Position numbers and translations under genes: made by a program
Shown here: positions 1 to 64,000 of the stretch, piece after piece
Position numbering within the stretch: position 1 is the first letter of the stretch
How the letters are laid out: every line of letters begins with the position of its first letter
Notes under the pieces: generated by a model
The model's database searches: none
What the model saw: the letters and a program-made list of their open reading frames with translations, nothing else
Told to the model about the DNA's origin: nothing
Source of the DNA: Dehalococcoidia bacterium
GTDB lineage: Bacteria > Chloroflexota > Dehalococcoidia > Bin125
Length of the DNA: 64,000 nucleotides
Assembly (NCBI GenBank): GCA_965247775.1
Contig: OZ252031.1
Span: 1,621,496-1,685,495, forward strand
Direction: 5' to 3'

Positions 1-3167
<3,167 letters not shown>

Positions 3168-3189
3168 CGAGGCCGGAAAGGAGCGTCGC

Positions 3190-3981
3190 ATGACCTACGA
3201 GGACATCATCTACGAAGTGCAGGACGGCATCGCCCGGCTGACGCTGAACAAGCCGGAGAAGCTGAACGCGCTGTCCTGGGACACCTGGGCGGAGCTGGAA
3301 TCGGCCTGGACCGAGGCCCAGAACGACGACGGGACGAACGTGCTCCTGATGACCGGCGCCGGTCGCGCCTTCAGCGCCGGCACAGACCTGACCGCCCGCA
3401 CGACGGCGGGCCGCCCGCGCCCCTACCCGGGGCGGGTGGGGCAGCTACGCACGCGCCACCTGGGTCCTGCGCTGCTGTACAGCTTGCAGAAGCCGACGAT
3501 CGCGGCCGTGAACGGGGTCTGCGTGGGGGCCGGGCTGAGCATCGCCTGCGCCTGCGACATCCGCATCGCCTCGGAGGCGGCGCGCTTCAGCGCGATCTTC
3601 GTCAAGCGGGCGCTGAACGCGGATACGGGGTCGTCCTGGCACCTGCCGCGGCTGGTGGGGCGGGAGCAGGCGATGCGGATGCTGTTCACCGGTGAGATGG
3701 TACCGGCCGAGCGGGCCCTGGCGATGGGCCTGGTGAGCGAGCTGGCGCCGGCGGCGGAGCTGGAGGAGCGGGCACTGGCGCTGGCAGGGGAAATCGCGCG
3801 CGGTCCGTCTGTGGCCATTGAGATCATGAAGCGGCTGGTGCGGGAGAGCGAGACGACATCGTTGCGGAACCACATTGAGCTGGAGGAGTACCTGCAGCGG
3901 ATCACCTACCAGACGTCGGACGTGGAAGAGGGGCGACTCTCGTTTCTGGAGAAGCGGGAGCCGGTCTTCCGCGGTGGCTAG
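3190..3981 (+). CDS. Enoyl-CoA hydratase/isomerase (crotonase) family protein
   Basis: 263 aa, LNKPEKLNAL...GAGRAFSAGTDL...AAVNGVCVGAGL crotonase fold motifs. Confidence 0.8.
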   Translation: MTYEDIIYEVQDGIARLTLNKPEKLNALSWDTWAELESAWTEAQNDDGTNVLLMTGAGRAFSAGTDLTARTTAGRPRPYPGRVGQLRTRHLGPALLYSLQKPTIAAVNGVCVGAGLSIACACDIRIASEAARFSAIFVKRALNADTGSSWHLPRLVGREQAMRMLFTGEMVPAERALAMGLVSELAPAAELEERALALAGEIARGPSVAIEIMKRLVRESETTSLRNHIELEEYLQRITYQTSDVEEGRLSFLEKREPVFRGG

Positions 3982-4207
3982 GTGGCGCGGTAATCCCGGC
4001 GGGCGGCCGGCCATCGAGCACGGAGCGCATCGGACGCCGGGCTCTCCGGCGGCGAGACCGCGCCCGCGGGAACCCAGGAGAAGGGTGCGGCGTTAGGCCG
4101 ATCGTGCGGCCCCTCCCAGGCTGGGCCGTCCGCTTTCCGCCCCCGGGGGCGCGATATATAGTGGCCCGGGCGGCGCGGGCCGCCCATCTGTCGCCTGTCC
4201 GCTGAAG

Positions 4208-5278
4208 GTGCTCATGAGGCTCAACCCGCTGGCCTGGATACTCGGCCGCTTGTCGCACGACATCGGCATTGATCTGGGGACCGCGAACACGCTGGTCACC
4301 GTCAAAGAGCGCGGCATCGTCATCGATGAGCCGTCGGTCGTGGCGATCGATCGCAACACGAAAACCGTCCTCGCGATCGGCGCGGAGGCGAAGCGCATGG
4401 TGGGCCGGACACCCGCCAACATCGTCGCTGTGCGGCCGCTCAAGGACGGCGTCATCTCCGACTTCGACGTGGCGGAGAAGATGCTGCAGTATTTCGTCCG
4501 CGCGGTCCATGATCGCTTCGGCTGGGGCCTGCCGCGACCGCGGGTGGTGGTGGGGATGCCCTCGGGGGTCACGGAGGTGGAGAAACGGGCGATCTACGAC
4601 GCGGTCACCAACGCCGGCGCGCGCGAAGCCTTCCTCGTCGAGGAGCCGCTGGCCGCTGCCATCGGCGCCGGCCTCCCGATCCTGGACGCGAGCGGCACGA
4701 TGATCGTGGACATCGGTGGAGGCACGACGGAGGTGGCGGTGCTGGCGCTGGGCGGGATCGTCGTCAGCACGTCGATCCGGATCGCCGGCGACGAGGTGGA
4801 CGCGGACATCATCAGCTACGCCCGCCAGGTCCACAACATGTTGATTGGCGACCGCTCGGCGGAGGAGATTAAGATCGAGGCGGGATCGGCCTTCCCTCTG
4901 GAGCGGGAGCGCCCGGTGGTGCTGCGCGGGCGGGATCTATCGACGGGGCTGCCCAAGCGTGTGGAGATCAGCAGTGTGGAATTGCGGGACGCGCTGAGCG
5001 CGTCGATCAGCGGCATCGCGGGCGCCGTGCGGCAAACGATCGAGATCACGCCCCCGGAGCTGGTGGCGGACCTGATGAATCAAGGCATCGCTCTGGCGGG
5101 GGGCGGCGCTCTGTTAGCCGGGATGGACCGGCGAATTTCGCAAGAGACGAAATTCCCGGTGTACGTGGCTGAGGATCCGCTGACCTGCGTGGTCCGCGGC
5201 TGCGCCGAGGTCCTGGAGGAGGCGGAGATGCTGATGAAAGTCCGCTCGCAGATGACAACCTGGCGCGGGCGCCGTTAG
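4208..5278 (+). CDS. mreB: Rod shape-determining protein MreB
   Basis: IGIDLGTANTLV actin-like phosphate-1 motif, DIGGGTTEVAV; GTG start, possibly ATG at 4214. Confidence 0.9.
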   Translation: MLMRLNPLAWILGRLSHDIGIDLGTANTLVTVKERGIVIDEPSVVAIDRNTKTVLAIGAEAKRMVGRTPANIVAVRPLKDGVISDFDVAEKMLQYFVRAVHDRFGWGLPRPRVVVGMPSGVTEVEKRAIYDAVTNAGAREAFLVEEPLAAAIGAGLPILDASGTMIVDIGGGTTEVAVLALGGIVVSTSIRIAGDEVDADIISYARQVHNMLIGDRSAEEIKIEAGSAFPLERERPVVLRGRDLSTGLPKRVEISSVELRDALSASISGIAGAVRQTIEITPPELVADLMNQGIALAGGGALLAGMDRRISQETKFPVYVAEDPLTCVVRGCAEVLEEAEMLMKVRSQMTTWRGRR

Positions 5279-5281
5279 GGC

Positions 5282-6172
5282 GTGATGACGCTCCTGCAAT
5301 CCCGGCTAGGCCAGTGGCTACTGGGCATGGCGGCGCTCATCGTCTTACTCGCGACGCTGGCGGCGCTCGGCGTCGCGCAGCCCGTGGAGGAAGCGGCGTC
5401 GACCGTGTTCGGCCCCATTCAGCGCGGCCTGCGCCGAGCCGCGGAGCCTGTCGCGAACCTGGTGGAGAGCGTCGACGAGTTCGACACCGTCGATGATGAG
5501 AACCGGGCTCTCCGCAATCGCATCGAGCAACTGGAGGCGGAGACCGCCCGCCTGCGCGAGACGCAGATCCAATTCCGCGGGCGGGAGGCGCTGCTTGCGG
5601 TGCAAGAGGCCTCGGACGAGATCTTCCTGACGGCGGGCGTGATCACGCGCGACCTCACCGGCCTGCTGGACGTCATTGCCCTCGACCGGGGCAGCAACGA
5701 CGGCGTTGAAGAGGGCATGGCCGTGCTCGCCGCCGGTGGCAGCCTGGTAGGCACCATCATGGAGGTGCGCCCGGGGTCCTCCTTTGTCCGGCTGCTGACG
5801 GATCCCGGGGGCAGCGCGCGAACGTTGCACCAACTGAGCCGCTCCGAGGGCGTGGTCAGCGGCGATACGGGCGGCAACCTGCGGGTCGATTTCATCCCTC
5901 GCACCGCCGACGTGCAGCCAGGCCATCTGTTCGTGACATCGGGCCTAGGGGGGCTGCTGCCCAAGGGCATCCCGGTTGGCCGTGTCGTGTCGGCGGAGGG
6001 ATCGGCGCAAGAGGTCTTCATGCGGGTCCGGCTGGAACCACTGGCGCCGCTGGACGAACTCGAGCTGGTGCTGGTCCAGATCACCTTCCGCCCCGAACCG
6101 CTGCCCCCGCCGGGCAGCGAGGTCGCGGAGGACGGCGCGGAGACGCAGGCCGCGGAGACCGCGGCGCCATGA
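5282..6172 (+). CDS. mreC: Rod shape-determining protein MreC
   Basis: N-terminal TM, coiled coil (ENRALRNRIEQLEAETARL), C-terminal beta domain; sits directly after mreB. Confidence 0.7.
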   Translation: MMTLLQSRLGQWLLGMAALIVLLATLAALGVAQPVEEAASTVFGPIQRGLRRAAEPVANLVESVDEFDTVDDENRALRNRIEQLEAETARLRETQIQFRGREALLAVQEASDEIFLTAGVITRDLTGLLDVIALDRGSNDGVEEGMAVLAAGGSLVGTIMEVRPGSSFVRLLTDPGGSARTLHQLSRSEGVVSGDTGGNLRVDFIPRTADVQPGHLFVTSGLGGLLPKGIPVGRVVSAEGSAQEVFMRVRLEPLAPLDELELVLVQITFRPEPLPPPGSEVAEDGAETQAAETAAP

Positions 6173-6657
6173 AGTGGCCACCGTTGATCCTGGGCGCCCT
6201 AGCGCTCACACTCCTGCAGACCTCCGCGGTGCCCGCCTTTCACCTGCTGGGGGTCGCGCCGAATCTCCTGCTCGTCGTGCTGTGTTGCTGGGCCGTGGTG
6301 CGGGACCAACGTGAGGCGTTGGTCATGGCGCCGCTCGCGGGGCTCTCGCTGGGACTGCTCTCGTTCCAAGGCATGGCGGAGTCCGTCGCGGCGTTCTTGC
6401 CGCTGGTGCTGATCGCGGCGCTGCGCGAGCAGGTCCGTCCCCCCAACGAGTACGCCTGGGCGCTGGCGGTGATCATCGGCGCTACGATCCTGCACTTCTT
6501 CGCCGTGGCCGTGACCATTCAGGTGGGTGGGGACAGCGTGGCTTGGCTGGACGCGCTCAGGGACGTGATGGTCCCCAGCGTGCTGACGAATCTCTTCATC
6601 GGCGCGCTCGTCTATTGGCTCGTGCGGCTGCCGACGCCGCAACCGGAGCCGGTCTGA
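6169..6657 (+). CDS. mreD: Rod shape-determining protein MreD (polytopic membrane protein)
   Basis: 162-aa multi-TM protein; overlaps the mreC stop by 4 nt and the mrdA start by 1 nt. Confidence 0.55.
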   Translation: MKWPPLILGALALTLLQTSAVPAFHLLGVAPNLLLVVLCCWAVVRDQREALVMAPLAGLSLGLLSFQGMAESVAAFLPLVLIAALREQVRPPNEYAWALAVIIGATILHFFAVAVTIQVGGDSVAWLDALRDVMVPSVLTNLFIGALVYWLVRLPTPQPEPV

Positions 6658-8705
6658 TGGGCCTCTTCACGGACCGCCGGCAGCCCGTGCTGCTCGTCCC
6701 GGCGGCCGAGGAGAATGCCGGGCTGCGCATCCGGGTCTGGCTGCTGGGCATCTTTGCGTTGATGCTCTTCGCGGTGCTGACGGTGCAACTCGTCCGGCTG
6801 CAGATCTTCCGGCAGGAAGAGTTCGAGGCGCTGGCGACGATCAATCGCATCCGGAACGAGAACCTCCCCGCGGAGCGCGGGCTGATTTACGATCGGGACG
6901 GGAACGCCCTGGTCGAAAACGTGCCGGCCTTCGCGATCTCCGTCGTCCCGGCCGACATCCCGGATGGGGAAGAAGCGGTGCTGGCGCAGCGGCTGGGCAG
7001 CGCCCTGGGCATCTCGCCCTTCGAGGTCGAGGCCGAGATCCTGGCGGGCAAGCGCAGCATCGACCCATTCTTCCCGCGGGTGCTGGAGACGAACGCGGAA
7101 CCGGAACTGGCCTTCGCGTTGTCCGCTCAGCGCGCCGCGCTGCCGGGTGTGCAGGTCGAGGCCGTGGCCAACCGCCTCTACGAGGAGAGCGACCTCCTCG
7201 CGCACATCCTGGGCTACGTCGGCCCGATCAGCCGGGACGAGTTCGCAGAGTTGGAGGCGGACCGGTACCGCATCTCGGACCGCCTCGGCCAGACGGGCGT
7301 GGAGGCGTCCTACGAGTCGCTCCTGCGCGGCGTCCCCGGCCGGCGCCAATTCGAAGTGAACGCCGAGGGACGGGAGCTTCGCACGCTCAGCGGCGAGGAC
7401 CCCGTCCCCGGCCACAGCGTGGTGCTGACGCTGGATCTGGAGCTGCAACGCCGGGTGCGAGACATCCTGCTGGAGTCGATGGGGGGGTCGCTGTTCGCCT
7501 CGGCGGTGGTCGTGGACGTGCGCAGCGGCGAATTGCTCGCGATGGTTTCCGTACCGGCCTATGACGCCAATCTGTTCACGGGTGATGTGGACGAAACGGC
7601 GCTGCAGGCGATCTTGGAGGACAAAGGGCGCCCGCTGGTGAATCACACCATCGCGGACCAGTTTCCGCCGGGATCGATCTTCAAGGTGATCACGGGCACG
7701 GCCGCCTTGCAGGAGCAGGTGATCGCGACGGGTGACGTGATCTTCTCACCCGGTGTGATCGAGGTGCAGAACGAGGTCGACGCGCGGATCACGTACACCT
7801 TCCGCGACACGACCAGCGGCAACTTCGACTTCGTGCGGGGGCTCGCGGAGTCGAGCAACGTGTACTTCTGGTACTTGTCCGGCGGGTCGCCCTTCCGCCG
7901 CCCGGTGCCGGAGGAGTTGCTGCCGCCGGAGGACCTGGCAGAGCAGCGGCGGCTGGAAGCGGAAGGCGTGATCGGCGGGCTGCAGGGATTCACCGGCTTG
8001 GGCGCGGAAGCGCTGGCGCGCTGGTCGCGGAACTTCGGGCTGGACGCCAGCACGGGCGTCGATCTGCAAGGGGAGGCCTCGGGCTTCATCCCCGACCCAG
8101 CCTGGAAGCTGCGGACGTTCGGGGAGGGCTGGGGTCAGGGCGACTCCTACAACTTCGGCATCGGCCAGGGATTCGTGGCCGTGACGCCGCTGCAGATGGC
8201 GATGGTGACGGCAGCGATCGCGAACGGGGGATCGGTCCTGGAGCCGCGTGTCGTGGGCGACATCGTCGATACGGCGGGCAGCGTTGTGGAGCCGTTCCGG
8301 CCGGTGGTGTCGCAACAGCTGAACGCGGACCCCGCAACGCTGGAGGCGGTGCGCCGCGGCATGGCGATGGCCGTGCTGGGCGGCACGGCGGGCAACGCCT
8401 GGATCCCGGAAATGCAAGTGGCCGGCAAGACGGGAACGGCGGAGTTCGGGGAAGAGGAGCTGTTCCGCGGTGACTTCCCGACGCACGGCTGGTTCCTGGG
8501 TTTCGCCCCGTACGAGGACCCCCAGATCGCGGTAGCGGTCTTCCACGAACTCGGAGCGGGCTTCCTCACCGCCTCCGCAGGGGCCGACGTCTTCCGCGCC
8601 TGGGGCGAACTCAACGACGTCTTCGGGACGGTCCTGCCGGCCCTGGGACAACTGCCGGTACGCACGGTGGAGGCGTTCAACGAGATCGCGAGCCGGCTGC
8701 CATGA
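6657..8705 (+). CDS. mrdA: Penicillin-binding protein 2 (peptidoglycan transpeptidase)
   Basis: N-terminal TM, PBP dimerisation domain, transpeptidase motifs SxxK (GSIFK), SSN (ESSNVYF), KTG (AGKTGTA); start at M39 of the ORF. Confidence 0.85.
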   Translation: MGLFTDRRQPVLLVPAAEENAGLRIRVWLLGIFALMLFAVLTVQLVRLQIFRQEEFEALATINRIRNENLPAERGLIYDRDGNALVENVPAFAISVVPADIPDGEEAVLAQRLGSALGISPFEVEAEILAGKRSIDPFFPRVLETNAEPELAFALSAQRAALPGVQVEAVANRLYEESDLLAHILGYVGPISRDEFAELEADRYRISDRLGQTGVEASYESLLRGVPGRRQFEVNAEGRELRTLSGEDPVPGHSVVLTLDLELQRRVRDILLESMGGSLFASAVVVDVRSGELLAMVSVPAYDANLFTGDVDETALQAILEDKGRPLVNHTIADQFPPGSIFKVITGTAALQEQVIATGDVIFSPGVIEVQNEVDARITYTFRDTTSGNFDFVRGLAESSNVYFWYLSGGSPFRRPVPEELLPPEDLAEQRRLEAEGVIGGLQGFTGLGAEALARWSRNFGLDASTGVDLQGEASGFIPDPAWKLRTFGEGWGQGDSYNFGIGQGFVAVTPLQMAMVTAAIANGGSVLEPRVVGDIVDTAGSVVEPFRPVVSQQLNADPATLEAVRRGMAMAVLGGTAGNAWIPEMQVAGKTGTAEFGEEELFRGDFPTHGWFLGFAPYEDPQIAVAVFHELGAGFLTASAGADVFRAWGELNDVFGTVLPALGQLPVRTVEAFNEIASRLP

Positions 8706-9832
8706 GCGCCGCGGGCCAGGCGCTGCGGGCCCCGGAAGGCCCCCGCTGGCGCAACTTCGACCCCATCCTGCTGGTCGCCGCGCTGGCCCTGACGGGGTAT
8801 GGGGCGCTGCTGATCTACTCGGCCGCGCTGCCCCGTGACGCCGACGGCGTGGTGATCAGCGAGCCGGTCGTCCGCCACATTGCGGCAGCGTCCGCCGGCG
8901 CGATCGCGATGTTCGTGGCGGCGCGGCTGAACTACCGGGTGCTGGATGTGCTGGGCTGGTTCGCGTACGGCTTCGGGCTGCTCCTGCTGCTGGCGGTGCT
9001 GGTCGTGGGGGTGGAGCAGTTCGGATCGCGACGCTGGTTCGACCTGGGCTTCACCCTGGTGCAGGCCTCAGAGGTCGCAAAGCTGCTGACGGTCATCGGG
9101 CTGGCGAAGTTCCTCACGGACTACCGCGACCGGCTGCACGAATGGCGCTTCTTCCTGGGCTCGCTCGGGGTAGCGCTGCTGCCGGCCTCGCTGGTGTTCC
9201 TGGAACCGGACGCGGGCAGCGCCAGCGTCTTCCTGGTGCTCTGGGCAGTGATGGCGGCGTTCGCCGGCGCCCGCATGAGGCAGTTCCTGATTCTGGGCGC
9301 GGTGGTGCTGGCGCTGGTGCCGGCCATACTGATTGTGGGCGTGGAGGATTACCAGCGGGACCGCATCTCCTCGTTCTTTAACCCGGTGGACGACGCCCAG
9401 GGGGCGGGCTTCAACGTGCTGCAGGCTGAGCTGGCCGTGGGATCGGGGGGGGTGACGGGCAAGGGCTTCACGGAGGGGACGCAAACCCAGCTCGACTTCC
9501 TGCGCACGCAAACGACGGACTTCATCTTCAGCGTGCTGGGAGAGGAGTTGGGCTTCGCTGGGGCGATGGTCTTGTTCGCGTTGTTCCTGATCCTGCTCTT
9601 ACGGCTGCTGCGGGTGATCCTGCAGGCGACGGACCCGTTCGGGCAGCTGCTGGTGGCCGGGATCGTGACGCTGATCGCGGTGCAGACGTTTATCGCCGTG
9701 GGGGTGAACATCCGGCTGATGCCAGTGACGGGGATCCCGCTCCCCTTCATCAGCGTGGGAAACGCCTCAATTCTGATGCTGTTCGCGGCGCTGGGGATCG
9801 TCCAGAGCATCCTCCTGCACCGCGATACGTAG
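8702..9832 (+). CDS. rodA: Peptidoglycan glycosyltransferase RodA (SEDS family)
   Basis: FtsW/RodA/SpoVE multi-TM protein; 4-nt overlap with the mrdA stop. Confidence 0.85.
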   Translation: MSAAGQALRAPEGPRWRNFDPILLVAALALTGYGALLIYSAALPRDADGVVISEPVVRHIAAASAGAIAMFVAARLNYRVLDVLGWFAYGFGLLLLLAVLVVGVEQFGSRRWFDLGFTLVQASEVAKLLTVIGLAKFLTDYRDRLHEWRFFLGSLGVALLPASLVFLEPDAGSASVFLVLWAVMAAFAGARMRQFLILGAVVLALVPAILIVGVEDYQRDRISSFFNPVDDAQGAGFNVLQAELAVGSGGVTGKGFTEGTQTQLDFLRTQTTDFIFSVLGEELGFAGAMVLFALFLILLLRLLRVILQATDPFGQLLVAGIVTLIAVQTFIAVGVNIRLMPVTGIPLPFISVGNASILMLFAALGIVQSILLHRDT

Positions 9833-9922
9833 GGGTAATCGGGCGGAGCCGGGGCAGCCACCGTTTCACCGGCGGGGGTGGGCGGCGGCGACCCCGAGCA
9901 GCCTCCGAGGTCCGCCGGAGCC

Positions 9923-12625
9923 CTAGTTCGTGGCGATGACGGGTTCTTCGCTGGGACTCGCGGGGGCCGGGGGGGCGTCGTCGCCGCCGCCGTGGCCGTT
10001 GCCACCGTCCCGATCGGAGCCTCCGCCGGACCCGCCGCCCTCGTCGGATCCGCCGCCCTCATCGCTGCCGCTGGAGTCGTCGGAGGCGCTGCCCTCATCA
10101 CTGCGGACGCTGCTCGCCAGGCGCTGGTAGTCCAGGTCTTGCTCTTCCTTGCCGTCGTCGTCCGTTTTGGTGACCAGGTCGACGCGGATGGTGTCGCCGG
10201 GTTCGAACTCACTCCGGAGCAGCGCCTCAGAGAGCGAGTCCTCCATCCGTTCCTGGATGACGCGGCGCAGCGGGCGGGCGCCGAAGACAGGGTCGTAGCC
10301 CTTTTCGCCCAGCCAGTCGCGGGCGGGGTCGGTCACCTCCAGGTTGAAGCCCTGCAGCGCGACCTGTTTGTCGATCTCGCGCAGCATTAGGTCCACGATC
10401 CGGCGGATGTGCGGCTTGCTTAGGGTATGGAAGACCAAGGTGGAGTCCACGCGGTTGAGGAACTCGGGGCGGAAGACGCGTTTCATCTCCGTGAGGACCT
10501 TGTCCTTCATGCGGTCGTACTGCTGGGCATCGGTCTGGGCCTCGTCGGACCTGACCGCGAAGCCGAGCGCGGATTCCTTGCGGATCAGGTCCGAGCCGAC
10601 GTTGGAGGTCATGATGATGATGGTGTTGCGGAAATCGACCTTGCGGCCCTTGGCGTCGGCCAGATGGCCGTCGTCGAAGACCTGGAGGAGCATGTTGAAG
10701 ACCTCGGGGTGGGCCTTCTCCACCTCGTCCAGCAGGATCAGGCAGTAGTTCTTGCGGCGCACGGTATCGGTTAGCTGGCCGCCGTCGTCGTAGCCCACAT
10801 AGCCGGGGGGCGCCCCCACGAGCCGGGAGACGGTGTGGCGCTCCATGAACTCCGACATGTCCAGCCGCACCATGTTCTCGTCCGAGCCGAACATGAACTC
10901 GGCCAGGGCGCGGGCGAGTTCCGTCTTGCCGACGCCGGTGGGCCCCAGGAACATGAAGACGCCGATGGGGCGGCGCGGGTCCTTGAGCCCGGCCCGGGCG
11001 CGGCGGACGGCCTTGGCGAGCGCTTTGATGGGCTCGTCTTGCCCCACGACGCGATCGTGGATGGCTTCCTCCATGTGGAGCAGGCGCTGGGACTCCTCGG
11101 TCGCGATCTGCACCAGGGGGATGCCGGTCCACATGGAGACGACTTCGGCGATGTCCTCGTCCGTGACGATGGGCTCGTCGTCGCCGCGCTTATCATCCAA
11201 GTCCTTCTCCAGCTCGCCGATCCGCTCCTGCAGCTTGAGTTCCCGGTCGCGCAGCTCCGCCGCGTGTTCGTACTGCTGCGAGTTGATGGCGGCTTCCTTC
11301 TCCTTGCGAATGCTCTCCAGGCCGACCATGGCCTCTTTCAGGCTGGGCGGCGTGTAGGAGCGGCGGATGCGGACGCGGGAGCCGGATTCGTCGATCAGGT
11401 CGATCGCCTTGTCCGGCAGCGCACGGTCGGAGATGTAGCGCGCCGACATTTCGGCGGCGGCCTTGATCGCCTCCTCGCTGATGGTCAGCTTGTGGTGCTG
11501 CTCGTACTGGCCCTTGATCCCGCGCAGGATCTCGATGGTTTCCTCGACGCTGGGCTCCTCCACGACGATGGGCTGGAAACGGCGTTCCAGAGCGGCGTCG
11601 CGCTCGATGTGCTTGCGGTAGTCGTCCAGGGTGGTGGCCCCGATCGTCTGGATTTCGCCGCGGGCCAGGGAGGGTTTGAGGATGTTGGCGGCGTCGACGG
11701 CGCCTTCGGCGGCGCCCGCGCCGACGAGCATGTGCATCTCGTCGATGAAGAGGACGCAGTTCTTGGCGTTGCGGATCTCTTCGATCACCTTCTTCAGGCG
11801 CTCCTCGAACTCGCCGCGGTACTTCGTGCCCGCCACGAGCGAGCCGACATCCAGGGTGAGGAGCCGCTTGCCTTGCAGGGTTTCGGGCACGTCCCCCGCC
11901 ACGATGCGCTGGGCCAGGCCCTCGACCACGGCGGTCTTGCCCACGCCGGGCTCGCCGATCAGCACGGGGTTGTTCTTGGTGCGGCGGGACAGGATCTGGA
12001 CGACGCGCTGGATCTCTTTTTCCCGGCCGATGACGGGGTCCAGTTGATCGCCGCGGGCCGCGGCCGTCAGATCGATGCCCAGTTGGTCGATGGTCGGCGT
12101 GCGGGTGGACTGGCGCGCTCCGCTGCCGCTGCCGCTGCCGGCGGTGGCGCCAGCGCCGCCGCTGCCACCGGTGGCGGGCGAACTCTGCGAGAGAATGCGG
12201 GTGGTTTCGCCCCGCACCCGCTCGAGGTTGACGCCCAAGCTCTCGAGGACGCCGGCGGCGATACCTTCGCCTTCGCGTACCAAACCAAGGAGCAGGTGCT
12301 CGGTGCCGATGTAGTGATGGTTGAGGCGCCGGGCCTCATCCACGGCCAGCTCGATCACCTTTTTGGCGCGCGGGGTGAGCCCGATCTCGCCGAGCACGGC
12401 GCGGTCTCCGCGGCCAATGATGAACTCCACGGCGGACCGCACCTTGCTGAGTTCTACACCGAGGTTGGCCAGGACCTTGGCGGCGACGCCGTCGCCCTCG
12501 CGAACCAGGCCGAGGAGCAGGTGCTCGGTGCCAATGTAGTTGTGGTTGAAGCGCTGCGCTTCTTCCTGGGCCAGTGTGAGGACCCGCCGCGCGCGCTCGG
12601 TGAACTTGTCAAAACGGTCGGCCAT
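9923..12625 (-). CDS. clpC: ATP-dependent Clp protease ATP-binding subunit ClpC, with an unusual acidic Gly/Ser/Asp-rich C-terminal tail
   Basis: Two Clp_N repeats, two AAA+ modules ([16 protein letters not shown]), UVR motif between them, ClpB-D2-small domain; about 70 extra low-complexity residues at the C-terminus. Confidence 0.9.
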
Positions 12626-12847
12626 CGGATTCCTCCCGTGATTCCGAGCCTATCAACGGTCCTCTAGAGCGTCTATGCGAAGGGCCTGCCGTGGGCACAC
12701 CGGGGACCGTATTCCCGGGCGCGGATCCCCGTACTCAACGTCGCGGGCTGGGGCCCGCCGGGCGGCCGTCCCCTGCTGAGGAGACGTTCCCCGCGGCCCG
12801 GCCGATGGCCGGGGCCGATCTCGCGACTGCAGAGCGAGGACCCTGGG

Positions 12848-14203
12848 TCAGTCGGCGCTGTCGGCTCGGAGATCCTGCTCCGAGAGGCCGGCTTTTTGCA
12901 GCGCCGCCTCCATGGCGGTGGCGGGGGCCGGCGGGGAAGGGGCGGCGGCGGGCGCATCCGCGGGGGACGCGTCCGGCGCGGCGGCGGCCAAATCCTCCGT
13001 GGCGGGAGGGGGCTCGCCCTGGGTGACCCCGAAGCGCGCCGCCACGTCGGCGGGGAGCATCTGGATACCACCCTCGTCGTTGAAGACCCAGCCGGACTGC
13101 TCGGCCTCGGGGCGGGCCTGGCGCAAGCTGAGGCCGAGACGATGCCGGTCCCGCTCAATCCGCACGATCTTGACCGGAACGACATCCCCTTCGGCGACGA
13201 CTTCGCGCGGGTGGGAGATCCGCCGGTCCACGAGTTCGGAGACGTGGATGAGCCCTTCCACGGGGCCGTCGATGCGGGCGAAGGCGCCGAAGGTGACCAG
13301 CTTCGTGACGACGCTGGCCACCACCTGATTGACGCCGTACTGCCCAACCACGTCGTCCCATTCCTCGGGGCGCGCGCGGCGGATGGAGAGGCCGATCTTC
13401 TTGCTCTCGTGGTCCACCTTCATGACGTAGACGTCTACCGGCTCCCCGATCTTGAAGAGCGCTTCGGGGTCGATATCGCGGTCCCAGGAGAGTTCGGAGA
13501 GGTGGACCAAGCCATCGGCGCCACCGAGGTCCACGAAGACGCCGAAGCTGCGGATGCTCGTGACCTTGCCCTTGCGGATCTCGCCTTCGTGCAGCTCCGT
13601 CAGCAGCCGGTCCTTCTGCTCCGCACGCCATTCCTGCATGGCGGCGCGTTCGGAGAGGATGACGCGGTTGCGGCGCCGGTTGATCTCAATCACCTTGAGC
13701 CGCAAGGTGCGCCCGACGAACTCGGCCAGCCCGCCGCCGTTCTCGCGGTCGGGGGCGGCGCCCACCACCTGGCTCAAGGGCACGAAGGCGTTCACTCCTT
13801 CTACGTTGACCAGGAGGCCGCCCTTGTTGAAGCCGGTCACGCCGGCCTCGAAGATCTCGCCGCTTTCGTGCCGGTTCTGCAGCTCCCGCCAGCCTTGCTC
13901 GCCGCGGGCGCGGTCTACCGAGAGGAGCAGTTGATCCTCTTCGACTTCGGGCTGGAGCACGTAGACCAGGACGGAGTCGCCCGCCCCCAGGGCGCCGCGC
14001 TGCTCGGGCGAGAGGGAATGCATCTCACTGGGGGCGACGATGCCCTCGGCTTTGGCGCGCACGTCCACGATGAGGCTATCGCCGGCACGGCCGACGACGG
14101 TCCCTTCGACGACGTCGCCGCGCTGGAGTTGCTCGAAGACTGGGCCTTCGGCTTCCAGGAGTTCGGCCATGCTGGGGGTGGAGGGGGGGGGGTTCTGGGC
14201 CAA
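12848..14203 (-). CDS. rpsA: 30S ribosomal protein S1 (four S1 domains)
   Basis: Repeated S1 OB-fold units (GxV.GxV.....GAFV.L....GL.H.SE), Ala/Pro-rich C-terminal tail. Confidence 0.85.
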   Translation of the reverse strand: MAQNPPPSTPSMAELLEAEGPVFEQLQRGDVVEGTVVGRAGDSLIVDVRAKAEGIVAPSEMHSLSPEQRGALGAGDSVLVYVLQPEVEEDQLLLSVDRARGEQGWRELQNRHESGEIFEAGVTGFNKGGLLVNVEGVNAFVPLSQVVGAAPDRENGGGLAEFVGRTLRLKVIEINRRRNRVILSERAAMQEWRAEQKDRLLTELHEGEIRKGKVTSIRSFGVFVDLGGADGLVHLSELSWDRDIDPEALFKIGEPVDVYVMKVDHESKKIGLSIRRARPEEWDDVVGQYGVNQVVASVVTKLVTFGAFARIDGPVEGLIHVSELVDRRISHPREVVAEGDVVPVKIVRIERDRHRLGLSLRQARPEAEQSGWVFNDEGGIQMLPADVAARFGVTQGEPPPATEDLAAAAPDASPADAPAAAPSPPAPATAMEAALQKAGLSEQDLRADSAD

Positions 14204-14289
14204 GTGCAGTGGGTGGGGCGCGCGGGGGCCCCGCTTCCTTTCGCGGAGGGGCCCATGGTACCGACGCGCGGGCGGCGGGGCAACCGGGG

Positions 14290-14312
14290 GGGGATTATAA
14301 GCCTAACTTGAC
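14290..14312. repeat. Left terminal inverted repeat of the IS1595-like unit
   Basis: Exact reverse complement of 17249..17271; preceded by AACCGGGG. Confidence 0.7.
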
Positions 14313-14342
14313 AGACGGGCGGGATTCCGGTATCGTCAGGGC

Positions 14343-15326
14343 ATGGTGACGAGTGCTCCCGGCAAAGCGCACCGCACGGGAATCTCCCTCATGGAGCTGT
14401 TCGCGTTGTTCCCCGACGAGGCCGCGGCGACGGGCTGGTTTGAGTCCCTCGTGTGGCCCGAGGTGCGCGGCTGCGGCCATTGCGGCAGCGTCAAAACGCG
14501 CGAGGTGCCGAACGCCAAGCCGATGCCCTACTGGTGCTCGGACTGCCGCTCCTACTTCAGCGTCCGCACGGGAACGGCGCTCTCCCACTCCAAGGTTCCC
14601 CTCCGCAAATGGGCCGTCGCCATCTACCTCGAAATGACCTCCCTCAAGGGCGTGTCGAGCATGAAGCTCCACCGGGACATTGCCGTGAGCCAGCCAGCGG
14701 CCTGGTTCATGCTCCACCGCATCCGCGAGGCGTGGGCCGGCCCAGACGGCGGCAAGCTGGCCGGACCCGTGGAAGTTGATGAGGCATATATGGGCGGGGT
14801 CGAGCGCAACAAGCACGAGCACGAGCGCCAGCGGGCGCACGCACGCGGCGGGCTCTCCGACAAGGCCCCCGTCATCGGCGTGAAGGATCGGGCAACCGGC
14901 ACGGTCCGCGCCCGCGCCATCCTGAGCACGGACGGCGAGACGCTCCGCGGGTTCGTGCGGGAGCACACGCAGCCGGGCGCCCAGGTCTACTCGGACGGGC
15001 ACGGCGCGTACACGCTGCTGGAGGGCGAGTACAAGCACAACGCGGTCCAGCACAGCGTCGGAACCTACGTCATCGGCCAGGCCCACACGAACGGGATCGA
15101 ATCATTTTGGGGAACGCTGAAGCGCGCGCACAAGGGCGTCTACCACAAGATCTCGCCGAAGCATCTGGACCGCTACGTCCAGCAGTTCGCAGGGAAGCAC
15201 AACCTCCGCGACGCGGACACGCTAGCGCAGATGGCCGCGGTCGCTGCCGGTCTCGTCGGGCGACGGCTGCTCTACCGTGATCTCGTCGCGGCCAACGGGC
15301 TTCCGTCGGGGGCGCGGGGTGCGTAG
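14343..15326 (+). CDS. IS1595-family (ISXO2-like) DDE transposase with N-terminal zinc ribbon
   Basis: CGHCGS...CSDCRSYF zinc ribbon, then ISXO2-like DDE domain (VEVDEAYMGG, YSDGHGAY, NGIESFWGTLKR); possible later start at M17. Confidence 0.85.
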   Translation: MVTSAPGKAHRTGISLMELFALFPDEAAATGWFESLVWPEVRGCGHCGSVKTREVPNAKPMPYWCSDCRSYFSVRTGTALSHSKVPLRKWAVAIYLEMTSLKGVSSMKLHRDIAVSQPAAWFMLHRIREAWAGPDGGKLAGPVEVDEAYMGGVERNKHEHERQRAHARGGLSDKAPVIGVKDRATGTVRARAILSTDGETLRGFVREHTQPGAQVYSDGHGAYTLLEGEYKHNAVQHSVGTYVIGQAHTNGIESFWGTLKRAHKGVYHKISPKHLDRYVQQFAGKHNLRDADTLAQMAAVAAGLVGRRLLYRDLVAANGLPSGARGA

Positions 15327-15421
15327 GAGCGCCCGCGCCACATCCTCGGGTGTGGCCCCCTGGTAGCGCGGATTCAGCGGGGGCTCCTGTCTCTCGCCGG
15401 TCATGCTGTCCTTCCTCCCAA

Positions 15422-15694
15422 TTATGGCAGTCCCATCAGGTCTCGAGCGTGGCGGACAGCCCGATCAAGAGTGTTGCAGCACTTGCGGATCGCCGCTTCG
15501 TCGTCCAGCGTCAAGCTATGTTCCTCAGCGATCAGAACCTCAGCCCATTCTCGCACTTCACCATGTAGACGACCTGCTGGATCGTTTTTCGCAAACACTT
15601 GCGCAAGCGCAGTCACGAAGCCCACAAACGCCTCGGTCGTGAGAACGTCGCCCTGAGCAGGATCAGTAGGGTCGTAGGACTCCTTGGTCGCCAT
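15422..15694 (-). CDS. Hypothetical protein (90 aa), cargo of the IS1595-like unit
   Basis: Clean ORF with no family recognised; 14 nt downstream of the 64-aa ORF on the same strand. Confidence 0.35.
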   Translation of the reverse strand: MATKESYDPTDPAQGDVLTTEAFVGFVTALAQVFAKNDPAGRLHGEVREWAEVLIAEEHSLTLDDEAAIRKCCNTLDRAVRHARDLMGLP

Positions 15695-15708
15695 AACGCC
15701 ACTTGCGA

Positions 15709-15903
15709 CTAGGAGCCGTTGCGGTTGATGGCCTCCAGGAGTTCCGCTCGCAGATCATCCGTGGCGCTGTGGAGCCGCTGCTCCATGCCCGCCATGTCCG
15801 CTCGGATCTCCAGGCGGAGAGCGGCGATCTCCTGTCGTACATCGTTGATGCGGAGATGCGCGGCGACGGCGCTGGCATGGCTCTCGGGAGCGCTGGTGGT
15901 CAT
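15709..15903 (-). CDS. Hypothetical small coiled-coil protein (64 aa), cargo of the IS1595-like unit
   Basis: Heptad-like LRxE repeats; no family recognised. Confidence 0.35.
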   Translation of the reverse strand: MTTSAPESHASAVAAHLRINDVRQEIAALRLEIRADMAGMEQRLHSATDDLRAELLEAINRNGS

Positions 15904-16254
15904 GGTGGTCGCGTCTCCTTCGGCGGAGGGGTGACGTTCCCTAGGCGTCTAGCCTAGCGAATCCTCCCGTACTGTAAATCCTTCACCACCACGGGGGCAA
16001 CGCCCCTCGCGATCGCAGGTTCGACTCTGCCAGACCATGCGAGTAGAACGAGCGGAACTCGATGCTCCCTTGTGGCCCTACTTGCTGAACTGGTCTGGCA
16101 ACGAGTTCCGCTCGCTGCAAGGGAGCCCCTTGATGGCTACGACTGCCCCGAAGCTTCAAGACGCTCTCGCCGCTCTTGCTGCCGGCGCCGTGTTCATCGG
16201 CACCTTTCTCCCCTGCTCAGGGATGGGGGGGAAGTGGCTTCGGCATGACGGCTC

Positions 16255-17196
16255 CTAGCCTACCGCGTTGATCTCGGCCGTGAACGGGCCACCGCACCCA
16301 GAATCGTCGATGTAGAAGGGGCCAGACCCATCGTAGTCAGCAATCGAGAAACCCAGCGTATGGGTCCCTTTCGCTTCCAGCGTGCGAACCTCCGCGACAG
16401 GGGAGCCCTCCTCGTCGACAATCCAGAGGTAGCACCAGTCGCCGTCCGCATCTTGCAGGAAGAGGTCGGCACCCGTAGTCGTGGCAGTGTAGCGGCCCGG
16501 CTCGAGTGAGAATGACGTGTAGCTATCCGCGACGGACACGCCCGCGGTGGTAGTGGGCGCTGGCTCTGGTGCAGGTGTAACCGCCGGCTCAGGCTCAGGC
16601 TCCACCACGGCAGCCGGCGCAACTGGCACTGTCTCCTCATTATCCTCACAGGTGAACATCAGGCGGTCGAGCCGGAACTGCCTGAGGCCTTCCCAATCCA
16701 ACCAAACCTGGTCGTTACTCTTTCCAACGGCGCGGCCATCATGAGGGAATACCTTGACGCGAATAACCCCCTCGCTTGTCGGGGCTGTCAGGAAACGGAT
16801 GTAATCCCCGGCCTGGATCTGACCGGTTACTTGCGGGTTGCCAGAATAGATGACACCTGGCGCCTGGCCCCACTGCATGGACGATTCGGCGAGGAGCCGA
16901 TTGCAGACCACGAACTCCTGGTAAGACTCCTCGAAGGTGGGATCAGGCGCGGGTTCCGGTGCGACCGCAGGTTCCGGCTTCGGTGCGGCCGCTGGCACGG
17001 GCTTAGGCGCCCGCACAACCTCCCGCACTGTCTCCGGCTCTGCCGCTTTCGGCTCAGGCTCAACCCGAGGCGTCACGGCGGCGGCAACCTCGTTGGACTC
17101 CGAGTCCTCATCTCCCCCGCCGATGGCGACGAGCACGCCAATGACGAGCAAGCCGACCATGCCAATAATGAGCATCTTTCTAAATCTGGTCGTCAT
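16255..17196 (-). CDS. Membrane-anchored, extracytoplasmic two-domain protein with Pro/Ala/Glu-rich linkers, unknown function (cargo)
   Basis: N-terminal TM (MLIIGMVGLLVIGVLVAI), PEPKAAEPE linkers, two ~95-aa Cys-containing globular segments; lower GC than its surroundings. Confidence 0.55.
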   Translation of the reverse strand: MTTRFRKMLIIGMVGLLVIGVLVAIGGGDEDSESNEVAAAVTPRVEPEPKAAEPETVREVVRAPKPVPAAAPKPEPAVAPEPAPDPTFEESYQEFVVCNRLLAESSMQWGQAPGVIYSGNPQVTGQIQAGDYIRFLTAPTSEGVIRVKVFPHDGRAVGKSNDQVWLDWEGLRQFRLDRLMFTCEDNEETVPVAPAAVVEPEPEPAVTPAPEPAPTTTAGVSVADSYTSFSLEPGRYTATTTGADLFLQDADGDWCYLWIVDEEGSPVAEVRTLEAKGTHTLGFSIADYDGSGPFYIDDSGCGGPFTAEINAVG

Positions 17197-17248
17197 AGCA
17201 GGAACCCCCTCGCAAGCTGAGGGAACCTAGCAAGGAGGGTGGCCTGGC

Positions 17249-17271
17249 GTCAAGTTAGGCTTATAATCCCC
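17249..17271. repeat. Right terminal inverted repeat of the IS1595-like unit
   Basis: Exact reverse complement of 14290..14312; followed by AACCGGGG. Confidence 0.7.
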
Positions 17272-17311
17272 AACCGGGGCCGGTGGGGCCCGAGCGCTGG
17301 CGCCCGCCGGT

Positions 17312-17366
17312 ACGGGCCCCGCCCCCGCTGGGGCGGGCAAGGCAAACGCCCGTCCGAAGACGGGCG
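17312..17366 (-). terminator. Tandem GC-rich hairpins downstream of 5S rRNA (candidate rrn terminators)
   Basis: Minus-strand GCCCGTCttcgGACGGGC followed by GTTTGCCTT, then CCCGCCCCagcgGGGGCGGG. Confidence 0.5.
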
Positions 17367-17381
17367 CTGCGCAAGGCAGCG

Positions 17382-17501
17382 GGCTGGCGATGGCCTATTT
17401 TCCGCAGGGGGTTGCCCCCCGAGTATCGTCAGCGCTGCGACGTTTCACTGCCGTGTTCGGGATGGGAACGGGTGGGGCCATCGCGCTCTAATCACCAGCA
17501 C
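17382..17501 (-). rRNA. rrf: 5S ribosomal RNA
   Basis: Minus-strand CCCGTTCCCATCCCGAACACGGCAGTGAAACG core matches the 5S loop B/C consensus; helix I closes GCUGGUGAU with AUCGCCAGC. Confidence 0.8.
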
Positions 17502-17531
17502 CGATGCTGCTGAGGGGTGGATCCGGCGGTC

Positions 17532-17607
17532 TGGTGGAGCCGAGGGGGGTCGAACCCCTGACCTCCGCCTTGCAAAGGCGGCGCTCTCCCAGCTGAGCTA
17601 CGGCCCC
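17532..17607 (-). tRNA. tRNA-Ala (anticodon TGC)
   Basis: Cloverleaf with G3:U70 and UGC anticodon; CCA encoded. Confidence 0.9.
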
Positions 17608-17622
17608 GGCGGGAGTGCAGGC

Positions 17623-17699
17623 TGGTGGGCCATCCTGGACTCGAACCAGGGACCTCAGTCTTATCAGGACTGCGCTCTAACCAGCTGAGCTAATGGCCC
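17623..17699 (-). tRNA. tRNA-Ile (anticodon GAT)
   Basis: Cloverleaf with CUGAUAA anticodon loop; typical rrn spacer tRNA. Confidence 0.9.
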
Positions 17700-17887
17700 G
17701 TGGCGTGGAGGCCGGATCGGTGGGCGACGCCGGGCCAGGCCGACGCCGCCTTAGCAGCTGGAGAGCGAAAGAGAACATGCTCCGGCGAGCGGACGGACGC
17801 CTGCGGGGCGCGTACCGGACGCGTTCCCCGCGAGCGATCGACCTGGAAGCCTGCCGACCCCACCGAGGGCCGGAGGGCACTCCCTAG

Positions 17888-19385
<1,498 letters not shown>

Positions 19386-19639
19386 GTCCAAGCACTGTGC
19401 CGTCTCGCAGAACGAGACGGCGACGGTTCAAAACTCAACCCGGTCCCGCCGGCACGCACGCGCGCCAGCGGGCCCAGACGGTTTGTCCGCCCAAGCACGC
19501 TGCTCTTTCGCTCTCCAGTTGTTAAGGTGCCGCCGGCAACCCGGCCCCCACCGCCCCCAGGCGCGTCTCCCGGCCGGAGGCCTCGCCTCCCACCGCTCGA
19601 CGGCCAGGGCACCGCGGGGTGCGCCCACGCGCGAGGGCG

Positions 19640-19745
19640 AACGTACACCGGCCCAGTCGGCGGTGTCAAACCGATTCCGACCGGTCGGCACGCACGCCAC
19701 GCTGTCGCGGCCCCAGCTTAGCACATGTGTTCTGTCCGGGCAAGG
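19640..19745 (-). promoter_or_regulatory. Candidate tandem rrn promoters and 16S leader
   Basis: Minus strand shows TTGCCC-17nt-TAAGCT, then TTGACA-18nt-TACGTT, upstream of the 16S 5' end; leader hairpin CCGTCTCG...CGAGACGG at 19409..19429. Confidence 0.35.
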
Positions 19746-19755
19746 GGGGGCTGGC

Positions 19756-20805
19756 TCACGCCAGTCGCAGCCGATCCCCCCGCGCCTCGGCGACGATCCC
19801 ACCCTCCAACTCCACCCGGTGACCGCCGCGCTCCAGCAGGCGCGCCAGGGCGGCGCTGCGTTCGGCATCGGGCGCGGGGGCGCCGAGACCCGCCACGAGC
19901 CTGCGCAGAACACGGATGCGCAACGCGAGCGGCTGCGCTCCGAGGGCGCGCCGGCTGAGGAGCAGGCCGCCCGCGGGCAAGGGATCCGCCAGCTCGCCGG
20001 CGAGGGCGGCGCTGAGGCCGTCCAAGGCTTCGCGGTCGCGGGCGGCAGCCCTGGCGAGTGCGGCCAGGCGTTCAACGATGCGCGGGTTGATCGCCGACAG
20101 AGCGGGCAGCACCTCCGCCCGGAGGCGGGCGCGGGTCCGGCGCTGGTCCAGGTTCTCCGGATCTTGCACGGGTTCCAGGCCCAGGGCACGGCAAAAGGCG
20201 GCCGTCTCGCTTCGTCGCAGGCCGAGCAGGGGACGCACCAGGACCAGGGCTCCGACGGCGGCAGAGCCGGGCGCATTGCCGGACGGGGGGGGCAGCGGCA
20301 GCGGGGCCCGCGCCGCCATGCCTGCCAAGCCGTCCAGACCGCTGCCCCGCAGCAGGTGTAACAGGACGGACTCGGCCTGGTCGTCCATCGTGTGGCCGAC
20401 CACGATCGCCCGACTCGTCGTGGCCAGGGCCACGTCGCGCAGGGCGGCGTAGCGCAGTCGCCGGGCGGCGGCTTCGATACCGCCGCCGCCGCGGTCGGCC
20501 TCGGCCGGGGCGTCCACGCTGCAGATGCGCAGGGGAGCGCCGGCGCGCTCGGCGATCGCGGCGGCGGCGGCGCGGAAGCCCTCTCGCACCAAGGGGACGG
20601 CGATCCCGTGATCGACGTGGGCGGCGCTGAGGGACCAGCCATTGCGACGGGCACGATCGGCCAGGGCCAGGAGCAGGGCGGACGAGTCCGGACCGCCGGA
20701 GATGCCGACGAGCAGTCGCGGGGGGGGGTCGCCTGGGACGTCCGCAAGCGCGCGCTGGGTCGCCTGCTCCACCTGGTCGCGGAGGGCGCGGGTGGCGCGG
20801 CTCAC
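19756..20805 (-). CDS. tilS: tRNA(Ile)-lysidine synthetase TilS
   Basis: PP-loop LLVGISGGPDSSALL, HVDHG motif. Confidence 0.85.
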   Translation of the reverse strand: MSRATRALRDQVEQATQRALADVPGDPPPRLLVGISGGPDSSALLLALADRARRNGWSLSAAHVDHGIAVPLVREGFRAAAAAIAERAGAPLRICSVDAPAEADRGGGGIEAAARRLRYAALRDVALATTSRAIVVGHTMDDQAESVLLHLLRGSGLDGLAGMAARAPLPLPPPSGNAPGSAAVGALVLVRPLLGLRRSETAAFCRALGLEPVQDPENLDQRRTRARLRAEVLPALSAINPRIVERLAALARAAARDREALDGLSAALAGELADPLPAGGLLLSRRALGAQPLALRIRVLRRLVAGLGAPAPDAERSAALARLLERGGHRVELEGGIVAEARGDRLRLA

Positions 20806-20832
20806 GACGCACCCGCGGGCGGCGTCGTTGGA

Positions 20833-21318
20833 TCAGTTCGCGGACAGCGGGGGGGGCAGACTCTGCGGCCGGTCGTCCGGGGACGGCGGCAGCGCAGGGG
20901 AGGCGGGGAGGAGGTTGGCCCACCAGGGGGAGCGGAGAATTTCGAGGCCCGGCCGGAGGGGCGCCTGGATGGCGAATGCTTCTTCGCCCACCCGGACCAG
21001 GCCCAGCTCCTCCCGTGCGACTCGCTCGGCGTATTCGTCGGAATCGAGGAACGCAACGATCGCTTCCAGCTGGTCGGCATCCCAGCGCAGGTCATCGATC
21101 TCGCCTCGCAGCGCCACGACGCGGTCGTCGAGGGCGTTGGTGCTGACGACGCCGTCCATCGCGGTGAAGACAAAATAGCCCACTACGGCGAGGGCGGCGA
21201 AGAAGAGGAGGAGGGGCAGGATGCGGCGGCGGATGGGGGCGGAGACGTGGGCGTTCTGTAGCACCTCGCCGGCGTCCGGCGCCGCGTTGAGGGAATCGCG
21301 GGGACGGTCGTTGGACAT
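20833..21318 (-). CDS. Septum formation initiator family protein (FtsB/DivIC-like)
   Basis: Short cytoplasmic N-terminus, one TM (ILPLLLFFAALAVVGYFVF), coiled coil, conserved ...AREELGLVRVGE motif; start is M236 of the long R-rich ORF. Confidence 0.6.
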   Translation of the reverse strand: MSNDRPRDSLNAAPDAGEVLQNAHVSAPIRRRILPLLLFFAALAVVGYFVFTAMDGVVSTNALDDRVVALRGEIDDLRWDADQLEAIVAFLDSDEYAERVAREELGLVRVGEEAFAIQAPLRPGLEILRSPWWANLLPASPALPPSPDDRPQSLPPPLSAN

Positions 21319-21413
21319 GCACTGACCGGCCCACCACCGGCGCGTACGGTACCACAGCGGAGCCGGTGGCGCGACGCGGACAGCGGCCCTTGGGGGGCCG
21401 CCCCCGGCGACAG

Positions 21414-22055
21414 TCAGGCCTGCAGGTCCGCCCCGAGGTGCGAGGCGTCGTTGAGGGTGCGCAGCACGGTCCCACCGCGCCGCCGCTCGAAGACGGTGCG
21501 CCCGGTGAGGTCCAGTTCGAACTGCCGCCAGCGGTTGAGGTCCAGGTCGAGAGCGGCGCAGACCAGCGTGCGGATGACGAAGTTGTGCGAGACGAGGATC
21601 GTCGTCGGGTGGTCGCTGTTGGTATCGTCCGCGTTCGTCTCCAGGTACGGGGCCAATATCGGCCAGGCGCGTTCCTGCACCTGGCGCAGTGACTCGCCTT
21701 GGGGCATCGTCAGCGCGGCGGTTTCGTCGCCGATCCAGCGCTCGATGAAGGCGGCGTAGCGCTCCCGCGCGGCCGCCCAGGTGAGCCCCTCCATCTCGCC
21801 GATGTCCATCTCCACCAGCGCCTCCTCGGTCTGGACATGGTGTCCATGCTCCGCGGCGATCGTGGCCGCGGTGTCGGCGGCCCGGGAGAGCGGGCTGGCG
21901 ATCACCTGCACGACCGGCTCCGCGGCGAGGGCGCGGGCGACGGCGGCAGCCTGACGGCGGCCGAGGTCGGTCAGCGGCGAGTCGCGGCGGCCCAAGCTGA
22001 CACCGGCCACGTTGGCCTGGCACTGGCCGTGGCGCACCAGGATGACGCGGCCCAT
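21414..22055 (-). CDS. Histidine phosphatase family protein (phosphoglycerate mutase / alpha-ribazole phosphatase-like)
   Basis: ILVRHGQ RHG motif at the N-terminus, second His region ILVSHNFVIRTL. Confidence 0.65.
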   Translation of the reverse strand: MGRVILVRHGQCQANVAGVSLGRRDSPLTDLGRRQAAAVARALAAEPVVQVIASPLSRAADTAATIAAEHGHHVQTEEALVEMDIGEMEGLTWAAARERYAAFIERWIGDETAALTMPQGESLRQVQERAWPILAPYLETNADDTNSDHPTTILVSHNFVIRTLVCAALDLDLNRWRQFELDLTGRTVFERRRGGTVLRTLNDASHLGADLQA

Positions 22056-22092
22056 CAGCGTCTCCTGTCGCGGTCGAACAGGGGGGGCACGC

Positions 22093-22797
22093 TCAGTCCG
22101 CGTCCCGGCCGCCCGCACGGTAGGCGGCGCGGGCGAGTCGCGGCTCTTCCAACCTCAGCGCCGTGCGATGGACGCGCAGTGGCTCCGCCTCCACCCCCAG
22201 GGCGCGCGCGACCTGCTCAGGCCGGCCGGAGCCCGTCTCATCGTTGCGCAGCTCGGCTTGGAGCACGACCTCCCCGCTGCCGGCGCGCAGCAACGCCAGC
22301 GAGAAGATCAGGCGGCGCAGGTCGTAGCGACGGGTTTCGTCGCCACGCTGATGCTCCCAGGGGAGCGTCTCGCGGGCCAGCAGATCGTCGATGGTGGCGG
22401 CCCAGGCCTGAGGCGGGCGATCGTCGCTGAGCGTGATCTCGTAGGTCGCGGCGCGCAGCATGGATTGCAGCGAGGGATGGCCGGTCGGGACCTCGCGCAG
22501 ATCGAGGATCCGGAAGCCCGGCGGCAGTTGCGGGGACAGGGATTGGAGCGGGCGGCGCAAGGGGATGCGCTCCGCGCAGCGGATCTCCAGCAGCTCGCAC
22601 TGGGAGGTCATCCCCACGGCCAGTGGGGCGGCCAAGGCGATCCGTGGTCGTGGCGTGAATCCCTGCGAGTACTGCACGGGCAGGACGGCGCGTTTGAGGG
22701 CGCGTTCCCACATGCGCATGACGTCCAAATGGGTGATGTAGCGGGCGGCCGCATCGCGGGCGAAGGTGATGCGCAGGCGCTGCAGGTGTTCGCTCAT
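22093..22797 (-). CDS. DUF2344 / TIGR03936 radical-SAM-linked protein, stand-alone
   Basis: N-terminus MSEHLQRLRITFARDAAARYITHLDVMRMWERALKRA matches the family signature; no radical SAM partner adjacent. Confidence 0.7.
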   Translation of the reverse strand: MSEHLQRLRITFARDAAARYITHLDVMRMWERALKRAVLPVQYSQGFTPRPRIALAAPLAVGMTSQCELLEIRCAERIPLRRPLQSLSPQLPPGFRILDLREVPTGHPSLQSMLRAATYEITLSDDRPPQAWAATIDDLLARETLPWEHQRGDETRRYDLRRLIFSLALLRAGSGEVVLQAELRNDETGSGRPEQVARALGVEAEPLRVHRTALRLEEPRLARAAYRAGGRDAD

Positions 22798-23089
22798 GAT
22801 GGGAGTCGCTGGGGAAAGCCGTTCGCGGCAGGGGCGTTGTCGTGGGCAAGCGTACGCTGCTCCGCCCCGCTGAGGCCGGGCTCGATGGCGAGGGGCTCAA
22901 CGACGGCCTCAGCGGCGCGGCGGCCGTCCGCGAGCGGACCCGCGATCCGGTCATCCCGGCGGATGCGGCCGATATTGCCCGGACAGGTGTGCTTCTGACC
23001 CTCGGGCAGCAGGCCACACTCCGCCACGCGCCAGATGTGGGGCTGCGGATCGCTGAGCCGCACGTCCGCTTCCCCCCCAGAGGACCCAT

Positions 23090-23117
<28 letters not shown>
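22794..23117 (-). CDS. Hypothetical small protein (107 aa), uncertain
   Basis: Its stop overlaps the DUF2344 start (ATGA) and its 5' end overlaps meaB by 28 nt; no family recognised. Confidence 0.25.
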
Positions 23118-24045
<928 letters not shown>

Positions 24046-24046
<1 letters not shown>

Positions 24047-24468
24047 CAGCCGGGCGGGGGGACGTGCTCGCGCACGAAGTCGATGATGTCGCTGGTGTTC
24101 GCGCCGGGGCCGAAGACGCCCCTGAACCCCATCGCCTGCAGGGCGGCGGCGTCCTCATCGGGAATAATCCCGCCGCAGAAGAAGAGGGTGTTGGCAGGGG
24201 TAATCCCGCGCTCCCCGCAGGCCGCGACGATGGCGGGAAAGAGTTCCAAGTGCGCGCCCGAGAGGATGCTCAGGCCGATGACGTCGGCGTCTTCCTGCAA
24301 GGCGGCCTCCGCGATCATCCCGGGCGTCTGACGGATGCCGGTGTAGATCACCTCCATGCCGGCATCGCGCAGGGCCCGCGCCACGATCTTGGCGCCTCGG
24401 TCGTGCCCGTCCAGTCCGGGCTTGGCGACGATCACGCGGATCGTGCGTTGCGCGGTTGCGTCCGTCAT
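24046..24468 (-). CDS. Methylmalonyl-CoA mutase small subunit (cobalamin-binding domain)
   Basis: B12-binding DxHxxG (GLDGHDRG) motif, SILSGAH; start placed at M43 of the ORF (MTDATAQRTIRVIV). Confidence 0.75.
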
Positions 24469-24632
24469 CGCCGCCGACCTTCCCCCAGCGGTGGGCCCTG
24501 CGAGGCGTGGGGCATCCGCTCTCTCTCCCTCATTATGCCGTCCGCGCCAGGCGAGCGGCAGCCCCCGGCCCGCGACGAGCCGCGGGCTGGGCAACCCGCG
24601 TCACGTGGTGGAGGCCGCTGAGGGTCACGCGC

Positions 24633-25187
24633 TCAGTCGCCGGTGTGTGAGGGGCGGGGTGCGCCCACGGCCCTGGCGGCCGCGGCCGCCCGCCAGGCGC
24701 CGATCTGCTGGGCGTGCTCACGGTCGTGCTCCAGGGCGATGCCAAGGACGGCGCGGGCCGCGTCCTGGGGGTCGTTGAGGGCGGCGTCGGGGATGCGCCC
24801 GGCGAGGCTGCGCAGCGCCTCCCGGCTCTTGCGCAGCGCCCGCAGCAGCTCCCGCGAGGAGAAGCGTCGCAGCGTATCGACGGCGGCGGCGTTGGCCCCA
24901 TCCAGGCGCTTGAGAGGGAATTGCAACAGATCCACTCGCCGCCCCAAGAGATACTGACCGAGCGCCTCGGCTTCCCGGCCCTCCCAGAAGAGCCGGTGGG
25001 CGAGGATCTGCTGCACAGACCATCCGGCGGGCTCCAGCGGTACGGCCGCCTGCTCCTCGCTGAGGCCGCGCACGGCATCGAGTAGGCGACGCCGCTCCTC
25101 CACGAGCCAGTAGCGCAGCCGCTCGGCGTCACTGTGACCATGTGGACCGCTACTGGGGCAGGCGCCGGGGTGGGTGGGCTGGGCCAT
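24633..25187 (-). CDS. DinB/DinB_2 superfamily protein
   Basis: Four-helix-bundle His motifs (QILAHRLFWE ... LEHDREHAQQI); lies inside the split mutase operon. Confidence 0.6.
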   Translation of the reverse strand: MAQPTHPGACPSSGPHGHSDAERLRYWLVEERRRLLDAVRGLSEEQAAVPLEPAGWSVQQILAHRLFWEGREAEALGQYLLGRRVDLLQFPLKRLDGANAAAVDTLRRFSSRELLRALRKSREALRSLAGRIPDAALNDPQDAARAVLGIALEHDREHAQQIGAWRAAAAARAVGAPRPSHTGD

Positions 25188-25200
25188 CAGCGCGCAGACA

Positions 25201-26880
25201 TCAGATGATCGCTGTCCCTTGGTGCTCGCCCCAGACAGCGCGCAGTCCGTCGGCAACCTCGCCCAGGGTGACGTTGGCCTTGACCGCCTCGCCAATGGGG
25301 CCCATGAGGTTGTCGTCGCCGGCGGCGGTCTGGCGTACGCGGTCAATGGCGGCCGCGGCGCGGGAGGCGTCGCGGGCGTCACGCAGGCGCTCGAGCTTCT
25401 CCGTCTGGCGATGGCCGACCTGGGGGTCCACGCGCACGATCTCGGTGGTCACGGGATCGTCGGTGGTGAAGCGGTTCACTCCCACTTTGACGTCGCCGGT
25501 AACGCCGGGGGCGGCGCCGTTGCGCCGGGCTGCGTGCGCCTCGGCCTCGAGAGCGACCTGGCGCTGGTAGGCGGCCTCCATGATCTGCCGCTGCTGATAA
25601 CCCGCCTCGATGGCTGCGACCGCTCCGCCCAGCGCGTCGATCTGGTCGATGTAGCGGGCCGCCTCGGCCTCAATGGCGTCCGTGGTGTGCTCAATGTACG
25701 AGGAGCCGCCGAGGGGATCGACGATGTCGGCGACGCCGATCTCGTGCGCGATGATCTGCTGCGTGCGCAGGGCAACCTCCACGGCGTGCTCGCTGGGCAG
25801 GCCCAAGGCCTCATCGAGCGAGTTCGTGTGCAGCGACTGCGTGCCGCCGAGCACGGCGGCCAGCGCCTGCAGGGCCGTGCGCACGATGTTGTTGTCGGGC
25901 TGCTGGGCGGTGAGGGTGACGCCCCCGGTCTGGGTGTGGAAGCGCAGCATCATGGCGCGATCGTTGCGGGCGTGGAAGCGATCACGGGCGATCCGGGCCC
26001 AGAGACGGCGCGCGGCGCGGAACTTCGCGATCTCCTCCAGGAAATTGGCGTGACAGGCGAAGAAGAATGAGAGCCGAGCGCCGAAGACGTCGAAGTCCAA
26101 GCCGGCGGCCAGGGCGGCCTCCACGTACGCGACGGCGTGGGCCAAGGTAAAGCCGATCTCCTGGGCGGCGGTGCCGCCGGCTTCGCGCATGTGGTAGCCG
26201 CTGACGCTGATGGTGTTCCAGCGGGGGACCTCCCGGCTGCCGTAGTCGAAGATGTCGGTGATCAGGCGCATGGAGGGGCCGGGCGGATAGATGAAGGTGC
26301 CGCGCGCCACGTACTCCTTGAGGATGTCGTTCTGGACGGTGCCCCCGAGGGTGGCGAGCGCGACGCCCTGCTCTTGGGCGACCGCGGCGTAGAGGGCGAG
26401 GAGCGTGGCGGCCGTGGCATTGATCGTCATGGAGGTGGTGACGCGGTCGAGGGGGATGCCGTCGAAGAGGATGCGCATATCTTCGATGGAGTCGATCGCC
26501 ACGCCCACCTTGCCCACCTCGCCGATCGCCTCGGGGGCGTCGGAGTCGTAGCCGATCTGGGTGGGGAGGTCGAAGGCGACGGAGAGGCCCGTCTGCCCCT
26601 GCGCCAAGAGGAAGCGGTAGCGCCGGTTGCTGGCTTCGGCGTCCTCTTGGCCGGCGTACTGGCGCATGGTCCAGAAGCGGCCGCGGTACATGCTGGGCTG
26701 GATGCCGCGGGTGTAGGGAAACTCGCCCGGGAAGCCGAGGTGGGCCGAATCCGCAGGTGCGTCGTAGAGGGGTTGGAGAGGCTCGCCGGAGGAGCGCCGG
26801 AATTCCGGGCGGCGCTCGGCCCGGCGCGCCACGGCCGGGTCGTAGGTTTGCCGACGCCACTGCTCGATCGAGTCCTTCAT
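25201..26880 (-). CDS. Methylmalonyl-CoA mutase large subunit (catalytic TIM-barrel domain only, split form)
   Basis: 559 aa, conserved MCM N-domain blocks ([24 protein letters not shown]), no C-terminal B12 domain. Confidence 0.9.
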
Positions 26881-26956
26881 GGCTGCTCCCCGCTGAGTTT
26901 ATCGCTGCGCGCGGCGGGTCGTCACGAGATCCCGCTCCCCCGCGAGGCGGCTGGGA

Positions 26957-27033
26957 AGTGGTGGGCGGTGGAGGACTCGAACCTCCGACCTTCCGGGTGT
27001 AAACCGGATGCTCTCGCCATCTGAGCTAACCGC
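26957..27033 (-). tRNA. tRNA-Val (anticodon TAC)
   Basis: Cloverleaf on the minus strand with anticodon loop UUUACAC. Confidence 0.85.
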
Positions 27034-27147
27034 CCACAGGATCGCGGCAGGTGCGGTCTTGCCGCGACCGTATGGAGCGGGCGGCGTCATGGTCAAGCGA
27101 TGAGGGGGGTGCGCCCCCGTCCGACAGCGGCGGCCGCAGGGACTCGC

Positions 27148-28317
27148 CTATTGGGTGGCCAGGAAGCCGCCCAGGTTCTCCGCGGCCTGCGCGAACTGCG
27201 CCGCGCCGTCGCGGAAGAGGTCGACGCCGCGGCCGATCTGGACGCCGTCGGCGGCGTCGACCCCGGCCTGGAGGAGCCCTGAGGCGACCTCCAGGAGCTC
27301 GAAGGCCTCGAGCACGTCCGCCGTCAGCACGTCCGCCGAGGAGGGCGGCGTGAGCTGGGCCCAGGCCTGGAGGTTGGTCACCCAGATGCGCGCCTGGGCG
27401 GTGACGTTCCGCTGCCAGGCGATGTCGTCGATGACGGTGGGATCGGCCTGGAGGCGGGCGAAGAGTTCGTTGGCGGCGGCGTGGTTGGCGATCTGGGAGT
27501 CCAGCAGCTCCTGCGCCACGGTGAGGAAGGAGGCGTCGATCTCTTCGGTCTCGAACTCGATGGCGGTGTCGAGAATGCGATTGGTCAGCGCGGTCATCTC
27601 TTCGAAGGTGTGGAAGCCGATCTTGACCGTGTCGACGATGCCGTCGGCGCGGACGTAGAGCGTGGTGGGCATGCCGACGACCTGGTACGGCCCGTCGCGG
27701 CCGCCAAGGTCGTCGTCCAGGTCCAGAAGCAAGGGATAGGTGGCCCCGGTCTGGCCCGCGAAGCGGGTGGCGGTGGCCAGGGACTCGGCGCGGTTGATCC
27801 CGATCAGTGCCAGCCGGTCGCCGGCGGTTTGATGGACGCGCTCGAAGTCGGGCATTTCCTCGATGCAGAAGGCGCACCAGGAGGCCCAGAAGTTGACGAC
27901 GGCCGGTTTGCCGAGGGCGCTGAGCTGCACGGGGGCACCCTCCAAGTCCAGGAGGCGGAAGTCGGGGACCAACGCACCTTCTTTGGGGGCGTCGCCGTCG
28001 CGTTGGATGTAGCCGATGAAGGTCTGCGCCTCCAGCTCGTCGACGCGCGCCGCCAGCGTTTCGATCTCGCTGGGATCCGCGCCGGGGCCGTTGCGGAGGA
28101 GGTCCAGGCGGTCGCGGGTCACGTCCAGCTCGTCCAGCTTGGCCTGGAAGTCGGCGCCGACGACCTCGGTGACGTCCGCCGTGCTGGGCGCCACCCAGAA
28201 GGCCGCGAGGGCTGCGAGGGCCATCAGCCCCAGAACGGCCAGGCGGTTGATGCCTTCGCGCCTCGACCGCGGCCGGCGCAGGACGGGAAATTCGATGCCC
28301 CGGATGAACCCGACCAT
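27148..28317 (-). CDS. Membrane-anchored thioredoxin-like thiol:disulfide oxidoreductase (TlpA/ResA-like) with long C-terminal extension
   Basis: TM anchor, WASWCAFC redox motif in a thioredoxin fold, about 170 extra C-terminal residues of unknown function; start uncertain (M1, M9 or M19). Confidence 0.65.
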   Translation of the reverse strand: MVGFIRGIEFPVLRRPRSRREGINRLAVLGLMALAALAAFWVAPSTADVTEVVGADFQAKLDELDVTRDRLDLLRNGPGADPSEIETLAARVDELEAQTFIGYIQRDGDAPKEGALVPDFRLLDLEGAPVQLSALGKPAVVNFWASWCAFCIEEMPDFERVHQTAGDRLALIGINRAESLATATRFAGQTGATYPLLLDLDDDLGGRDGPYQVVGMPTTLYVRADGIVDTVKIGFHTFEEMTALTNRILDTAIEFETEEIDASFLTVAQELLDSQIANHAAANELFARLQADPTVIDDIAWQRNVTAQARIWVTNLQAWAQLTPPSSADVLTADVLEAFELLEVASGLLQAGVDAADGVQIGRGVDLFRDGAAQFAQAAENLGGFLATQ

Positions 28318-28540
28318 AACGGTCCCCACACTCGCGGGACGTGCCATCGCGTGCCCGCTCTCCCCCACCATCCTCGCCCGCGGCGTCCTGCACGCGATAC
28401 GGTCAGGGGGTACGGCCGGATGCGAGCGCAGGCGTGACTGCGGTCACGCCGACGCCGCCCAGGGCCGCAGATTGACCCCCTTCTTGGGCGGTTGATAGCA
28501 TGAGATCTGGGCGTTCTTTCGGGCGAACCGTCCCACGGAT

Positions 28541-28616
28541 GGCAGCGTAGCTCAGTTGGTAGAGCAGGGGACTCATAAGCCCTTGGTCGCAGGTTCGAGT
28601 CCTGCCGCTGCTACCA
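28541..28616 (+). tRNA. tRNA-Met (anticodon CAT; could be the lysidine-modified Ile2 species)
   Basis: Cloverleaf with CUCAUAA loop. Confidence 0.85.
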
Positions 28617-28631
28617 TCACGAGGCCGTTTG

Positions 28632-28708
28632 GGGCGATTAGCTCAGCTGGCTAGAGCGTCCGGTTCACATCCGGGAGGTCGCAGGTTCAAGTCCTGCATC
28701 GCCCACCA
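28632..28708 (+). tRNA. tRNA-Val (anticodon CAC)
   Basis: Cloverleaf with UUCACAU loop. Confidence 0.85.
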
Positions 28709-28720
28709 GCAGCGGTGCGC

Positions 28721-28807
28721 GCCGAAGTGGCGGAATTGGCAGACGCGCTACGTTCAGGGCGTAGTGTCCGCAAGGGCGTGGGAGTTCGAGTCTCCCCTTC
28801 GGCACCA
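28721..28807 (+). tRNA. tRNA-Leu (anticodon CAG)
   Basis: Class II tRNA with long variable arm, UUCAGGG loop. Confidence 0.85.
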
Positions 28808-28814
28808 AGCAGTC

Positions 28815-28891
28815 GCGCTCGTAGCTCAGTGGATTAGAGCGCTGCCCTGCGGAGGCAGAGGTCGTGGGTTCAAGTCCCGCCGAGCGCGCCA
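28815..28891 (+). tRNA. tRNA-Arg (anticodon reads GCG, not the usual ACG)
   Basis: Cloverleaf with anticodon stem CUGCC/GGCAG and loop CUGCGGA. Confidence 0.7.
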
Positions 28892-28951
28892 CTTCCCGCG
28901 CCCCGTCGCACTCCCTGCGGCCGTCCGGCAGGGTGATCGCGTCCGGGCGGC

Positions 28952-30913
28952 TTGGCCCGGCGGTATCCTGAAGCCACGATGGGGAACCAAGGGACGGTCC
29001 CGGTGGTGCGGGCAGCCAAACTGAAGACGCAAGTGCGCACCGTGCCCGAGAAGCCGGGCGTCTACCTGTTCCGCAACGCCCAGGGCGCCGTGATCTACGT
29101 GGGGAAGGCCGCCAACCTCCGCGCGCGCGTGCGCTCGTATTTCGGCGCGCCGAACTCGCTCGCAGGGAAGACCCGGCGTCTCTCGGCCGCGATCGCGGAC
29201 CTGGAATACGTCACGACGGCCACGGAGCAGGAGGCGCTGCACCTGGAAGCATCGCTGGTGAAGCGTCACCAGCCCCTCTACAACGTGCGGCTCAAGGATG
29301 ACAAGCACTACCCCTATCTGAAGATCGACGTGGACGAGCCGTGGCCGCGCGTCTACATCACGCGCAGCGTCCAGCGCGACGGCGGCCGCTACTTTGGGCC
29401 CTACGCGAACGCCAAGTCCGTCCGCACGACGCTGGACATCGTCAAGAAACTGTTTCCCTGGCGCTCCTGCACCAAGACGATCAGCGGGACCGACGCGCGT
29501 CCCTGCCTGGATTACTACATCCGCCGCTGCATCGCCCCGTGCACCTCCTACTGCACTCCGGAGGAATACCGGGCCGTCGTCGATCAGGTGATCCACTTCC
29601 TGGAAGGGCGCACGGACCTGGTGCTCAGCGACCTCCAGGAGCGCATGGCGGCCGCCAGCGCCGCGCTCGATTACGAGCGTGCGGCACAACTTCGTGACCA
29701 GCTGCGGGCGGTGGCGAAGGTCACCGAGGCTCAGGTGGTCGCCTCCACAACGGAGGCGGAGATTGACGTCTTCGGCTTGGCTCAGGATGGCAACGAAGCT
29801 GTCGTTCAGGTGCTTTTCGTCCGGGGCACAAAAATGACGGGAGGGGACGTCTTCAGCCTGGCGGGGGTCAGCGAGGAGCCAGCGGCCGTCGTGCTGGGCT
29901 CCTTTCTCAAGCAGTTCTATAAGGACGCGACGGTGGCGCCGCGGCTGATCCTGCTCCCCACCGCTCCCGACGAGATGGATCTGCTCGCGCGCTGGCTCAG
30001 CGATACGCGCGGCGGACGCGTGGAGCTGCGGATGCCGACGCGCGGCGAGAAGCGGCGCCTCGTGGCCATGGCTCAGGAGAACGCTGCGGAGTCCTTGCAG
30101 CTACAGCGCGCGACGTGGCTGGCCGACGAGGGCAAGACCGGGGCGGCGCTGTCGGAGCTGCAGGAGGCCCTGAGTCTGCCCGAGCCGCCGGGGCGGATCG
30201 AGTGCTACGACATCTCCAACATCCAAGGCAGGGATTCCGTCGCGAGCATGGTGGTCTTTCTCGATGGCCATCCCGCCACCCGGGAGTATCGCCGCTTCGA
30301 GATCAAGACGGTGGCAGGGGCGAACGACTTCGCCTCCATGGCGGAAGTGCTGGAGCGTCGCTTCAAACGGCTGGCGCGGGAGCGGGCCGCGGCCCGAGAC
30401 AGCGGCGGCGGAGTGCCCGAGGCGACGCTCGCAGGCGCTACGGGGCCGGAAGGGGGGGTCCCCGAGCGCGCGCGAGAGGGATGGGAGGCGCTGCCCGACC
30501 TGCTGATCGTCGACGGGGGCAAAGGGCAGCTCTCGGCGGCGCACGATGTGCTGCGCAATCTGGGCATCGACGATGTGCCGCTGGGGGGGCTGGCGAAGCG
30601 CAACGAGGAGTTGTTCGTCGTCGATAGCAAGGAGCCGATCCGGCTGGACCGTCGCTCCCAGGGGCTCTATCTCATCCAGCGCGTGCGCGACGAGGCGCAC
30701 CGTTTCGCCATCACCTACCACCGCAGCCTGCGCTCGAGGCGGGGCATGCGGAGCGCGCTGGACGGGGTGCCGGGGGTGGGCCCGAAGCGAAAGAAGGCAC
30801 TGCTGAGGAAGTTCGGGAGCCTGAGGGCCATCCGCGACGCCCCCCTCGATGAGATCGCGGCGACGCCAGGGCTGACTCGGGGGGTCGCGGCGCAGGTTAA
30901 GGATCGGCTCTAG
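28952..30913 (+). CDS. uvrC: Excinuclease ABC subunit C (UvrC)
   Basis: GIY-YIG N-domain (PGVYLFRNAQGAVIYVGKAANLR), UVR, RNase H-like and HhH domains. Confidence 0.9.
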   Translation: MARRYPEATMGNQGTVPVVRAAKLKTQVRTVPEKPGVYLFRNAQGAVIYVGKAANLRARVRSYFGAPNSLAGKTRRLSAAIADLEYVTTATEQEALHLEASLVKRHQPLYNVRLKDDKHYPYLKIDVDEPWPRVYITRSVQRDGGRYFGPYANAKSVRTTLDIVKKLFPWRSCTKTISGTDARPCLDYYIRRCIAPCTSYCTPEEYRAVVDQVIHFLEGRTDLVLSDLQERMAAASAALDYERAAQLRDQLRAVAKVTEAQVVASTTEAEIDVFGLAQDGNEAVVQVLFVRGTKMTGGDVFSLAGVSEEPAAVVLGSFLKQFYKDATVAPRLILLPTAPDEMDLLARWLSDTRGGRVELRMPTRGEKRRLVAMAQENAAESLQLQRATWLADEGKTGAALSELQEALSLPEPPGRIECYDISNIQGRDSVASMVVFLDGHPATREYRRFEIKTVAGANDFASMAEVLERRFKRLARERAAARDSGGGVPEATLAGATGPEGGVPERAREGWEALPDLLIVDGGKGQLSAAHDVLRNLGIDDVPLGGLAKRNEELFVVDSKEPIRLDRRSQGLYLIQRVRDEAHRFAITYHRSLRSRRGMRSALDGVPGVGPKRKKALLRKFGSLRAIRDAPLDEIAATPGLTRGVAAQVKDRL

Positions 30914-31233
30914 GCCAGGCGCCAGCACCAGCGGCCGCGCCAACCGGCCCTCGACGCCGCCGGAGGTTTATGTAATCTTTACGAGCGCCCGGACGAGGCG
31001 CCGCGCCGCGCGCCGGCGCGACGGGTACGACCGAAGGAGGAGGGCCTGATCGCCGGAACGGACTCCAGGCTGTGGCAGCGGGAACAGAGCGTTTCCCCCA
31101 GCGTCCCGCAAAACCGCGGGGAAACGGTGGATACCCCGTGTACCGGAAGTTGTGGTCGCGGAGAGCGCGCGCATATGCTTCGGCCCGGTTCGCCCGCCAC
31201 ACGCTCCCCTCACGATGCCCGAGGAGCCTGCTC

Positions 31234-32145
31234 ATGAACGAGCACGTCCAGCAATTCCTCAGCTTCATGTCCGCCGAAAAGGGGGCCGCGGCGAACACCA
31301 TCTCCGCCTACCGTAACGACCTGGATCAGTTCCACCAGCATCTCCAGGGCACTCGCCGCAATGGCCGGGAGCCCTCCTGGGGCGAGGTTGACCCGCAAGC
31401 CTTGCAGGACTACATCGCGGCCATGCGTGCGCGCGAGTACGCGGACGCCACGGTGGCGCGCAAGGTGGCCGCGGTGAAGAGTTTCTTTAGCTACCTCACG
31501 GCGGAAGGCGTGGTCCCCAGCGACCCCACGGAAACGCTTTCCTCGCCGCGGGTGGGCAAGACGCTGCCTAAGGCGCTGACCGTGCAGGAGGTGGACGAGC
31601 TGCTGGAGCAGCCGCGAAAGCGGTCGACGCCCGAAGCGAAGCGCGACAAGGCGATGATGGAGTTGCTGTACGCCACCGGCATGCGTGTGAGCGAACTCGT
31701 GGCGCTCAACCTGGACTCCATCGAACTGCGGAACAACCGCGCCACCGTGCGCTGCGTCGGCAAGGCCGGCAAAGAACGTCTGATCCCTATTCATGAGCAG
31801 GCCGTGCATGCGCTGCGCATCTACTTGCAGGAAGCGCGCCCAGAGCTGGCGCGGTCTCGCCGGGAGAAGGGGCTGTTCATCAACCGCCGTGGTGAGCGGC
31901 TGACCCGGCAAGGCTTCTGGCTGATCCTGAAGAATTACGCGAGGTCCGCGAATATCTCCAGCGACGTCACGCCCCACACCCTGCGGCACTCGTTCGCCAC
32001 GCACATGCTCCGGGGCGGGGCGCCCCTGCGCAGCGTGCAGGAGCTACTCGGGCACGCCAACATCTCCACCACTCAGGTCTACACCCAGCTCACCGACGAG
32101 CATGTGCGCCAGGTCTACGACCACGCCCACCCGCGAGCGCAGTAA
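31234..32145 (+). CDS. xerD: Tyrosine recombinase XerD/XerC
   Basis: Phage-integrase N-terminal SAM-like domain, catalytic R..HxxR...Y (HTLRHSFATHML ... TTQVYTQL); start at M55 of the ORF; XerC versus XerD not resolvable. Confidence 0.8.
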   Translation: MNEHVQQFLSFMSAEKGAAANTISAYRNDLDQFHQHLQGTRRNGREPSWGEVDPQALQDYIAAMRAREYADATVARKVAAVKSFFSYLTAEGVVPSDPTETLSSPRVGKTLPKALTVQEVDELLEQPRKRSTPEAKRDKAMMELLYATGMRVSELVALNLDSIELRNNRATVRCVGKAGKERLIPIHEQAVHALRIYLQEARPELARSRREKGLFINRRGERLTRQGFWLILKNYARSANISSDVTPHTLRHSFATHMLRGGAPLRSVQELLGHANISTTQVYTQLTDEHVRQVYDHAHPRAQ

Positions 32146-32204
32146 CGCCGCTCCGTTGTTCCGCCAGGAAGCCGCTCCTAGGATGGAGCGGCTCGTGTCG
32201 TTAA

Positions 32205-33566
<1,362 letters not shown>

Positions 33567-33624
33567 TGCAGTGGCGCCGCACGCCGTCGATCGGATCAGC
33601 GAGGAACTGGAGGCCAACCGGGCC

Positions 33625-34143
33625 ATGTTCGTCGCGCTGTGCCGGGCGTTGACGGGGGAGTTGGCGCGCCCGGTCCCGGGCGGGCACTGGAGCGTGGGCG
33701 ATCACGTCGCGCACATTGCCGCATACGACCGGCTGGCCGTCCACCACCTGGCTTCACGAGTCGTCGGAATGGACCCCCGTCCCCAGATGGATAGCGACGG
33801 CTGGAACGAGTCGGAGGTGCGGCAGCGGGCGGGGCGGACGTTGCCGGCGCTGCTGAGTGAGATGGGGGAATTGCGAGCCGCGGCGATGGCGCTGCTCACG
33901 GCCGTGCCGGAGCCGGCCTTGGACCGACACGTCTGGTTCCCGGGGGACGCGCGGCGGGCCGCGGGCGACGTCCCGCTGCGGCTCTGGCTGGAGCGCTGGA
34001 GCAAGCACGACATGATCCACGCCCGCGACATGCTGCGCGCCCTCCCGGCCCTGGCCGCCCATCGCGACTTCCAGAGCTGGCTGAGCGGCGATCCGTTGTT
34101 GGAGGCTCTGGCACGTGCAGAGGCTGGCCAGCGCGATGGCTGA
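33625..34143 (+). CDS. DinB_2 / mycothiol-maleylpyruvate-isomerase N-terminal-like protein
   Basis: HWSVGDHVAHIAAYDRLAVHHL His motif; ATG 33625 has GGAGG 11 nt upstream (alternative GTG 33571). Confidence 0.55.
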   Translation: MFVALCRALTGELARPVPGGHWSVGDHVAHIAAYDRLAVHHLASRVVGMDPRPQMDSDGWNESEVRQRAGRTLPALLSEMGELRAAAMALLTAVPEPALDRHVWFPGDARRAAGDVPLRLWLERWSKHDMIHARDMLRALPALAAHRDFQSWLSGDPLLEALARAEAGQRDG

Positions 34144-34669
34144 GCCGCGGCAGACCAGTTTGACCTCGGAGAGACTCGCGGCTTGGTGGCGAGACGGCAC
34201 GCGGGGCCCTCTGATCTCTGCGGCGCTGCGCGCGGGGCCACCGGGCGGCTGGCCGGCCGCGGCCTCTGCCCTGCCGCCGGACGAGAACTCCTCGGCGCGG
34301 CAACCGCCGGACCGGCCCACGCCGATCGCGGGCGACCTGCCCGAGGTCCAGGCCCTGCGCCTGGCGCTGCAGGGCGTGGGCCAGCCGATGGATACCGTTG
34401 GCCACTGGATCGGCGCGCTCAGGCTGGCCGCCGCGACGGCCGGACGGCGGCCCCTCGTTTGGTCGGCGGCGGAGGTGGCGACGCGCTGTGCGGATCTGGC
34501 CCAGGAGGGTCGCGGCGTCTGGTCGTTGTTGGAGGCCGTGCGCGTCCTCTGGGCCTGGCGCCCAGACGGGGCCTCCGCGGACGCGCAGGCATCGCGGCTT
34601 CTTGCACTCCTGCAGTCGGTGTTGACGACGCCGCTGCCCGCCAGCGAGCAGGAGGGCCCTGGGGCGTGA
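34136..34669 (+). CDS. Hypothetical protein (177 aa), translationally coupled
   Basis: ATG overlaps the upstream stop (ATGGCTGA); Ala/Leu/Trp-rich with no family recognised. Confidence 0.4.
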   Translation: MAEPRQTSLTSERLAAWWRDGTRGPLISAALRAGPPGGWPAAASALPPDENSSARQPPDRPTPIAGDLPEVQALRLALQGVGQPMDTVGHWIGALRLAAATAGRRPLVWSAAEVATRCADLAQEGRGVWSLLEAVRVLWAWRPDGASADAQASRLLALLQSVLTTPLPASEQEGPGA

Positions 34670-35553
34670 GCGGCCGGGACCCGGATCCGCCGCCGCAACG
34701 GGTCTCTCCCATCACCGTGCCGGACGAGGACCCGGCCCTGCCCGCGCCCGGAGCGGAGGCGCCGCGGCTGGTCCGCGACGCGTTCCGCGAGTTCCGCTTC
34801 GCCTGCACGAGGGAATCCCGCTGGATCGAGCGGTCACTGCACTTGCAGCGCGAGATCGTACGGGCCAGCAGCGGCAGCCGCTATCGCAACCATCGCTACG
34901 CGGCGGCGCTGCTGCTCTGGTCCCGGATCGACGCGGCCGCGCTGGAAGTCTGGCGGCTCACGGCCTGGGCCAATTATGCTCCGGCGCCCCCGCTGCTGCG
35001 GGCGATGCTGGAATGGCTGGCCGCGGAGCAGGCGATCGTGGGATCGGAGTTCGAGGAGTTCGCGGAGTATCTGCGGGCCTTCGCGGGCCATAACGCCGAG
35101 CACGCGGCGCTGGATCTGGGCATGGGCCAGTACATGGCGGGCCAGCAGATCGCGATGGCGCCGGATCTTGCGCCGGTCTATCGAGCGGCATCGGAGCTGG
35201 CGCGCCCGCACTTCGGGGCCTCCATCCTCCTGGCGGCCGCAGAGTCCAGCCGCCAGCGGGTGCTGGTGCACTGGGGTGACCGTAGTTTCCATTTGGGCTG
35301 GGCCCAGCTGCTCAGCGGCTGGCTGATGACGGTGCTGGCGCGCCAGACGCGCTTCGCCGTCGGGCGGGGGCTCTTCGCTGTCGATGCGGAGCAACGGGCA
35401 CGGTTCCAGACGCTGGCGCGGGAAGGGGACGCGATCCTGGGAGCGAGCGAGCGGTGCCGGGCGAGCTGGGTCACGGAGGCCGGGCGGCAGCGCCTGCTCC
35501 TGCAAGGGTTCCGCCGGCAGCCGTCGGGCGCGCCGCAGCGGCTGCTGCTGTAG
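34666..35553 (+). CDS. Hypothetical protein (295 aa), translationally coupled
   Basis: GTG start overlaps the upstream stop (GTGA); no family recognised. Confidence 0.4.
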   Translation: MSGRDPDPPPQRVSPITVPDEDPALPAPGAEAPRLVRDAFREFRFACTRESRWIERSLHLQREIVRASSGSRYRNHRYAAALLLWSRIDAAALEVWRLTAWANYAPAPPLLRAMLEWLAAEQAIVGSEFEEFAEYLRAFAGHNAEHAALDLGMGQYMAGQQIAMAPDLAPVYRAASELARPHFGASILLAAAESSRQRVLVHWGDRSFHLGWAQLLSGWLMTVLARQTRFAVGRGLFAVDAEQRARFQTLAREGDAILGASERCRASWVTEAGRQRLLLQGFRRQPSGAPQRLLL

Positions 35554-35698
35554 TGGCACCGCCGGACCAAGTTTCGGGCCGGCAGCGCTTGCCCCGGCGC
35601 GACGGATCGTGCAGGCTGCGCATCGACCGGGCGGGGCCAGCGCGCGGAGCGGCCCGGGGCGCGGCGTCAGCCCATCACCCCGCGGAGGAACAGCGACC

Positions 35699-36721
35699 AT
35701 GGCGACCAAAATCGGGATCAACGGGTTCGGCCGCATCGGCCGGCAGGTGCTGAAGGGCATCCTTGACCACCACCAGGACGACCTGGAGGTCGTGGCCCTG
35801 AACGACCTGACGGACCCTGAGACCAACGCCCATCTCTTCATGTACGACAGCACCTACGGACGTTATCCGGGCGAGGTGCGCGTCGAGGACGGGCGCCTCG
35901 TCATTGACGGACAGCGGATCGCCGTACTCGCCGAGCGCGACCCAGCGCAGATCCCTTGGGGGGATCACGGGGTGGAGATCGTGATCGAGTCGACCGGACG
36001 CTTCACCAACGCAGACGTCGCCAAGGGCCATCTGGTGAATGGGCCGCGCAAAGTGGTCATCTCGGCGCCGGCCAAGAATGAGGACCTCACCGTGGTGCTG
36101 GGCGTCAACGACGAGGCCTACGACCCCGCCAGGCACCACGTCGTGTCGAATGCCTCCTGCACCACGAACTGCCTGGCGCCGATGGCGAAGGTCCTGGACG
36201 AGGCCGTTGGCATTAAGGCGGGCATCATGTCCACCATCCACGCCTATACCAACGATCAGGTGATCCTAGACACCGTCCACTCCGACCTGCGCCGGGCGCG
36301 CGCCGCCGCGACGAACATCATCCCCACGAGCACGGGCGCGGCGCGGGCGGTGGGGCGGGTGCTGCCGCACCTGGACGGCAGGCTCAACGGCATGGCCTAC
36401 CGTGTGCCCACCGCCACCGTCTCGGTGGTGGACCTAACCGTGGAGGCGAAGCGCCCCACCAGCGCGGCGGAGGTCAACGCGGCCTTCAGCCGGGCGGCGA
36501 GCACACCGGAATCACCGCTCTACGGCATCCTCGCCGTGGAGGAGCGGCCTCTGGTGAGCAGTGACTTCCGGGGGAACCCGGCGAGTTCGATCATCGACGC
36601 GCCCAGCACGATGGTGCTGGAGGAGACACTGGTCAAGGTCGTCTCTTGGTACGACAACGAGTGGGCCTACAGTGTGCGCGTCGGCGACCTCTGTGCGCTC
36701 ATGGCAGAGCGCGGCATCTAG
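35699..36721 (+). CDS. gap: Glyceraldehyde-3-phosphate dehydrogenase, type I
   Basis: MATKIGINGFGRIGR Rossmann N-terminus, SNASCTTNCLAP active site. Confidence 0.95.
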   Translation: MATKIGINGFGRIGRQVLKGILDHHQDDLEVVALNDLTDPETNAHLFMYDSTYGRYPGEVRVEDGRLVIDGQRIAVLAERDPAQIPWGDHGVEIVIESTGRFTNADVAKGHLVNGPRKVVISAPAKNEDLTVVLGVNDEAYDPARHHVVSNASCTTNCLAPMAKVLDEAVGIKAGIMSTIHAYTNDQVILDTVHSDLRRARAAATNIIPTSTGAARAVGRVLPHLDGRLNGMAYRVPTATVSVVDLTVEAKRPTSAAEVNAAFSRAASTPESPLYGILAVEERPLVSSDFRGNPASSIIDAPSTMVLEETLVKVVSWYDNEWAYSVRVGDLCALMAERGI

Positions 36722-36792
36722 ACCCCGTCTGTAGCCTCCGCAGGCCTCGCCTCTGCCCCGCCGGGGCCGGACGCCCCTATACACTAGGCGCC

Positions 36793-38124
<1,332 letters not shown>

Positions 38125-38159
38125 GCCCCGGCGCGGGTCAACCCAGAGAGGATGCAGCC

Positions 38160-38498
38160 ATGTTGAAGATGCGACTCACCCGTCGCGGGCGGCGGAAGCG
38201 GCCTTACTATCGCGTCGTCGTGACGGAGGCCGCCGCCGCCCGCGACGGCGGCTTCCACGAGATCCTCGGCCACTACGACCCGTTCGCGGAGGATGCGCAC
38301 CTGGAGGTGAAGGCGGAGCGCGTCCAGTACTGGCTCTCCCAGGGGGCGCAGCCGTCGGTGACGGTGCACCGATTGCTCGCGAAGCAGGGCCTCATCGCGC
38401 CGTACGAGCCCAGCCCGCGCAGCAAGAAGGCCGACGCCAAGCGCGCCGCGGCCCAGGAGGCCGCCAAGGCCGCCGCCACCGCGGGGGAGAGCGAGTAG
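38160..38498 (+). CDS. rpsP: 30S ribosomal protein S16
   Basis: MLKMRLTRRGRRKRPYYRVVV N-terminus. Confidence 0.9.
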   Translation: MLKMRLTRRGRRKRPYYRVVVTEAAAARDGGFHEILGHYDPFAEDAHLEVKAERVQYWLSQGAQPSVTVHRLLAKQGLIAPYEPSPRSKKADAKRAAAQEAAKAAATAGESE

Positions 38499-38502
38499 CC
38501 GC

Positions 38503-38730
38503 ATGCAGGATCTGGTGGCTTACATCGCCAAGTGGGTCGTGGATGATCCGGAAGCTGTGCGCGTCGCCGAGCGGGAACGCGGCGACCGCCTGACGGTCCG
38601 CCTGGAGGTGGACCCGGACGACATGGGCCGGGTGATCGGCAAGGAGGGGCGCATCGCCAACGCCGTCCGGACTCTCCTCTCCGTGGGCGGCGAAGCCCGC
38701 GGCGAGGACATCCAGCTCGAGATCCGCTGA
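38503..38730 (+). CDS. KH-domain RNA-binding protein (UPF0109 / YlqC-like)
   Basis: 75 aa with GRVIGKEGRIANAVR KH motif; conserved position between rpsP and rimM. Confidence 0.75.
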   Translation: MQDLVAYIAKWVVDDPEAVRVAERERGDRLTVRLEVDPDDMGRVIGKEGRIANAVRTLLSVGGEARGEDIQLEIR

Positions 38731-39305
38731 TGCCCTTGCGCGGCGCGCGGCGCCCGAGCGCGCGCGCGCGCGACGGTTTCCGCGCCGTCGGGCGAGTCGA
38801 GCGGCCCTGGGGCTTGCGCGGCGATCTGAAGATCTTTCCCCTGACCGATTTTCCCCAGCGCTTCGACCCCGGCGCGCGCGTGTACGCCGGCGGCGTGGCT
38901 CGGCGCGTGCTGCGCAGTCGCTGGCAGAAGGGGCGGGTCTTCGTGGGGCTGGAGGGCGTCGAGCGCCCCGAGCAGGCGGAAGCGCTCCGCGGCGCCCTGC
39001 TGGAGATCCCGGAGGACGACACCCCGGACTTCGCGGAGGGCGAGTACTACGTCGACGCCATCGAGGGGTGCTCGGTGCGTGACGTGGAGGGCGAAGCGAT
39101 CGGCACCGTGCGGGAGGTGCTGCAGCCAGGCGCGAACGATGTGTACGTGGTGGCGCGGTCTGGCAAGGACGACCTGCTCGTGCCGGCCGTGCGCGACGTG
39201 GTGGTGGCGGTCGACGTGAGCGCTCGTACGCTTACGGTGGACTTGCCCCCAGGGTTGGACTCCGAGGGCGCCGGCGCGGCCGCTCCTGCGGCGAACCCCG
39301 ATTGA
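38730..39305 (+). CDS. rimM: 16S rRNA processing protein RimM
   Basis: RimM N-terminal beta barrel plus PRC barrel; operon context ffh-rpsP-KH-rimM. Confidence 0.8.
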   Translation: MPLRGARRPSARARDGFRAVGRVERPWGLRGDLKIFPLTDFPQRFDPGARVYAGGVARRVLRSRWQKGRVFVGLEGVERPEQAEALRGALLEIPEDDTPDFAEGEYYVDAIEGCSVRDVEGEAIGTVREVLQPGANDVYVVARSGKDDLLVPAVRDVVVAVDVSARTLTVDLPPGLDSEGAGAAAPAANPD

Positions 39306-39369
39306 CCCATGCGGCGGCGGCTGAGTAGCCTCGACCAAGCGTCCCAGGCGATGCCTGGACACGGTTCCC

Positions 39370-39445
39370 GGGGATATAGCTCAGTTGGGAGAGCGCGGCG
39401 TTCGCAACGCCGAGGTCGGGGGTTCGAGTCCCCCTATCTCCACCA
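39370..39445 (+). tRNA. tRNA-Ala (anticodon CGC)
   Basis: G3:U70 present, UUCGCAA loop. Confidence 0.85.
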
Positions 39446-39702
39446 AGCCGCCACCAGCGCCGGCACCGCCGAGCCCCCTCGATGGGGGCGGCGGCGGCGG
39501 CGCGGCGCGGAGCACTAACGCCGGCTAGCCCTGTCTTGGCGCCACACATCTGCACCCGCAGCCCGTCTTCGCACGTGCGCACTCGGCTGTGCTGACGAAA
39601 GCGGCGCTTGCGGCGACATGCCGTTGCGTTGGGGCAGCGTGCGGTGAGGGTTTAGTCGATCACGCCCGGACGATCCCGGGAAAGGCAGTAAACTCAGGCG
39701 AG

Positions 39703-39777
39703 CCCCCCGTAGCTCAGGGGATAGAGCAGTGGTTTCCTAAACCATGCGCGCAGGTTCGATTCCTGCCGGGGGGACCA
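39703..39777 (+). tRNA. tRNA-Arg (anticodon CCT)
   Basis: Cloverleaf with C6:G6 acceptor helix, UUCCUAA loop. Confidence 0.85.
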
Positions 39778-39836
39778 CCGCCGTGCGCGTGAGGGTGCGC
39801 CCCCTCGGGCGGCGCCGGTGCGCTGCCCCGCTCCGC

Positions 39837-40631
39837 CTAGTGGGACTCCAGTGTTGGCGTCCGTCCTCGGTCGGCGGGGTCGTCCCAACCGCGGAAGTTC
39901 GGCGCTCGCTTCTCAGCGAACGCGTGGCGTGATTCCATGAGATCAGACTTGGAACCGTGTTCTTGCAGTCGTGCGGCGAGGGCTGCACGGTCGGCGGCAA
40001 CCTCGGGACGCATCGCCCGCATCATCGTCAGGGTGTTGACGCGGGAGGCGGGCGGCAGGGCAAGCAACTGCTGCGCCATCGCGCGGGCTTCCGGGAGCAG
40101 CTCCTCGGCGTCGACGAGACGGTTGAGGAAGCCGAGCTGGTAAAGCCGCTCGGCGCTGAAGCGGAAGGCGAACGCCATTTCTGTCGCGACGGGATGGGCA
40201 ACGTTCGCCAGGAAGCCGTGTTGATAGCCGCCCAGCAGCCAGCGCTTCGCCTCCGACATCTCGAAGACGGCCCCCCGTGCGGCGAGGCGGAGATCGCTTC
40301 GCTCGACGAGCCGGAAGCCGCCGCCCATCGCGTAGCCGTTGATCGCAGCGATCACCGGCTTGTGCAGCGCGCCGGCCATGAATGGATCGTCGATGCCGGG
40401 CGCCAGCCCCGGCGCGCCGCGCTCGACGGCCTCCTTCATGTCTTCCCCGGCGCAAAAGGCGCGGCCGGTGCCGGTGAAGATCGCGACTTCGTGGGTGGGG
40501 CTATCGCGGAACTCCCGCCAGGCGTCCGCGAGCGCCATGCGCAACTCGATGCCCAGCGCATTCAGACGATCCGGCCGGTTCATCCGAATCACCATGATCG
40601 CACCGATGCGGTCAACCTCGATGATCGCCAT
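39837..40631 (-). CDS. Enoyl-CoA hydratase/isomerase (crotonase) family protein
   Basis: MAIIEVDRIGAIMVIRMNRPDRLNAL..GTGRAFCAGEDM; start at M156 of the long ORF. Confidence 0.8.
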   Translation of the reverse strand: MAIIEVDRIGAIMVIRMNRPDRLNALGIELRMALADAWREFRDSPTHEVAIFTGTGRAFCAGEDMKEAVERGAPGLAPGIDDPFMAGALHKPVIAAINGYAMGGGFRLVERSDLRLAARGAVFEMSEAKRWLLGGYQHGFLANVAHPVATEMAFAFRFSAERLYQLGFLNRLVDAEELLPEARAMAQQLLALPPASRVNTLTMMRAMRPEVAADRAALAARLQEHGSKSDLMESRHAFAEKRAPNFRGWDDPADRGRTPTLESH

Positions 40632-41013
40632 CGTTCGATCCCTCCCACGGCCTGCCGCAGCGTCGCCGACCCGGAGCATACTCGTTGAGGGCACGCTCTT
40701 TGGCGCCCGGGCGGGCGGCCATGCGCCTCGGGCAGGCGGCCGCTGCGGAACGGGTCGTTTCCGCTCAGCCCGGACGCGATGAGCGGCCGCTGCGGAACGT
40801 GATCGACGGGGAACGAGGCTACTGAGCATGCCTGCGCCCCCTTCCCCGCGACGGCCCCCAAGGATCTCTCCTCCCCGTCTTCCATGACCGGACCGCGAAG
40901 AGCGCGTTCGGGCTGGCCCGATATATTGTGTCCCCGCAGGGGTGGAAGACGCCGCCTGGCCTTCGCCACCCGCCAACTTCAGGTGTCGGAGCGACGCACA
41001 GGGCCGATCAACG

Positions 41014-42123
41014 ATGAACAGCATCGGACTGGCGGTCATCGGCTCAACCGGCGTCATCGGCAAGGTCCACATCGACGCCATCCGCACGCTGGACAACTGC
41101 CGGCTCGTGGGCGTGAACGCACGGCGCCAGGAGCCGCTCCGTGCGCAGGCCGCCGAACTGCGCGTCGCTTGCTACGCCACCCTGGAGGCGGCGCTCGAGG
41201 CGCGGGAAGTCGATGCGGTCCTGATCGCGACGCCACATCCGTCGCACTTGGAGATCACGACGAAGGCCGTCGCGGCCGGGAAGCACGTCCTGGTGGAAAA
41301 GCCGATCAGCGTCACGCCCTCCGAGGCCGACGCGATGATCGAGACCGCCAGGAGCGCCGGCGTGAAGCTGGGCGTGCTCTTTAACAATCGCTTTCGCGCG
41401 GAGGCCCAGAAAGCCAAGTCGCTCATCGAACAGGGGGCCATCGGCGAGATCCTGCGCACCAGCATGACGAGTGTCATGTTCCGCAGCCAGGACTACTACG
41501 ACCGGCTGGACTGGCGCGGTAGCTGGGAGATGGAGGGCGGCGGCGTCCTCATCAACCAGGGCATTCATGCCATCGACATGCTGCAGTGGCTCAGCGGCAT
41601 GCCCACAAGCGTCTTCGGCACGGTGCGCACGCTCAAACACCGCATTGAGGTGGAGGACTACGCCAGCGCCGTGTTGGAGTATCCTAACGGCGGCCAGGGA
41701 ACGCTCCACTGCACGACGGCGCTGGCCCCGAACATGCAGCGCCTGGAGGTGTGGGGCGAGCGCGGCGCGTTGATGCTGGACGATGGGACGCTGACGGTTC
41801 ATACGCTGGAGACGCCTCTGCAGGAATTCATCGACAGCGACGAAACCGAGGCGTTCGTGCCGCCCCGCTCAGGCGCCGAGACACTCGCGATCGAGCCGGT
41901 TGGCGCCACACACGTGCCCGCGATCGACGATTTCGTGCGCGCCATCCTTGAGGACCGCGAGCCGGCCGTCAGCGGCGAGAGCGCCCGCGACGCGCAGGAA
42001 CTGGTCGCCGCGATCACCCTGTCCGGCTGCCGCGGTACGCCGGTCAGCCTGCCCGTTGACCGCGCGGAGTTCGACGCGCTGATGGCCGAGCTTCGCGCCG
42101 CCCGGAAGCTGCCCAACGCGTAG
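41014..42123 (+). CDS. Gfo/Idh/MocA family NAD(P)-dependent oxidoreductase
   Basis: N-terminal Rossmann segment IGLAVIGSTGVIGKVH..., EKP motif (VLVEKPIS). Confidence 0.8.
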   Translation: MNSIGLAVIGSTGVIGKVHIDAIRTLDNCRLVGVNARRQEPLRAQAAELRVACYATLEAALEAREVDAVLIATPHPSHLEITTKAVAAGKHVLVEKPISVTPSEADAMIETARSAGVKLGVLFNNRFRAEAQKAKSLIEQGAIGEILRTSMTSVMFRSQDYYDRLDWRGSWEMEGGGVLINQGIHAIDMLQWLSGMPTSVFGTVRTLKHRIEVEDYASAVLEYPNGGQGTLHCTTALAPNMQRLEVWGERGALMLDDGTLTVHTLETPLQEFIDSDETEAFVPPRSGAETLAIEPVGATHVPAIDDFVRAILEDREPAVSGESARDAQELVAAITLSGCRGTPVSLPVDRAEFDALMAELRAARKLPNA

Positions 42124-42206
42124 CGGCCGGGCGCGGGAGGGCGCCCGGCGTTGCAGACAGCGCGCGTCCCAGCGAGCGACAGGCGCAGGGCCGACCCTTC
42201 CCGCGG

Positions 42207-43151
42207 TTAGCGCTGATGGACCAACGGCATTCCGGGAACCGGACTGCGCCCGCGCAGCACGTAACCGGCGGAGATTGAGCCGATGTAGAGATCCCGCAGA
42301 TCGTCGCCCCCGAACGTGACGTTCGTGGGATGCAGCATGATCTCCCCCGTTGGATCTTCGATCACCGTCTCCACGCTCCCGCTCGGCGTGATCGCCACGA
42401 TCTTGTTGGCGAACACGAGCGTGACCCAGAGGTTCCCCTCTTGATCGAAGTTATTGCCATCCGGGGCGCCGAACTGCGACATCCGCTCTGGCGATGCGGG
42501 GTTCTCCAGCAAGGCCGGATCCCGAAACAGCTCACCGAGCTGGGGCCCGTACGGCTCCATGGCCCCAAGTCTGGCGCCGTCCAAGATCGGGAAGCGGACG
42601 ACGTTGGACCGGTTCGTCTGGTTGACGTAGAGGTACGACTCCTCCGCGTCCAGCGCCATGCCATTCGCGAGCGCCAGACCCGTCGCCACCACGTCGACGG
42701 CACCGTCGGGACGAACCCGAAAGACGAACCCGCTCTCTACATCGCTGAAGATCTCCGTGAAGTCCACCACCCAGCTGGAATGCGAGCACCAAATGTTGCC
42801 CTGGCGATCGACCACGGGGAAGTTCGAGATGAGCAGGTCGCGACCATCGATCGCGCCGACCAGCGTCTCCACCTCCCCGCTCTCTACGTCCAGTCGCTGC
42901 AGCGGCCCGGTAGCGCCTTCCAGCCCGCCGACGTTGGCGATGATGATCCGCCCCTCCGCGTCCATGCAGATCCCGTTGGGCAAGCCTCCGGCCTGACCGA
43001 CTCGCCGAACCGACCCATCCGGTCGCAACTCCGCGCACGCGCTGGTCTGATCTGCCGCCCAGACGCGACCGTCTCGGCCGACAACCACCCCCTCCGGTCG
43101 CTGGACGCCCAGACCAACCTTCGTGAGGCTCTCAAGCGCAATCGTGGCCAC
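42207..43151 (-). CDS. SMP-30/gluconolactonase/LRE-like beta-propeller protein
   Basis: Repeated blades with conserved N/D residues typical of SGL lactonases; GTG start preferred over the R-rich extension. Confidence 0.7.
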   Translation of the reverse strand: MATIALESLTKVGLGVQRPEGVVVGRDGRVWAADQTSACAELRPDGSVRRVGQAGGLPNGICMDAEGRIIIANVGGLEGATGPLQRLDVESGEVETLVGAIDGRDLLISNFPVVDRQGNIWCSHSSWVVDFTEIFSDVESGFVFRVRPDGAVDVVATGLALANGMALDAEESYLYVNQTNRSNVVRFPILDGARLGAMEPYGPQLGELFRDPALLENPASPERMSQFGAPDGNNFDQEGNLWVTLVFANKIVAITPSGSVETVIEDPTGEIMLHPTNVTFGGDDLRDLYIGSISAGYVLRGRSPVPGMPLVHQR

Positions 43152-43606
43152 TGGCACGGCCCGCCTCCCACTCTCGGTCTCCGGCTCATCTCGACGCGCA
43201 ACGCGGGGGCCGCGGCGAGCGTTGATGGCTCCCTTGGCGTCGGCGGGATGGTAGCGGAATCCGGTCTGCAAGCGGAACTGCTGTCACGCCCTCTGCGGAC
43301 ACCCATGCACGCGGACGCCCGGGCGGTCGCGGGCGTACATCTGCGTCAACTGGGGGGACGGACTCGACGTGCTCCCGTTCGAGATCCGGCTCTCGCACCA
43401 GGACGGCGGCTACCGCTGGGTACAGTGGGCGGCGGGTGGCTTGCCGGCCGAGCAACTGCTGTACGCCCACGAGCCGGCGACCGGCGCGGCCAGCCGATCC
43501 CCGGGGGGATCGGCCGTGGGAGGGGCGCGGCCGTCGCGCGTCGCGCCGGCGGCCGTGGTCAAGGAGTGGCCGTCCGATCCATCGCGCGGCCGCTTCTCTC
43601 CCCGCG

Positions 43607-44032
43607 CTACTCGTCGCCGACGACGGCGATCGCCTGCACCTCCACCAGCATCTCCGGCACCGCGAACCCAGTCACGGTGATCAGGGCGCTGCCGGGGGCG
43701 CGCTGCGGGAAGTACTCCTTGCGGATCTCCACGAAGCGCTGACCGTCGCGGCCGTCCTTGATGAACACCGTCATCGTGACGATGTCCTCGAGCTTGCCCC
43801 CCACCTTGGCCAGCGTGGCGCGGATGCGCTTGAAGGTGTTGTGCACCTGCGTGTCGAAGTCGGTCGCGAACTGCATCCGCTCAAGCTCGACGCTTTGCCC
43901 GCTCAGCTCCTCGTCCGCCTCCTCGATGCCGCCGTCTCCGGCCAGCCAGGCGATTCGACCGCCGCTGGTGACGACGGCCGGAGAATAGGCGCGTTCCTTC
44001 TGCCAAGTGCCCTCGTAGTATTCGCGAGGCAT
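43607..44032 (-). CDS. RidA/YjgF/TdcF family protein (paralog 1)
   Basis: 141 aa, ..DIVTMTVFIKD...RAPGSALITV..LVEVQAIAVV chorismate-mutase-like fold motifs. Confidence 0.75.
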   Translation of the reverse strand: MPREYYEGTWQKERAYSPAVVTSGGRIAWLAGDGGIEEADEELSGQSVELERMQFATDFDTQVHNTFKRIRATLAKVGGKLEDIVTMTVFIKDGRDGQRFVEIRKEYFPQRAPGSALITVTGFAVPEMLVEVQAIAVVGDE

Positions 44033-44088
44033 GCTGTCTTCCTTCCTGCTCCCGTTCTCAGTCCCGCGCTTGCAACGGCGCGGATCGC

Positions 44089-44478
44089 CTAGTCCCCGAC
44101 GACGGCCGTCGCCTGGATCTCCACCAGCATTTCCTTGAGCGCGAATCCGCGGACCGTGATCAGCGCGCTGGCGGGAAAGCCGTCCGGGAAGAACTCCTTG
44201 CGGATCTGGGTGAAGCGGCGTGAGTAGCGCGGCTCGAGGATCCACACGGTCATCGTGACGATGTCCTGCAGCTTGCCGCCGGCACGCTCCAGTGTCTCGC
44301 CGAGTTCGCGGAAGCTGTGGCGGACCTGGGCATCGAAGTCGCCATCGAGGGAGTTGCCCTCCTCATCCTGGATGGCGCCGACCCCCGCCAGATAGACCTG
44401 GCGCCCGCCCTGGACGGCAACGGCCGGCGAATAGGCGAAATCCTCCTGCCAGTCACCCCTGAAGTATTCTCGTGGCAT
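44089..44478 (-). CDS. RidA/YjgF/TdcF family protein (paralog 2)
   Basis: 129 aa, about 55% identical by eye to paralog 1 (MPREYFRGDWQ..., DIVTMTVWILE...). Confidence 0.75.
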   Translation of the reverse strand: MPREYFRGDWQEDFAYSPAVAVQGGRQVYLAGVGAIQDEEGNSLDGDFDAQVRHSFRELGETLERAGGKLQDIVTMTVWILEPRYSRRFTQIRKEFFPDGFPASALITVRGFALKEMLVEIQATAVVGD

Positions 44479-45241
44479 GCGCGGCTCCCTTCGTGTCGCG
44501 ACAGACTAGCTGGTCTGCAGGGCGGTGAGGGCGCCGATCTTCGGGAAGACGGGCCGGGGGGGCCGGATCAGGCCGCGACCGGGCGCGCATTCCGCGCGGG
44601 ACCGGCCGCTGGCGGCCGCACGGGCGGCGGGCGGGCCCGCTCCTCGAGGTGAGCCCCCGCACCGCTCAGGGCATCGCCAGGCGGAAGCCGTCCGACGCCA
44701 CCAGCAGCAGCCCCGTGCCCCGGCCGATCACGATCGTCGGTCGCCGCGCGGCGGGCACGGCCGGCGCGTCCCCGATCCAGTCGCCGCTCGCGGGGTCGAG
44801 CCACCAGACCGCGTCCAGCGCAGGATTCGCGGCCAGCAGCGTGGTGACGTGGTGGCGCTCCCGAGCCAGCCGACCAGGCTGTTTCCCACCGGCACGAACA
44901 CCGTCTCGGCGGGGGGCGTCGGCGCCGTTCGGCGGAACGACCGACGCCGCGCCGCTCAGCGCCTGGAGCCGGTCCAGCGCGGCCCGGTATTTGGGCGCTT
45001 CATCCACGGGTTGGGTAATGCACTCCAGCAGCGTCGTGGCCGCCGCTCACATCGAAGAGGACTTCGCCGCGCTCCGAGCGCGCAGCGAGCCGCTGCGGGG
45101 CCGGCTGACGTGCGTGGTTGCGGGCATCCGCAAACCCGCGCACCGTGACCGCAGCCGGCCGCTGGGCGTCCGCCCGCATCCCAAGCCCGACTGCTGAGCA
45201 GCGACGGCCGCAAGGGACCAGTCAGGCCGCCGTCCGCCGGC

Positions 45242-46821
45242 TCAGTCGGGCGGGAGCCGGTACGCGTAGGCGCGTCCGGCGTCCGGGCCGGCCTCGGTAT
45301 CGGCGAGCCAGGCGCCGATCATGATCACGGCGCCCGCGACGGCGGTGGCCCATCCGTAGTTGGCCCCCGTCGCGGCGGTCTCCACGTCGGCCGGCGAGAT
45401 CTGGGCAACGGGAGGCCAGGCGTCGCCGTCCCGGCGGTAGATCACCGCCGCGCCCGCACCGACCACCTTGGGCCGGAGGAAATCTCCGTGGGGAACTCCG
45501 ACCACGATCGTGTCGCCGTCCGTCGCCACGTCGTAGCCGAACCAGTCCATCTCCTGCGTACCGAGGCCGGTGAGCTTGGCCTGCTGCCGCCAGCCGTCCA
45601 CGCTGCGCTGGAAGACGTAGACGGAGCCGGAGTTGGGGGCGCCGGCGTCCTCCAGATAGGCGCCGACCACCAGGGTGTCGCCGACGATAGCCAGGGAACG
45701 GCCGAAGCGGTCGGAGACGAAGGCATCGTCCGGTTCCAGTTTGGCCGACTCCACCCACCCGTCTGGGCCGCGCTGGAAGACGTAGACGGCACCGGAGTTG
45801 GCGCCGGCGAAGCTGTCACTGCCCTTCGCGCCAACCACGATCGTGTCGCCGGAGACATCGATGTCACCGCCGAAGAAATCGTCCGCAGCGCCGTCGCTCG
45901 CGACGAGTTCAGCCTCCGGCAGCCACCACTCTCCCCGCCGCCGGAAGACATGGACCTTCTGGCCGCCTCCGTCGCCTTCGTTGGAGGCGGACACGATGAT
46001 CACATCACCGTCGATCGCAACGGTCCAGCCAAACTGCTGGGCAGCGAGCGGCGCAACGGCCAGCAGACGCTGGCGCTGGACCCACTCCCCGTCCTGCAAC
46101 TCGAACACGTAGGCGGCGCCGGCGTCGTCGTCGCCGCTGACGACATCCGCGAGCGGCGCGCCGACGACGGCGACCTCGCCCTCGATGGCCGTCCAACGGC
46201 CGAACCAGACGCCGGCCTCGCCGTCCTCCGGCAACAGCTCCGCGGCTTGCACCCAGGCGTCGCCCCGGCGCTCGAAGATGTAGGCCGCGCCGGACAGCTC
46301 GCCCTGGTCGTCATGGAAGGGGGCGCCGGTGATCACGCGGTCGCCGTCGGCGTCGGCGGACCAACCGAATTCGTCGCGCGCGGTCGCGTCCTCGGGAACG
46401 AGGACGGCCTCACTGGCCACGAGGCTGCCGGGCCTTGCCCCGGCCCACACTGTCGGCTGTTCGGGCGGCTCGTCGCTCGGCGGAGGGGAGTCCGCGGGGT
46501 CGATAATCAGCGCGGCGGTCTCGTCCTCGTTGGCGGCGGCGCTGGTCTCTTCCTCGTCCGCGGAGGAGGCCGGGGCGACGGCGCCGTAGCCGGGGATCTT
46601 CGCTTCGATGTCCGCCGCCGGCTCGACTCCCGAAGCAGCCTTGTCGTTGGATCGCCGCTGGGACTGGGGCGCTGCGAATCGTCGGAGGGCGCTGCGGAGG
46701 CCGGATTGGGGGACCCCGTCTGCGCCGCTGGCGTCTCCGCGTTGGTACCGCCGCCGCAGGCCGCGAGGAGCCGGGCCGCCGCCGAGCCTCGCGCGCCGCT
46801 GGGCCCGGGTCCCTCGCGCAC
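45242..46821 (-). CDS. FG-GAP repeat (integrin-alpha-like beta-propeller) lipoprotein; signal/lipobox segment is in a different frame from the repeat body (frameshift or sequencing error)
   Basis: Repeats of FG..ad.dGD.xxDlvvGAP..d...G.vYvF; upstream frame encodes MREGPG...ARLLAACGGG lipobox then an acidic linker; frames shift near 46640..46680. Confidence 0.5.
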
Positions 46822-46839
46822 GGCCAGGGCCTGCAGGGG

Positions 46840-48045
46840 CTAGGGTCGCTCGAAGAGGGCGGCGATGCCCTGCCCGCCGCCGATACACATCGTCTCGATG
46901 CCGTAGCGTGCCTGGCGCCGATCCATCTCGTGCAGAAGGGTGGCGAGGATGCGACCGCCGGTCGCCGCGATCGGGTGTCCCAGCGAGATCCCGGAGCCGT
47001 TCACGTTCAGCTTCGCCTCCGCCTCTTCGGGGTCCAGCCCCCACTCCGCCACGACGCCGAGCACCTGGGCCGCGAAAGCCTCGTTGAGTTCGATCAGATC
47101 CGCATCCGGCAGGGTTACCCCCGTACGCGCCGCAAGCTTCTCGATCGCGGGCACGGGGCCCAGGCCCATGTAGGCGGGGTGTACGCCGGCCGTGGTCCAT
47201 CCTCGGAGGTAGCCCATAGGCTCCAGGCCGAGTTCGTCCAGCTTGTCCGCGCCCACCACCAGACAGACGGCGGCGGCATCGTTCTGGGCGCTGGCGTTGC
47301 CGGCGGTGACACTGCCCTCGCCGATCACGGGCTTGAGCTTGGCCAGTTTTTCCAGCGAGGTATCCGCGCGCGGACCCTCGTCGCGGTCGATGACGATCGG
47401 AGCGCCTCTGCGCTGCGGCACCTCCACCGGCACGAGTTCGGCGTCGAACTTGCCGGCCTCCCAGGCGGCGACGGCGCGCTGATGGCTGCGCAGCGCGTAG
47501 GCGTCCTGCGCCTCCCGCCCGATGCCGTGTTTCTCGGCCACGTTCTCGGCCGTCTCGATCATGCCGCTGATATGGCCGAAGCGCTCCTCCGGGGAGGCCG
47601 TGCTGCGCCCACGCGTGAGGCGATCGTGGAGTTCCAGCGAGCCGAGGCGCCCGCCCCAGCGGGCGCCGGTGGTGTAGTACTCCACGCCGCTCATGGACTC
47701 GGCGCCGCCCGCGATGACGACGTCGGCGTTGTCCGTCTGGACCATCATGGAGGCGTTGACGACGGCCTGCAGGCCGGAGCCGCAGCGCCGGTCCACCTGG
47801 CAGCCCGGCACTTCAATGGGGAGGCCCGCTTTCATCCCGACGAGACGGCCGAGGGCCGGCTCCTCACCGCTGGGATAGCCGTGGCCGAGGACGACGTCGT
47901 CGATCCGGGCGGGGTCCAGCCCGGTGCGGTCGAGCAAGGCGCGCACCGCGGTGGCGCCCAGTTCGGCGGCGGGCAGGTCCCGCAAGGCACCGCCAAAGCG
48001 CCCCACGGCGGTGCGCAGCGGACTAACGATGGCCACTTCCCTCAC
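46840..48045 (-). CDS. Acetyl-CoA C-acetyltransferase (thiolase II)
   Basis: VREVAIVSPLRTAVGRFGG N-terminus (GTG start), catalytic Cys region QVDRRCGSGLQAV, C-terminal CIGGGQG. Confidence 0.85.
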   Translation of the reverse strand: MREVAIVSPLRTAVGRFGGALRDLPAAELGATAVRALLDRTGLDPARIDDVVLGHGYPSGEEPALGRLVGMKAGLPIEVPGCQVDRRCGSGLQAVVNASMMVQTDNADVVIAGGAESMSGVEYYTTGARWGGRLGSLELHDRLTRGRSTASPEERFGHISGMIETAENVAEKHGIGREAQDAYALRSHQRAVAAWEAGKFDAELVPVEVPQRRGAPIVIDRDEGPRADTSLEKLAKLKPVIGEGSVTAGNASAQNDAAAVCLVVGADKLDELGLEPMGYLRGWTTAGVHPAYMGLGPVPAIEKLAARTGVTLPDADLIELNEAFAAQVLGVVAEWGLDPEEAEAKLNVNGSGISLGHPIAATGGRILATLLHEMDRRQARYGIETMCIGGGQGIAALFERP

Positions 48046-48157
48046 GATGTCGCTCCCACTCCAGAGCCACCCATCCCGCCGGGCCGGCCCGCCGCACGGT
48101 ACCAGCCGGGCAGGACTGCGCGCACAGGCTCCAGCGAGCCGGGACGGGGACGAGAGA

Positions 48158-48949
48158 TCACGCTGCACCGTGCAGCAGGAGCACGCGCATCCGGCAGACG
48201 AGCGCGCCATCGGCGTCGACCAGGGACGGATCGGCCGCCAGAGCGTCGTGCACCTCCGCCACGGTCTCCGGCGCAGTGGCGTCCAGTGCCACCAGGTACG
48301 CGAAGGCGCGGTTCATCGCCCACCAGGAGGCGAAGTCCGGAAAGACGAGATCCAGGTCATGCTCCTCGATGACCACCTCATGGAGCCCGGCCCGGAAGGC
48401 CCACTCGGCCAATTGATCCGGTGTGTGGGTGAGGAACGGAAGCGCGGGCCCCACTTCCTGCCGCGCCATGAGGTCCCGCAGCCGCGTGCCGGGCCGGCCG
48501 AAGAACGGCTCACCCCAGCAGGTCCAGGCCAGCCGCCCACCGGAGCGGGTTATGCGGACGGCCTCGCGCATCGCGCGCAGGGGCTCATGGAAGTACGCCA
48601 GGCCCAGGCCGCAGGCGCCGGCGTCGACGGAGTTCTCGGGCAGTCCGGGCGCGCAGGCGTCGGCGCGGAGGAAGCGGAGACGCGGCCCGGGCGGGGCGCC
48701 CGCGCGGGCCAATTCCAACTGTCGCTCGGCGAGATCCAATCCGATGACGGATCCGCTCGTGCCGACGCGTGCGGCGCCGGGCAGGGCGATGGTGCCCGGT
48801 CCGCAGGCGATATCAAGCAGAGCGGCGCCGGGACGAAGGTCCAAGCGATCGAGCAGGAGGCTGGCACAGTCTGGGAGGAAGGGGGCGCCGAGCGTGCCGT
48901 AGGCTGGGCCGGCATCATCGAACGCGGTGACGAGGGGCGCGCGGTTCAT
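48158..48949 (-). CDS. Class I SAM-dependent methyltransferase
   Basis: Motif I LLDIACGPG, acidic motif II VIGLDLAE; start at M67 (the upstream part of the ORF is antisense to tRNA-Trp). Confidence 0.7.
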   Translation of the reverse strand: MNRAPLVTAFDDAGPAYGTLGAPFLPDCASLLLDRLDLRPGAALLDIACGPGTIALPGAARVGTSGSVIGLDLAERQLELARAGAPPGPRLRFLRADACAPGLPENSVDAGACGLGLAYFHEPLRAMREAVRITRSGGRLAWTCWGEPFFGRPGTRLRDLMARQEVGPALPFLTHTPDQLAEWAFRAGLHEVVIEEHDLDLVFPDFASWWAMNRAFAYLVALDATAPETVAEVHDALAADPSLVDADGALVCRMRVLLLHGAA

Positions 48950-48980
48950 GGGGCAGGCCTCGGGCCCGCCGCGCGCTGCA

Positions 48981-49009
48981 TTGGCGGGCAAAAAGGCCGT
49001 TGCTATACT
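48981..49009 (+). promoter_or_regulatory. Candidate sigma-70 promoter for the tRNA-Trp/Leu/Gly/Cys cluster
   Basis: TTGGCG-17nt-TATACT ending 14 nt before tRNA-Trp. Confidence 0.4.
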
Positions 49010-49023
49010 GTCGCGGCGTGCCG

Positions 49024-49100
49024 AGGAGTGTAGCTCAGTTTGGGAGAGCAGCGGTCTCCAAAACCGCAGGTCGGGGGTTCGAGTCCCTCCACTCCTGCCA
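49024..49100 (+). tRNA. tRNA-Trp (anticodon CCA)
   Basis: Cloverleaf with CUCCAAA loop. Confidence 0.9.
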
Positions 49101-49121
49101 GCGAGCGCTCCCAGGTCATGG

Positions 49122-49209
49122 GCCGAGGTGGTGGAACTGGTAGACACGCAGCGTTGAGGGCGCTGTGCCCGTTACGGGCGTAGGAGTTCGAGTCTCCTCC
49201 TCGGCACCA
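49122..49209 (+). tRNA. tRNA-Leu (anticodon GAG)
   Basis: Class II tRNA with long variable arm, UUGAGGG loop. Confidence 0.85.
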
Positions 49210-49260
49210 CCAGGGGGCAGCATCGCCGGTGAGCACGGGGCCGCGAGCGGAGTTGAACAA

Positions 49261-49335
49261 GCGGAAGTGGCGCAGCGGTAGCGCGTCTCCTTGCCAAGGA
49301 GAAGGTCGCGGGTTCAAATCCCGTCTTCCGCTCCA
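49261..49335 (+). tRNA. tRNA-Gly (anticodon GCC)
   Basis: Cloverleaf with UUGCCAA loop. Confidence 0.9.
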
Positions 49336-49363
49336 TCCCCCTCACCCCTTCCCTGCCCTCCGG

Positions 49364-49437
49364 GGCGACGTAGCCAAGTGGTAAGGCAAGGGTCTGCAAA
49401 ACCCCGATCACCGGTTCGAATCCGGTCGTCGCCTCCA
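49364..49437 (+). tRNA. tRNA-Cys (anticodon GCA)
   Basis: Cloverleaf with CUGCAAA loop; short D arm. Confidence 0.8.
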
Positions 49438-49525
49438 TCGCACCCCCGCCGTCCGCATGACCGCCGCGACCGCCGTCCCGCCGGTCCGTCGCCGGCAGCG
49501 CGCACCGCGGCGGGTACCCGCGCCG

Positions 49526-49966
49526 CTACGATCCCTCCTCATCGTCCACCACGGCCACGGCCTGCACTTCCACCAGCATGTCCGGGTGGGGGAAGCCAGA
49601 CACTGTGATCAGCGCGCTGGCCGGGTAGTCACTGGGAAAGAAGTCCCGTCGCAGTTCCACGAAACGCTCTCCATGACGCGACTCGCGCAGGAAGACCGTC
49701 ATGGTCACGATGTCCGAAAGCTGCCCGCCGGCCCGCTCCAGCGTGTCCGCGATACGGCCGAAGACGGCGCGGACCTGCCCATCGAAGTCGCCGGCAAGGG
49801 TCGGTCCCGTCACGGCCATCGCCGTGTCCTCCGTCGTGATCGCCGCCGGGTCCGTGGAGATCCCCAGCATGCCCGCCAGCCAGACGATGCGTCCGCCGCG
49901 GGTGCTGACCGCCGGAGAGAAGGTTCGCGCCTCCTCCCAGTCGCCCTTGATGTGGCTCCGCGCCAT
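49526..49966 (-). CDS. RidA/YjgF/TdcF family protein (paralog 3)
   Basis: 146 aa, DIVTMTVFLRE...YPASALITV...LVEVQAVAVV. Confidence 0.75.
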   Translation of the reverse strand: MARSHIKGDWEEARTFSPAVSTRGGRIVWLAGMLGISTDPAAITTEDTAMAVTGPTLAGDFDGQVRAVFGRIADTLERAGGQLSDIVTMTVFLRESRHGERFVELRRDFFPSDYPASALITVSGFPHPDMLVEVQAVAVVDDEEGS

Positions 49967-50119
49967 TGTGCCCCTCCTTCACGTCCGCCGGCCAGGATAC
50001 CGGTACCACCCCGGCGAGCGGCCTGACGAGGAGCATCCTCGGCGGCGGCGGCGCGGGCGATGCAGGCAACCGCGCCGGCCGTGCGCGGAGCGGGCTGGAA
50101 CCGTAATCTTGATGGGCTG

Positions 50120-50206
50120 GCCGGGATGGCGGAACGGGCAGACGCAGCGGACTTAAAATCCGCGGGCCTTCAGGCCGTGGGGGTTCGAGTCCCTCTCCCG
50201 GTACCA
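50120..50206 (+). tRNA. tRNA-Leu (anticodon TAA)
   Basis: Class II tRNA, CUUAAAA loop, long variable arm. Confidence 0.85.
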
Positions 50207-50403
50207 GACCCCAGGGCCGAGCCGCATTGCAGATACCGGAGGCTGCACATAGCGGGCGCGTGAGCGGGACTCGCGCGCGAACGGCTCCCTGCAGGAGCAT
50301 CCCATGGCATCCACGACCCTGCCGCGCGATCCGCGCGTGGTGAGCGCGGCGTGATATTCCTCCCAGGGCACCACGGACTCCGGGCTGAAGTCGGCGGCGC
50401 TCT

Positions 50404-50437
50404 CGTCCCAGTAGATCCAGCGTCCCAGTAGATCCAG
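50404..50437. repeat. 17-bp tandem duplication (GTCCCAGTAGATCCAGC / GTCCCAGTAGATCCAGA)
   Basis: Two adjacent 16/17-identical units in the intergenic region between tRNA-Leu(TAA) and the LLM oxidoreductase. Confidence 0.6.
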
Positions 50438-50511
50438 ATCAAGTACTTCATCAGATCCTCCCCTCCCCCCCAGCGACGCGCCCGGCCGCGCCGCCTTGAC
50501 GCTACCGCGGG

Positions 50512-51585
50512 TTATGTCGATCGGTCTTCGCCCCGGCCGTCCGCCGGCTGGGACGCCAGCCCGGCTACGAGTGCCATTAGCCGCGCCAGCGTCTCGACCC
50601 GCTGGTCGATCGCGCCGTCCAAGCCGACGCGGAGCGTCGTGACGCCGGCCGCGCGGTAGACGCTCAGCCGATCACGGACCATCCCCTCCGTCCCCAACAG
50701 GTTCACCTTTCGCGCCATCTCCAGAGGCACGCGGGCGCGGGCCTCTTCGCGCTTCCCGTCCAGCCAGAGCCGCTGCACCGCCTTGGCGTCATCCGCCCAG
50801 CCCTGCAGCACGAAGGCATCGGTGTAGAAGTTGCGCCGCGCCGACCCCATGGCTCCGAGCGTGAAGGCGAGTCCGCGGGCGTGGCGGGTGGCGGCTTCCT
50901 CGACATCGTCGGTGAACTCGACAGCGCCCCCGGCCATGATGTCGATGGCGCCAGCCGCCCGGCCCGCCGCAGCGGCGCCCTCCCACAGGGGTCCCAGCAG
51001 GCGGTCCGCCGTCTCCGGCAGGAACGACGTCCCCACCCAGCCGTCGGCCAGCTCTCCCGTCAGCCGCAGGCTGTTCGGGCCCAGGGCGGCGATGTAGATC
51101 GGCAGCGGCGCGATCGCGGGCGCACTCGCGCGCAGCGCTTTGCCCTCCCCACCGGGCAGCGGCAGCGTGTAGTGCCGGCCTGCGTAGACCAGGCGCTCGC
51201 CGCGGGTCGCCTTTCGCACGATCTCGATCGTCTCGCGCATACGGCTCACCGCACCGCGGAAGGGGATGCCGTGCCAGCCCTCGATCACCTGCGGCCCGCT
51301 CGTCCCCAGCCCCAGCACGAAGCGCCCGCCGGACACCGAGTGCATGCCCATGGCGGTCATCGCCAGCAGGGCCGGCGTTCGCGTCCCCGCCTGCAAGATT
51401 CCCGAGCCCAGGCGGATCGTCTCGGTCTGCCCGGCCAGGTACGCCAGCGGCGTGACGCCGTCGTGGCCCCAGGCCTCCGCCGACCAAACGGAGTCCACGC
51501 CCAGGCGCTCCGCCTCTCGCACGTAGGCAGTCGTCGCCGGCCAGTCGGTGGCGCCGTCCCGCGGCAGGGAGATGGCGACGCGCAT
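50512..51585 (-). CDS. Luciferase-like monooxygenase (LLM) class flavin/F420-dependent oxidoreductase
   Basis: MRVAISLP... TIM-barrel LLM signature; start at M92 of the long ORF. Confidence 0.75.
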   Translation of the reverse strand: MRVAISLPRDGATDWPATTAYVREAERLGVDSVWSAEAWGHDGVTPLAYLAGQTETIRLGSGILQAGTRTPALLAMTAMGMHSVSGGRFVLGLGTSGPQVIEGWHGIPFRGAVSRMRETIEIVRKATRGERLVYAGRHYTLPLPGGEGKALRASAPAIAPLPIYIAALGPNSLRLTGELADGWVGTSFLPETADRLLGPLWEGAAAAGRAAGAIDIMAGGAVEFTDDVEEAATRHARGLAFTLGAMGSARRNFYTDAFVLQGWADDAKAVQRLWLDGKREEARARVPLEMARKVNLLGTEGMVRDRLSVYRAAGVTTLRVGLDGAIDQRVETLARLMALVAGLASQPADGRGEDRST

Positions 51586-51605
51586 GGGCGCTCCTGCCTT
51601 GCCGC

Positions 51606-52127
51606 TCAGACCGGGTACCCCTGAGCCGACTTGATCGCCTGGACCTGGCGGGCGTGGTCCTGATCGTGGATGCGCTGAAACAGGAACCAGGCGCGGCAGT
51701 GCAGGGGCCCGAAGAAGGGGTGCGGGGCGGTCGGCTGGAGCGAGACATCGTCGGGGAATTGGGTGGCCAGCGAGGAAAAGGTGACGGAGTCGGCCAGCAG
51801 CGCCCGCCGCAGCTCCCCCAGCGACGCGCGGGCCGGCTCTTGGGCGGGGTCCGTCCACTCAGGGGCGCCGGCCTCGTCCCCATTCGCGAGCTGCGCGATC
51901 GTCGCGGCCACGGCGCGGGAGCCGCTGAGGAGGTGGTGCGCGACCTCGCGGATCGTCCAGTCCGCCGGCGCGGAACGGAAGTCGCCCTGCGCGGGCGACA
52001 CGTCCGCGACGGCGTCGAGCACCTCCAGGCGACCGGCCATCACGCGCGGCCAGAGTTCCAGCCAGGTACGCTTCTGCCCCTGGCCCAGCAGGTAGCCGGA
52101 GATCCGGCCCCGGTCGTCGTCCGCCAT
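51606..52127 (-). CDS. DinB family protein
   Basis: His motifs IREVAHHLL ... RIHDQDHARQV; start at M17, alternatively M1 at 52175. Confidence 0.6.
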   Translation of the reverse strand: MADDDRGRISGYLLGQGQKRTWLELWPRVMAGRLEVLDAVADVSPAQGDFRSAPADWTIREVAHHLLSGSRAVAATIAQLANGDEAGAPEWTDPAQEPARASLGELRRALLADSVTFSSLATQFPDDVSLQPTAPHPFFGPLHCRAWFLFQRIHDQDHARQVQAIKSAQGYPV

Positions 52128-52219
52128 GAGAGCCCTCACCCTTCGCTCCGTGTTAGAACGGGGCGAGGCTAGCAAACCCCGGCCTGCCCCAGCCGCGGAC
52201 GGAAGCCCCGGAGCCTGCC

Positions 52220-53308
52220 ATGACTCGTCTCGCCATCCAGGCCCTGGAGGCGACGCCGCTGCGGATTCCTTTGGCGCGCGCCGTGACCAGCTCCCTCGGC
52301 ACCTACGAACATCTGGACGTGGTGCTGGTCACGCTCACAACCTCCGACGGTCCCAGCGGCCAGGGCCTCAGCGTGGGCCTCGGCGGCGGCGGCGCCACTG
52401 CCATCGCCCCGTACATCCAGCGGGAGCTGGCGCCGCTCGCCCTGGGACAGGACGCCCTGGCTCCGGAGGCTCTCTGGGAGCGGCTCTGGGGGCCCAACAA
52501 AGCGCGCATGCGGGCAGGGCTCGGCGTGCAGGCGCTCTCCGCGATTGATATCGCCTGCTGGGACGTCGTCGGCAAAGCGGCGGGGCTGCCTCTCTGGCGG
52601 CTGCTGGGAGGCTACCGCCCGCTGGTCCCGGCCTACGGCAGCGGTGGCTGGCTCTCGCTCTCCGACGCGGAGTTGGTGGCGGAGGCGCAGGCCTTCGCGG
52701 CGCAGGGCCTGCGCGCCTACAAGTTCAAGGTCGGCTCGCCCCGCGACGCCGAGCGGGCGGCGCTGCTCCGCCGCGAGCTGGGCCCCGACTTCGGCCTCTA
52801 CGCCGACGCCAATCAGGCCTACCGCGTGGCGGAAGCGCTGGAGGCCGCACGGGCGCTGGCCCCGGCGGGAGTCGGCTGGTTGGAGGAGCCGGTGCTCGCC
52901 GACACCCTGGACGATGTCGCGGCCGTCGCCGCGAGTAGCCCCATCCCCGTCGCGGTGGGCGAGAACGTCTACCTGCGCTGGGGCTTCCGTGCCGTCTGCG
53001 AGCGCCGCGCGGCGGCTTTCCTGCAACCGGACGTGGGCCGCTGCGGCGGCGTGACGGAGTCCCGCAAGATCGCCCACCTCGCCGACGCCTACCGCCTTCG
53101 CCTCAGCAGCCACTTGCTGCACGAGATCTCCGTCAGCCTGCTGGCTGCAACGCCGGCCGCCTTCCAGGTGGAGTACATGGAACTGATCCCCGCCGACGCC
53201 CTCGCGCGCCCCATCGAATTGCGGGACGGCGCCCTGGTTGCTCCGGAGGTCCCGGGGCACGGCGTGGCGCTGACAGGAGAGGCCCTGCGGCGCTTCGCCT
53301 TGGATTAG
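52220..53308 (+). CDS. Mandelate racemase/muconate lactonizing enzyme family protein (enolase superfamily)
   Basis: KFKVG general-base Lys, metal ligands in YADANQAY...LEEP...VGEN pattern. Confidence 0.8.
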   Translation: MTRLAIQALEATPLRIPLARAVTSSLGTYEHLDVVLVTLTTSDGPSGQGLSVGLGGGGATAIAPYIQRELAPLALGQDALAPEALWERLWGPNKARMRAGLGVQALSAIDIACWDVVGKAAGLPLWRLLGGYRPLVPAYGSGGWLSLSDAELVAEAQAFAAQGLRAYKFKVGSPRDAERAALLRRELGPDFGLYADANQAYRVAEALEAARALAPAGVGWLEEPVLADTLDDVAAVAASSPIPVAVGENVYLRWGFRAVCERRAAAFLQPDVGRCGGVTESRKIAHLADAYRLRLSSHLLHEISVSLLAATPAAFQVEYMELIPADALARPIELRDGALVAPEVPGHGVALTGEALRRFALD

Positions 53309-53573
53309 ACGCCGGGGACGCTAGACGCCGCACTCCGCTGTGGAGCGCCAGCGCCCGTCCTCCAGCCCCCGTCGCCGCCGGGACCGGGTCGGCGGGGAGA
53401 GCCTCGGCGGGCGTGGCAGCGTCGTCCAGAGGAGGGATGCTGGGATCGGCATCGCCGCCTGCGCCGGCGGCCAGCGCCAGGACAGCGAGAGCCAGGGCCA
53501 GACCCCACCACCTCACCATACTGCTCCCGCTTCCGCCCCCCGGATCCCCTGGCAGCGGAACGGCGGTCCAGCC

Positions 53574-54455
53574 TCAGTCCCGGACAAACTCCCGCACCGC
53601 CTGTACGAAGGCCGCCAAGCGATCGTGGTGCACCCAGTGGCCCGCGCGCTGAAAGGTCTCCGTGCGGACGTCCCGGAAGTGGTCCAGCAGCCCCGTCGCG
53701 CCGGGATCGGCGGCCCAGCTCTCGCTGCCGCGGACCAAGAGGACCGGACAATCGATGCGGCCCCACAACTCGTGCGCGTCCTCCTCGTTGAAGCGGTGGG
53801 GAGAGAAGGCCCGCACGTAGTTGTCGAATTTCCAGGTGTACGTCCCATCTTCGTTCTGGTTCGTGCCGTGGATCGTGAGGTGCCGTGCCTGAGAGGGGGA
53901 GAGGAACGGGTTCGCGTCGCGCATGCGACGCACGGCCGCTTCGATGGTCTCGTAGCGGCGGACGTCGCGGGCGGCGAGGTTGCGCAGCGTTTCGACCCAG
54001 CCCGCCATGCGCTCGTGCGCGGGCTTCGCGTCCCGCTCGCGAATCATGTCCGGGGACGGGCCCCAGCCTTCGACGGAGACGATGCGGCGCACCGCCTGCG
54101 GATAGACGCCGGCGTACTGCAGGGTGATGTTGCCACCCAGGGAATGCCCCACGATCGTCAGCGGGGCCAGCCGCTTCTGGTCGATTAGCTGCGCAATGTC
54201 GTAGACGTAGTCAATGATCGTGTAACCGGCGCCGATCACCCACTGCGAATCGCCGTGCCCGCGCAGGTCGGGTGCGATCACGTGAAAGTCGTCGCGGAAG
54301 GCCTGCGCCACCCAGTCCCAGTTGCGGCAGTGGTCGCGTCCGCCGTGCACCAACAGGAGTGGGGGTGCGTCGTCGTTGCCCCAGTCCACGTAGTGCAGCC
54401 GCAGCCGCTGCGAGAAGTAGACGTGCGAGGCAGGCCCGGGAGCGCCCTGCGTCAT
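53574..54455 (-). CDS. Alpha/beta hydrolase fold protein
   Basis: LLLVHGG oxyanion region, GHSLGG nucleophile elbow, C-terminal His. Confidence 0.8.
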   Translation of the reverse strand: MTQGAPGPASHVYFSQRLRLHYVDWGNDDAPPLLLVHGGRDHCRNWDWVAQAFRDDFHVIAPDLRGHGDSQWVIGAGYTIIDYVYDIAQLIDQKRLAPLTIVGHSLGGNITLQYAGVYPQAVRRIVSVEGWGPSPDMIRERDAKPAHERMAGWVETLRNLAARDVRRYETIEAAVRRMRDANPFLSPSQARHLTIHGTNQNEDGTYTWKFDNYVRAFSPHRFNEEDAHELWGRIDCPVLLVRGSESWAADPGATGLLDHFRDVRTETFQRAGHWVHHDRLAAFVQAVREFVRD

Positions 54456-54807
54456 GGTCGTATCCTACCGACGGAGCGGCCGATGAATTGTCGGGGGGAG
54501 AGACGGGATGGGATCTGTTGTGGTCATCTGCCGTGAGGACCTGGAAACGCTTGCAGGACGGGCTTCTGTACACGGCGACAGAACTCGCACCGTTCTTTAG
54601 CGCCGGCATCGATGCGGGCTTCGACCGCTGGACCGCGGCCTCGATCCCGGAGGCCGCCTGGCTCCGAGGGATCGGTTGCGCGAGCGCTTCGGCCCGGAAC
54701 AAGGCGACGCGATCGACACCCGCAGCCTGGCGCAGTGACGCCCAGCGCGGCGGACACGGAACCGCATAGACTGACCCGCGACGGCGACGCCAGCGAGCGG
54801 AGGCGAC

Positions 54808-56058
54808 ATGTCCGACAACGGACGCGGCGACCCAGCACTGGGGCCGCTGAGCGGGCTCAAAGTCGTGGAGTGCACCACCTGGGCTTTCGGGCCGCTGTGC
54901 GGCGCGATGCTGGGCGATCTGGGCGCCGACGTCGTCAAGATCGAGAATCCCCGCCAGCCCGACGCCGCCCGGTCGCTGCTTCTGGTCGCCAGCACCGACA
55001 TGACGATGCCCGACGGCACAAGCGCCCTCTTCGACATCCTCAACCGCAACAAGCGCTCGCTCGCTATCGACCTCAAGTCCGCGGGCGGCTATGCCCTGCT
55101 GCAGGAACTGATCGCCGAGGCCGACATCTTCCTCCAGAACTTCCGCCCCGGCGTCTTCGACCGGATGGGGCTGGGCTACGATGACCTCGCCGCGGCGCAC
55201 CCTCGCCTCATCTACGCCTGCACCTCCGGCTACGGTCTCCAGGGCGACGAGGCCGAACGCCCCGCCTTCGATCCGGTTGGCCAAGCGCGGGCGGGGATGT
55301 TCTACGCCGGCGGCGCGCCCGGGGACCCGCCCAACTGGCTTAGCTACGGCTTCGCCGACATCATGGGCGCCAGCATGCTGGCCTACGGGGTCGTGGCGGC
55401 GGTCGCGGCGCGGGAGCGGCACGGGATGGGGCAGTTGGTGGAGGCCTCGCACCTGCAGGCCTCCATGTGGCTGGAGTTCTGGGGGATCGGCGCCGGCCTC
55501 TACAAGGGTTTGAGTGACTGGCCCCGCTTCGATCGGGAGACCGCCGGCAACCCCCTCTTCAACCACTACCAGGCGGCCGACGGCGAGTGGCTCACGCTCG
55601 GCATCCTGGACTCCGCCCGCCACTGGCCGGACTTCTGCGCGGCGCTGGATCTGCCGGATCTGATCGCCGATGCCCGCTTCTGTGACGCCGAGGCCCGGCG
55701 GGCCAACGCGGCACACTTGGTGCGTCTGCTGGACGCGCGTTTCGCCGCCGAGCCGCGCGCGGTCTGGGAGGAGCGCTTGGGGAGCCATCCAGACCTCATC
55801 TTCGAGCGGGTGCAGCGCATCGGCGATCTGCCCAGCGACCCCGCAGTGGTGGCGAATCGGTACCTGGTCGACGTCGCGCACCCGCGCTACGGCCCCGTGC
55901 AGATGCTCCGCCACCCCGTGAACTTGTCCGCCACGCCCGCCCGTATCCAGCGAACGGCCCCGGAACTCGGGCAGCACAGCGCCGAGGTGCTGCGCGAACG
56001 CCTGGGCAAGAGCGACGATGAGATCGCCGATCTCGTGCTCAACGGCACGATCGCCTGA
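54808..56058 (+). CDS. CoA-transferase family III (CaiB/BaiF) protein
   Basis: LSGLKVVECTTWAFGP...GADVVKIE N-terminus, conserved Asp region. Confidence 0.85.
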   Translation: MSDNGRGDPALGPLSGLKVVECTTWAFGPLCGAMLGDLGADVVKIENPRQPDAARSLLLVASTDMTMPDGTSALFDILNRNKRSLAIDLKSAGGYALLQELIAEADIFLQNFRPGVFDRMGLGYDDLAAAHPRLIYACTSGYGLQGDEAERPAFDPVGQARAGMFYAGGAPGDPPNWLSYGFADIMGASMLAYGVVAAVAARERHGMGQLVEASHLQASMWLEFWGIGAGLYKGLSDWPRFDRETAGNPLFNHYQAADGEWLTLGILDSARHWPDFCAALDLPDLIADARFCDAEARRANAAHLVRLLDARFAAEPRAVWEERLGSHPDLIFERVQRIGDLPSDPAVVANRYLVDVAHPRYGPVQMLRHPVNLSATPARIQRTAPELGQHSAEVLRERLGKSDDEIADLVLNGTIA

Positions 56059-56083
56059 ACACTTAGAGCAGGAGCCTGAACAC

Positions 56084-56755
56084 CTAGAACAGGGTCATCT
56101 CGGCCAGGGCGGACGAGGCGGTCAGGCGGGCCTCGGTCTGTTCCTGAATCGACTCCAGCGTCCAGCCGGGCGCGTACTCCACGAGCGCCAGACCGTGCGG
56201 CGTCACGTCGACCACGGCGATATCCGTGATGATCCGCTGCACGGCGCGAGGTGCCGTGACGGGCAGGGTCAGCTCCGTGCGGATCTTGGCCCCGCCGTCG
56301 TTGGTGTTGTGGCGCATCAGGGCGACGACACGCTTGGCGCAGAAGGCCAGATCCTGCCCGCCGCCGAAGCTGCCGATGACCTTGCCGGGGATGTGGTAGT
56401 TGGCCAGGTCCCCTTGCTCGCCCACCTCCAGCGCGCCCAGCATGGTCAGATCGATGTACCCGCCGCGGATCATGGCGAAGGATTCGTCGTGCGTAACGAA
56501 GGCCATTCCCGGCGCGCGCGAGACCGGCTGGCCGCTGGCGTTGATCAGGAAGATGTCCGCCTCTCCGGCCTCCTCGATCACCGGGCCAAAGCCGAGCACG
56601 CCGTTTTCCGAGTGGAAGATGACCTCCGTCTCAGGCGGGAGGTAGCTGCTTGCCAGGGTGGGGATCCCCACCCCCAGATTGACGATCATCCCGTCGCCGA
56701 ACTCCTTGGCGGCGCGCATCGCCATGATGTCTTCGGTGAGGCGTTCGGCGCTCAC
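56084..56755 (-). CDS. 3-oxoacid CoA-transferase subunit B
   Basis: GMIVNLGVGIPT ... catalytic Glu in ENG (SENGVLG); GTG start overlaps the subunit A stop (GTGA). Confidence 0.85.
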   Translation of the reverse strand: MSAERLTEDIMAMRAAKEFGDGMIVNLGVGIPTLASSYLPPETEVIFHSENGVLGFGPVIEEAGEADIFLINASGQPVSRAPGMAFVTHDESFAMIRGGYIDLTMLGALEVGEQGDLANYHIPGKVIGSFGGGQDLAFCAKRVVALMRHNTNDGGAKIRTELTLPVTAPRAVQRIITDIAVVDVTPHGLALVEYAPGWTLESIQEQTEARLTASSALAEMTLF

Positions 56756-57516
56756 GCCGGCTCCTCCAGGGCCCGGGGGGAGTCCGGCCGCACGACCACC
56801 CGGTCCACGTAGAGCCCGGGCGTGACGACGCACTCGGGGTCGATCCCGCCCAGCTCTACTACCTCGTCGACCTCCGCGATCGTCACCTCGGCCGCCCCCG
56901 CCATCGTCGAGTTCAGCGTCCGTCCGGTGCCCTGGTAGACGAGGTTGCCGAAGCGGTCCGCCCGGTGCGCGCGGATGATCGAGAAGTCGGCCCGCAGCGC
57001 GGTCTCCAGCAGGTGGGGCACGCCGTCGAAGTCGCGAATCTCCTTGCCCTCGGCGACTACCGTACCCACCCCGACGGGGGTATAGAAGCCGGCGATGCCG
57101 GCGCGGCCGCAGCGGATTCGCTCGGCCAAGCTGCCCTGCCCAATCAGCTCGACTTCGACCTCCCCCTTTTTCAGCTGCCGTTCGAAGGGCCACTCGATCA
57201 TGCCCGGCGCGGCCGGGAAGGCAAGGATGCCTTTGCGGATCTGGCCGCGCTCGGCGAGCACGCCGACATCGTAGAAGTCCTCCGGGAAGCCGATCATTGA
57301 GCGCATCTTCTCGCGCACCTGCGCCAGCATCTCCAGCCCCAGGCCGCCCAGGTTGCTCGTCACGGTCAGGTCCCGCACACCCTTGCGCACCAGCGCGGCG
57401 ATGAGGTAGCTGGGGCACTCGCCCGGGCCCGCGAAGCCACCCACATGGAGGAACGCCCCGTCGGACACGTCCGCGACGGCGTCGTCGAAGCTGCCGACGA
57501 CCTTGTTGACGGCCAC
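56752..57516 (-). CDS. 3-oxoacid CoA-transferase subunit A
   Basis: Family I CoA-transferase alpha-subunit fold (LHVGGFAGPGEC..., FYTPVGVGT). Confidence 0.85.
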   Translation of the reverse strand: MAVNKVVGSFDDAVADVSDGAFLHVGGFAGPGECPSYLIAALVRKGVRDLTVTSNLGGLGLEMLAQVREKMRSMIGFPEDFYDVGVLAERGQIRKGILAFPAAPGMIEWPFERQLKKGEVEVELIGQGSLAERIRCGRAGIAGFYTPVGVGTVVAEGKEIRDFDGVPHLLETALRADFSIIRAHRADRFGNLVYQGTGRTLNSTMAGAAEVTIAEVDEVVELGGIDPECVVTPGLYVDRVVVRPDSPRALEEPA

Positions 57517-57532
57517 GCCTGCCCCTTCGCCG

Positions 57533-58444
57533 CTACACGCGAGCGCCGGCGTGCGCTAGGCAGAACGCGCCGATTCGTTCCAGCGCCTCGCGCGCCTCGG
57601 GCACGGTTGCCCACTGATGCTGCCAGACGTGGAACATGTCGGGCCAGATCTCCTCGACCACCTCGACACCGGCGGCGCGGGCCCGCTCCGCGAAAAGCTG
57701 CGTGTCGTCGAGCAGCACCTCCGGCTCGCCCGCCTGCAGGAGGAGCGGGGGCAATCCGTGCAGATCGGCGAAGAGGGGCGAGGCCAGGGGGGAGCGCGGA
57801 TCGGTTTCGCCCAGGTACGCCGCGGCCATCCCCTCCAGGCCCGCCTTGCTGACCCGGATGTCGGTTCCGCGGCGCGACTCGAACGACCCGCTCGACATCG
57901 TGAGATCCGTCCAACCCGACATCGACGCGGCGGCGTTGGGGAGCCGAACCCCGGCCTCGCGGGCGGCCAGGAGTACCGCCAGGGTCAGCCCTCCGCCCGC
58001 GGAGTCGCCAGCCACGTAGGCATCAGCGGCGGCGGCGGGGCCGTTCGGGCCGTTGTCCAGCAGGAAGCGGTAGGCGGCGAGGGCGTCGTCCACGGCGGCG
58101 GGGAAGGGGTGCTCCGGAGCGAGGCGGTAATCCACCGCCAGCGCCGCGGCGCCGCTCACCTCGGAAAGGATCGCCGCCATGTCGCGGTGGGTGTTGAGGT
58201 TGCCGAGCACGTAGCCGCCGCCGTGCAGGTAGAGCAGGCGGCGGCTCGGATCGGCGCCCGCAGCGACGACCCACTCACAGGACACCCCGTTGGCGTCCAG
58301 CGGCGCCGCAGTCGCGCCGGGGGGCATGGGGTACTGCGCGTTCCGCTCGTAGAGCTGACGCTGCTCGGCCCGCGAAAGCGACGGATCGGGCAACGGCGTG
58401 CTGCGAATCTTCTCAACGGCGGCCTGGAACTCAACGGACGGCAT
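57533..58444 (-). CDS. Alpha/beta hydrolase fold-3 esterase/lipase (HSL family)
   Basis: HGGGY oxyanion motif, GDSAGG nucleophile elbow. Confidence 0.75.
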   Translation of the reverse strand: MPSVEFQAAVEKIRSTPLPDPSLSRAEQRQLYERNAQYPMPPGATAAPLDANGVSCEWVVAAGADPSRRLLYLHGGGYVLGNLNTHRDMAAILSEVSGAAALAVDYRLAPEHPFPAAVDDALAAYRFLLDNGPNGPAAAADAYVAGDSAGGGLTLAVLLAAREAGVRLPNAAASMSGWTDLTMSSGSFESRRGTDIRVSKAGLEGMAAAYLGETDPRSPLASPLFADLHGLPPLLLQAGEPEVLLDDTQLFAERARAAGVEVVEEIWPDMFHVWQHQWATVPEAREALERIGAFCLAHAGARV

Positions 58445-58534
58445 CGTGCTCCTCCAGGAAAGGGCGGGCATGCGGATAGCAGGCCGCGCGGCCGACATGC
58501 TACCGGATCGCCGGAGCGTGGCTGGGGGCGGGCC

Positions 58535-59131
58535 TTATTGCAACTCGACCAGCTCGATCTCGAAGGTCAACGCCTCACCCGCGAGCCGGTGGGGATTCTG
58601 GATGCGGACGACGTCGCCGTTCACTTCGAGGACCATGCCGGTCCCGCCCCCAAGCTGCACCTCCTGCCCTTGCGCGATCCCCGGCGGGGCCTGCGCGCGC
58701 GGGAACTCCAGGACAGCCTCGCCGTAGGCTTCGTCGGGCGGGATGCGCGTGGTGACCGTTTCGCCCAGACGCAGGCCGCGCACGGCGTCGTCGAAGCCGG
58801 GGATGACCTGGCCGGTCCCGAGCGTGAAGCGCAGCGGCTGGCCGCGGTCGCGGTTGGAGTCGAACACCTCCCCGTTGTCCAAGGTCCCGTGGTAGAGGAC
58901 GCCCACCGCATCCCCGTCGGCGGCAGCGGGGCCGCCGGCCGGCTCGGCGGGGGCGGGATTCTGGACCGACACGCTGTCGCCGTCCGTCCGGGTGTCCGCT
59001 TCGTCGGCGGGGATGGTGGCGGCGGCGGGCCCTTCATCGCCACCACCACCGCAGGCAGCCGCGACGAGGGCCAGAGCGAGCAAGCCGAGCAGGGCGAAGG
59101 CGACGCGGGAACGGAGGGTGGGCGGGGGCAT
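58535..59131 (-). CDS. FKBP-type peptidyl-prolyl cis-trans isomerase lipoprotein
   Basis: Signal peptide with lipobox LVAAACGGG, acidic linker, FKBP domain (VLYHGTLDNGEVFDSN...LGTGQVIPGFDDAV...). Confidence 0.8.
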   Translation of the reverse strand: MPPPTLRSRVAFALLGLLALALVAAACGGGGDEGPAAATIPADEADTRTDGDSVSVQNPAPAEPAGGPAAADGDAVGVLYHGTLDNGEVFDSNRDRGQPLRFTLGTGQVIPGFDDAVRGLRLGETVTTRIPPDEAYGEAVLEFPRAQAPPGIAQGQEVQLGGGTGMVLEVNGDVVRIQNPHRLAGEALTFEIELVELQ

Positions 59132-59236
59132 GAGCGCGCCTCACTCGGCTGAGCCCGGCGAGCGCCGAGTCCCCGGAGTGTAGCCGTCGGGGTGGTGTGC
59201 GATTCCGATGGAGGCGTCCTTACGACCAGCGGGACT

Positions 59237-60346
59237 CTAGGACGGCACCGGTCCTCCGGTGCCCAGTGATTCCTTGGGCGCCGTGGCCTCCAGGAGTTCT
59301 TGGTGGAGGCCGGGCGGCGGCTGCACATCGCGCAGGGCGGGAATGATCTCCTCAGCGGTCAGGCGGATAGAGCGCATCACGGTTTCGTGCTCGATGCCGC
59401 CCAGCATCATCCACTGGCTGACGTGCGTCACACCGGCCGCGGCCATATCGGTGAACTTGCGACGGACGCTGTCGGGGCTGCCGTAGAAGAGCGCGTTGAA
59501 GAACTGCTCTTCGCCGGCCTCGCCGGGGAAGGGGTCGGCCTGCACCAATCCATCGACCACGGTCTGCCCGTTCAGCGAGCGGTTGGCGCGCATCTGCCAG
59601 CGCGGCCGGTGGATGTGCGCGCGGGCGGCTTCGTCGGAGTCGGCCACGATCGACATCGCCTGCAGACCTAGCTGAAAGCCGTCGAGCGGCTTGCCCAGCT
59701 CCCGGCGGGCGTGGGCCCACATGGCCGAGGCCCCCAGCATGCCTTGCGGTCCGCGGAAGCCCGTCGTGAAGAGGGCCATGTCGCGCTCGGCCGCGGCGCG
59801 GATGGTGTCGTCGCTGGTCCCGGCGGTCCAGAGCGGCGGATGCGGCTTCTGGCGCGGCTTGGGCCAGACGACGGTGGGGCTCTCGATCTTGATGTACTGC
59901 CCGTCGTAGGTGAAGGACGTGTCCTCGGTCCAGGCCTTGATCAGGACATCCAGGCTCTCTTCGAAGCGGGTCCGGGTTTCCTCCATGGGGATGCCGAAGC
60001 GCGCCATCTCGTGCGGCTGGTAGCCGCGACCGACGCCGCAGATGAAGCGGCCATCGCAGAGGTTGTCCAGCACCGCCACCTCTTCTGCCAGCCGCAGCGG
60101 CTGCCAGACCGGCAGCACCAGCACCCCCGTCGCGATCTGGATGCGCTCGGTCTGTTGGGCGATGTGCGTCGCCTGCAGGAGTGGGGCGGGCGAGTTGCCG
60201 TAGTTGGAGAAATGGTGCTCGGCGATGAGGACGAAGTCGTAGCCCATCTCCTCGGCGAACTGGATCTGCTCCATCCCCTGGTCGAAGAGGCGCCGCCAGT
60301 CGCCGTTGGAGGGGTTGGGCCACTCGTAGAAGACGCCGAACTTCAT
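59237..60346 (-). CDS. LLM class flavin-dependent oxidoreductase
   Basis: MKFGVFYEW ... luciferase-like TIM barrel; start at M8. Confidence 0.75.
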   Translation of the reverse strand: MKFGVFYEWPNPSNGDWRRLFDQGMEQIQFAEEMGYDFVLIAEHHFSNYGNSPAPLLQATHIAQQTERIQIATGVLVLPVWQPLRLAEEVAVLDNLCDGRFICGVGRGYQPHEMARFGIPMEETRTRFEESLDVLIKAWTEDTSFTYDGQYIKIESPTVVWPKPRQKPHPPLWTAGTSDDTIRAAAERDMALFTTGFRGPQGMLGASAMWAHARRELGKPLDGFQLGLQAMSIVADSDEAARAHIHRPRWQMRANRSLNGQTVVDGLVQADPFPGEAGEEQFFNALFYGSPDSVRRKFTDMAAAGVTHVSQWMMLGGIEHETVMRSIRLTAEEIIPALRDVQPPPGLHQELLEATAPKESLGTGGPVPS

Positions 60347-60459
60347 CGTCACCTCCCGGCCTGGCAAAGTGCCTATCGCGGCTTTGCCGGCGCGTCTACC
60401 CTAACGCGGCTCGCGGCTGAGGCCGGAACAGCGCGCGAGAGGTGACAAAGGAGGCGCAG

Positions 60460-61209
60460 ATGACAGACGGAAACGGCCAGCGCACGGCGCTTGTCACGGG
60501 CGGATCGCGGGGCATCGGCCTGGCCATCAGCCAACGGCTGCGGGCCGACGGCTACGCGGTGACACCGGCCGACGTGAACCCCCGCGCGCTGGGCCGCCTG
60601 GAGGGCTTGGTCACCGAGCACGGGGACCTCTTCAGCCCCGCCCAGGTGGACATCAGCAATCCCGAGCAGATCCAGGGCGCGATCCGGCAGATCGTCGATC
60701 GCTGGGGGCGGCTGGACGTCCTGGTCAACAACGCCGGCCGCAACCGCGGCGGTGGTGTCTTCGACACCTCCCCGGACGATTGGGACTGGGTGCTGGACAC
60801 CAACCTGAAGGGGAGCTTCCTCTGCGCCAAGTACGCCGCCGAGCAGATGCGAACCCAGGGCAGCGGCAGCATCATTAGCATCAGCTCCACCTCCGCCGGC
60901 GGGTTCGACCCCAACGCCGCCTACAGCGCCTCCAAAGCGGGGGTGATCGGGCTCACCCGATCGCTGGCGCGGGAGCTGGGGCCGCTGGGCGTGCGCGTCA
61001 ACGCCATCGCGCCGGGCGTGATTGAGACGGACTGGGTCAAGCACAACCTGCCGCCGGAGTTCCTGGAGGAGGAACGCGCGATCACCCCGATGGGGCGCAA
61101 CGGGGAGCCGGAGGACATCGCGGACGTGATCGCCTTCCTGGCCTCGGACGACGCGCGACACGTGACCGGCCAGGTGATCTGCGTCTCCGGCGGTCGCTGG
61201 ATGCGCTGA
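60460..61209 (+). CDS. SDR family oxidoreductase (FabG-like)
   Basis: TGGSRGIG cofactor motif, NNAG, catalytic S...YSASK. Confidence 0.85.
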   Translation: MTDGNGQRTALVTGGSRGIGLAISQRLRADGYAVTPADVNPRALGRLEGLVTEHGDLFSPAQVDISNPEQIQGAIRQIVDRWGRLDVLVNNAGRNRGGGVFDTSPDDWDWVLDTNLKGSFLCAKYAAEQMRTQGSGSIISISSTSAGGFDPNAAYSASKAGVIGLTRSLARELGPLGVRVNAIAPGVIETDWVKHNLPPEFLEEERAITPMGRNGEPEDIADVIAFLASDDARHVTGQVICVSGGRWMR

Positions 61210-61380
61210 GCAGCGCGGTGGAGGCCGGGCGCTGCGGCTCTTGCGGTTGGGCCCGTCTGGTGGGGGCCGCGCGTGGGTTGCGCTTTCTGCGCTGCGGCCG
61301 CTCAGCGGGCGAGGCCCACTACGCGCGCTGCCCTGCGCTGCCCGCGGGCGAGGACTGAGGAGGACCGCGTGCGGGGCAGT

Positions 61381-62550
61381 ATGGACCGGATCCGCACGAC
61401 GCACGTGGGCAGCCTGCCGCGGCCACCGGCGCTGCTGGCGATGCTGCGGGACAAGAACGCCGGCCGGGCGGTGGACCGGTCCGCCTTCGAGGCGGGCGTC
61501 GCGGCCGCCGTCCGCGAGGTCGTCGCCCGGCAGCAGGCCGCTGGTCTGGACGCGATCAACGACGGGGAGCAGGGGCGTGTGGACTACACGGTGTACGTCG
61601 CGGATCGCCTCAGCGGCCTCAGCGGCGAGTCCACGCCCCTGGCCCAGCCGGTGCCGGAGTTCCCCGAATGGGAGGAGATGGCGCGGTCGTTGATCCCGCC
61701 GAATCTGCGGCACCCCGCCTGCGACGGCCCCCTGGCCTGGCGAGACTTCGCGGCCGTGGAGCGGGACATCGGCCAGCTCATGCGCGCCGCGGCGGCGGCC
61801 GGCGCCGAGGACGAACTGTTCATCACGGCCGTGTCGCCGGGGCAGATCGCGCGCTTCCTGGAGAACCAGTACTACCCCGACGAAGACGCCTACCTGGAGG
61901 CGCTGGCGGGGGTCATGCGGCGCGAGTACGAGGCCATCGCGGCGGCCGGCGTGATCGTGCAGCTGGACTGCCCCGACCTGGCCTTCGGCTACCAGTATGG
62001 CCACGCCGGACGCTCGTTGGATGCGTTCCGCCGCGTCGTGGCGCGACACGTGGAGGTACTGAACGCGGCGACGGCCAACATCCCGCCGGAACGGCTGCGC
62101 ATGCACGTGTGCTGGAGCAGCACGAGCGGTCCGCATCACGGGGACATCGAGTTGCGGGAGATCGCGGCGGAGATCGTCAAGGCGCGGCCGCAGGCCCTCG
62201 CGATTGCGGGGGCGAACCCGCGCCACGAACACGAATGGCGGGTGTGGCGCGAGGTCCCCTTGCCCGACGACAAGCTCCTCATCCCGGGCGTGATTGATAC
62301 GACCACCAACTTCATCGAGCATCCGGAGGTCGTGGCGGACCGAATCGAGCGCTACGCGTCCGTGGTGGGGCGGGAGCGCGTGATCGCGGGCGGGGACTGC
62401 GGCTTCGGCACCTTCGCGGATCGGGTGCAGGTGGACCGCGAGATCGTGTGGCGCAAGCTGGCGTCCCTGGTGGCGGGGGCGCGCCTGGCCTCGGATCGGC
62501 TCTGGAGTTCGCGCCGACGGCGCCCGGATCAGGGCAGCCCCCGAGGCTGA
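61381..62550 (+). CDS. Cobalamin-independent methionine synthase (MetE C-terminal-domain-like, UroD/MetE superfamily) protein
   Basis: THVGSLPRP start, conserved His/Cys/Glu zinc-site regions (HVCWS..., GGDCGFG). Confidence 0.75.
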   Translation: MDRIRTTHVGSLPRPPALLAMLRDKNAGRAVDRSAFEAGVAAAVREVVARQQAAGLDAINDGEQGRVDYTVYVADRLSGLSGESTPLAQPVPEFPEWEEMARSLIPPNLRHPACDGPLAWRDFAAVERDIGQLMRAAAAAGAEDELFITAVSPGQIARFLENQYYPDEDAYLEALAGVMRREYEAIAAAGVIVQLDCPDLAFGYQYGHAGRSLDAFRRVVARHVEVLNAATANIPPERLRMHVCWSSTSGPHHGDIELREIAAEIVKARPQALAIAGANPRHEHEWRVWREVPLPDDKLLIPGVIDTTTNFIEHPEVVADRIERYASVVGRERVIAGGDCGFGTFADRVQVDREIVWRKLASLVAGARLASDRLWSSRRRRPDQGSPRG

Positions 62551-62555
62551 GGATC

Positions 62556-62810
62556 ATGGCGGGGGGAAGCTTCAGCCGCCGCTTGCTGGAAGACCGGCCC
62601 TGGCCGCAGCGGGCGGCGCTCACCCTGCGCCTGGTGGACGGGCTCAGCGTGGGCGAGGTGGCCGAGCGGATGCCGATCAACCCGAGCTTGGTGCGGCGCA
62701 TCCCGCGGCAGGGCTTGCTGCGGATCCGCCGGGGGCTGGCAAGCGCCTCGGCGGCAGCGGCGCGCGATCAGGGCGGCGGGCGCAGCGCGGGGACGGCGCG
62801 ATCCGGACTA
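62556..62810 (+). other. Sigma-70 region-4-like HTH remnant (possible pseudogene fragment)
   Basis: LTLRLVDGLSVGEVAERMPI...LLRIRRGL resembles ECF sigma region 4; no region 2 upstream; the frame stays open, antisense to ilvD, to the window end. Confidence 0.25.
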
Positions 62811-64000
62811 GCCGGTGACTGCGCCGCGCTCGGCGCCGGAGACGAGACGGGCGTATTTGGCGAAAACACCGCTGCGGTAGTTGGGCGCGGGCGGCGCCCA
62901 GCCGGCGAGGCGGCGCTGCAGCTCCTCTTCGGGGATCTCCAGGTCGAGGCGGCGGTTGGGGATGTCGAAAAGGATGCTGTCGCCGTCGTGGACGGCGGCG
63001 ATGGGGCCGCCGCTGGCGGCCTCCGGCGCGACGTGCCCGGCCATGAGGCCGCGGGTCGCGCCGCTGAAGCGGCCGTCGGTGAGGAGGGCGACGGATTCGC
63101 CCAGCCCGACGCCGACGATGGCGGCGGTGACGCCGAGCATCTCCCGCATGCCGGGGCCGCCTTTCGGTCCTTCGTTGCGGATGACGACGACATCGTCCTC
63201 GCGGATGGCGCCGTTGGAGACGGCGGCGAAGGCGTCTTCCTCGCGCTCGAAGACGCGGGCGGGGCCGCGATGGGTCAGGCGCTCGTGGCCGGCGACCTTG
63301 ATCACGCAGCCCTCGGGGGCGAGGGAGCCGCGCAGGATGACGAGGCCGCCGGTGGCTTTGAGGGCTTTGTCGACGGGGAGGATGACGTCCTGGCCGGGGG
63401 TTTCGATGGCGGCGGCGGCTTCCTGGGCGATGGTCTGGCCGGTCACGGTGAGGGCGTCGCCGTGGAGCTTGCCGGCCTCGAGGAGGCGCTTGGCCAGGAG
63501 GGGGGTGCCGCCGGCGCGGTCCATGTCCAGGGCGACGTAGCGCCCGCCGGGACGGAGGTCGCCGATGATGGGGGTGGCCTCGCTGATGCGGTCGAAGTCA
63601 TCGATTTCGAGGTCGAGGCCGGCCTCGGCGGCGATGGCGAGGAGGTGGAGCACGACGTTGGTGGAGCCGCCGGTGGAGGCGGCGCAGACGATGCCGTTCT
63701 CCAAGGCCTGGCGGGTGATGAGGTCGCGCGGGCGGCGCCCTTCGCGCAGGACCTCCATGACCAGCTGCCCGGCCTGGCGCGCGATCTCGTCCTTGCGGGG
63801 GTCGATGGCGCCGACGCTGGCGCTCCCCATGGGGGAGATGCCGAGGAACTCCAGGGTGGTGGCCATCGTGTTGGCGGTGTACTGGGCGCCGCAGGCGCCG
63901 GCCCCGGGACAGGCGACGTCCTCCAGGGCGACGAGTTCGTCCACGCTGATGGCGCCGGCGGCCTCCTGGCCCACGGCCTCGAAGACGTCCTGGATGGTGA
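62808..64000 (-). CDS. ilvD: Dihydroxy-acid dehydratase IlvD (3' portion; N-terminus beyond the window)
   Basis: IlvD/EDD family blocks (CPGAGACGAQYTANTM, GGSTNVVLHL, DGRFSGAT). Confidence 0.9.
   Translation of the reverse strand, partial: TIQDVFEAVGQEAAGAISVDELVALEDVACPGAGACGAQYTANTMATTLEFLGISPMGSASVGAIDPRKDEIARQAGQLVMEVLREGRRPRDLITRQALENGIVCAASTGGSTNVVLHLLAIAAEAGLDLEIDDFDRISEATPIIGDLRPGGRYVALDMDRAGGTPLLAKRLLEAGKLHGDALTVTGQTIAQEAAAAIETPGQDVILPVDKALKATGGLVILRGSLAPEGCVIKVAGHERLTHRGPARVFEREEDAFAAVSNGAIREDDVVVIRNEGPKGGPGMREMLGVTAAIVGVGLGESVALLTDGRFSGATRGLMAGHVAPEAASGGPIAAVHDGDSILFDIPNRRLDLEIPEEELQRRLAGWAPPAPNYRSGVFAKYARLVSGAERGAVTG

What the first reader, a model, noticed from the sequence alone, without database searches (positions are those of the whole stretch)
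14282..17279. IS1595-family unit with cargo genes, perfect 23-bp inverted repeats and 8-bp target duplication, inserted 110 bp downstream of 5S rRNA
The transposase (14343..15326) is ISXO2/IS1595-type, but the matching inverted repeat is not after its stop codon. It lies 1.9 kb further on, at 17249..17271. GGGGATTATAAGCCTAACTTGAC occurs at 14290..14312 and its exact reverse complement at 17249..17271. Both ends are flanked by AACCGGGG, at 14282..14289 and 17272..17279. This is the 8-bp target duplication expected for IS1595. So the mobile unit is 2982 bp and carries three extra ORFs (15422..15694, 15709..15903, 16255..17196). The cargo part looks A/T-richer than the ~70% GC surroundings, by eye and not computed. 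Cargo-carrying IS1595 relatives exist, but this cargo is unrecognisable to me. The insertion separates the rrn terminators from the rpsA promoter region.
Basis: seen in the sequence. Interest (0 to 1): 0.75.

Follow-up and report, generated by a model that had tools for sequence, protein, structure and literature searches.

The report
Cargo-carrying IS1595 insertion sequence
This is an intact 2,982-bp jumping gene of a known kind (an IS1595-family "transporter" insertion sequence) that landed between a ribosomal RNA operon and the rpsA promoter carrying a few orphan genes, and its relatives reveal a conserved small backbone gene that matches no family in four protein libraries.

Summary
There are 23/23-bp inverted repeats at 14290-14312 and 17249-17271, an 8-bp duplication AACCGGGG on both sides, and cargo at 59-63% GC against 70% for the window. 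The transposase belongs to the IS1595 family, with the DDE(K) residues and a four-Cys zinc ribbon conserved.

A syntenic relative (L085) has an uninterrupted rpsA-5S spacer, so the whole unit is an insertion.

Cargo is the rule in this clade. Of 66 related elements with defined ends, 59 carry 0.2-3.7 kb beyond the core, and 50 have exact 8-bp duplications. In three genomes whole units are 100% identical at unrelated sites.

- A fourth ORF (15222-15404, minus strand, "orfX") overlaps the transposase 3' end antisense. It is a conserved backbone gene, not cargo. It has about 1,300 homologs and no hit in four protein-family libraries.
- The 90-aa ORF is shared with a related element, where it follows a methyltransferase-HNH gene. 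That fusion is the clade's most recurrent cargo.

Only the 64-aa and 313-aa ORFs are specific to this copy. Their function is unknown; the 313-aa protein is predicted to be membrane-anchored.

Verdict: a new member of a known kind, of moderate interest.

The parts
14282..14289 (.). Left copy of the 8-bp target-site duplication AACCGGGG
   Evidence: Read directly. It is identical to 17272-17279. An 8-bp duplication is exact in 50 of 66 related elements.
14290..14312 (+). Left terminal inverted repeat (IRL), GGGGATTATAAGCCTAACTTGAC
   Evidence: 23/23 complementary to 17249-17271, with 0 matches expected by chance. The same repeat is identical in L084 and L085. The clade consensus is GGGRATTAT..TTGACA.
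14308..14336 (+). Candidate transposase promoter: -35 TTGACA (inner end of IRL), 17-nt spacer, -10 TATCGT. It ends 6 nt before the ATG, which suggests a leaderless or near-leaderless mRNA.
   Evidence: Consensus scan gives 10/12 matches. TTGAC is conserved at the inner end of both repeats across the clade. Function is inferred, not shown.
14343..15326 (+). IS1595-family DDE transposase, 327 aa, intact
   Evidence: Pfam PF12762 at 2.2e-39. NCBIfam NF033547 at 1.6e-51. D146, D218, E253, K260 and C44/C47/C65/C68 are at least 97% conserved in 78 relatives. Relatives are 56-92% identical and of the same length.
15222..15404 (-). orfX: a conserved 60-aa backbone ORF. Its first 26 codons lie beyond the transposase stop codon and the rest runs antisense through the last ~35 transposase codons. 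A Shine-Dalgarno sequence GGGAGG lies upstream.
   Evidence: It is present at the same position in 53 of 86 related loci, found by a strict motif in a fixed window, including the 1,320-bp L072/L077. The 1,245-bp copies L009-L013 carry a divergent version. Diversity at codon positions 1/2/3 outside the transposase CDS is 0.27/0.22/0.60. Invariant Leu uses CTN and TTR, and Arg uses CGN and AGR. The alternative plus-strand frame has stops in 10/48 sequences. 1,301 called homologs carry no Pfam domain or name. There is no Pfam, NCBIfam, PADLOC or PHROGs hit.
15422..15694 (-). 90-aa ORF (c90): cargo shared with a related methyltransferase-HNH-carrying element
   Evidence: It has one credible homolog among 1.84 billion representatives, P0254 at 74% identity. 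That homolog lies inside another IS1595 unit and overlaps the end of an N6_N4_Mtase-HNH gene by 4 nt. Nucleotide homology between the window and L088 runs 14290-15678 at 78%. GC3 is 0.58.
15709..15903 (-). 64-aa ORF (c64): copy-specific cargo of unknown function
   Evidence: ORF list. It has a GAAGGAGA Shine-Dalgarno sequence and GC3 of 0.82. No family is hit in four libraries. No homolog is found in the 83 related loci then held or in L086.
15904..16254 (.). 351-bp spacer within the cargo; no convincing gene
   Evidence: It contains only a 73-aa plus-strand ORF with no homologs. No Rfam match at E<=1.
16255..17196 (-). 313-aa ORF (c313): copy-specific cargo. It has an N-terminal transmembrane helix, a Pro/Glu-rich linker, a Cys-bracketed conserved domain and a C-terminal beta-rich domain.
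   Evidence: Only 8 other homologs exist in 5.8 billion proteins. The 69%-identical homolog in L086 is not inside an IS1595 unit. The AlphaFold model is poor (pLDDT 61, helix 4-26). The only fold matches are weak carbohydrate-binding-module-like ones, best E=0.019.
17249..17271 (-). Right terminal inverted repeat (IRR)
   Evidence: Exact reverse complement of IRL.
17272..17279 (.). Right copy of the 8-bp target-site duplication AACCGGGG
   Evidence: Read directly.
14255..14283 (-). Context: candidate rpsA promoter (-35 TTGCCC at 14283-14278, 17-nt spacer, -10 TACCAT at 14260-14255). Its -35 overlaps the left duplication by 2 nt.
   Evidence: The same two hexamers at the same spacing, with a different spacer sequence, occur in the syntenic relative L085. 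This is an inference from conservation. It falls below the scan threshold (8/12).
17347..17499 (-). Context: 5S rRNA (17382-17499) and the terminator-like hairpin after it (17362-17347)
   Evidence: Rfam RF00001 at 88.9 bits. Terminator scan.

Best explanation
The 2,982-bp segment 14290-17271 is one intact, probably recently inserted, IS1595-family transporter insertion sequence (an IS that carries passenger genes inside its inverted repeats).

Its backbone (14290 to about 15404) consists of:
- the left repeat, whose inner TTGACA probably serves as the -35 of the transposase promoter;
- a zinc-ribbon DDE(K) transposase;
- a small conserved gene, orfX, convergent with the transposase and overlapping its 3' end antisense.

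Between orfX and the right repeat lies a variable cargo slot. In this copy it holds a 90-aa gene inherited from a methyltransferase-HNH-carrying ancestor. It also holds a 64-aa gene and a 313-aa membrane-anchored protein gene, both of lower GC. The 313-aa gene was probably captured from elsewhere.

The inferred mechanism is that the transposase binds the two 23-bp ends, moves everything between them as one unit, and makes 8-bp staggered target cuts. Here it landed between the rrn terminator and the -35 of the rpsA promoter, and the duplication kept that hexamer intact.

Shown: anatomy, family, insertion relative to a syntenic relative, whole-unit mobility in relatives, and protein-coding selection on orfX.

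Inferred: promoter roles, that orfX acts in transposition, how the cargo was swapped, and that the cargo gives the host a surface-related trait.
For: - Exact repeats and 8-bp duplication.
- IS1595 family by Pfam and NCBIfam, with DDE(K) and four Cys conserved.
- The syntenic relative L085 (82-88% nt identity) has rpsA followed directly by 5S-tRNAAla-tRNAIle-16S, with no transposase or cargo. It carries the same backbone, with an identical IRL, upstream of 16S, where the window is uninterrupted.
- Census of relatives: 66 of 86 loci have repeat pairs, 50 have exact 8-bp duplications, lengths run 1,245-4,971 bp with a median of 2,723, and 59 are 1,400 bp or longer.
- Whole cargo-bearing units are 100% identical at unrelated sites in the same genome or MAG: L014/L015, L022/L023 and L040/L043.
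- The same backbone carries different cargo in L084, L085 and L088.
- The closest c313 homolog lies outside any IS1595 unit.
- Cargo GC and GC3 are lower than in host genes.
- orfX coding evidence.
- Transporter ISs of the IS1595 family are established in the literature (Siguier et al. 2009, as cited in PMC3129680 and PMC8496243).
Against: - Only one copy lies in the window. The source genome could not be searched: the exact repeat is absent from the genome and metagenome collections, and exact-protein look-ups failed. Mobility of this particular copy is therefore inferred.
- The empty site in L085 has diverged, with indels around the junction, so it is not an exact uninterrupted AACCGGGG. No exact empty site was found.
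- The right-end promoter is weak: TTGACG, 18 nt, TAGGTT is below the scan threshold.
- Cargo function is unknown. There are no family hits and the models are poor.
- I could not query ISfinder, so the subgroup assignment and the claim that orfX is undescribed are unverified.
Confidence: 0.9

Rival explanations
1. This is a plain IS plus trapped resident DNA. An ordinary ~1.1-1.2-kb IS1595 copy lost its own right repeat, and a solo right repeat 1.9 kb away happens to bracket genes that belong to the chromosome.
For: The cargo genes have no link to transposition, and the window holds only one copy.
Against: - The identical 8-bp duplication flanks the 2,982-bp unit, not the core.
- The syntenic relative L085 lacks both transposase and cargo at this spot.
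- There is no degenerate repeat after the transposase stop codon.
- Cargo GC and GC3 are foreign.
- Most relatives have the same long architecture with exact duplications.
Confidence: 0.03
2. This is a remnant of a composite transposon, or a one-ended (ISEcp1-like) mobilisation. Either the right end comes from a second, mostly deleted IS copy, or it is a surrogate end in flanking DNA that the transposase used once.
For: - A few related loci (L030, L041, L051, L055, L060) carry a second fragment of the orfX motif elsewhere in the locus, which hints at rearranged second copies (not followed up).
- L032 and L033 share a cargo segment in inverted orientation.
Against: - In the window the right repeat is a perfect 23/23 match, and no second transposase or orfX fragment lies next to it.
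- Surrogate ends are normally imperfect.
- In this and many related elements base 24 is G at the right end and A at the left. This fits a genuine right end better than an inverted left end.
Confidence: 0.05
3. It is an assembly chimera: the IS and the cargo were joined by misassembly of repeats.
For: The neighbouring rRNA locus is unusual (16S-tRNA-tRNA-5S with no 23S), and rRNA regions are prone to misassembly.
Against: - The transposase (P0001) and the 313-aa protein (P0125) are each recorded on a contig of the same length, 2,781,974 bp.
- The perfect repeats and duplication are not what a chimera would produce.
- The same 16S-tRNA-tRNA-5S arrangement is collinear in an independent assembly, L085.
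Confidence: 0.02

Closest known systems
IS1595-family transporter insertion sequences (tIS; Siguier, Gagnevin & Chandler 2009, Res Microbiol 160:232, as cited in PMC3129680 and PMC8496243)
   Same: A single IS1595-type DDE transposase, short terminal inverted repeats, an 8-bp target duplication, and passenger genes unrelated to transposition inside the repeats. The total length of 2,982 bp fits the range I recall for passenger-carrying members.
   Different: - The host lineage is Chloroflexota (the nearest named relatives are Tepidiformaceae MAGs).
- The cargo consists of orphan proteins.
- The element has a conserved antisense-overlapping small gene (orfX). I could not find it in Pfam, NCBIfam, PHROGs or PADLOC, and I could not check it against ISfinder.
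ISNwi1 subgroup of IS1595 (ISfinder classification; features recalled from memory, not verified here)
   Same: The repeat tip GGGGATTAT matches the subgroup consensus I recall (ggnnatTAT). The catalytic signature is D, D, E, then K seven residues after E. Variants with passenger genes exist.
   Different: No ISfinder comparison was possible. The best hit in annotated plasmid records is only 42.6% identical (other listed hits 33-38%), and the annotated hits are labelled just 'IS1595 family transposase'.
The clade's own methyltransferase-HNH-carrying elements (e.g. L088rc 4870-7539, L007, L014, L084, L085)
   Same: The same backbone (IRL, transposase, orfX) at 78-92% nt identity, the same repeat consensus and the same 8-bp duplication. 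L088 also shares the 90-aa gene.
   Different: Those elements carry an N6_N4 DNA methyltransferase, most often fused to an HNH nuclease. The window copy has a 64-aa gene, a 351-bp spacer and a 313-aa membrane-anchored protein gene in that place.
ISEcp1-type capture of adjacent genes
   Same: One transposase mobilises neighbouring non-transposition genes.
   Different: ISEcp1 uses imperfect surrogate right ends that differ from event to event (my own knowledge). Here the right end is a perfect, clade-typical repeat, and the whole unit is reproduced identically in relatives.

Membership tests
IS1595 family | DDE transposase with the ISXO2-like/IS1595 catalytic domain | tested here: met
   PF12762 at 2.2e-39, 135 bits against a cut-off of 27. 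NF033547 at 1.6e-51, 175 bits against a cut-off of 75. D146, D218, E253 and K260 are at least 97% conserved in 78 relatives.
IS1595 family | N-terminal zinc-ribbon (CxxC...CxxC) DNA-binding region | tested here: met
   C44, C47, C65 and C68 are at least 97% conserved. Pfam PF12760 matches only below its cut-off (18.8 against 25.4 bits). The precomputed Pfam calls list it for several relatives.
IS1595 family | Short terminal inverted repeats at both ends | tested here: met
   23/23 bp. The clade consensus is GGGRATTAT...TTGACA.
IS1595 family | 8-bp target-site duplication (family expectation recalled from ISfinder) | tested here: met
   AACCGGGG on both sides. Exact 8-bp duplications in 50 of 66 relatives.
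IS1595 family | Evidence of mobility (several copies, empty sites) | tested here: inconclusive
   The source genome could not be searched. Indirect support: a diverged empty site in L085, and identical whole units at different sites in relatives.
Transporter IS (tIS) | Passenger genes unrelated to transposition lie inside the repeats and move with the IS | tested here: met
   Cargo 15422-17196 lies inside the repeats and the duplication. It is absent from the syntenic locus. A c313 homolog occurs outside any IS. Relatives move cargo-bearing units whole.
ISNwi1 subgroup | Subgroup-specific end sequence and catalytic signature, and clustering with ISNwi1 in ISfinder | not testable with these tools
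   The tip GGGGATTAT and the DDE-K pattern agree with what I recall of the subgroup. No ISfinder or reference ISNwi1 sequence was available, and the literature held does not reproduce the table.
Composite transposon | Two IS copies flanking the cargo | tested here: not met
   There is one transposase gene, and no second transposase or orfX fragment elsewhere in the window.
Unit transposon of the Tn3 type | Large Tn3-type transposase plus a resolvase/res site | tested here: not met
   The only transposition protein is a 327-aa IS1595 transposase. No recombinase family was hit among the cargo ORFs.

The most novel reading that the evidence does not exclude
The clade this element belongs to spans Chloroflexota, Acidobacteriota and Alpha- and Gammaproteobacteria. 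It may not be a one-gene IS that occasionally picks up passengers. It may instead be a distinct two-gene transposon platform:
- a transposase;
- a previously undescribed ~60-aa protein (orfX), encoded antisense across the transposase 3' end and under clear purifying selection;
- a dedicated cargo slot between orfX and the right end, filled in about 90% of elements and in about 30% of cargo sets by one family of DNA methyltransferase, most often fused to an HNH nuclease.

On this reading orfX would be a transposition regulator or transposase partner, and the methyltransferase-nuclease module would be a selfish or defence cargo that helps the element persist.
Probability: 0.4. Interest if true: 0.6.

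Novelty: new member of a known kind. Interest (0 to 1): 0.4.

Why it matters
As a single locus it is a textbook-quality example of a passenger-carrying insertion sequence, with perfect ends, a perfect duplication and a syntenic empty site. It sits exactly between an rRNA terminator and the promoter of an essential ribosomal protein gene, without breaking either.

The wider value comes from its relatives. In this widespread IS1595 clade, carrying cargo is the norm rather than the exception, and the cargo is swapped at one fixed position. One methyltransferase family, most often fused to an HNH nuclease, recurs across phyla. The backbone also encodes a strongly conserved small protein that matches no family in four libraries.

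If orfX regulates transposition or cargo exchange, it would give a handle on an open question: how transporter ISs acquire and exchange passenger genes. It would also mean that annotations treating these elements as lone transposase genes are incomplete.

Tried and rejected
- Exact-protein look-ups of the transposase, the NCBI-length transposase (P0001), the 313-aa protein and RpsA found no indexed contig, so the source genome could not be examined.
- The exact 23-bp repeat is absent from the genome collection and from JGI metagenomes. An exact empty-site junction is also absent from JGI metagenomes.
- Pfam, NCBIfam, PADLOC and PHROGs give nothing for the 313-, 90-, 64- and 60-aa proteins.
- The AlphaFold model of the 313-aa protein is poor (pLDDT 61). 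A Foldseek search of the PDB gave no match at E<=0.001, only weak carbohydrate-binding-module-like beta-sandwich resemblance, which I do not rely on.
- The orfX model shows one short helix and is otherwise low-confidence.
- Rfam at a permissive threshold finds no RNA family inside the unit.
- I considered that the 3-base periodicity near orfX might reflect a plus-strand frame, such as a frameshift extension of the transposase. I rejected this because that frame has stops in 10/48 sequences, including the window, and because invariant Leu and Arg positions use both codon families in the minus frame.
- I considered an outward-facing promoter in the left repeat (its tip contains TATAAT on the outward strand) as a driver of rpsA. 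There is no usable -35 hexamer 17 bp upstream (read). A conserved native rpsA promoter candidate survives next to the duplication.
- I tested whether the methyltransferase-HNH cargo co-diverges with the transposase. The correlation is weak (Pearson 0.38, Spearman 0.08), so this is undecided.
- The literature held does not include the original IS1595 family paper or the subgroup table.


Full report
**Observation**

GGGGATTATAAGCCTAACTTGAC lies at 14290-14312, and its exact reverse complement lies at 17249-17271. There is no other match in the 64-kb window at up to 3 mismatches, and none is expected by chance. AACCGGGG flanks both ends, at 14282-14289 and 17272-17279. The unit is 2,982 bp. The listed ORFs exist.

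The window is 69.7% GC, the backbone 14290-15375 is 67.8%, 15376-15694 is 58.6% and 15695-17248 is 63.1%. Third-codon-position GC is 0.88 for rpsA and the transposase, 0.71 for the 313-aa ORF and 0.58 for the 90-aa ORF.

5S rRNA is at 17382-17499 on the minus strand, so the right repeat ends 110 bp downstream of it. A terminator-like hairpin lies in between, at 17362-17347.

**Family**

The 327-aa protein matches the IS1595 catalytic domain: PF12762 at 2.2e-39 and NF033547 at 1.6e-51. In an alignment of 78 intact relatives, D146, D218, E253 and K260 are at least 97% conserved, as are the four cysteines of an N-terminal CxxC...CxxC zinc ribbon. Relatives of 56-92% identity are abundant in metagenome-assembled genomes of Chloroflexota (the closest are Tepidiformaceae), Acidobacteriota and Proteobacteria.

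**Is the whole unit an insertion?**

L085 is a contig from a related organism (82-88% nucleotide identity). It is collinear with the window for clpB and rpsA, and then continues directly into 5S, tRNA-Ala, tRNA-Ile and 16S. The rpsA-5S spacer there holds neither transposase nor cargo. The junction region has diverged, with small indels, so this is an approximate rather than an exact empty site.

L085 carries the same backbone, with an identical 23-bp left repeat, at a different place upstream of 16S. The window is uninterrupted at that place. The L085 element is 3,531 bp and has different cargo. Each genome therefore serves as the empty site for the other.

I could not examine the source genome itself. 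Exact-protein look-ups and exact-repeat scans found nothing.

**Is cargo unusual in this clade?**

It is not.
- I delimited ends in 86 related loci. 66 have a recognisable repeat pair with the consensus GGGRATTAT...TTGACA, and 50 of those have an exact 8-bp duplication.
- Lengths run from 1,245 to 4,971 bp, with a median of 2,723. Only 7 elements are under 1,400 bp.
- Cargo-bearing units move whole. L014/L015 (2,976 bp), L022/L023 (3,318 bp) and L040/L043 (2,830 bp) are 100% identical over the full unit, with unrelated flanks and different duplications.
- This is the known transporter IS architecture of the IS1595 family (Siguier et al. 2009, as cited in PMC3129680 and PMC8496243).
- The repeat tip and the DDE-K signature agree with what I recall of the ISNwi1 subgroup. 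I could not verify this without ISfinder.

A 60-aa minus-strand ORF at 15222-15404 starts 78 bp past the transposase stop codon and runs antisense through the last ~35 transposase codons.
- A tblastn search found it at the same position in nearly all related loci, down to relatives whose transposase is about 57% identical. A strict motif recovered it in 53 of 86 loci, including the 1,320-bp L072/L077. The 1,245-bp copies L009-L013 carry a divergent version.
- It usually has an ATG preceded by a GGAGG-like Shine-Dalgarno sequence.
- In the part that lies outside the transposase coding sequence, nucleotide diversity at codon positions 1/2/3 is 0.27/0.22/0.60. The G-A-T-P-E codons vary only at position 3.
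- A plus-strand frame shares the same wobble phase, so I tested strand. Invariant Leu positions use both CTN and TTR, and Arg positions use both CGN and AGR. The plus frame has stops in 10 of 48 sequences, and the minus frame is more conserved (0.67 against 0.60 identity).
- A profile search found 1,301 called proteins of 59-112 aa (among the 120 listed), none with a Pfam domain or a name. Pfam, NCBIfam, PADLOC and PHROGs give nothing.
- The structure model shows a single short helix (residues 19-27) in an otherwise low-confidence chain.

I infer that orfX is a small accessory or regulatory protein of the element, possibly a transposase partner. The convergent overlap also allows antisense control. 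Neither idea is shown.

**The cargo slot and this copy's cargo**

Homology between the window and L084/L085 ends at about 15375, just inside the 5' end of orfX. Everything between orfX and the right repeat is variable.

Among the 20 largest cargo ORFs sampled:
- 13 are N6_N4 DNA methyltransferases, 8 of them fused to an HNH nuclease and 2 to a T5orf172 domain;
- 2 are HSDR_N restriction-type proteins;
- 3 are nested transposases.

One methyltransferase family occurs in 16 of 55 non-redundant cargo sets.

The window copy lacks that gene, but its 90-aa ORF has a single credible homolog among 1.84 billion representatives (74% identity). That homolog lies in another element of this clade (L088), directly after a methyltransferase-HNH gene and overlapping it by 4 nt. 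Nucleotide homology between that element and the window runs from 14290 to 15678. The 90-aa gene is therefore probably inherited from a methyltransferase-carrying ancestor. Only 15695-17248 (the 64-aa ORF, a 351-bp spacer and the 313-aa ORF) is specific to this copy.

The 313-aa protein has only 8 other homologs in 5.8 billion proteins. They share an N-terminal transmembrane helix, a proline-rich linker and a cysteine-bracketed conserved domain (WGQAPG...GDY.RF...RVKVFPHDGRAVG...DQVW). Four of the nine sequences, the window protein included, also have a second beta-rich domain. Its closest homolog sits outside any IS1595 unit, in a region with an integrase and IS3 fragments. This fits capture of a free-standing gene.

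The model is poor and fold matches are not significant. My best guess is a cell-surface protein. That guess rests only on the predicted N-terminal transmembrane helix and the beta-rich domains.

**Local consequences**

On the minus strand, TTGCCC (14283-14278), a 17-nt spacer and TACCAT (14260-14255) precede rpsA. L085 has the same two hexamers at the same spacing, with a different spacer sequence. This is probably the rpsA promoter.

The target duplication overlaps its -35 by two bases, so the insertion left the promoter intact and placed the left repeat directly upstream. The transposase itself has a 10/12 promoter match, with its -35 in the left repeat and its -10 ending 6 nt before the ATG. 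That suggests a leaderless mRNA.

**Verdict**

The element is a new member of a known kind. The less ordinary results concern the clade:
- cargo is the rule;
- it occupies a fixed slot;
- one methyltransferase family, most often fused to HNH, recurs;
- the backbone encodes a conserved small protein that matches no family in four libraries.

Noticed in passing
window 17382-19385 (minus strand); also L085 3466-5856: The rRNA operon reads 16S, tRNA-Ile, tRNA-Ala, 5S. Only 32 bp separate tRNA-Ala from 5S, and there is no 23S anywhere in the 64-kb window. The same arrangement is collinear in an independent assembly of a related organism, so it is probably real and not a misassembly. The 23S gene must lie elsewhere.
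   Followed up: partly
L007, L014, L016, L020, L039, L064, L065, L067, L076, L084, L085, L088 and others (cargo regions): One family of N6_N4 DNA methyltransferase, fused in most sampled cases to an HNH or T5orf172 nuclease domain, recurs as cargo in this IS1595 clade across several phyla (16 of 55 non-redundant cargo sets). It is often followed by a small ORF. It might be an addiction or defence module. Co-divergence with the transposase is weak.
   Followed up: partly
window 14255-14283 (minus strand): A candidate rpsA promoter (TTGCCC, 17 nt, TACCAT) is conserved in hexamers and spacing, but not in spacer sequence, in L085. The IS target duplication overlaps its -35 by 2 nt, so the A/T-rich IS tip now sits where an UP element would be.
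   Followed up: partly
L011, L012 (1,245-bp cargo-free copies, Bryobacterales MAG; L009 and L013 are the same length): When L011 and L012 were compared, the terminal inverted repeats extended to about 103 bp at 98% identity, far longer than the ~24 bp shared across the clade.
   Followed up: no
L003 5940-8014: This copy of the window's transposase (about 92% nt identity) has lost its left repeat next to an IS6-family transposase. It is followed by a SocA_Panacea-domain gene (antitoxin-like). The contig ends before the right end.
   Followed up: no
L030 7693-7749, L041 8116-8181, L051 7748-7879, L055 8186-8281, L060 8568-8615: A second, isolated fragment of the orfX N-terminal motif lies on the plus strand downstream of the transposase, in addition to or apart from the normal minus-strand copy. 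In L030 and L041 it lies inside the delimited element near the right end. These may be remnants of rearranged second copies and could bear on how cargo is acquired.
   Followed up: no
L032 vs L033 (same MAG): The repeats and the first 2,004 bp are the same, but a 1.3-kb cargo segment is in inverted orientation. L033 is 1.3 kb longer and carries an additional DDE_Tnp_1 transposase. This is evidence of rearrangement and nesting inside the cargo slot.
   Followed up: no
window 14290-14299 and 17262-17271: The conserved repeat tip GGGGATTATAA contains a perfect TATAAT hexamer on the outward-reading strand, 4 nt from each end. No matching -35 is present in this copy. In other insertions it could contribute to hybrid promoters.
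   Followed up: partly

What the first reader, a model, noticed from the sequence alone, without database searches (positions are those of the whole stretch)
16255..17196. Cargo gene: membrane-anchored extracytoplasmic two-domain protein with Pro/Glu-rich linkers and no recognisable family
The 313-aa product has a single N-terminal TM helix and a PEPKAAEPE-type linker. Two ~95-aa globular segments follow, each with two Cys, separated by a second Pro/Glu/Ala linker. This looks like a surface-displayed binding or enzymatic module delivered by a transposon. I cannot place it in a known family. The two small co-directional ORFs next to it (64 aa coiled-coil and 90 aa) are also unassignable.
Basis: partly seen in the sequence, partly recalled or inferred. 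Interest (0 to 1): 0.5.

Follow-up and report, generated by a model that had tools for sequence, protein, structure and literature searches.

The report
Surface-protein cargo on an IS1595 transposon
The gene is real and is cargo of a complete 3-kb IS1595-family mobile element; it encodes a membrane-tethered, probably non-enzymatic surface protein made of an SH3-like domain and a small beta-sandwich domain from a rare family outside the libraries searched, so it is a tidy but not surprising example of a "transporter" insertion sequence.

Summary
The 313-aa ORF at 16255..17196 (-) is confirmed. It has an N-terminal TM helix, two Pro/Glu/Ala linkers and two ~95-aa globular domains, each with a Cys pair.

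It lies inside a 2,982-bp element (14290..17271). The element has perfect 23-bp terminal inverted repeats and an 8-bp target duplication (AACCGGGG), and it encodes an IS1595 transposase.

A sister element in other Chloroflexi MAGs (78% nt identity) shares IRL, transposase and the 90-aa ORF. In place of orf64 and the 313-aa gene it carries a DNA methylase-HNH gene. So the 313-aa gene sits in a swappable cargo slot, and the 90-aa ORF belongs to the backbone.

Domain B is rarer still, about 6 clusters (the window protein's cluster is not itself listed), and looks weakly like a CBM beta-sandwich.

dN/dS of 0.15-0.28 shows purifying selection. The most likely role is a non-catalytic, envelope-tethered binding protein. 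Its ligand and its benefit to the host are unknown.

The parts
14282..14289 (.). Left copy of the 8-bp target-site duplication AACCGGGG
   Evidence: Read directly. It is identical to 17272-17279, and 8 bp is the duplication length typical of the IS1595 family (my own knowledge).
14290..14312 (+). Left terminal inverted repeat (IRL), GGGGATTATAAGCCTAACTTGAC. Its inner TTGAC(A) is the -35 of a promoter-like site that faces the transposase gene.
   Evidence: pair I1. One search finds only two matches in 64 kb against 0 expected. One search reports the promoter-like site at 14308-14336.
14343..15326 (+). IS1595-family DDE transposase, 327 aa, with an N-terminal CxxC...CxxC zinc ribbon
   Evidence: Pfam PF12762 at E=2e-39 and NCBIfam transpos_IS1595 at E=1.6e-51. 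It is 78% identical to the transposase of the sister element in L017-L021.
15422..15694 (-). orf90, a helical 90-aa protein of unknown function that is conserved as part of the IS backbone
   Evidence: Its one homologue is P0092 (74% identity, Chloroflexi MAGs). P0092 lies in the same tail-to-tail position next to the sister transposase. dN/dS is 0.25. Backbone homology runs over 14290-15678 at 77.8% nt.
15709..15903 (-). orf64, a predicted coiled-coil 64-aa orphan. It is the first gene of the variable cargo slot and ends 14 nt upstream of the orf90 start.
   Evidence: It is present in the protein collection as a predicted protein but forms a singleton cluster. It has no tblastn hit in any fetched locus. 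GC3 is 0.82.
15904..16254 (.). 350-nt non-coding spacer inside the cargo slot, with a 17-nt-stem hairpin at 16049-16065 / 16098-16114
   Evidence: pair I6, and repeats D13 and I22. It shows no homology to any fetched locus.
16255..17196 (-). Cargo gene, 313 aa. TM anchor is aa 8-25 (nt 17122-17175). Linker 1 is aa 26-87 (16936-17121). Domain A, SH3b-like, is aa 88-185 (16642-16935). Linker 2 is aa 186-219 (16540-16641). Domain B, a beta-sandwich, is aa 220-313 (16258-16539).
17249..17271 (-). Right terminal inverted repeat (IRR), a perfect complement of IRL, 52 nt upstream of the cargo gene's ATG
17272..17279 (.). Right copy of the target-site duplication AACCGGGG. The insertion lies about 100 nt downstream of the 5S rRNA gene and its terminator-like hairpin (17347-17362).

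Best explanation
The 313-aa gene is a passenger in the variable cargo slot of a complete IS1595-family "transporter IS" (14290..17271). The element inserted just downstream of an rRNA operon in a high-GC genome. Every relative found comes from Chloroflexota MAGs, so the host is probably a Chloroflexota bacterium.

SHOWN:
- Perfect inverted repeats, an 8-bp target duplication and an IS1595 transposase.
- A sister element with the same backbone (IRL, transposase, orf90), its own 8-bp duplication and a different cargo (DNA methylase-HNH).
- Purifying selection on the cargo gene.
- Domain A genes also ride a second, distantly related IS1595 lineage. That lineage is present in two 99.75%-identical 4-kb copies in one genome.

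INFERRED:
- The product is inserted in the membrane with its N terminus in the cytoplasm. Two flexible Pro/Glu/Ala spacers hold two small disulfide-stapled domains outside the cell.
- Domain A is an SH3b-like barrel. SH3b is the fold used by peptidoglycan hydrolases to dock on the cell wall.
- Domain B is a small CBM-like beta-sandwich.
- Neither domain resembles a catalytic domain. The protein most likely works as a non-enzymatic, bivalent binder of an envelope or extracellular polymer (peptidoglycan, S-layer glycan or polysaccharide).
- By changing the cell surface it would give the host enough benefit for the element to keep it.
- Expression may rely on read-through from the rRNA operon, which is co-directional. 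No convincing promoter was found between the IRR and the ATG.
For: Element:
- Inverted repeats and target duplication. Transposase family.
- Sister element L017 4723-7392 has the same IR type and the duplication GGCACGTT.
- Backbone homology stops at window position 15678 and resumes only at the IRR.
- GC3 of the cargo is 0.71, against 0.88 for the transposase and the host genes.

Recurrence with IS1595:
- L003 has IRs bracketing the transposase and a domain A gene.
- L011 and L012 are 4.0-kb copies, 99.75% identical, at two sites.
- L008 has a transposase 50-60% identical to the window's, directly upstream of a domain A gene.
- Solo window-type IRs lie next to the domain B homologues in L002 and L004.

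Protein:
- TM helix and linkers.
- Relatives are anchored by a TM helix or, as I read them, by lipobox-like motifs.
- Elsewhere domain A is fused to LysM, SH3_3, LRR, Trypsin_2 and PQQ-propeller domains. This is the behaviour of an extracytoplasmic targeting or binding module.
- The Cys98/Cys183 pair is nearly invariant across the family.
- dN/dS is 0.15-0.28.
Against: - Domain B is modelled with only moderate confidence (pLDDT 57-88). No Foldseek hit reaches E<1e-3.
- Domain A has an unusually dense set of invariant polar residues (WGQAPG, PHDGR, DQVW). That could mark a catalytic or metal site rather than a binding groove.
- No ligand, phenotype or expression data exist.
- No clear promoter was found for the cargo gene.
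- The orientation of the domain A gene relative to the IRR differs between the element lineages.
- About half of the homologous loci have no IS1595 transposase within 6-8 kb.
Confidence: 0.6

Rival explanations
1. Mobile surface-exclusion or anti-phage factor. The tethered SH3b-like/CBM-like protein would mask or remodel a cell-surface receptor, as prophage-encoded exclusion lipoproteins do. It would then be functionally equivalent to the methylase-HNH cargo that occupies the same slot in the sister element.
For: - The same backbone carries either this gene or an RM-like methylase-HNH gene.
- The second IS1595 lineage carries both together.
- Other homologues sit among defence, toxin-antitoxin and mobilome genes: TIR, HepT/MNT, GmrSD, Mrr, REase-ARP and PIN.
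Against: - No PADLOC or PHROG match.
- No homologue in IMG/VR.
- The argument is guilt by association only. Accessory islands hold many non-defence genes.
- No phage data exist.
Confidence: 0.15
2. Small secreted enzyme. The invariant His-Asp-Arg (PHDGR) and WGQAPG motifs of domain A would form a catalytic or metal centre, for example a wall-modifying activity, with domain B as its substrate-binding module.
For: - Polar residues are invariant at unusually high density.
- Domain A pairs with recognised binding modules (LysM, SH3_3) in other proteins, as catalytic domains often do.
Against: - It also occurs fused to a true catalytic domain (Trypsin_2) and as the only globular domain of about 150-aa lipoproteins.
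- The ~95-aa SH3-like barrel has no structural match to an enzyme active site.
- No enzyme family matches by sequence.
Confidence: 0.1
3. Hitch-hiking DNA without function. The gene was captured by accident and is decaying or neutral.
For: - orf64 is an orphan.
- The cargo slot contains a 350-nt non-coding gap and has heterogeneous GC3.
- P0004 is N-terminally truncated.
- The L008 transposase is split over two frames.
Against: - The ORF is intact.
- dN/dS is 0.15-0.28 in three independent gene pairs.
- Domain A is retained while the middle passengers are swapped between L003 and L011.
- The Cys pairs are conserved.
Confidence: 0.08
4. A host gene that merely lies next to an insertion sequence, not cargo.
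For: None beyond the generic frequency of IS insertions next to accessory genes.
Against: - Both IRs and both duplication copies lie outside the gene, so it is inside the element.
- The sister element shows the same slot filled by another gene.
- The cargo's GC3 differs from the host's.
Confidence: 0.03

Closest known systems
Transporter insertion sequences (tIS) of the IS1595 family (Siguier, Gagnevin & Chandler 2009, as cited in PMC3129680)
   Same: A single DDE IS1595-type transposase, short terminal IRs, an 8-bp duplication, and passenger genes unrelated to transposition held between the IRs.
   Different: This particular Chloroflexota lineage is not something I could match to a named IS, because ISfinder was not available. 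The conserved 90-aa backbone ORF is likewise unmatched. So is the cargo pool that two lineages share (SH3b-like surface protein, methylase-HNH) despite transposases only 30% identical.
Bacterial SH3 (SH3b) cell-wall-binding domains of peptidoglycan hydrolases (AvPCP 2evr, lysostaphin 4lxc/6rk4, phage endolysins)
   Different: There is no sequence-profile match to any Pfam SH3 family. It has an extra N-terminal helix and C-terminal helices stapled by a conserved Cys pair, and its own invariant motifs (WGQAPG, PHDGR, DQVW). In the window protein it is not attached to any hydrolase.
Small beta-sandwich carbohydrate-binding modules (CBM4, CBM6, CBM29, CBM36)
   Same: Domain B is a beta-sandwich of about 95 aa whose best structural matches are CBMs.
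Integron cassette protein VCH_CASS4 (3g1j)
   Different: It rides a different mobile platform (an integron) and has no TM anchor or second domain. The similarity is fold-level only.

Membership tests
IS1595-family insertion sequence / transporter IS | DDE transposase that matches the IS1595 (ISXO2-like) catalytic domain | tested here: met
   PF12762 at E=2.2e-39, 135 bits against a cutoff of 27. NF033547 at 175 bits against a cutoff of 75.
IS1595-family insertion sequence / transporter IS | N-terminal zinc-ribbon of the transposase | tested here: inconclusive
   PF12760 scores 18.8 bits, below its cutoff of 25.4. The CxxC...CxxC motif is visible in the sequence.
IS1595-family insertion sequence / transporter IS | Terminal inverted repeats that bracket the element | tested here: met
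   Perfect 23-bp IRs at 14290-14312 and 17249-17271. The window holds 2 matches against 0.00 expected.
IS1595-family insertion sequence / transporter IS | 8-bp direct target-site duplication | tested here: met
   AACCGGGG on both sides. The sister element has GGCACGTT.
IS1595-family insertion sequence / transporter IS | Passenger genes inside the IRs, and evidence that the unit moves | tested here: met
   Three non-transposase ORFs lie inside the IRs. The related backbone sits at a different site with a different cargo. In the second lineage, two 99.75%-identical 4-kb copies that include passengers lie at two loci. Mobility of this exact copy was not tested.
Bacterial SH3 (SH3b) domain | Match to a Pfam SH3 profile (SH3_3, SH3_4 and others) | tested here: not met
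   No SH3 family appears even at E<=1. The SH3_3 hits in P0020, P0027 and P0052 lie outside their domain A regions.
Bacterial SH3 (SH3b) domain | SH3-like beta-barrel fold | tested here: met
Bacterial SH3 (SH3b) domain | Binding of peptidoglycan or a cell-wall ligand | not testable with these tools
   This needs binding assays.
Carbohydrate-binding module (beta-sandwich CBM) | Sequence or structural match to a CBM family | tested here: inconclusive
Known anti-phage defence protein | Match to a PADLOC model | tested here: not met
   The 313-aa, 64-aa and 90-aa products match 0 families.

The most novel reading that the evidence does not exclude
Chloroflexota IS1595 elements act as a modular shuttle with a small shared cargo pool. 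The domain A surface protein would be a new type of mobile envelope-modifying or phage-exclusion factor, interchangeable with an RM-like methylase-HNH module in the same slot. This would make it a defence function delivered by a single-transposase insertion sequence.
Probability: 0.12. Interest if true: 0.6.

Novelty: new member of a known kind. Interest (0 to 1): 0.35.

Why it matters
The locus is a clean, fully delimited example of an insertion sequence that carries passenger genes. It is also a natural cargo-swap experiment: one backbone holds either a surface protein or a methylase-HNH gene.

It defines a rare extracytoplasmic domain family that is absent from Pfam, NCBIfam, PHROGs and PADLOC. 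The family has 78 clusters among 1.84 billion representatives, and every locus with a named organism is Chloroflexota. Its repeated linkage to two diverged IS1595 lineages suggests that the cargo is selected rather than accidental.

The practical value is modest. It improves annotation of Chloroflexota mobile elements, and it offers a candidate envelope-binding module for a phylum whose cell surface is poorly understood. It does not open a new class of system.

Tried and rejected
- Family libraries. Pfam, NCBIfam, PHROGs and PADLOC on all three cargo ORFs gave only linker or coiled-coil noise below the cutoffs.
- Solved structures by sequence. Profiles of domains A and B against PDB sequences found nothing below E=0.09.
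- Duplication hypothesis. hhalign of domain A against domain B gave probability 0.4%, so the two domains are not a duplication. The apparent MAFFT overlap of the first B copy of P0003 with domain A is a misalignment.
- Foldseek against AFDB50. The library was not installed.
- Public collections. Two JGI metagenome scans and one IMG/VR scan found no relatives. An IR pattern scan of IMG/VR found none. tblastn against PLSDB plasmids found none.
- Exact look-ups. The cargo protein and ClpC could not be found in the contig index, so no same-species "empty site" could be retrieved.
- L008 ends. A search for IRs around the L008 element found none that were convincing, so its ends remain undefined.
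- L003 duplication. No target duplication is evident for the L003 element.
- Cargo promoter. No promoter was found for the cargo gene; the only good sigma-70-like site faces the transposase.
- NCBIfam BamI hit. The weak hit (E=0.019, 14.8 bits against a cutoff of 180) was rejected as a signal-peptide or linker artefact.

Full report
**Observation**

The ORF at 16255..17196 on the minus strand encodes 313 aa. Direct reading of the sequence shows:
- a basic N terminus (R4, R6, K7) followed by 18 hydrophobic residues (8-25). AlphaFold predicts a helix at 4-25;
- a 62-residue linker rich in P, A and E (26-87);
- a globular segment with Cys98 and Cys183 (about 88-185);
- a second P/A/E linker (186-219);
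- a second globular segment with Cys255 and Cys301 (about 220-313).

High-GC DNA produces many spurious long ORFs, and one search lists dozens of overlapping ones. This ORF is nevertheless coding, because it has homologues and dN/dS against the closest homologous gene is 0.26 overall, 0.15 for domain A and 0.28 for domain B.

**Mobile-element context**

Perfect 23-bp inverted repeats, GGGGATTATAAGCCTAACTTGAC, lie at 14290-14312 and 17249-17271 (pair I1). These are the only two matches in the 64-kb window, against 0.00 expected. Immediately outside them the octamer AACCGGGG is directly repeated at 14282-14289 and 17272-17279.

The 2,982-bp element contains:
- an IS1595-family transposase at 14343..15326 (+). 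PF12762 matches at E=2e-39 and NF033547 at 175 bits;
- on the other strand, orf90 (15422..15694), orf64 (15709..15903), a 350-nt spacer, and the 313-aa gene.

IS1595 elements that carry passenger genes are an established category, the "transporter IS" (Siguier et al. 2009, as cited in PMC3129680).

The insertion lies about 100 nt downstream of a 5S rRNA gene and its terminator-like hairpin. The cargo gene points the same way as the rRNA operon.

GC3 is 0.88-0.90 in the flanking host genes and 0.88 in the transposase. It is 0.71 in the cargo gene and 0.58 in orf90. The element is therefore compositionally mosaic.

**Cargo-slot evidence**

orf90 has a single homologue, P0092 (74% identity, Chloroflexi MAGs). 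On contigs from several samples, P0092 lies tail-to-tail with a 327-aa IS1595 transposase that is 78% identical to the window's, and directly after an N6/N4 methylase-HNH gene.

That element (L017 4723-7392, 2,670 bp) has the same type of IR and its own 8-bp duplication, GGCACGTT. At the nucleotide level, window 14290-15678 aligns to it at 77.8%. Homology then resumes only at the IRR.

The backbone is therefore IRL, transposase and orf90. The stretch 15679-17248 (orf64, spacer and the 313-aa gene) is a replaceable cargo module. orf64 is a singleton in the protein collection and has no hit in any fetched locus.

**The protein family**

A word-indexed search of 5.8 billion proteins found 9 relatives, and 16 with a profile. 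An exhaustive HMMER scan of 1.84 billion representatives found only 78.

The two domains are independent modules:
- Domain A occurs alone behind a TM helix or a lipobox-like motif.
- Domain A also occurs fused to SH3_3, LysM, LRR, Trypsin_2, PQQ-propeller, tRNA_anti-like or DUF4352-like regions.
- Domain B occurs in about six clusters. It is duplicated in P0003 and stands alone in P0032.
- Domains A and B are unrelated to each other (hhalign probability 0.4%).

All genome hits with an organism name are Chloroflexota or Dehalococcoidia MAGs.

**Linkage of domain A to IS1595**

- In Chloroflexota MAG OZ253587.1, a 3.0-kb element with 41-nt IRs holds an IS1595 transposase, two small ORFs and a domain A gene (L003).
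- The same genome has two further 4.0-kb copies, 99.75% identical, at other sites (L011, L012). These hold the transposase, a methylase-HNH gene, a 117-aa membrane protein and a domain A gene.
- That transposase is only 30% identical to the window's. The methylase-HNH genes of the two lineages are 48% identical. The domain A regions are 43-54% identical.
- L008 carries a transposase 50-60% identical to the window's, directly upstream of a domain A gene.
- L002 and L004, which hold the domain B homologues P0003 and P0004, each carry a solo window-type IR with two mismatches.
- The remaining loci lack IS1595 within the fetched flanks. They sit among integrases, other IS families, toxin-antitoxin genes and defence genes.

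**Structure**

The full-length AF2 model has mean pLDDT 73.5. Domain A scores 84-94 and domain B 57-88. A domain A-only model reaches pLDDT 89.5 and pTM 0.81.

These are fold-level resemblances. Sequence-profile membership in SH3 or CBM families fails.

**Mechanism**

Shown: the gene is an intact, selected passenger of a complete IS1595 transporter IS.

Inferred: the protein is a type II (N-in) membrane protein. Its extended Pro/Glu/Ala spacers project two disulfide-stapled, non-catalytic binding-type domains into the envelope, where they bind a wall, S-layer or polysaccharide ligand.

The benefit to the host is unknown. One possibility is surface exclusion or defence. The same slot holds an RM-like module in the sister element, and homologues live in defence-rich islands. 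However, no defence model matches, so I put this reading at 0.15 as a rival explanation. The fuller novel reading, which adds the shared-cargo-shuttle model, I put at 0.12.

An enzymatic role for the highly conserved PHDGR and WGQAPG motifs cannot be excluded; I put it at about 0.1.

**Verdict**

It is a new member of a known kind: an IS1595 transporter IS whose passenger belongs to an uncharacterised SH3b-like/beta-sandwich surface-protein family. Interest is moderate to low (0.35).

Noticed in passing
window 17382-19385 (-): The rRNA operon directly upstream of the element runs 16S, tRNA-Ile(GAT), tRNA-Ala(TGC), 5S with no 23S gene. Only 32 nt separate tRNA-Ala from 5S, and no 23S gene is found anywhere in the 64-kb window. 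Unlinked rRNA genes are known in Chloroflexota (my own knowledge), but a 5S that stays with the 16S-tRNA block is unusual. An assembly artefact is not excluded.
   Followed up: partly
L011 2699-6683 and L012 2699-6683 (OZ253587.1): Two 99.75%-identical 4.0-kb IS1595-family elements. Each carries a fused N6/N4 DNA methylase-HNH endonuclease, a 117-aa membrane protein and a domain A gene. A 3.0-kb variant (L003) keeps the transposase and the domain A gene but has two different small ORFs in the middle.
   Followed up: yes
L017 4776-6101 / 4952-6004; L018 4979-6004: The methylase-HNH cargo of the sister element is split over two overlapping frames in L017. It is annotated at 242 aa in some assemblies and 341 aa in others. 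This may be a frameshifted pseudogene or a sequencing error.
   Followed up: no
L008 4283-5255: The IS1595 transposase next to the domain A gene P0010 is split over two overlapping frames. The source's gene calls placed no IS1595 transposase there (its two calls are on the opposite strand, with no Pfam hit). No terminal IRs could be found, so it is probably a decayed copy.
   Followed up: partly
window 15739-15751, 16049-16060, 16103-16115: A 12-13-nt motif, GAGTTCCGCTCG(C), occurs three times in the cargo slot. One copy lies inside orf64. The other two form the arms of the spacer hairpin. Its significance is unknown.
   Followed up: no
L005 and L007 (same 570-kb contig), L006: The domain A lipoprotein gene P0014 occurs twice on one contig. 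It sits within a repeated block that also holds a DUF4349 gene, a trypsin-like protease and several IS3-family transposases. This suggests a larger duplicated or mobile segment.
   Followed up: no
window 28541-28888 and 49024-49434: Two clusters of 5-6 tRNA genes each lie on the plus strand.
   Followed up: no
window 14203-14290: The element is inserted only about 80 bp upstream of the longest predicted start of the ribosomal protein S1 gene (12848..14203, -). It may therefore separate S1/ClpC from their native upstream region.
   Followed up: no

What the first reader, a model, noticed from the sequence alone, without database searches (positions are those of the whole stretch)
33571..35553. 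Translationally coupled trio between eno and gap: DinB_2-like protein plus two proteins of unknown function
Three ORFs are chained by overlapping stop/start codons. The DinB-like ORF ends ...GATGGCTGA with the next ATG inside it, and that ORF's stop TGA is embedded in the GTGA start of the third. DinB_2-fold proteins are often thiol S-transferases or metal-dependent enzymes. The downstream 177-aa and 295-aa proteins are Ala/Leu/Trp/Arg-rich with no motif I can name. The tight coupling argues for a functional three-component unit in a housekeeping neighbourhood.
Basis: partly seen in the sequence, partly recalled or inferred. Interest (0 to 1): 0.55.

Follow-up and report, generated by a model that had tools for sequence, protein, structure and literature searches.

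The report
Conserved unknown gene with swappable partners
The three chained genes between enolase and GAPDH are real, but only the third, an uncharacterised protein specific to Chloroflexota, is always kept, while the DinB-like enzyme and the middle protein are optional partners that relatives have lost or replaced.

Summary
Three ORFs on the + strand are chained: A 33571-34143, B 34115 or 34136-34669, and C 34666-35553. A starts 4 nt after the eno stop, A and B overlap, and B and C share GTGA. All three show coding-type GC3 (0.87), have homologues and evolve under purifying selection in relatives.

The "three-component unit" reading holds only in part. Of 59 informative species-level relatives, C is always present and B sits directly upstream of C in 48, usually with the same 4-nt overlap. 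A is present in only 6, with 3 more carrying decayed remnants, and the full trio occurs in 2. In more distant Chloroflexota, eno is followed directly by C. One clade instead has a translationally coupled J-domain protein in B's place.

- **A** is a DinB_2 protein with a conserved His triad.
- **B** is a new acidic helical family. Its model resembles the core-binding domain of tyrosine recombinases.
- **C** is a new family with a confident α+β model and no match among solved or viral structures. Its only sequence link is a sub-threshold similarity to DUF5677/AbiV.

C's function remains unknown. My best inference is that C is the core protein and that interchangeable upstream partners, made in linked amounts, bind or regulate it.

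The parts
32271..33566 (+). eno (enolase), the upstream gene of the chain. Its stop TGA at 33564-33566 lies 4 nt before A's start.
   Evidence: ORF list. Pfam Enolase_N/C on orthologues at the same position.
33571..34143 (+). Gene A: a 190-aa DinB_2-family protein, probably a metalloenzyme. It starts at GTG with no SD, 4 nt after the eno stop. It is a facultative member of the locus.
   Evidence: Pfam DinB_2 at 51.4 bits (cut-off 24.8) and MDMPI_N at 31.6 bits. His48, His146 and His150 are invariant in 8 homologues. A profile search hits YfiT (1rxq) at E 8.6e-4, with the His positions aligned. GC3 is .87. A is present in 6 of 59 species loci.
34101..34105 (+). GGAGG Shine-Dalgarno-like motif, 9 nt upstream of GTG 34115 (B's start candidate), inside the 3' end of A.
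34115..34669 (+). Gene B: 184 aa from GTG 34115, or 177 aa from ATG 34136. It overlaps A by 29 or 8 nt. It belongs to a new acidic all-helical family and is the usual translationally coupled partner of C.
34651..34655 (+). GGAGG Shine-Dalgarno-like motif, 10 nt upstream of C's GTG, inside the 3' end of B.
34666..34669 (+). GTGA junction, where C's start codon overlaps B's stop codon by 4 nt.
   Evidence: Sequence. The same ATGA or GTGA overlap occurs in about 31-33 of 48 species with B.
34666..35553 (+). Gene C: a 295-aa core protein of the locus, restricted to Chloroflexota and of unknown function. The model shows a helical bundle plus a C-terminal beta-hairpin. It has 24 invariant residues, 8 of them Arg.
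35554..35698 (+). 145-nt spacer between C and gap. It has no terminator-like site and no unusually stable fold. GGAGG lies 10 nt before the gap ATG.
   Evidence: z = +0.91; no Rfam hit.
35699..36721 (+). gap (GAPDH), the usual downstream neighbour of C, followed by ffh, rpsP, a KH-domain gene and rimM.

Best explanation
The locus is a polycistronic stretch, eno-A-B-C(-gap), in which each downstream gene starts at or inside the end of the one before. The three proteins are therefore made from one mRNA in linked amounts. This much is shown by the sequence and by conservation of the junctions.

The fixed component is C, a soluble α+β protein specific to one part of Chloroflexota. It is inherited vertically and sits just downstream of eno and usually upstream of gap. 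A and B were added in the ancestor of one Dehalococcoidia clade and have since been lost independently in many lineages.

Inferred steps:
- B, an acidic helical protein with a conserved unstructured Pro-rich stretch, binds C as a stoichiometric partner or regulator.
- In a sister clade a J-domain protein fills the same coupled position. This suggests the upstream partner acts as an adaptor or chaperone-type modulator of C rather than as an enzyme in a pathway.
- A is an independent metal-dependent DinB_2 enzyme, possibly thiol-dependent, that is merely co-expressed.
- C's eight invariant arginines suggest it binds an anionic ligand such as a nucleic acid, nucleotide or phosphorylated metabolite.

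C's biochemical role is not established.
For: Chaining and coding signal.

Presence and absence across relatives: C is in all 60 species-level loci, B is next to C in 48 of 59 informative ones, and A is in 6 plus 3 pseudogene remnants. Of 115 loci with enough upstream sequence (some redundant), the tally is 47 B-C, 6 A-B-C, 4 A-C, 17 J-C, 28 with eno directly before C, 2 with a toxin-antitoxin pair before C, and 11 other.

Tight coupling to C whatever lies upstream: B-to-C shows an ATGA or GTGA overlap. A-to-C shows TGATG, TAATG or GTGA in L011, L016, L017 and L018. J-to-C shows TGATG in L073.

Evolution: the NJ tree of C shows nested independent losses of A and B. B and C are under purifying selection. 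C's identity falls in step with that of eno and gap. C is absent from plasmid and phage collections and has no PADLOC or PHROGs hit.

Proteins: the structure models are confident. B is acidic, with a median pI of 5.0. B carries an invariant PDRP...DLPE stretch in a loop with no secondary structure. The J-domain partner is confirmed by Pfam DnaJ at 9.7e-20 and is conserved in 17 loci.
Against: No direct evidence exists that B or the J-protein binds C, because no multimer prediction could be run. Tight gene spacing may simply reflect operon compaction. B is missing in 11 of 59 species and in all distant clades, so C does not need it. The link between C and eno/gap may be inherited synteny without functional meaning, since the C-gap link is broken in about 9 of 60 species loci. 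The window's own B departs from the family at 24 of 72 well-conserved columns. That count is biased by sampling, because one large clade dominates the alignment. Against its closest relative, B shows dN/dS of about 1, from 12 non-synonymous and 5 synonymous changes. The excess over neighbouring genes is not significant (Fisher p = 0.10). B may therefore be under relaxed constraint in this lineage.
Confidence: 0.6

Rival explanations
1. One reading: A, B and C are an obligate three-component functional unit, for example a DinB-type enzyme with two dedicated subunits.
For: The stop/start chaining is tight. The trio recurs in two sub-clades besides the window's own species: L008, L009, L013 and L057. 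A is inherited with the locus, at 47-59% identity that tracks the C tree.
Against: Only 2 of 59 species loci have all three genes. A-C, B-C and C alone all exist. A is decaying to a pseudogene in L022, L051 and L068 while C stays intact.
Confidence: 0.07
2. B is a cryptic, highly diverged J-domain-like co-chaperone, and C is a dedicated Hsp70 (DnaK) client or partner. On this view the B-C and J-C pairs are two versions of one Hsp70-linked module.
For: A true J-domain protein is translationally coupled to C in 17 loci of a sister clade. The B family has a near-invariant W-H-P-D at the turn between its last two helices, which is the position of HPD in J domains (my own knowledge). Both partners carry a conserved Pro-rich linker.
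Confidence: 0.12
3. B-C, or C alone, is a toxin-antitoxin, abortive-infection or other defence cassette lodged in a housekeeping operon.
For: The pair consists of two small coupled genes. The slot between eno and C holds real toxin-antitoxin cassettes in other lineages: DUF433 plus DUF5615 (PIN-like), and HicB-like ORFs. Weak hits link C members to DUF5677 (9 of 67, best E 0.009, with remote members at 5e-4) and one member to AbiV (E 0.037).
Against: All those hits are below the curated cut-offs and cover only positions 1-48 of the 166-position DUF5677 model. PADLOC and PHROGs give no hit. Plasmids and phages give no hit. C holds a fixed chromosomal position, diverges vertically and is under strong purifying selection. 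C persists without B. A DUF5677 gene tested by others was not among the five candidates reported to give phage defence (PMC12632615).
Confidence: 0.08
4. C is functionally tied to lower glycolysis. It could be a regulator encoded just upstream of gap, in the position CggR occupies in Bacillus (my own knowledge), or a protein that binds phosphorylated three-carbon metabolites.
For: The order eno-C-gap is the commonest arrangement across very divergent Chloroflexota, down to C identities of 38-44%. C has eight invariant Arg plus invariant His, Ser and Tyr.
Against: No DNA-binding or enzyme fold was detected. The gap linkage is broken in several lineages. The neighbourhood uvrC-xer-eno-...-ffh-rpsP-rimM is syntenic as a whole, so adjacency may be historical.
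Confidence: 0.1
5. B, C or both are chance ORFs of high-GC DNA rather than genes.
For: The window is 69.7% GC and is full of long shadow ORFs on both strands.
Against: GC3 is .87 in the proposed frames and about .5-.65 in the others. There are dozens to hundreds of homologues with invariant motifs. dN/dS is far below 1. The AF2 models are confident.
Confidence: 0.01

Closest known systems
DinB_2 / YfiT-like metalloproteins (Pfam PF12867; B. subtilis YfiT, PDB 1rxq), compared with gene A
   Same: A passes the Pfam gathering threshold. The three conserved His (48, 146, 150) align with the His-rich positions of YfiT.
   Different: The subfamily is found only in this locus context. A is only about 22 bits from YfiT by profile search. 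Its substrate and thiol cofactor are unknown. It is dispensable and repeatedly lost.
Core-binding (SAM-like N-terminal) domain of tyrosine recombinases (XerD 1a0p, Brujita Int 5vfz, IntI4 2a3v), compared with gene B
   Different: There is no sequence similarity (hhalign against the neighbouring Xer gives 0.07% probability). B has no catalytic domain. B is acidic (median pI 5.0), which does not suit DNA binding. It has an extra N-terminal three-helix part and a Pro-rich loop.
DUF5677 (PF18928) and the AbiV abortive-infection family (TIGR04498), compared with gene C
   Same: Both are helical proteins of similar size. Weak hits fall in a consistent register: residues about 75-123 of C homologues match positions 1-48 of DUF5677. 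One C member hits AbiV weakly.
   Different: Every hit is below the curated cut-off and covers under a third of the model. The window's own C gives no hit. C is a vertically inherited chromosomal gene in a housekeeping operon, not part of a mobile or defence island.
Operons pairing a J-domain protein with a dedicated partner, such as E. coli cbpA-cbpM (my own knowledge), compared with the J-C pair of the sister clade
   Same: A J-domain gene is followed by a translationally coupled small partner gene.
   Different: C is unrelated to CbpM. The window itself has B, not a J-domain protein. No interaction has been shown.

Membership tests
DinB_2 (PF12867), gene A | Score above the Pfam gathering threshold | tested here: met
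   51.4 bits against a cut-off of 24.8, E 1.9e-13, covering profile positions 1-127 of 128.
DinB_2 (PF12867), gene A | Conserved His triad for metal binding, as in YfiT | tested here: met
   His48, His146 and His150 are invariant in 8 homologues. They align to the HH...HHxxxH positions of YfiT 1rxq. Which YfiT residues bind the metal comes from my own knowledge. Metal binding itself was not tested.
DinB_2 (PF12867), gene A | Four-helix-bundle fold and enzymatic (thiol-transferase or hydrolase) activity | not tested
DUF5677 / AbiV, gene C | Score above the curated cut-off for the family model | tested here: not met
   The window's C gives no hit. The best hit in the family is 20.6 bits against a cut-off of 27.1 (P0290). 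Nine of 67 members hit at E 0.009-0.13. One member hits AbiV at E 0.037.
DUF5677 / AbiV, gene C | Match over the whole domain | tested here: not met
   Only profile positions 1-48 of 166 are matched.
DUF5677 / AbiV, gene C | Defence-island, phage or mobile-element context | tested here: not met
   C holds a fixed position next to eno and gap. PADLOC, PHROGs, plasmids and phages give no hit.
J domain (PF00226), gene B | Profile match to DnaJ | tested here: not met
   None of 41 B members hits DnaJ at E ≤ 10. hhalign probability is below 1%.
J domain (PF00226), gene B | HPD tripeptide in the loop between two antiparallel helices | tested here: inconclusive
   In the family, H is at least 90% conserved, P is invariant and D is at least 90% conserved, at the turn between helices 135-148 and 152-171. 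The window's copy reads RPD.
J domain (PF00226), gene B | J-domain fold | tested here: not met
Tyrosine-recombinase core-binding domain, gene B | Fold similarity | tested here: met
Tyrosine-recombinase core-binding domain, gene B | Sequence-profile membership (Phage_int_SAM families) and an attached catalytic domain | tested here: not met
   No Pfam hit. No similarity to the neighbouring Xer. B is a stand-alone 184-aa protein.
Tyrosine-recombinase core-binding domain, gene B | Basic DNA-binding surface | tested here: inconclusive
   The whole protein is acidic, with median pI 5.0 and charge -7. The surface could not be examined because no model coordinates were available.
Type II toxin-antitoxin pair, genes B and C | Two small, adjacent, co-directional, coupled genes | tested here: met
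Type II toxin-antitoxin pair, genes B and C | Recognisable toxin or antitoxin domains, with patchy and mobile distribution | tested here: not met
   No domains were found. C is universal and vertically inherited in the clade and persists without B.

The most novel reading that the evidence does not exclude
C is the hub of a previously undescribed partner-switching module of Chloroflexota, embedded in the eno-gap operon. On this reading C is a protein with a new fold whose activity is controlled by interchangeable, translationally coupled escorts. One escort is a J-domain protein that would bring in Hsp70. The other is B, which carries an HPD-bearing helical hairpin and a similar Pro-rich docking stretch. 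B would then be either a convergent or an extremely diverged J-like adaptor.
Probability: 0.15. Interest if true: 0.6.

Novelty: new variant of a known kind. Interest (0 to 1): 0.35.

Why it matters
The practical result is better annotation. Two "hypothetical proteins" become two defined families with alignments, invariant residues and confident models, and their start codons are corrected. A is 190 aa, not the 172 aa of public gene calls, and B is probably 184 aa.

C is a lineage marker for a large, mostly uncultured group of Dehalococcoidia-type Chloroflexota. Several of the bins have names that I recall, untested, as sponge-microbiome bins. C always sits among core genes, so it probably has a housekeeping-level role that no current database describes.

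The replacement of B by a J-domain protein gives a concrete, testable lead to what C does. The locus also illustrates that tight stop/start chaining does not by itself define a functional unit.

Tried and rejected
- **Family libraries.** Pfam, NCBIfam, PADLOC and PHROGs were scanned with the window proteins and with every member of the B and C alignments. Nothing reached threshold for B or C.
- **Solved structures.** PDB sequence-profile searches gave nothing for C and only noise for B.
- **Single-sequence search with B.** It found only 2 near-identical proteins. This was a false negative of the word prefilter: tblastn on fetched loci then found B in 48 species.
- **Profile-profile comparisons.** hhalign of B against A, C, Xer and the J-protein showed no relationship.
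- **B as a DinB paralogue.** This was suggested by 4 of 41 weak DinB_2 hits and was rejected by hhalign.
- **Membrane proteins.** Rejected, because the maximum 19-residue hydropathy is about 1.
- **Regulatory RNA or terminator between C and gap.** Rejected.
- **Relaxed selection on the window's B.** Suggestive only, from 17 substitutions (Fisher p = 0.10).
- **Literature.** DUF5677 is mentioned only as an untested or negative defence candidate. Nothing was found on this locus.

Full report
**What is in the window.** Five genes lie in a row on the + strand. They are eno (32271-33566), A (33571-34143), B (34115 or 34136-34669), C (34666-35553) and gap (35699-36721), followed by ffh and rpsP. A's GTG lies 4 nt after the eno stop. 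A ends GAT GGC TGA, with an ATG at 34136 inside it. The window is 69.7% GC and full of shadow ORFs, so coding had to be shown. GC3 is .874.865 and .878 for A, B and C in the proposed frames, against .90 and .89 for eno and gap. The long upstream extension of C's frame has GC3 .63.

**Start codons.**
- C's GTG 34666 has GGAGG 10 nt upstream. The same 4-nt ATGA or GTGA overlap with B's stop occurs in about 31-33 of 48 species that have B.
- B can start at GTG 34115 or at ATG 34136. GTG 34115 has GGAGG 9 nt upstream and is used by public gene calls, and that exact 184-aa sequence is on record. ATG 34136 has only GAGG at 12 nt. The N-termini of relatives vary in length, so they do not decide the matter.
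- A must start at GTG 33571. The invariant ELEANR motif lies upstream of the next ATG, which public calls used to give 172 aa.

**Comparative genomics.** C has at least 160 homologues of 290-300 aa, all labelled "hypothetical" and all from Chloroflexota or Dehalococcoidia metagenome bins. A single-sequence search with B found only two near-identical proteins, but that was a prefilter artefact. I fetched 60 species-representative genome loci with C and ran tblastn with all window proteins. The results were:
- C is present in all 60 loci.
- B, at 40-51% identity, lies directly upstream of C in 48 of the 59 informative loci.
- A is present in 6: L011, L013, L016, L017, L018 and L057.
- Three more loci (L022, L051, L068) carry a frameshifted remnant of A in a 467-nt spacer.
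- Four loci have eno followed directly by C.
- The full trio occurs in L013 and L057, in the window's own species (L006, L007) and in two metagenome contigs (L008, L009).

In most B-only genomes the xer-eno segment is inverted, so B-C goes with gap-ffh and not with eno. A neighbour-joining tree of C shows nested, independent losses. One sub-clade runs A+B, then A only, then neither. Another runs A+B, then A only, then an A pseudogene. A third, large sub-clade has B only.

**More distant lineages.** A second scan used an alignment of distant C homologues, 37-42% identical to the window's C. It returned 80 metagenome loci. There, eno is usually followed directly by C and then gap. In one clade a 237-aa J-domain protein (Pfam DnaJ, E 9.7e-20) occupies the position of B in 17 loci. 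Other lineages carry a DUF433 plus DUF5615 (PIN-like) pair or a HicB-like ORF in the slot.

Over 115 loci with enough upstream sequence (some redundant), the tally is:

| Arrangement upstream of C | Loci |
|---|---|
| B-C | 47 |
| A-B-C | 6 |
| A-C | 4 |
| J-C | 17 |
| eno directly before C | 28 |
| toxin-antitoxin pair before C | 2 |
| other | 11 |

Whatever gene lies upstream abuts or overlaps C's start. A-to-C shows TGATG, TAATG or GTGA, and J-to-C shows TGATG.

**Gene A.** A scores 51.4 bits against Pfam DinB_2 (cut-off 24.8) and also passes MDMPI_N. His48, His146 and His150 are invariant. They align with the His-rich sites of YfiT, PDB 1rxq (profile E 8.6e-4). A is an ordinary new member of the DinB_2 superfamily. 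Its substrate is unknown.

The window's copy is the most deviant member of the family, differing at 24 of 72 well-conserved columns. That count is biased by sampling, because one large clade dominates the alignment. Against L006, B shows 12 non-synonymous and 5 synonymous changes (dN/dS about 0.95), while its neighbours show 0.2-0.36. The excess is not significant (Fisher p = 0.10).

The only sequence lead is sub-threshold. Nine of 67 members, plus two remote members, hit Pfam DUF5677 (best E 5e-4, 20.6 bits against a cut-off of 27.1). The hits always align residues about 75-123 to model positions 1-48 of 166. One member hits AbiV at E 0.037. DUF5677 itself is uncharacterised. In one screen for antiphage genes, a DUF5677 gene was among nine candidates tested, and it was not among the five reported to give defence (PMC12632615). 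C is absent from the plasmid and phage collections, and PADLOC and PHROGs give nothing.

**Synthesis.**
- *Shown:* a polycistronic, translationally chained arrangement. C is the invariant, vertically inherited element. A and B are real genes but dispensable. The position upstream of C is filled by different genes in different clades.
- *Inferred, about 0.5:* B binds C. The grounds are the conserved 4-nt coupling, the acidic partner and a conserved unstructured motif typical of a docking peptide.
- *Inferred more weakly:* the upstream partner modulates or escorts C, because a J-domain protein holds the same coupled position elsewhere.

One detail remains unexplained. B has a near-invariant W-HPD at the turn between its last two helices, and a Pro-rich stretch (PPPDRPPARVVDLPE) that resembles the J-protein's (VPPKRPAHVH..P.IEPEE). 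Even so, profile and fold comparisons give no support for B being a J domain, and the window's copy reads RPD.

**Rivals.** The rival readings are an obligate trio, a toxin-antitoxin or defence cassette, a glycolysis regulator and chance ORFs. They are weighed in the rival-explanations section of this report, and none is better supported.

**Verdict.** This is not a three-component machine. It is a core gene of unknown function with optional partners. Novelty is moderate: there are two unnamed families, and one has a fold with no solved relative. Interest is modest unless the Hsp70 or partner-switching lead holds.

**Limits.** No complex prediction or AlphaFold-database comparison could be run. 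Absence of A or B was judged only within about 6 kb of C. All relatives are metagenome-derived.

Noticed in passing
window 17382-19385 (- strand): The rRNA unit reads 16S (19385-17888), tRNA-Ile, tRNA-Ala, then 5S (17499-17382) only 32 nt after tRNA-Ala. No 23S hit appears anywhere in the 64-kb window at Rfam gathering scores. The 23S gene therefore seems to be unlinked from a 16S-tRNA-tRNA-5S unit.
   Followed up: partly
window 28541-28891 and 49024-49437 (+ strand): Two tight tRNA clusters: Met, Val, Leu, Arg and Trp, Leu, Gly, Cys.
   Followed up: no
L019-L072, around locus coordinates 2900-5450: In the large B-only clade the xer-eno segment is inverted relative to B-C-gap. The Xer recombinase gene and B are then divergent neighbours about 220-290 nt apart.
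   Followed up: partly
L073:4288-5001 and 16 further loci (L077-L095, L109, L113): A 237-aa protein lies between eno and C and overlaps C's start codon (TGATG). It has an N-terminal J domain, a Pro-rich linker and a conserved beta-rich C-terminal domain.
   Followed up: partly
L022, L051 and L068, about 5550-6000: The 467-nt eno-C spacer holds frameshifted fragments that still read like the DinB gene (…EAVETNCAMF…, …WSPWGVMHAHDILRA…). This is a decaying pseudogene of A.
   Followed up: partly
L004:4280-4965; L120:897-1190; L131:665-904; L155:997-1239: Other small cassettes sit in the slot upstream of C: a DUF433 plus DUF5615 (PIN-like) pair and HicB-like ORFs of about 80 aa. The position seems to be an insertion hot spot.
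   Followed up: partly
L052:5444-6229: B's reading frame runs on for 238 nt into C. This is either a lost stop codon or an assembly error.
   Followed up: no
P0312 (505 aa) and L009: P0312 joins the enolase C-terminal domain to the N-terminal half of C. L009 has eno, A, B and gap all split. Both look like frameshift errors in assemblies rather than biology.
   Followed up: no
window 34559-34567 (B codons 149-151, counted from GTG 34115): The window's B reads RPD where the family has a near-invariant HPD. Between the window and L006, B has 12 non-synonymous and 5 synonymous changes, while its neighbours show dN/dS of 0.2-0.36. This may mean relaxed constraint, but it is not significant (p = 0.10).
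   Followed up: yes
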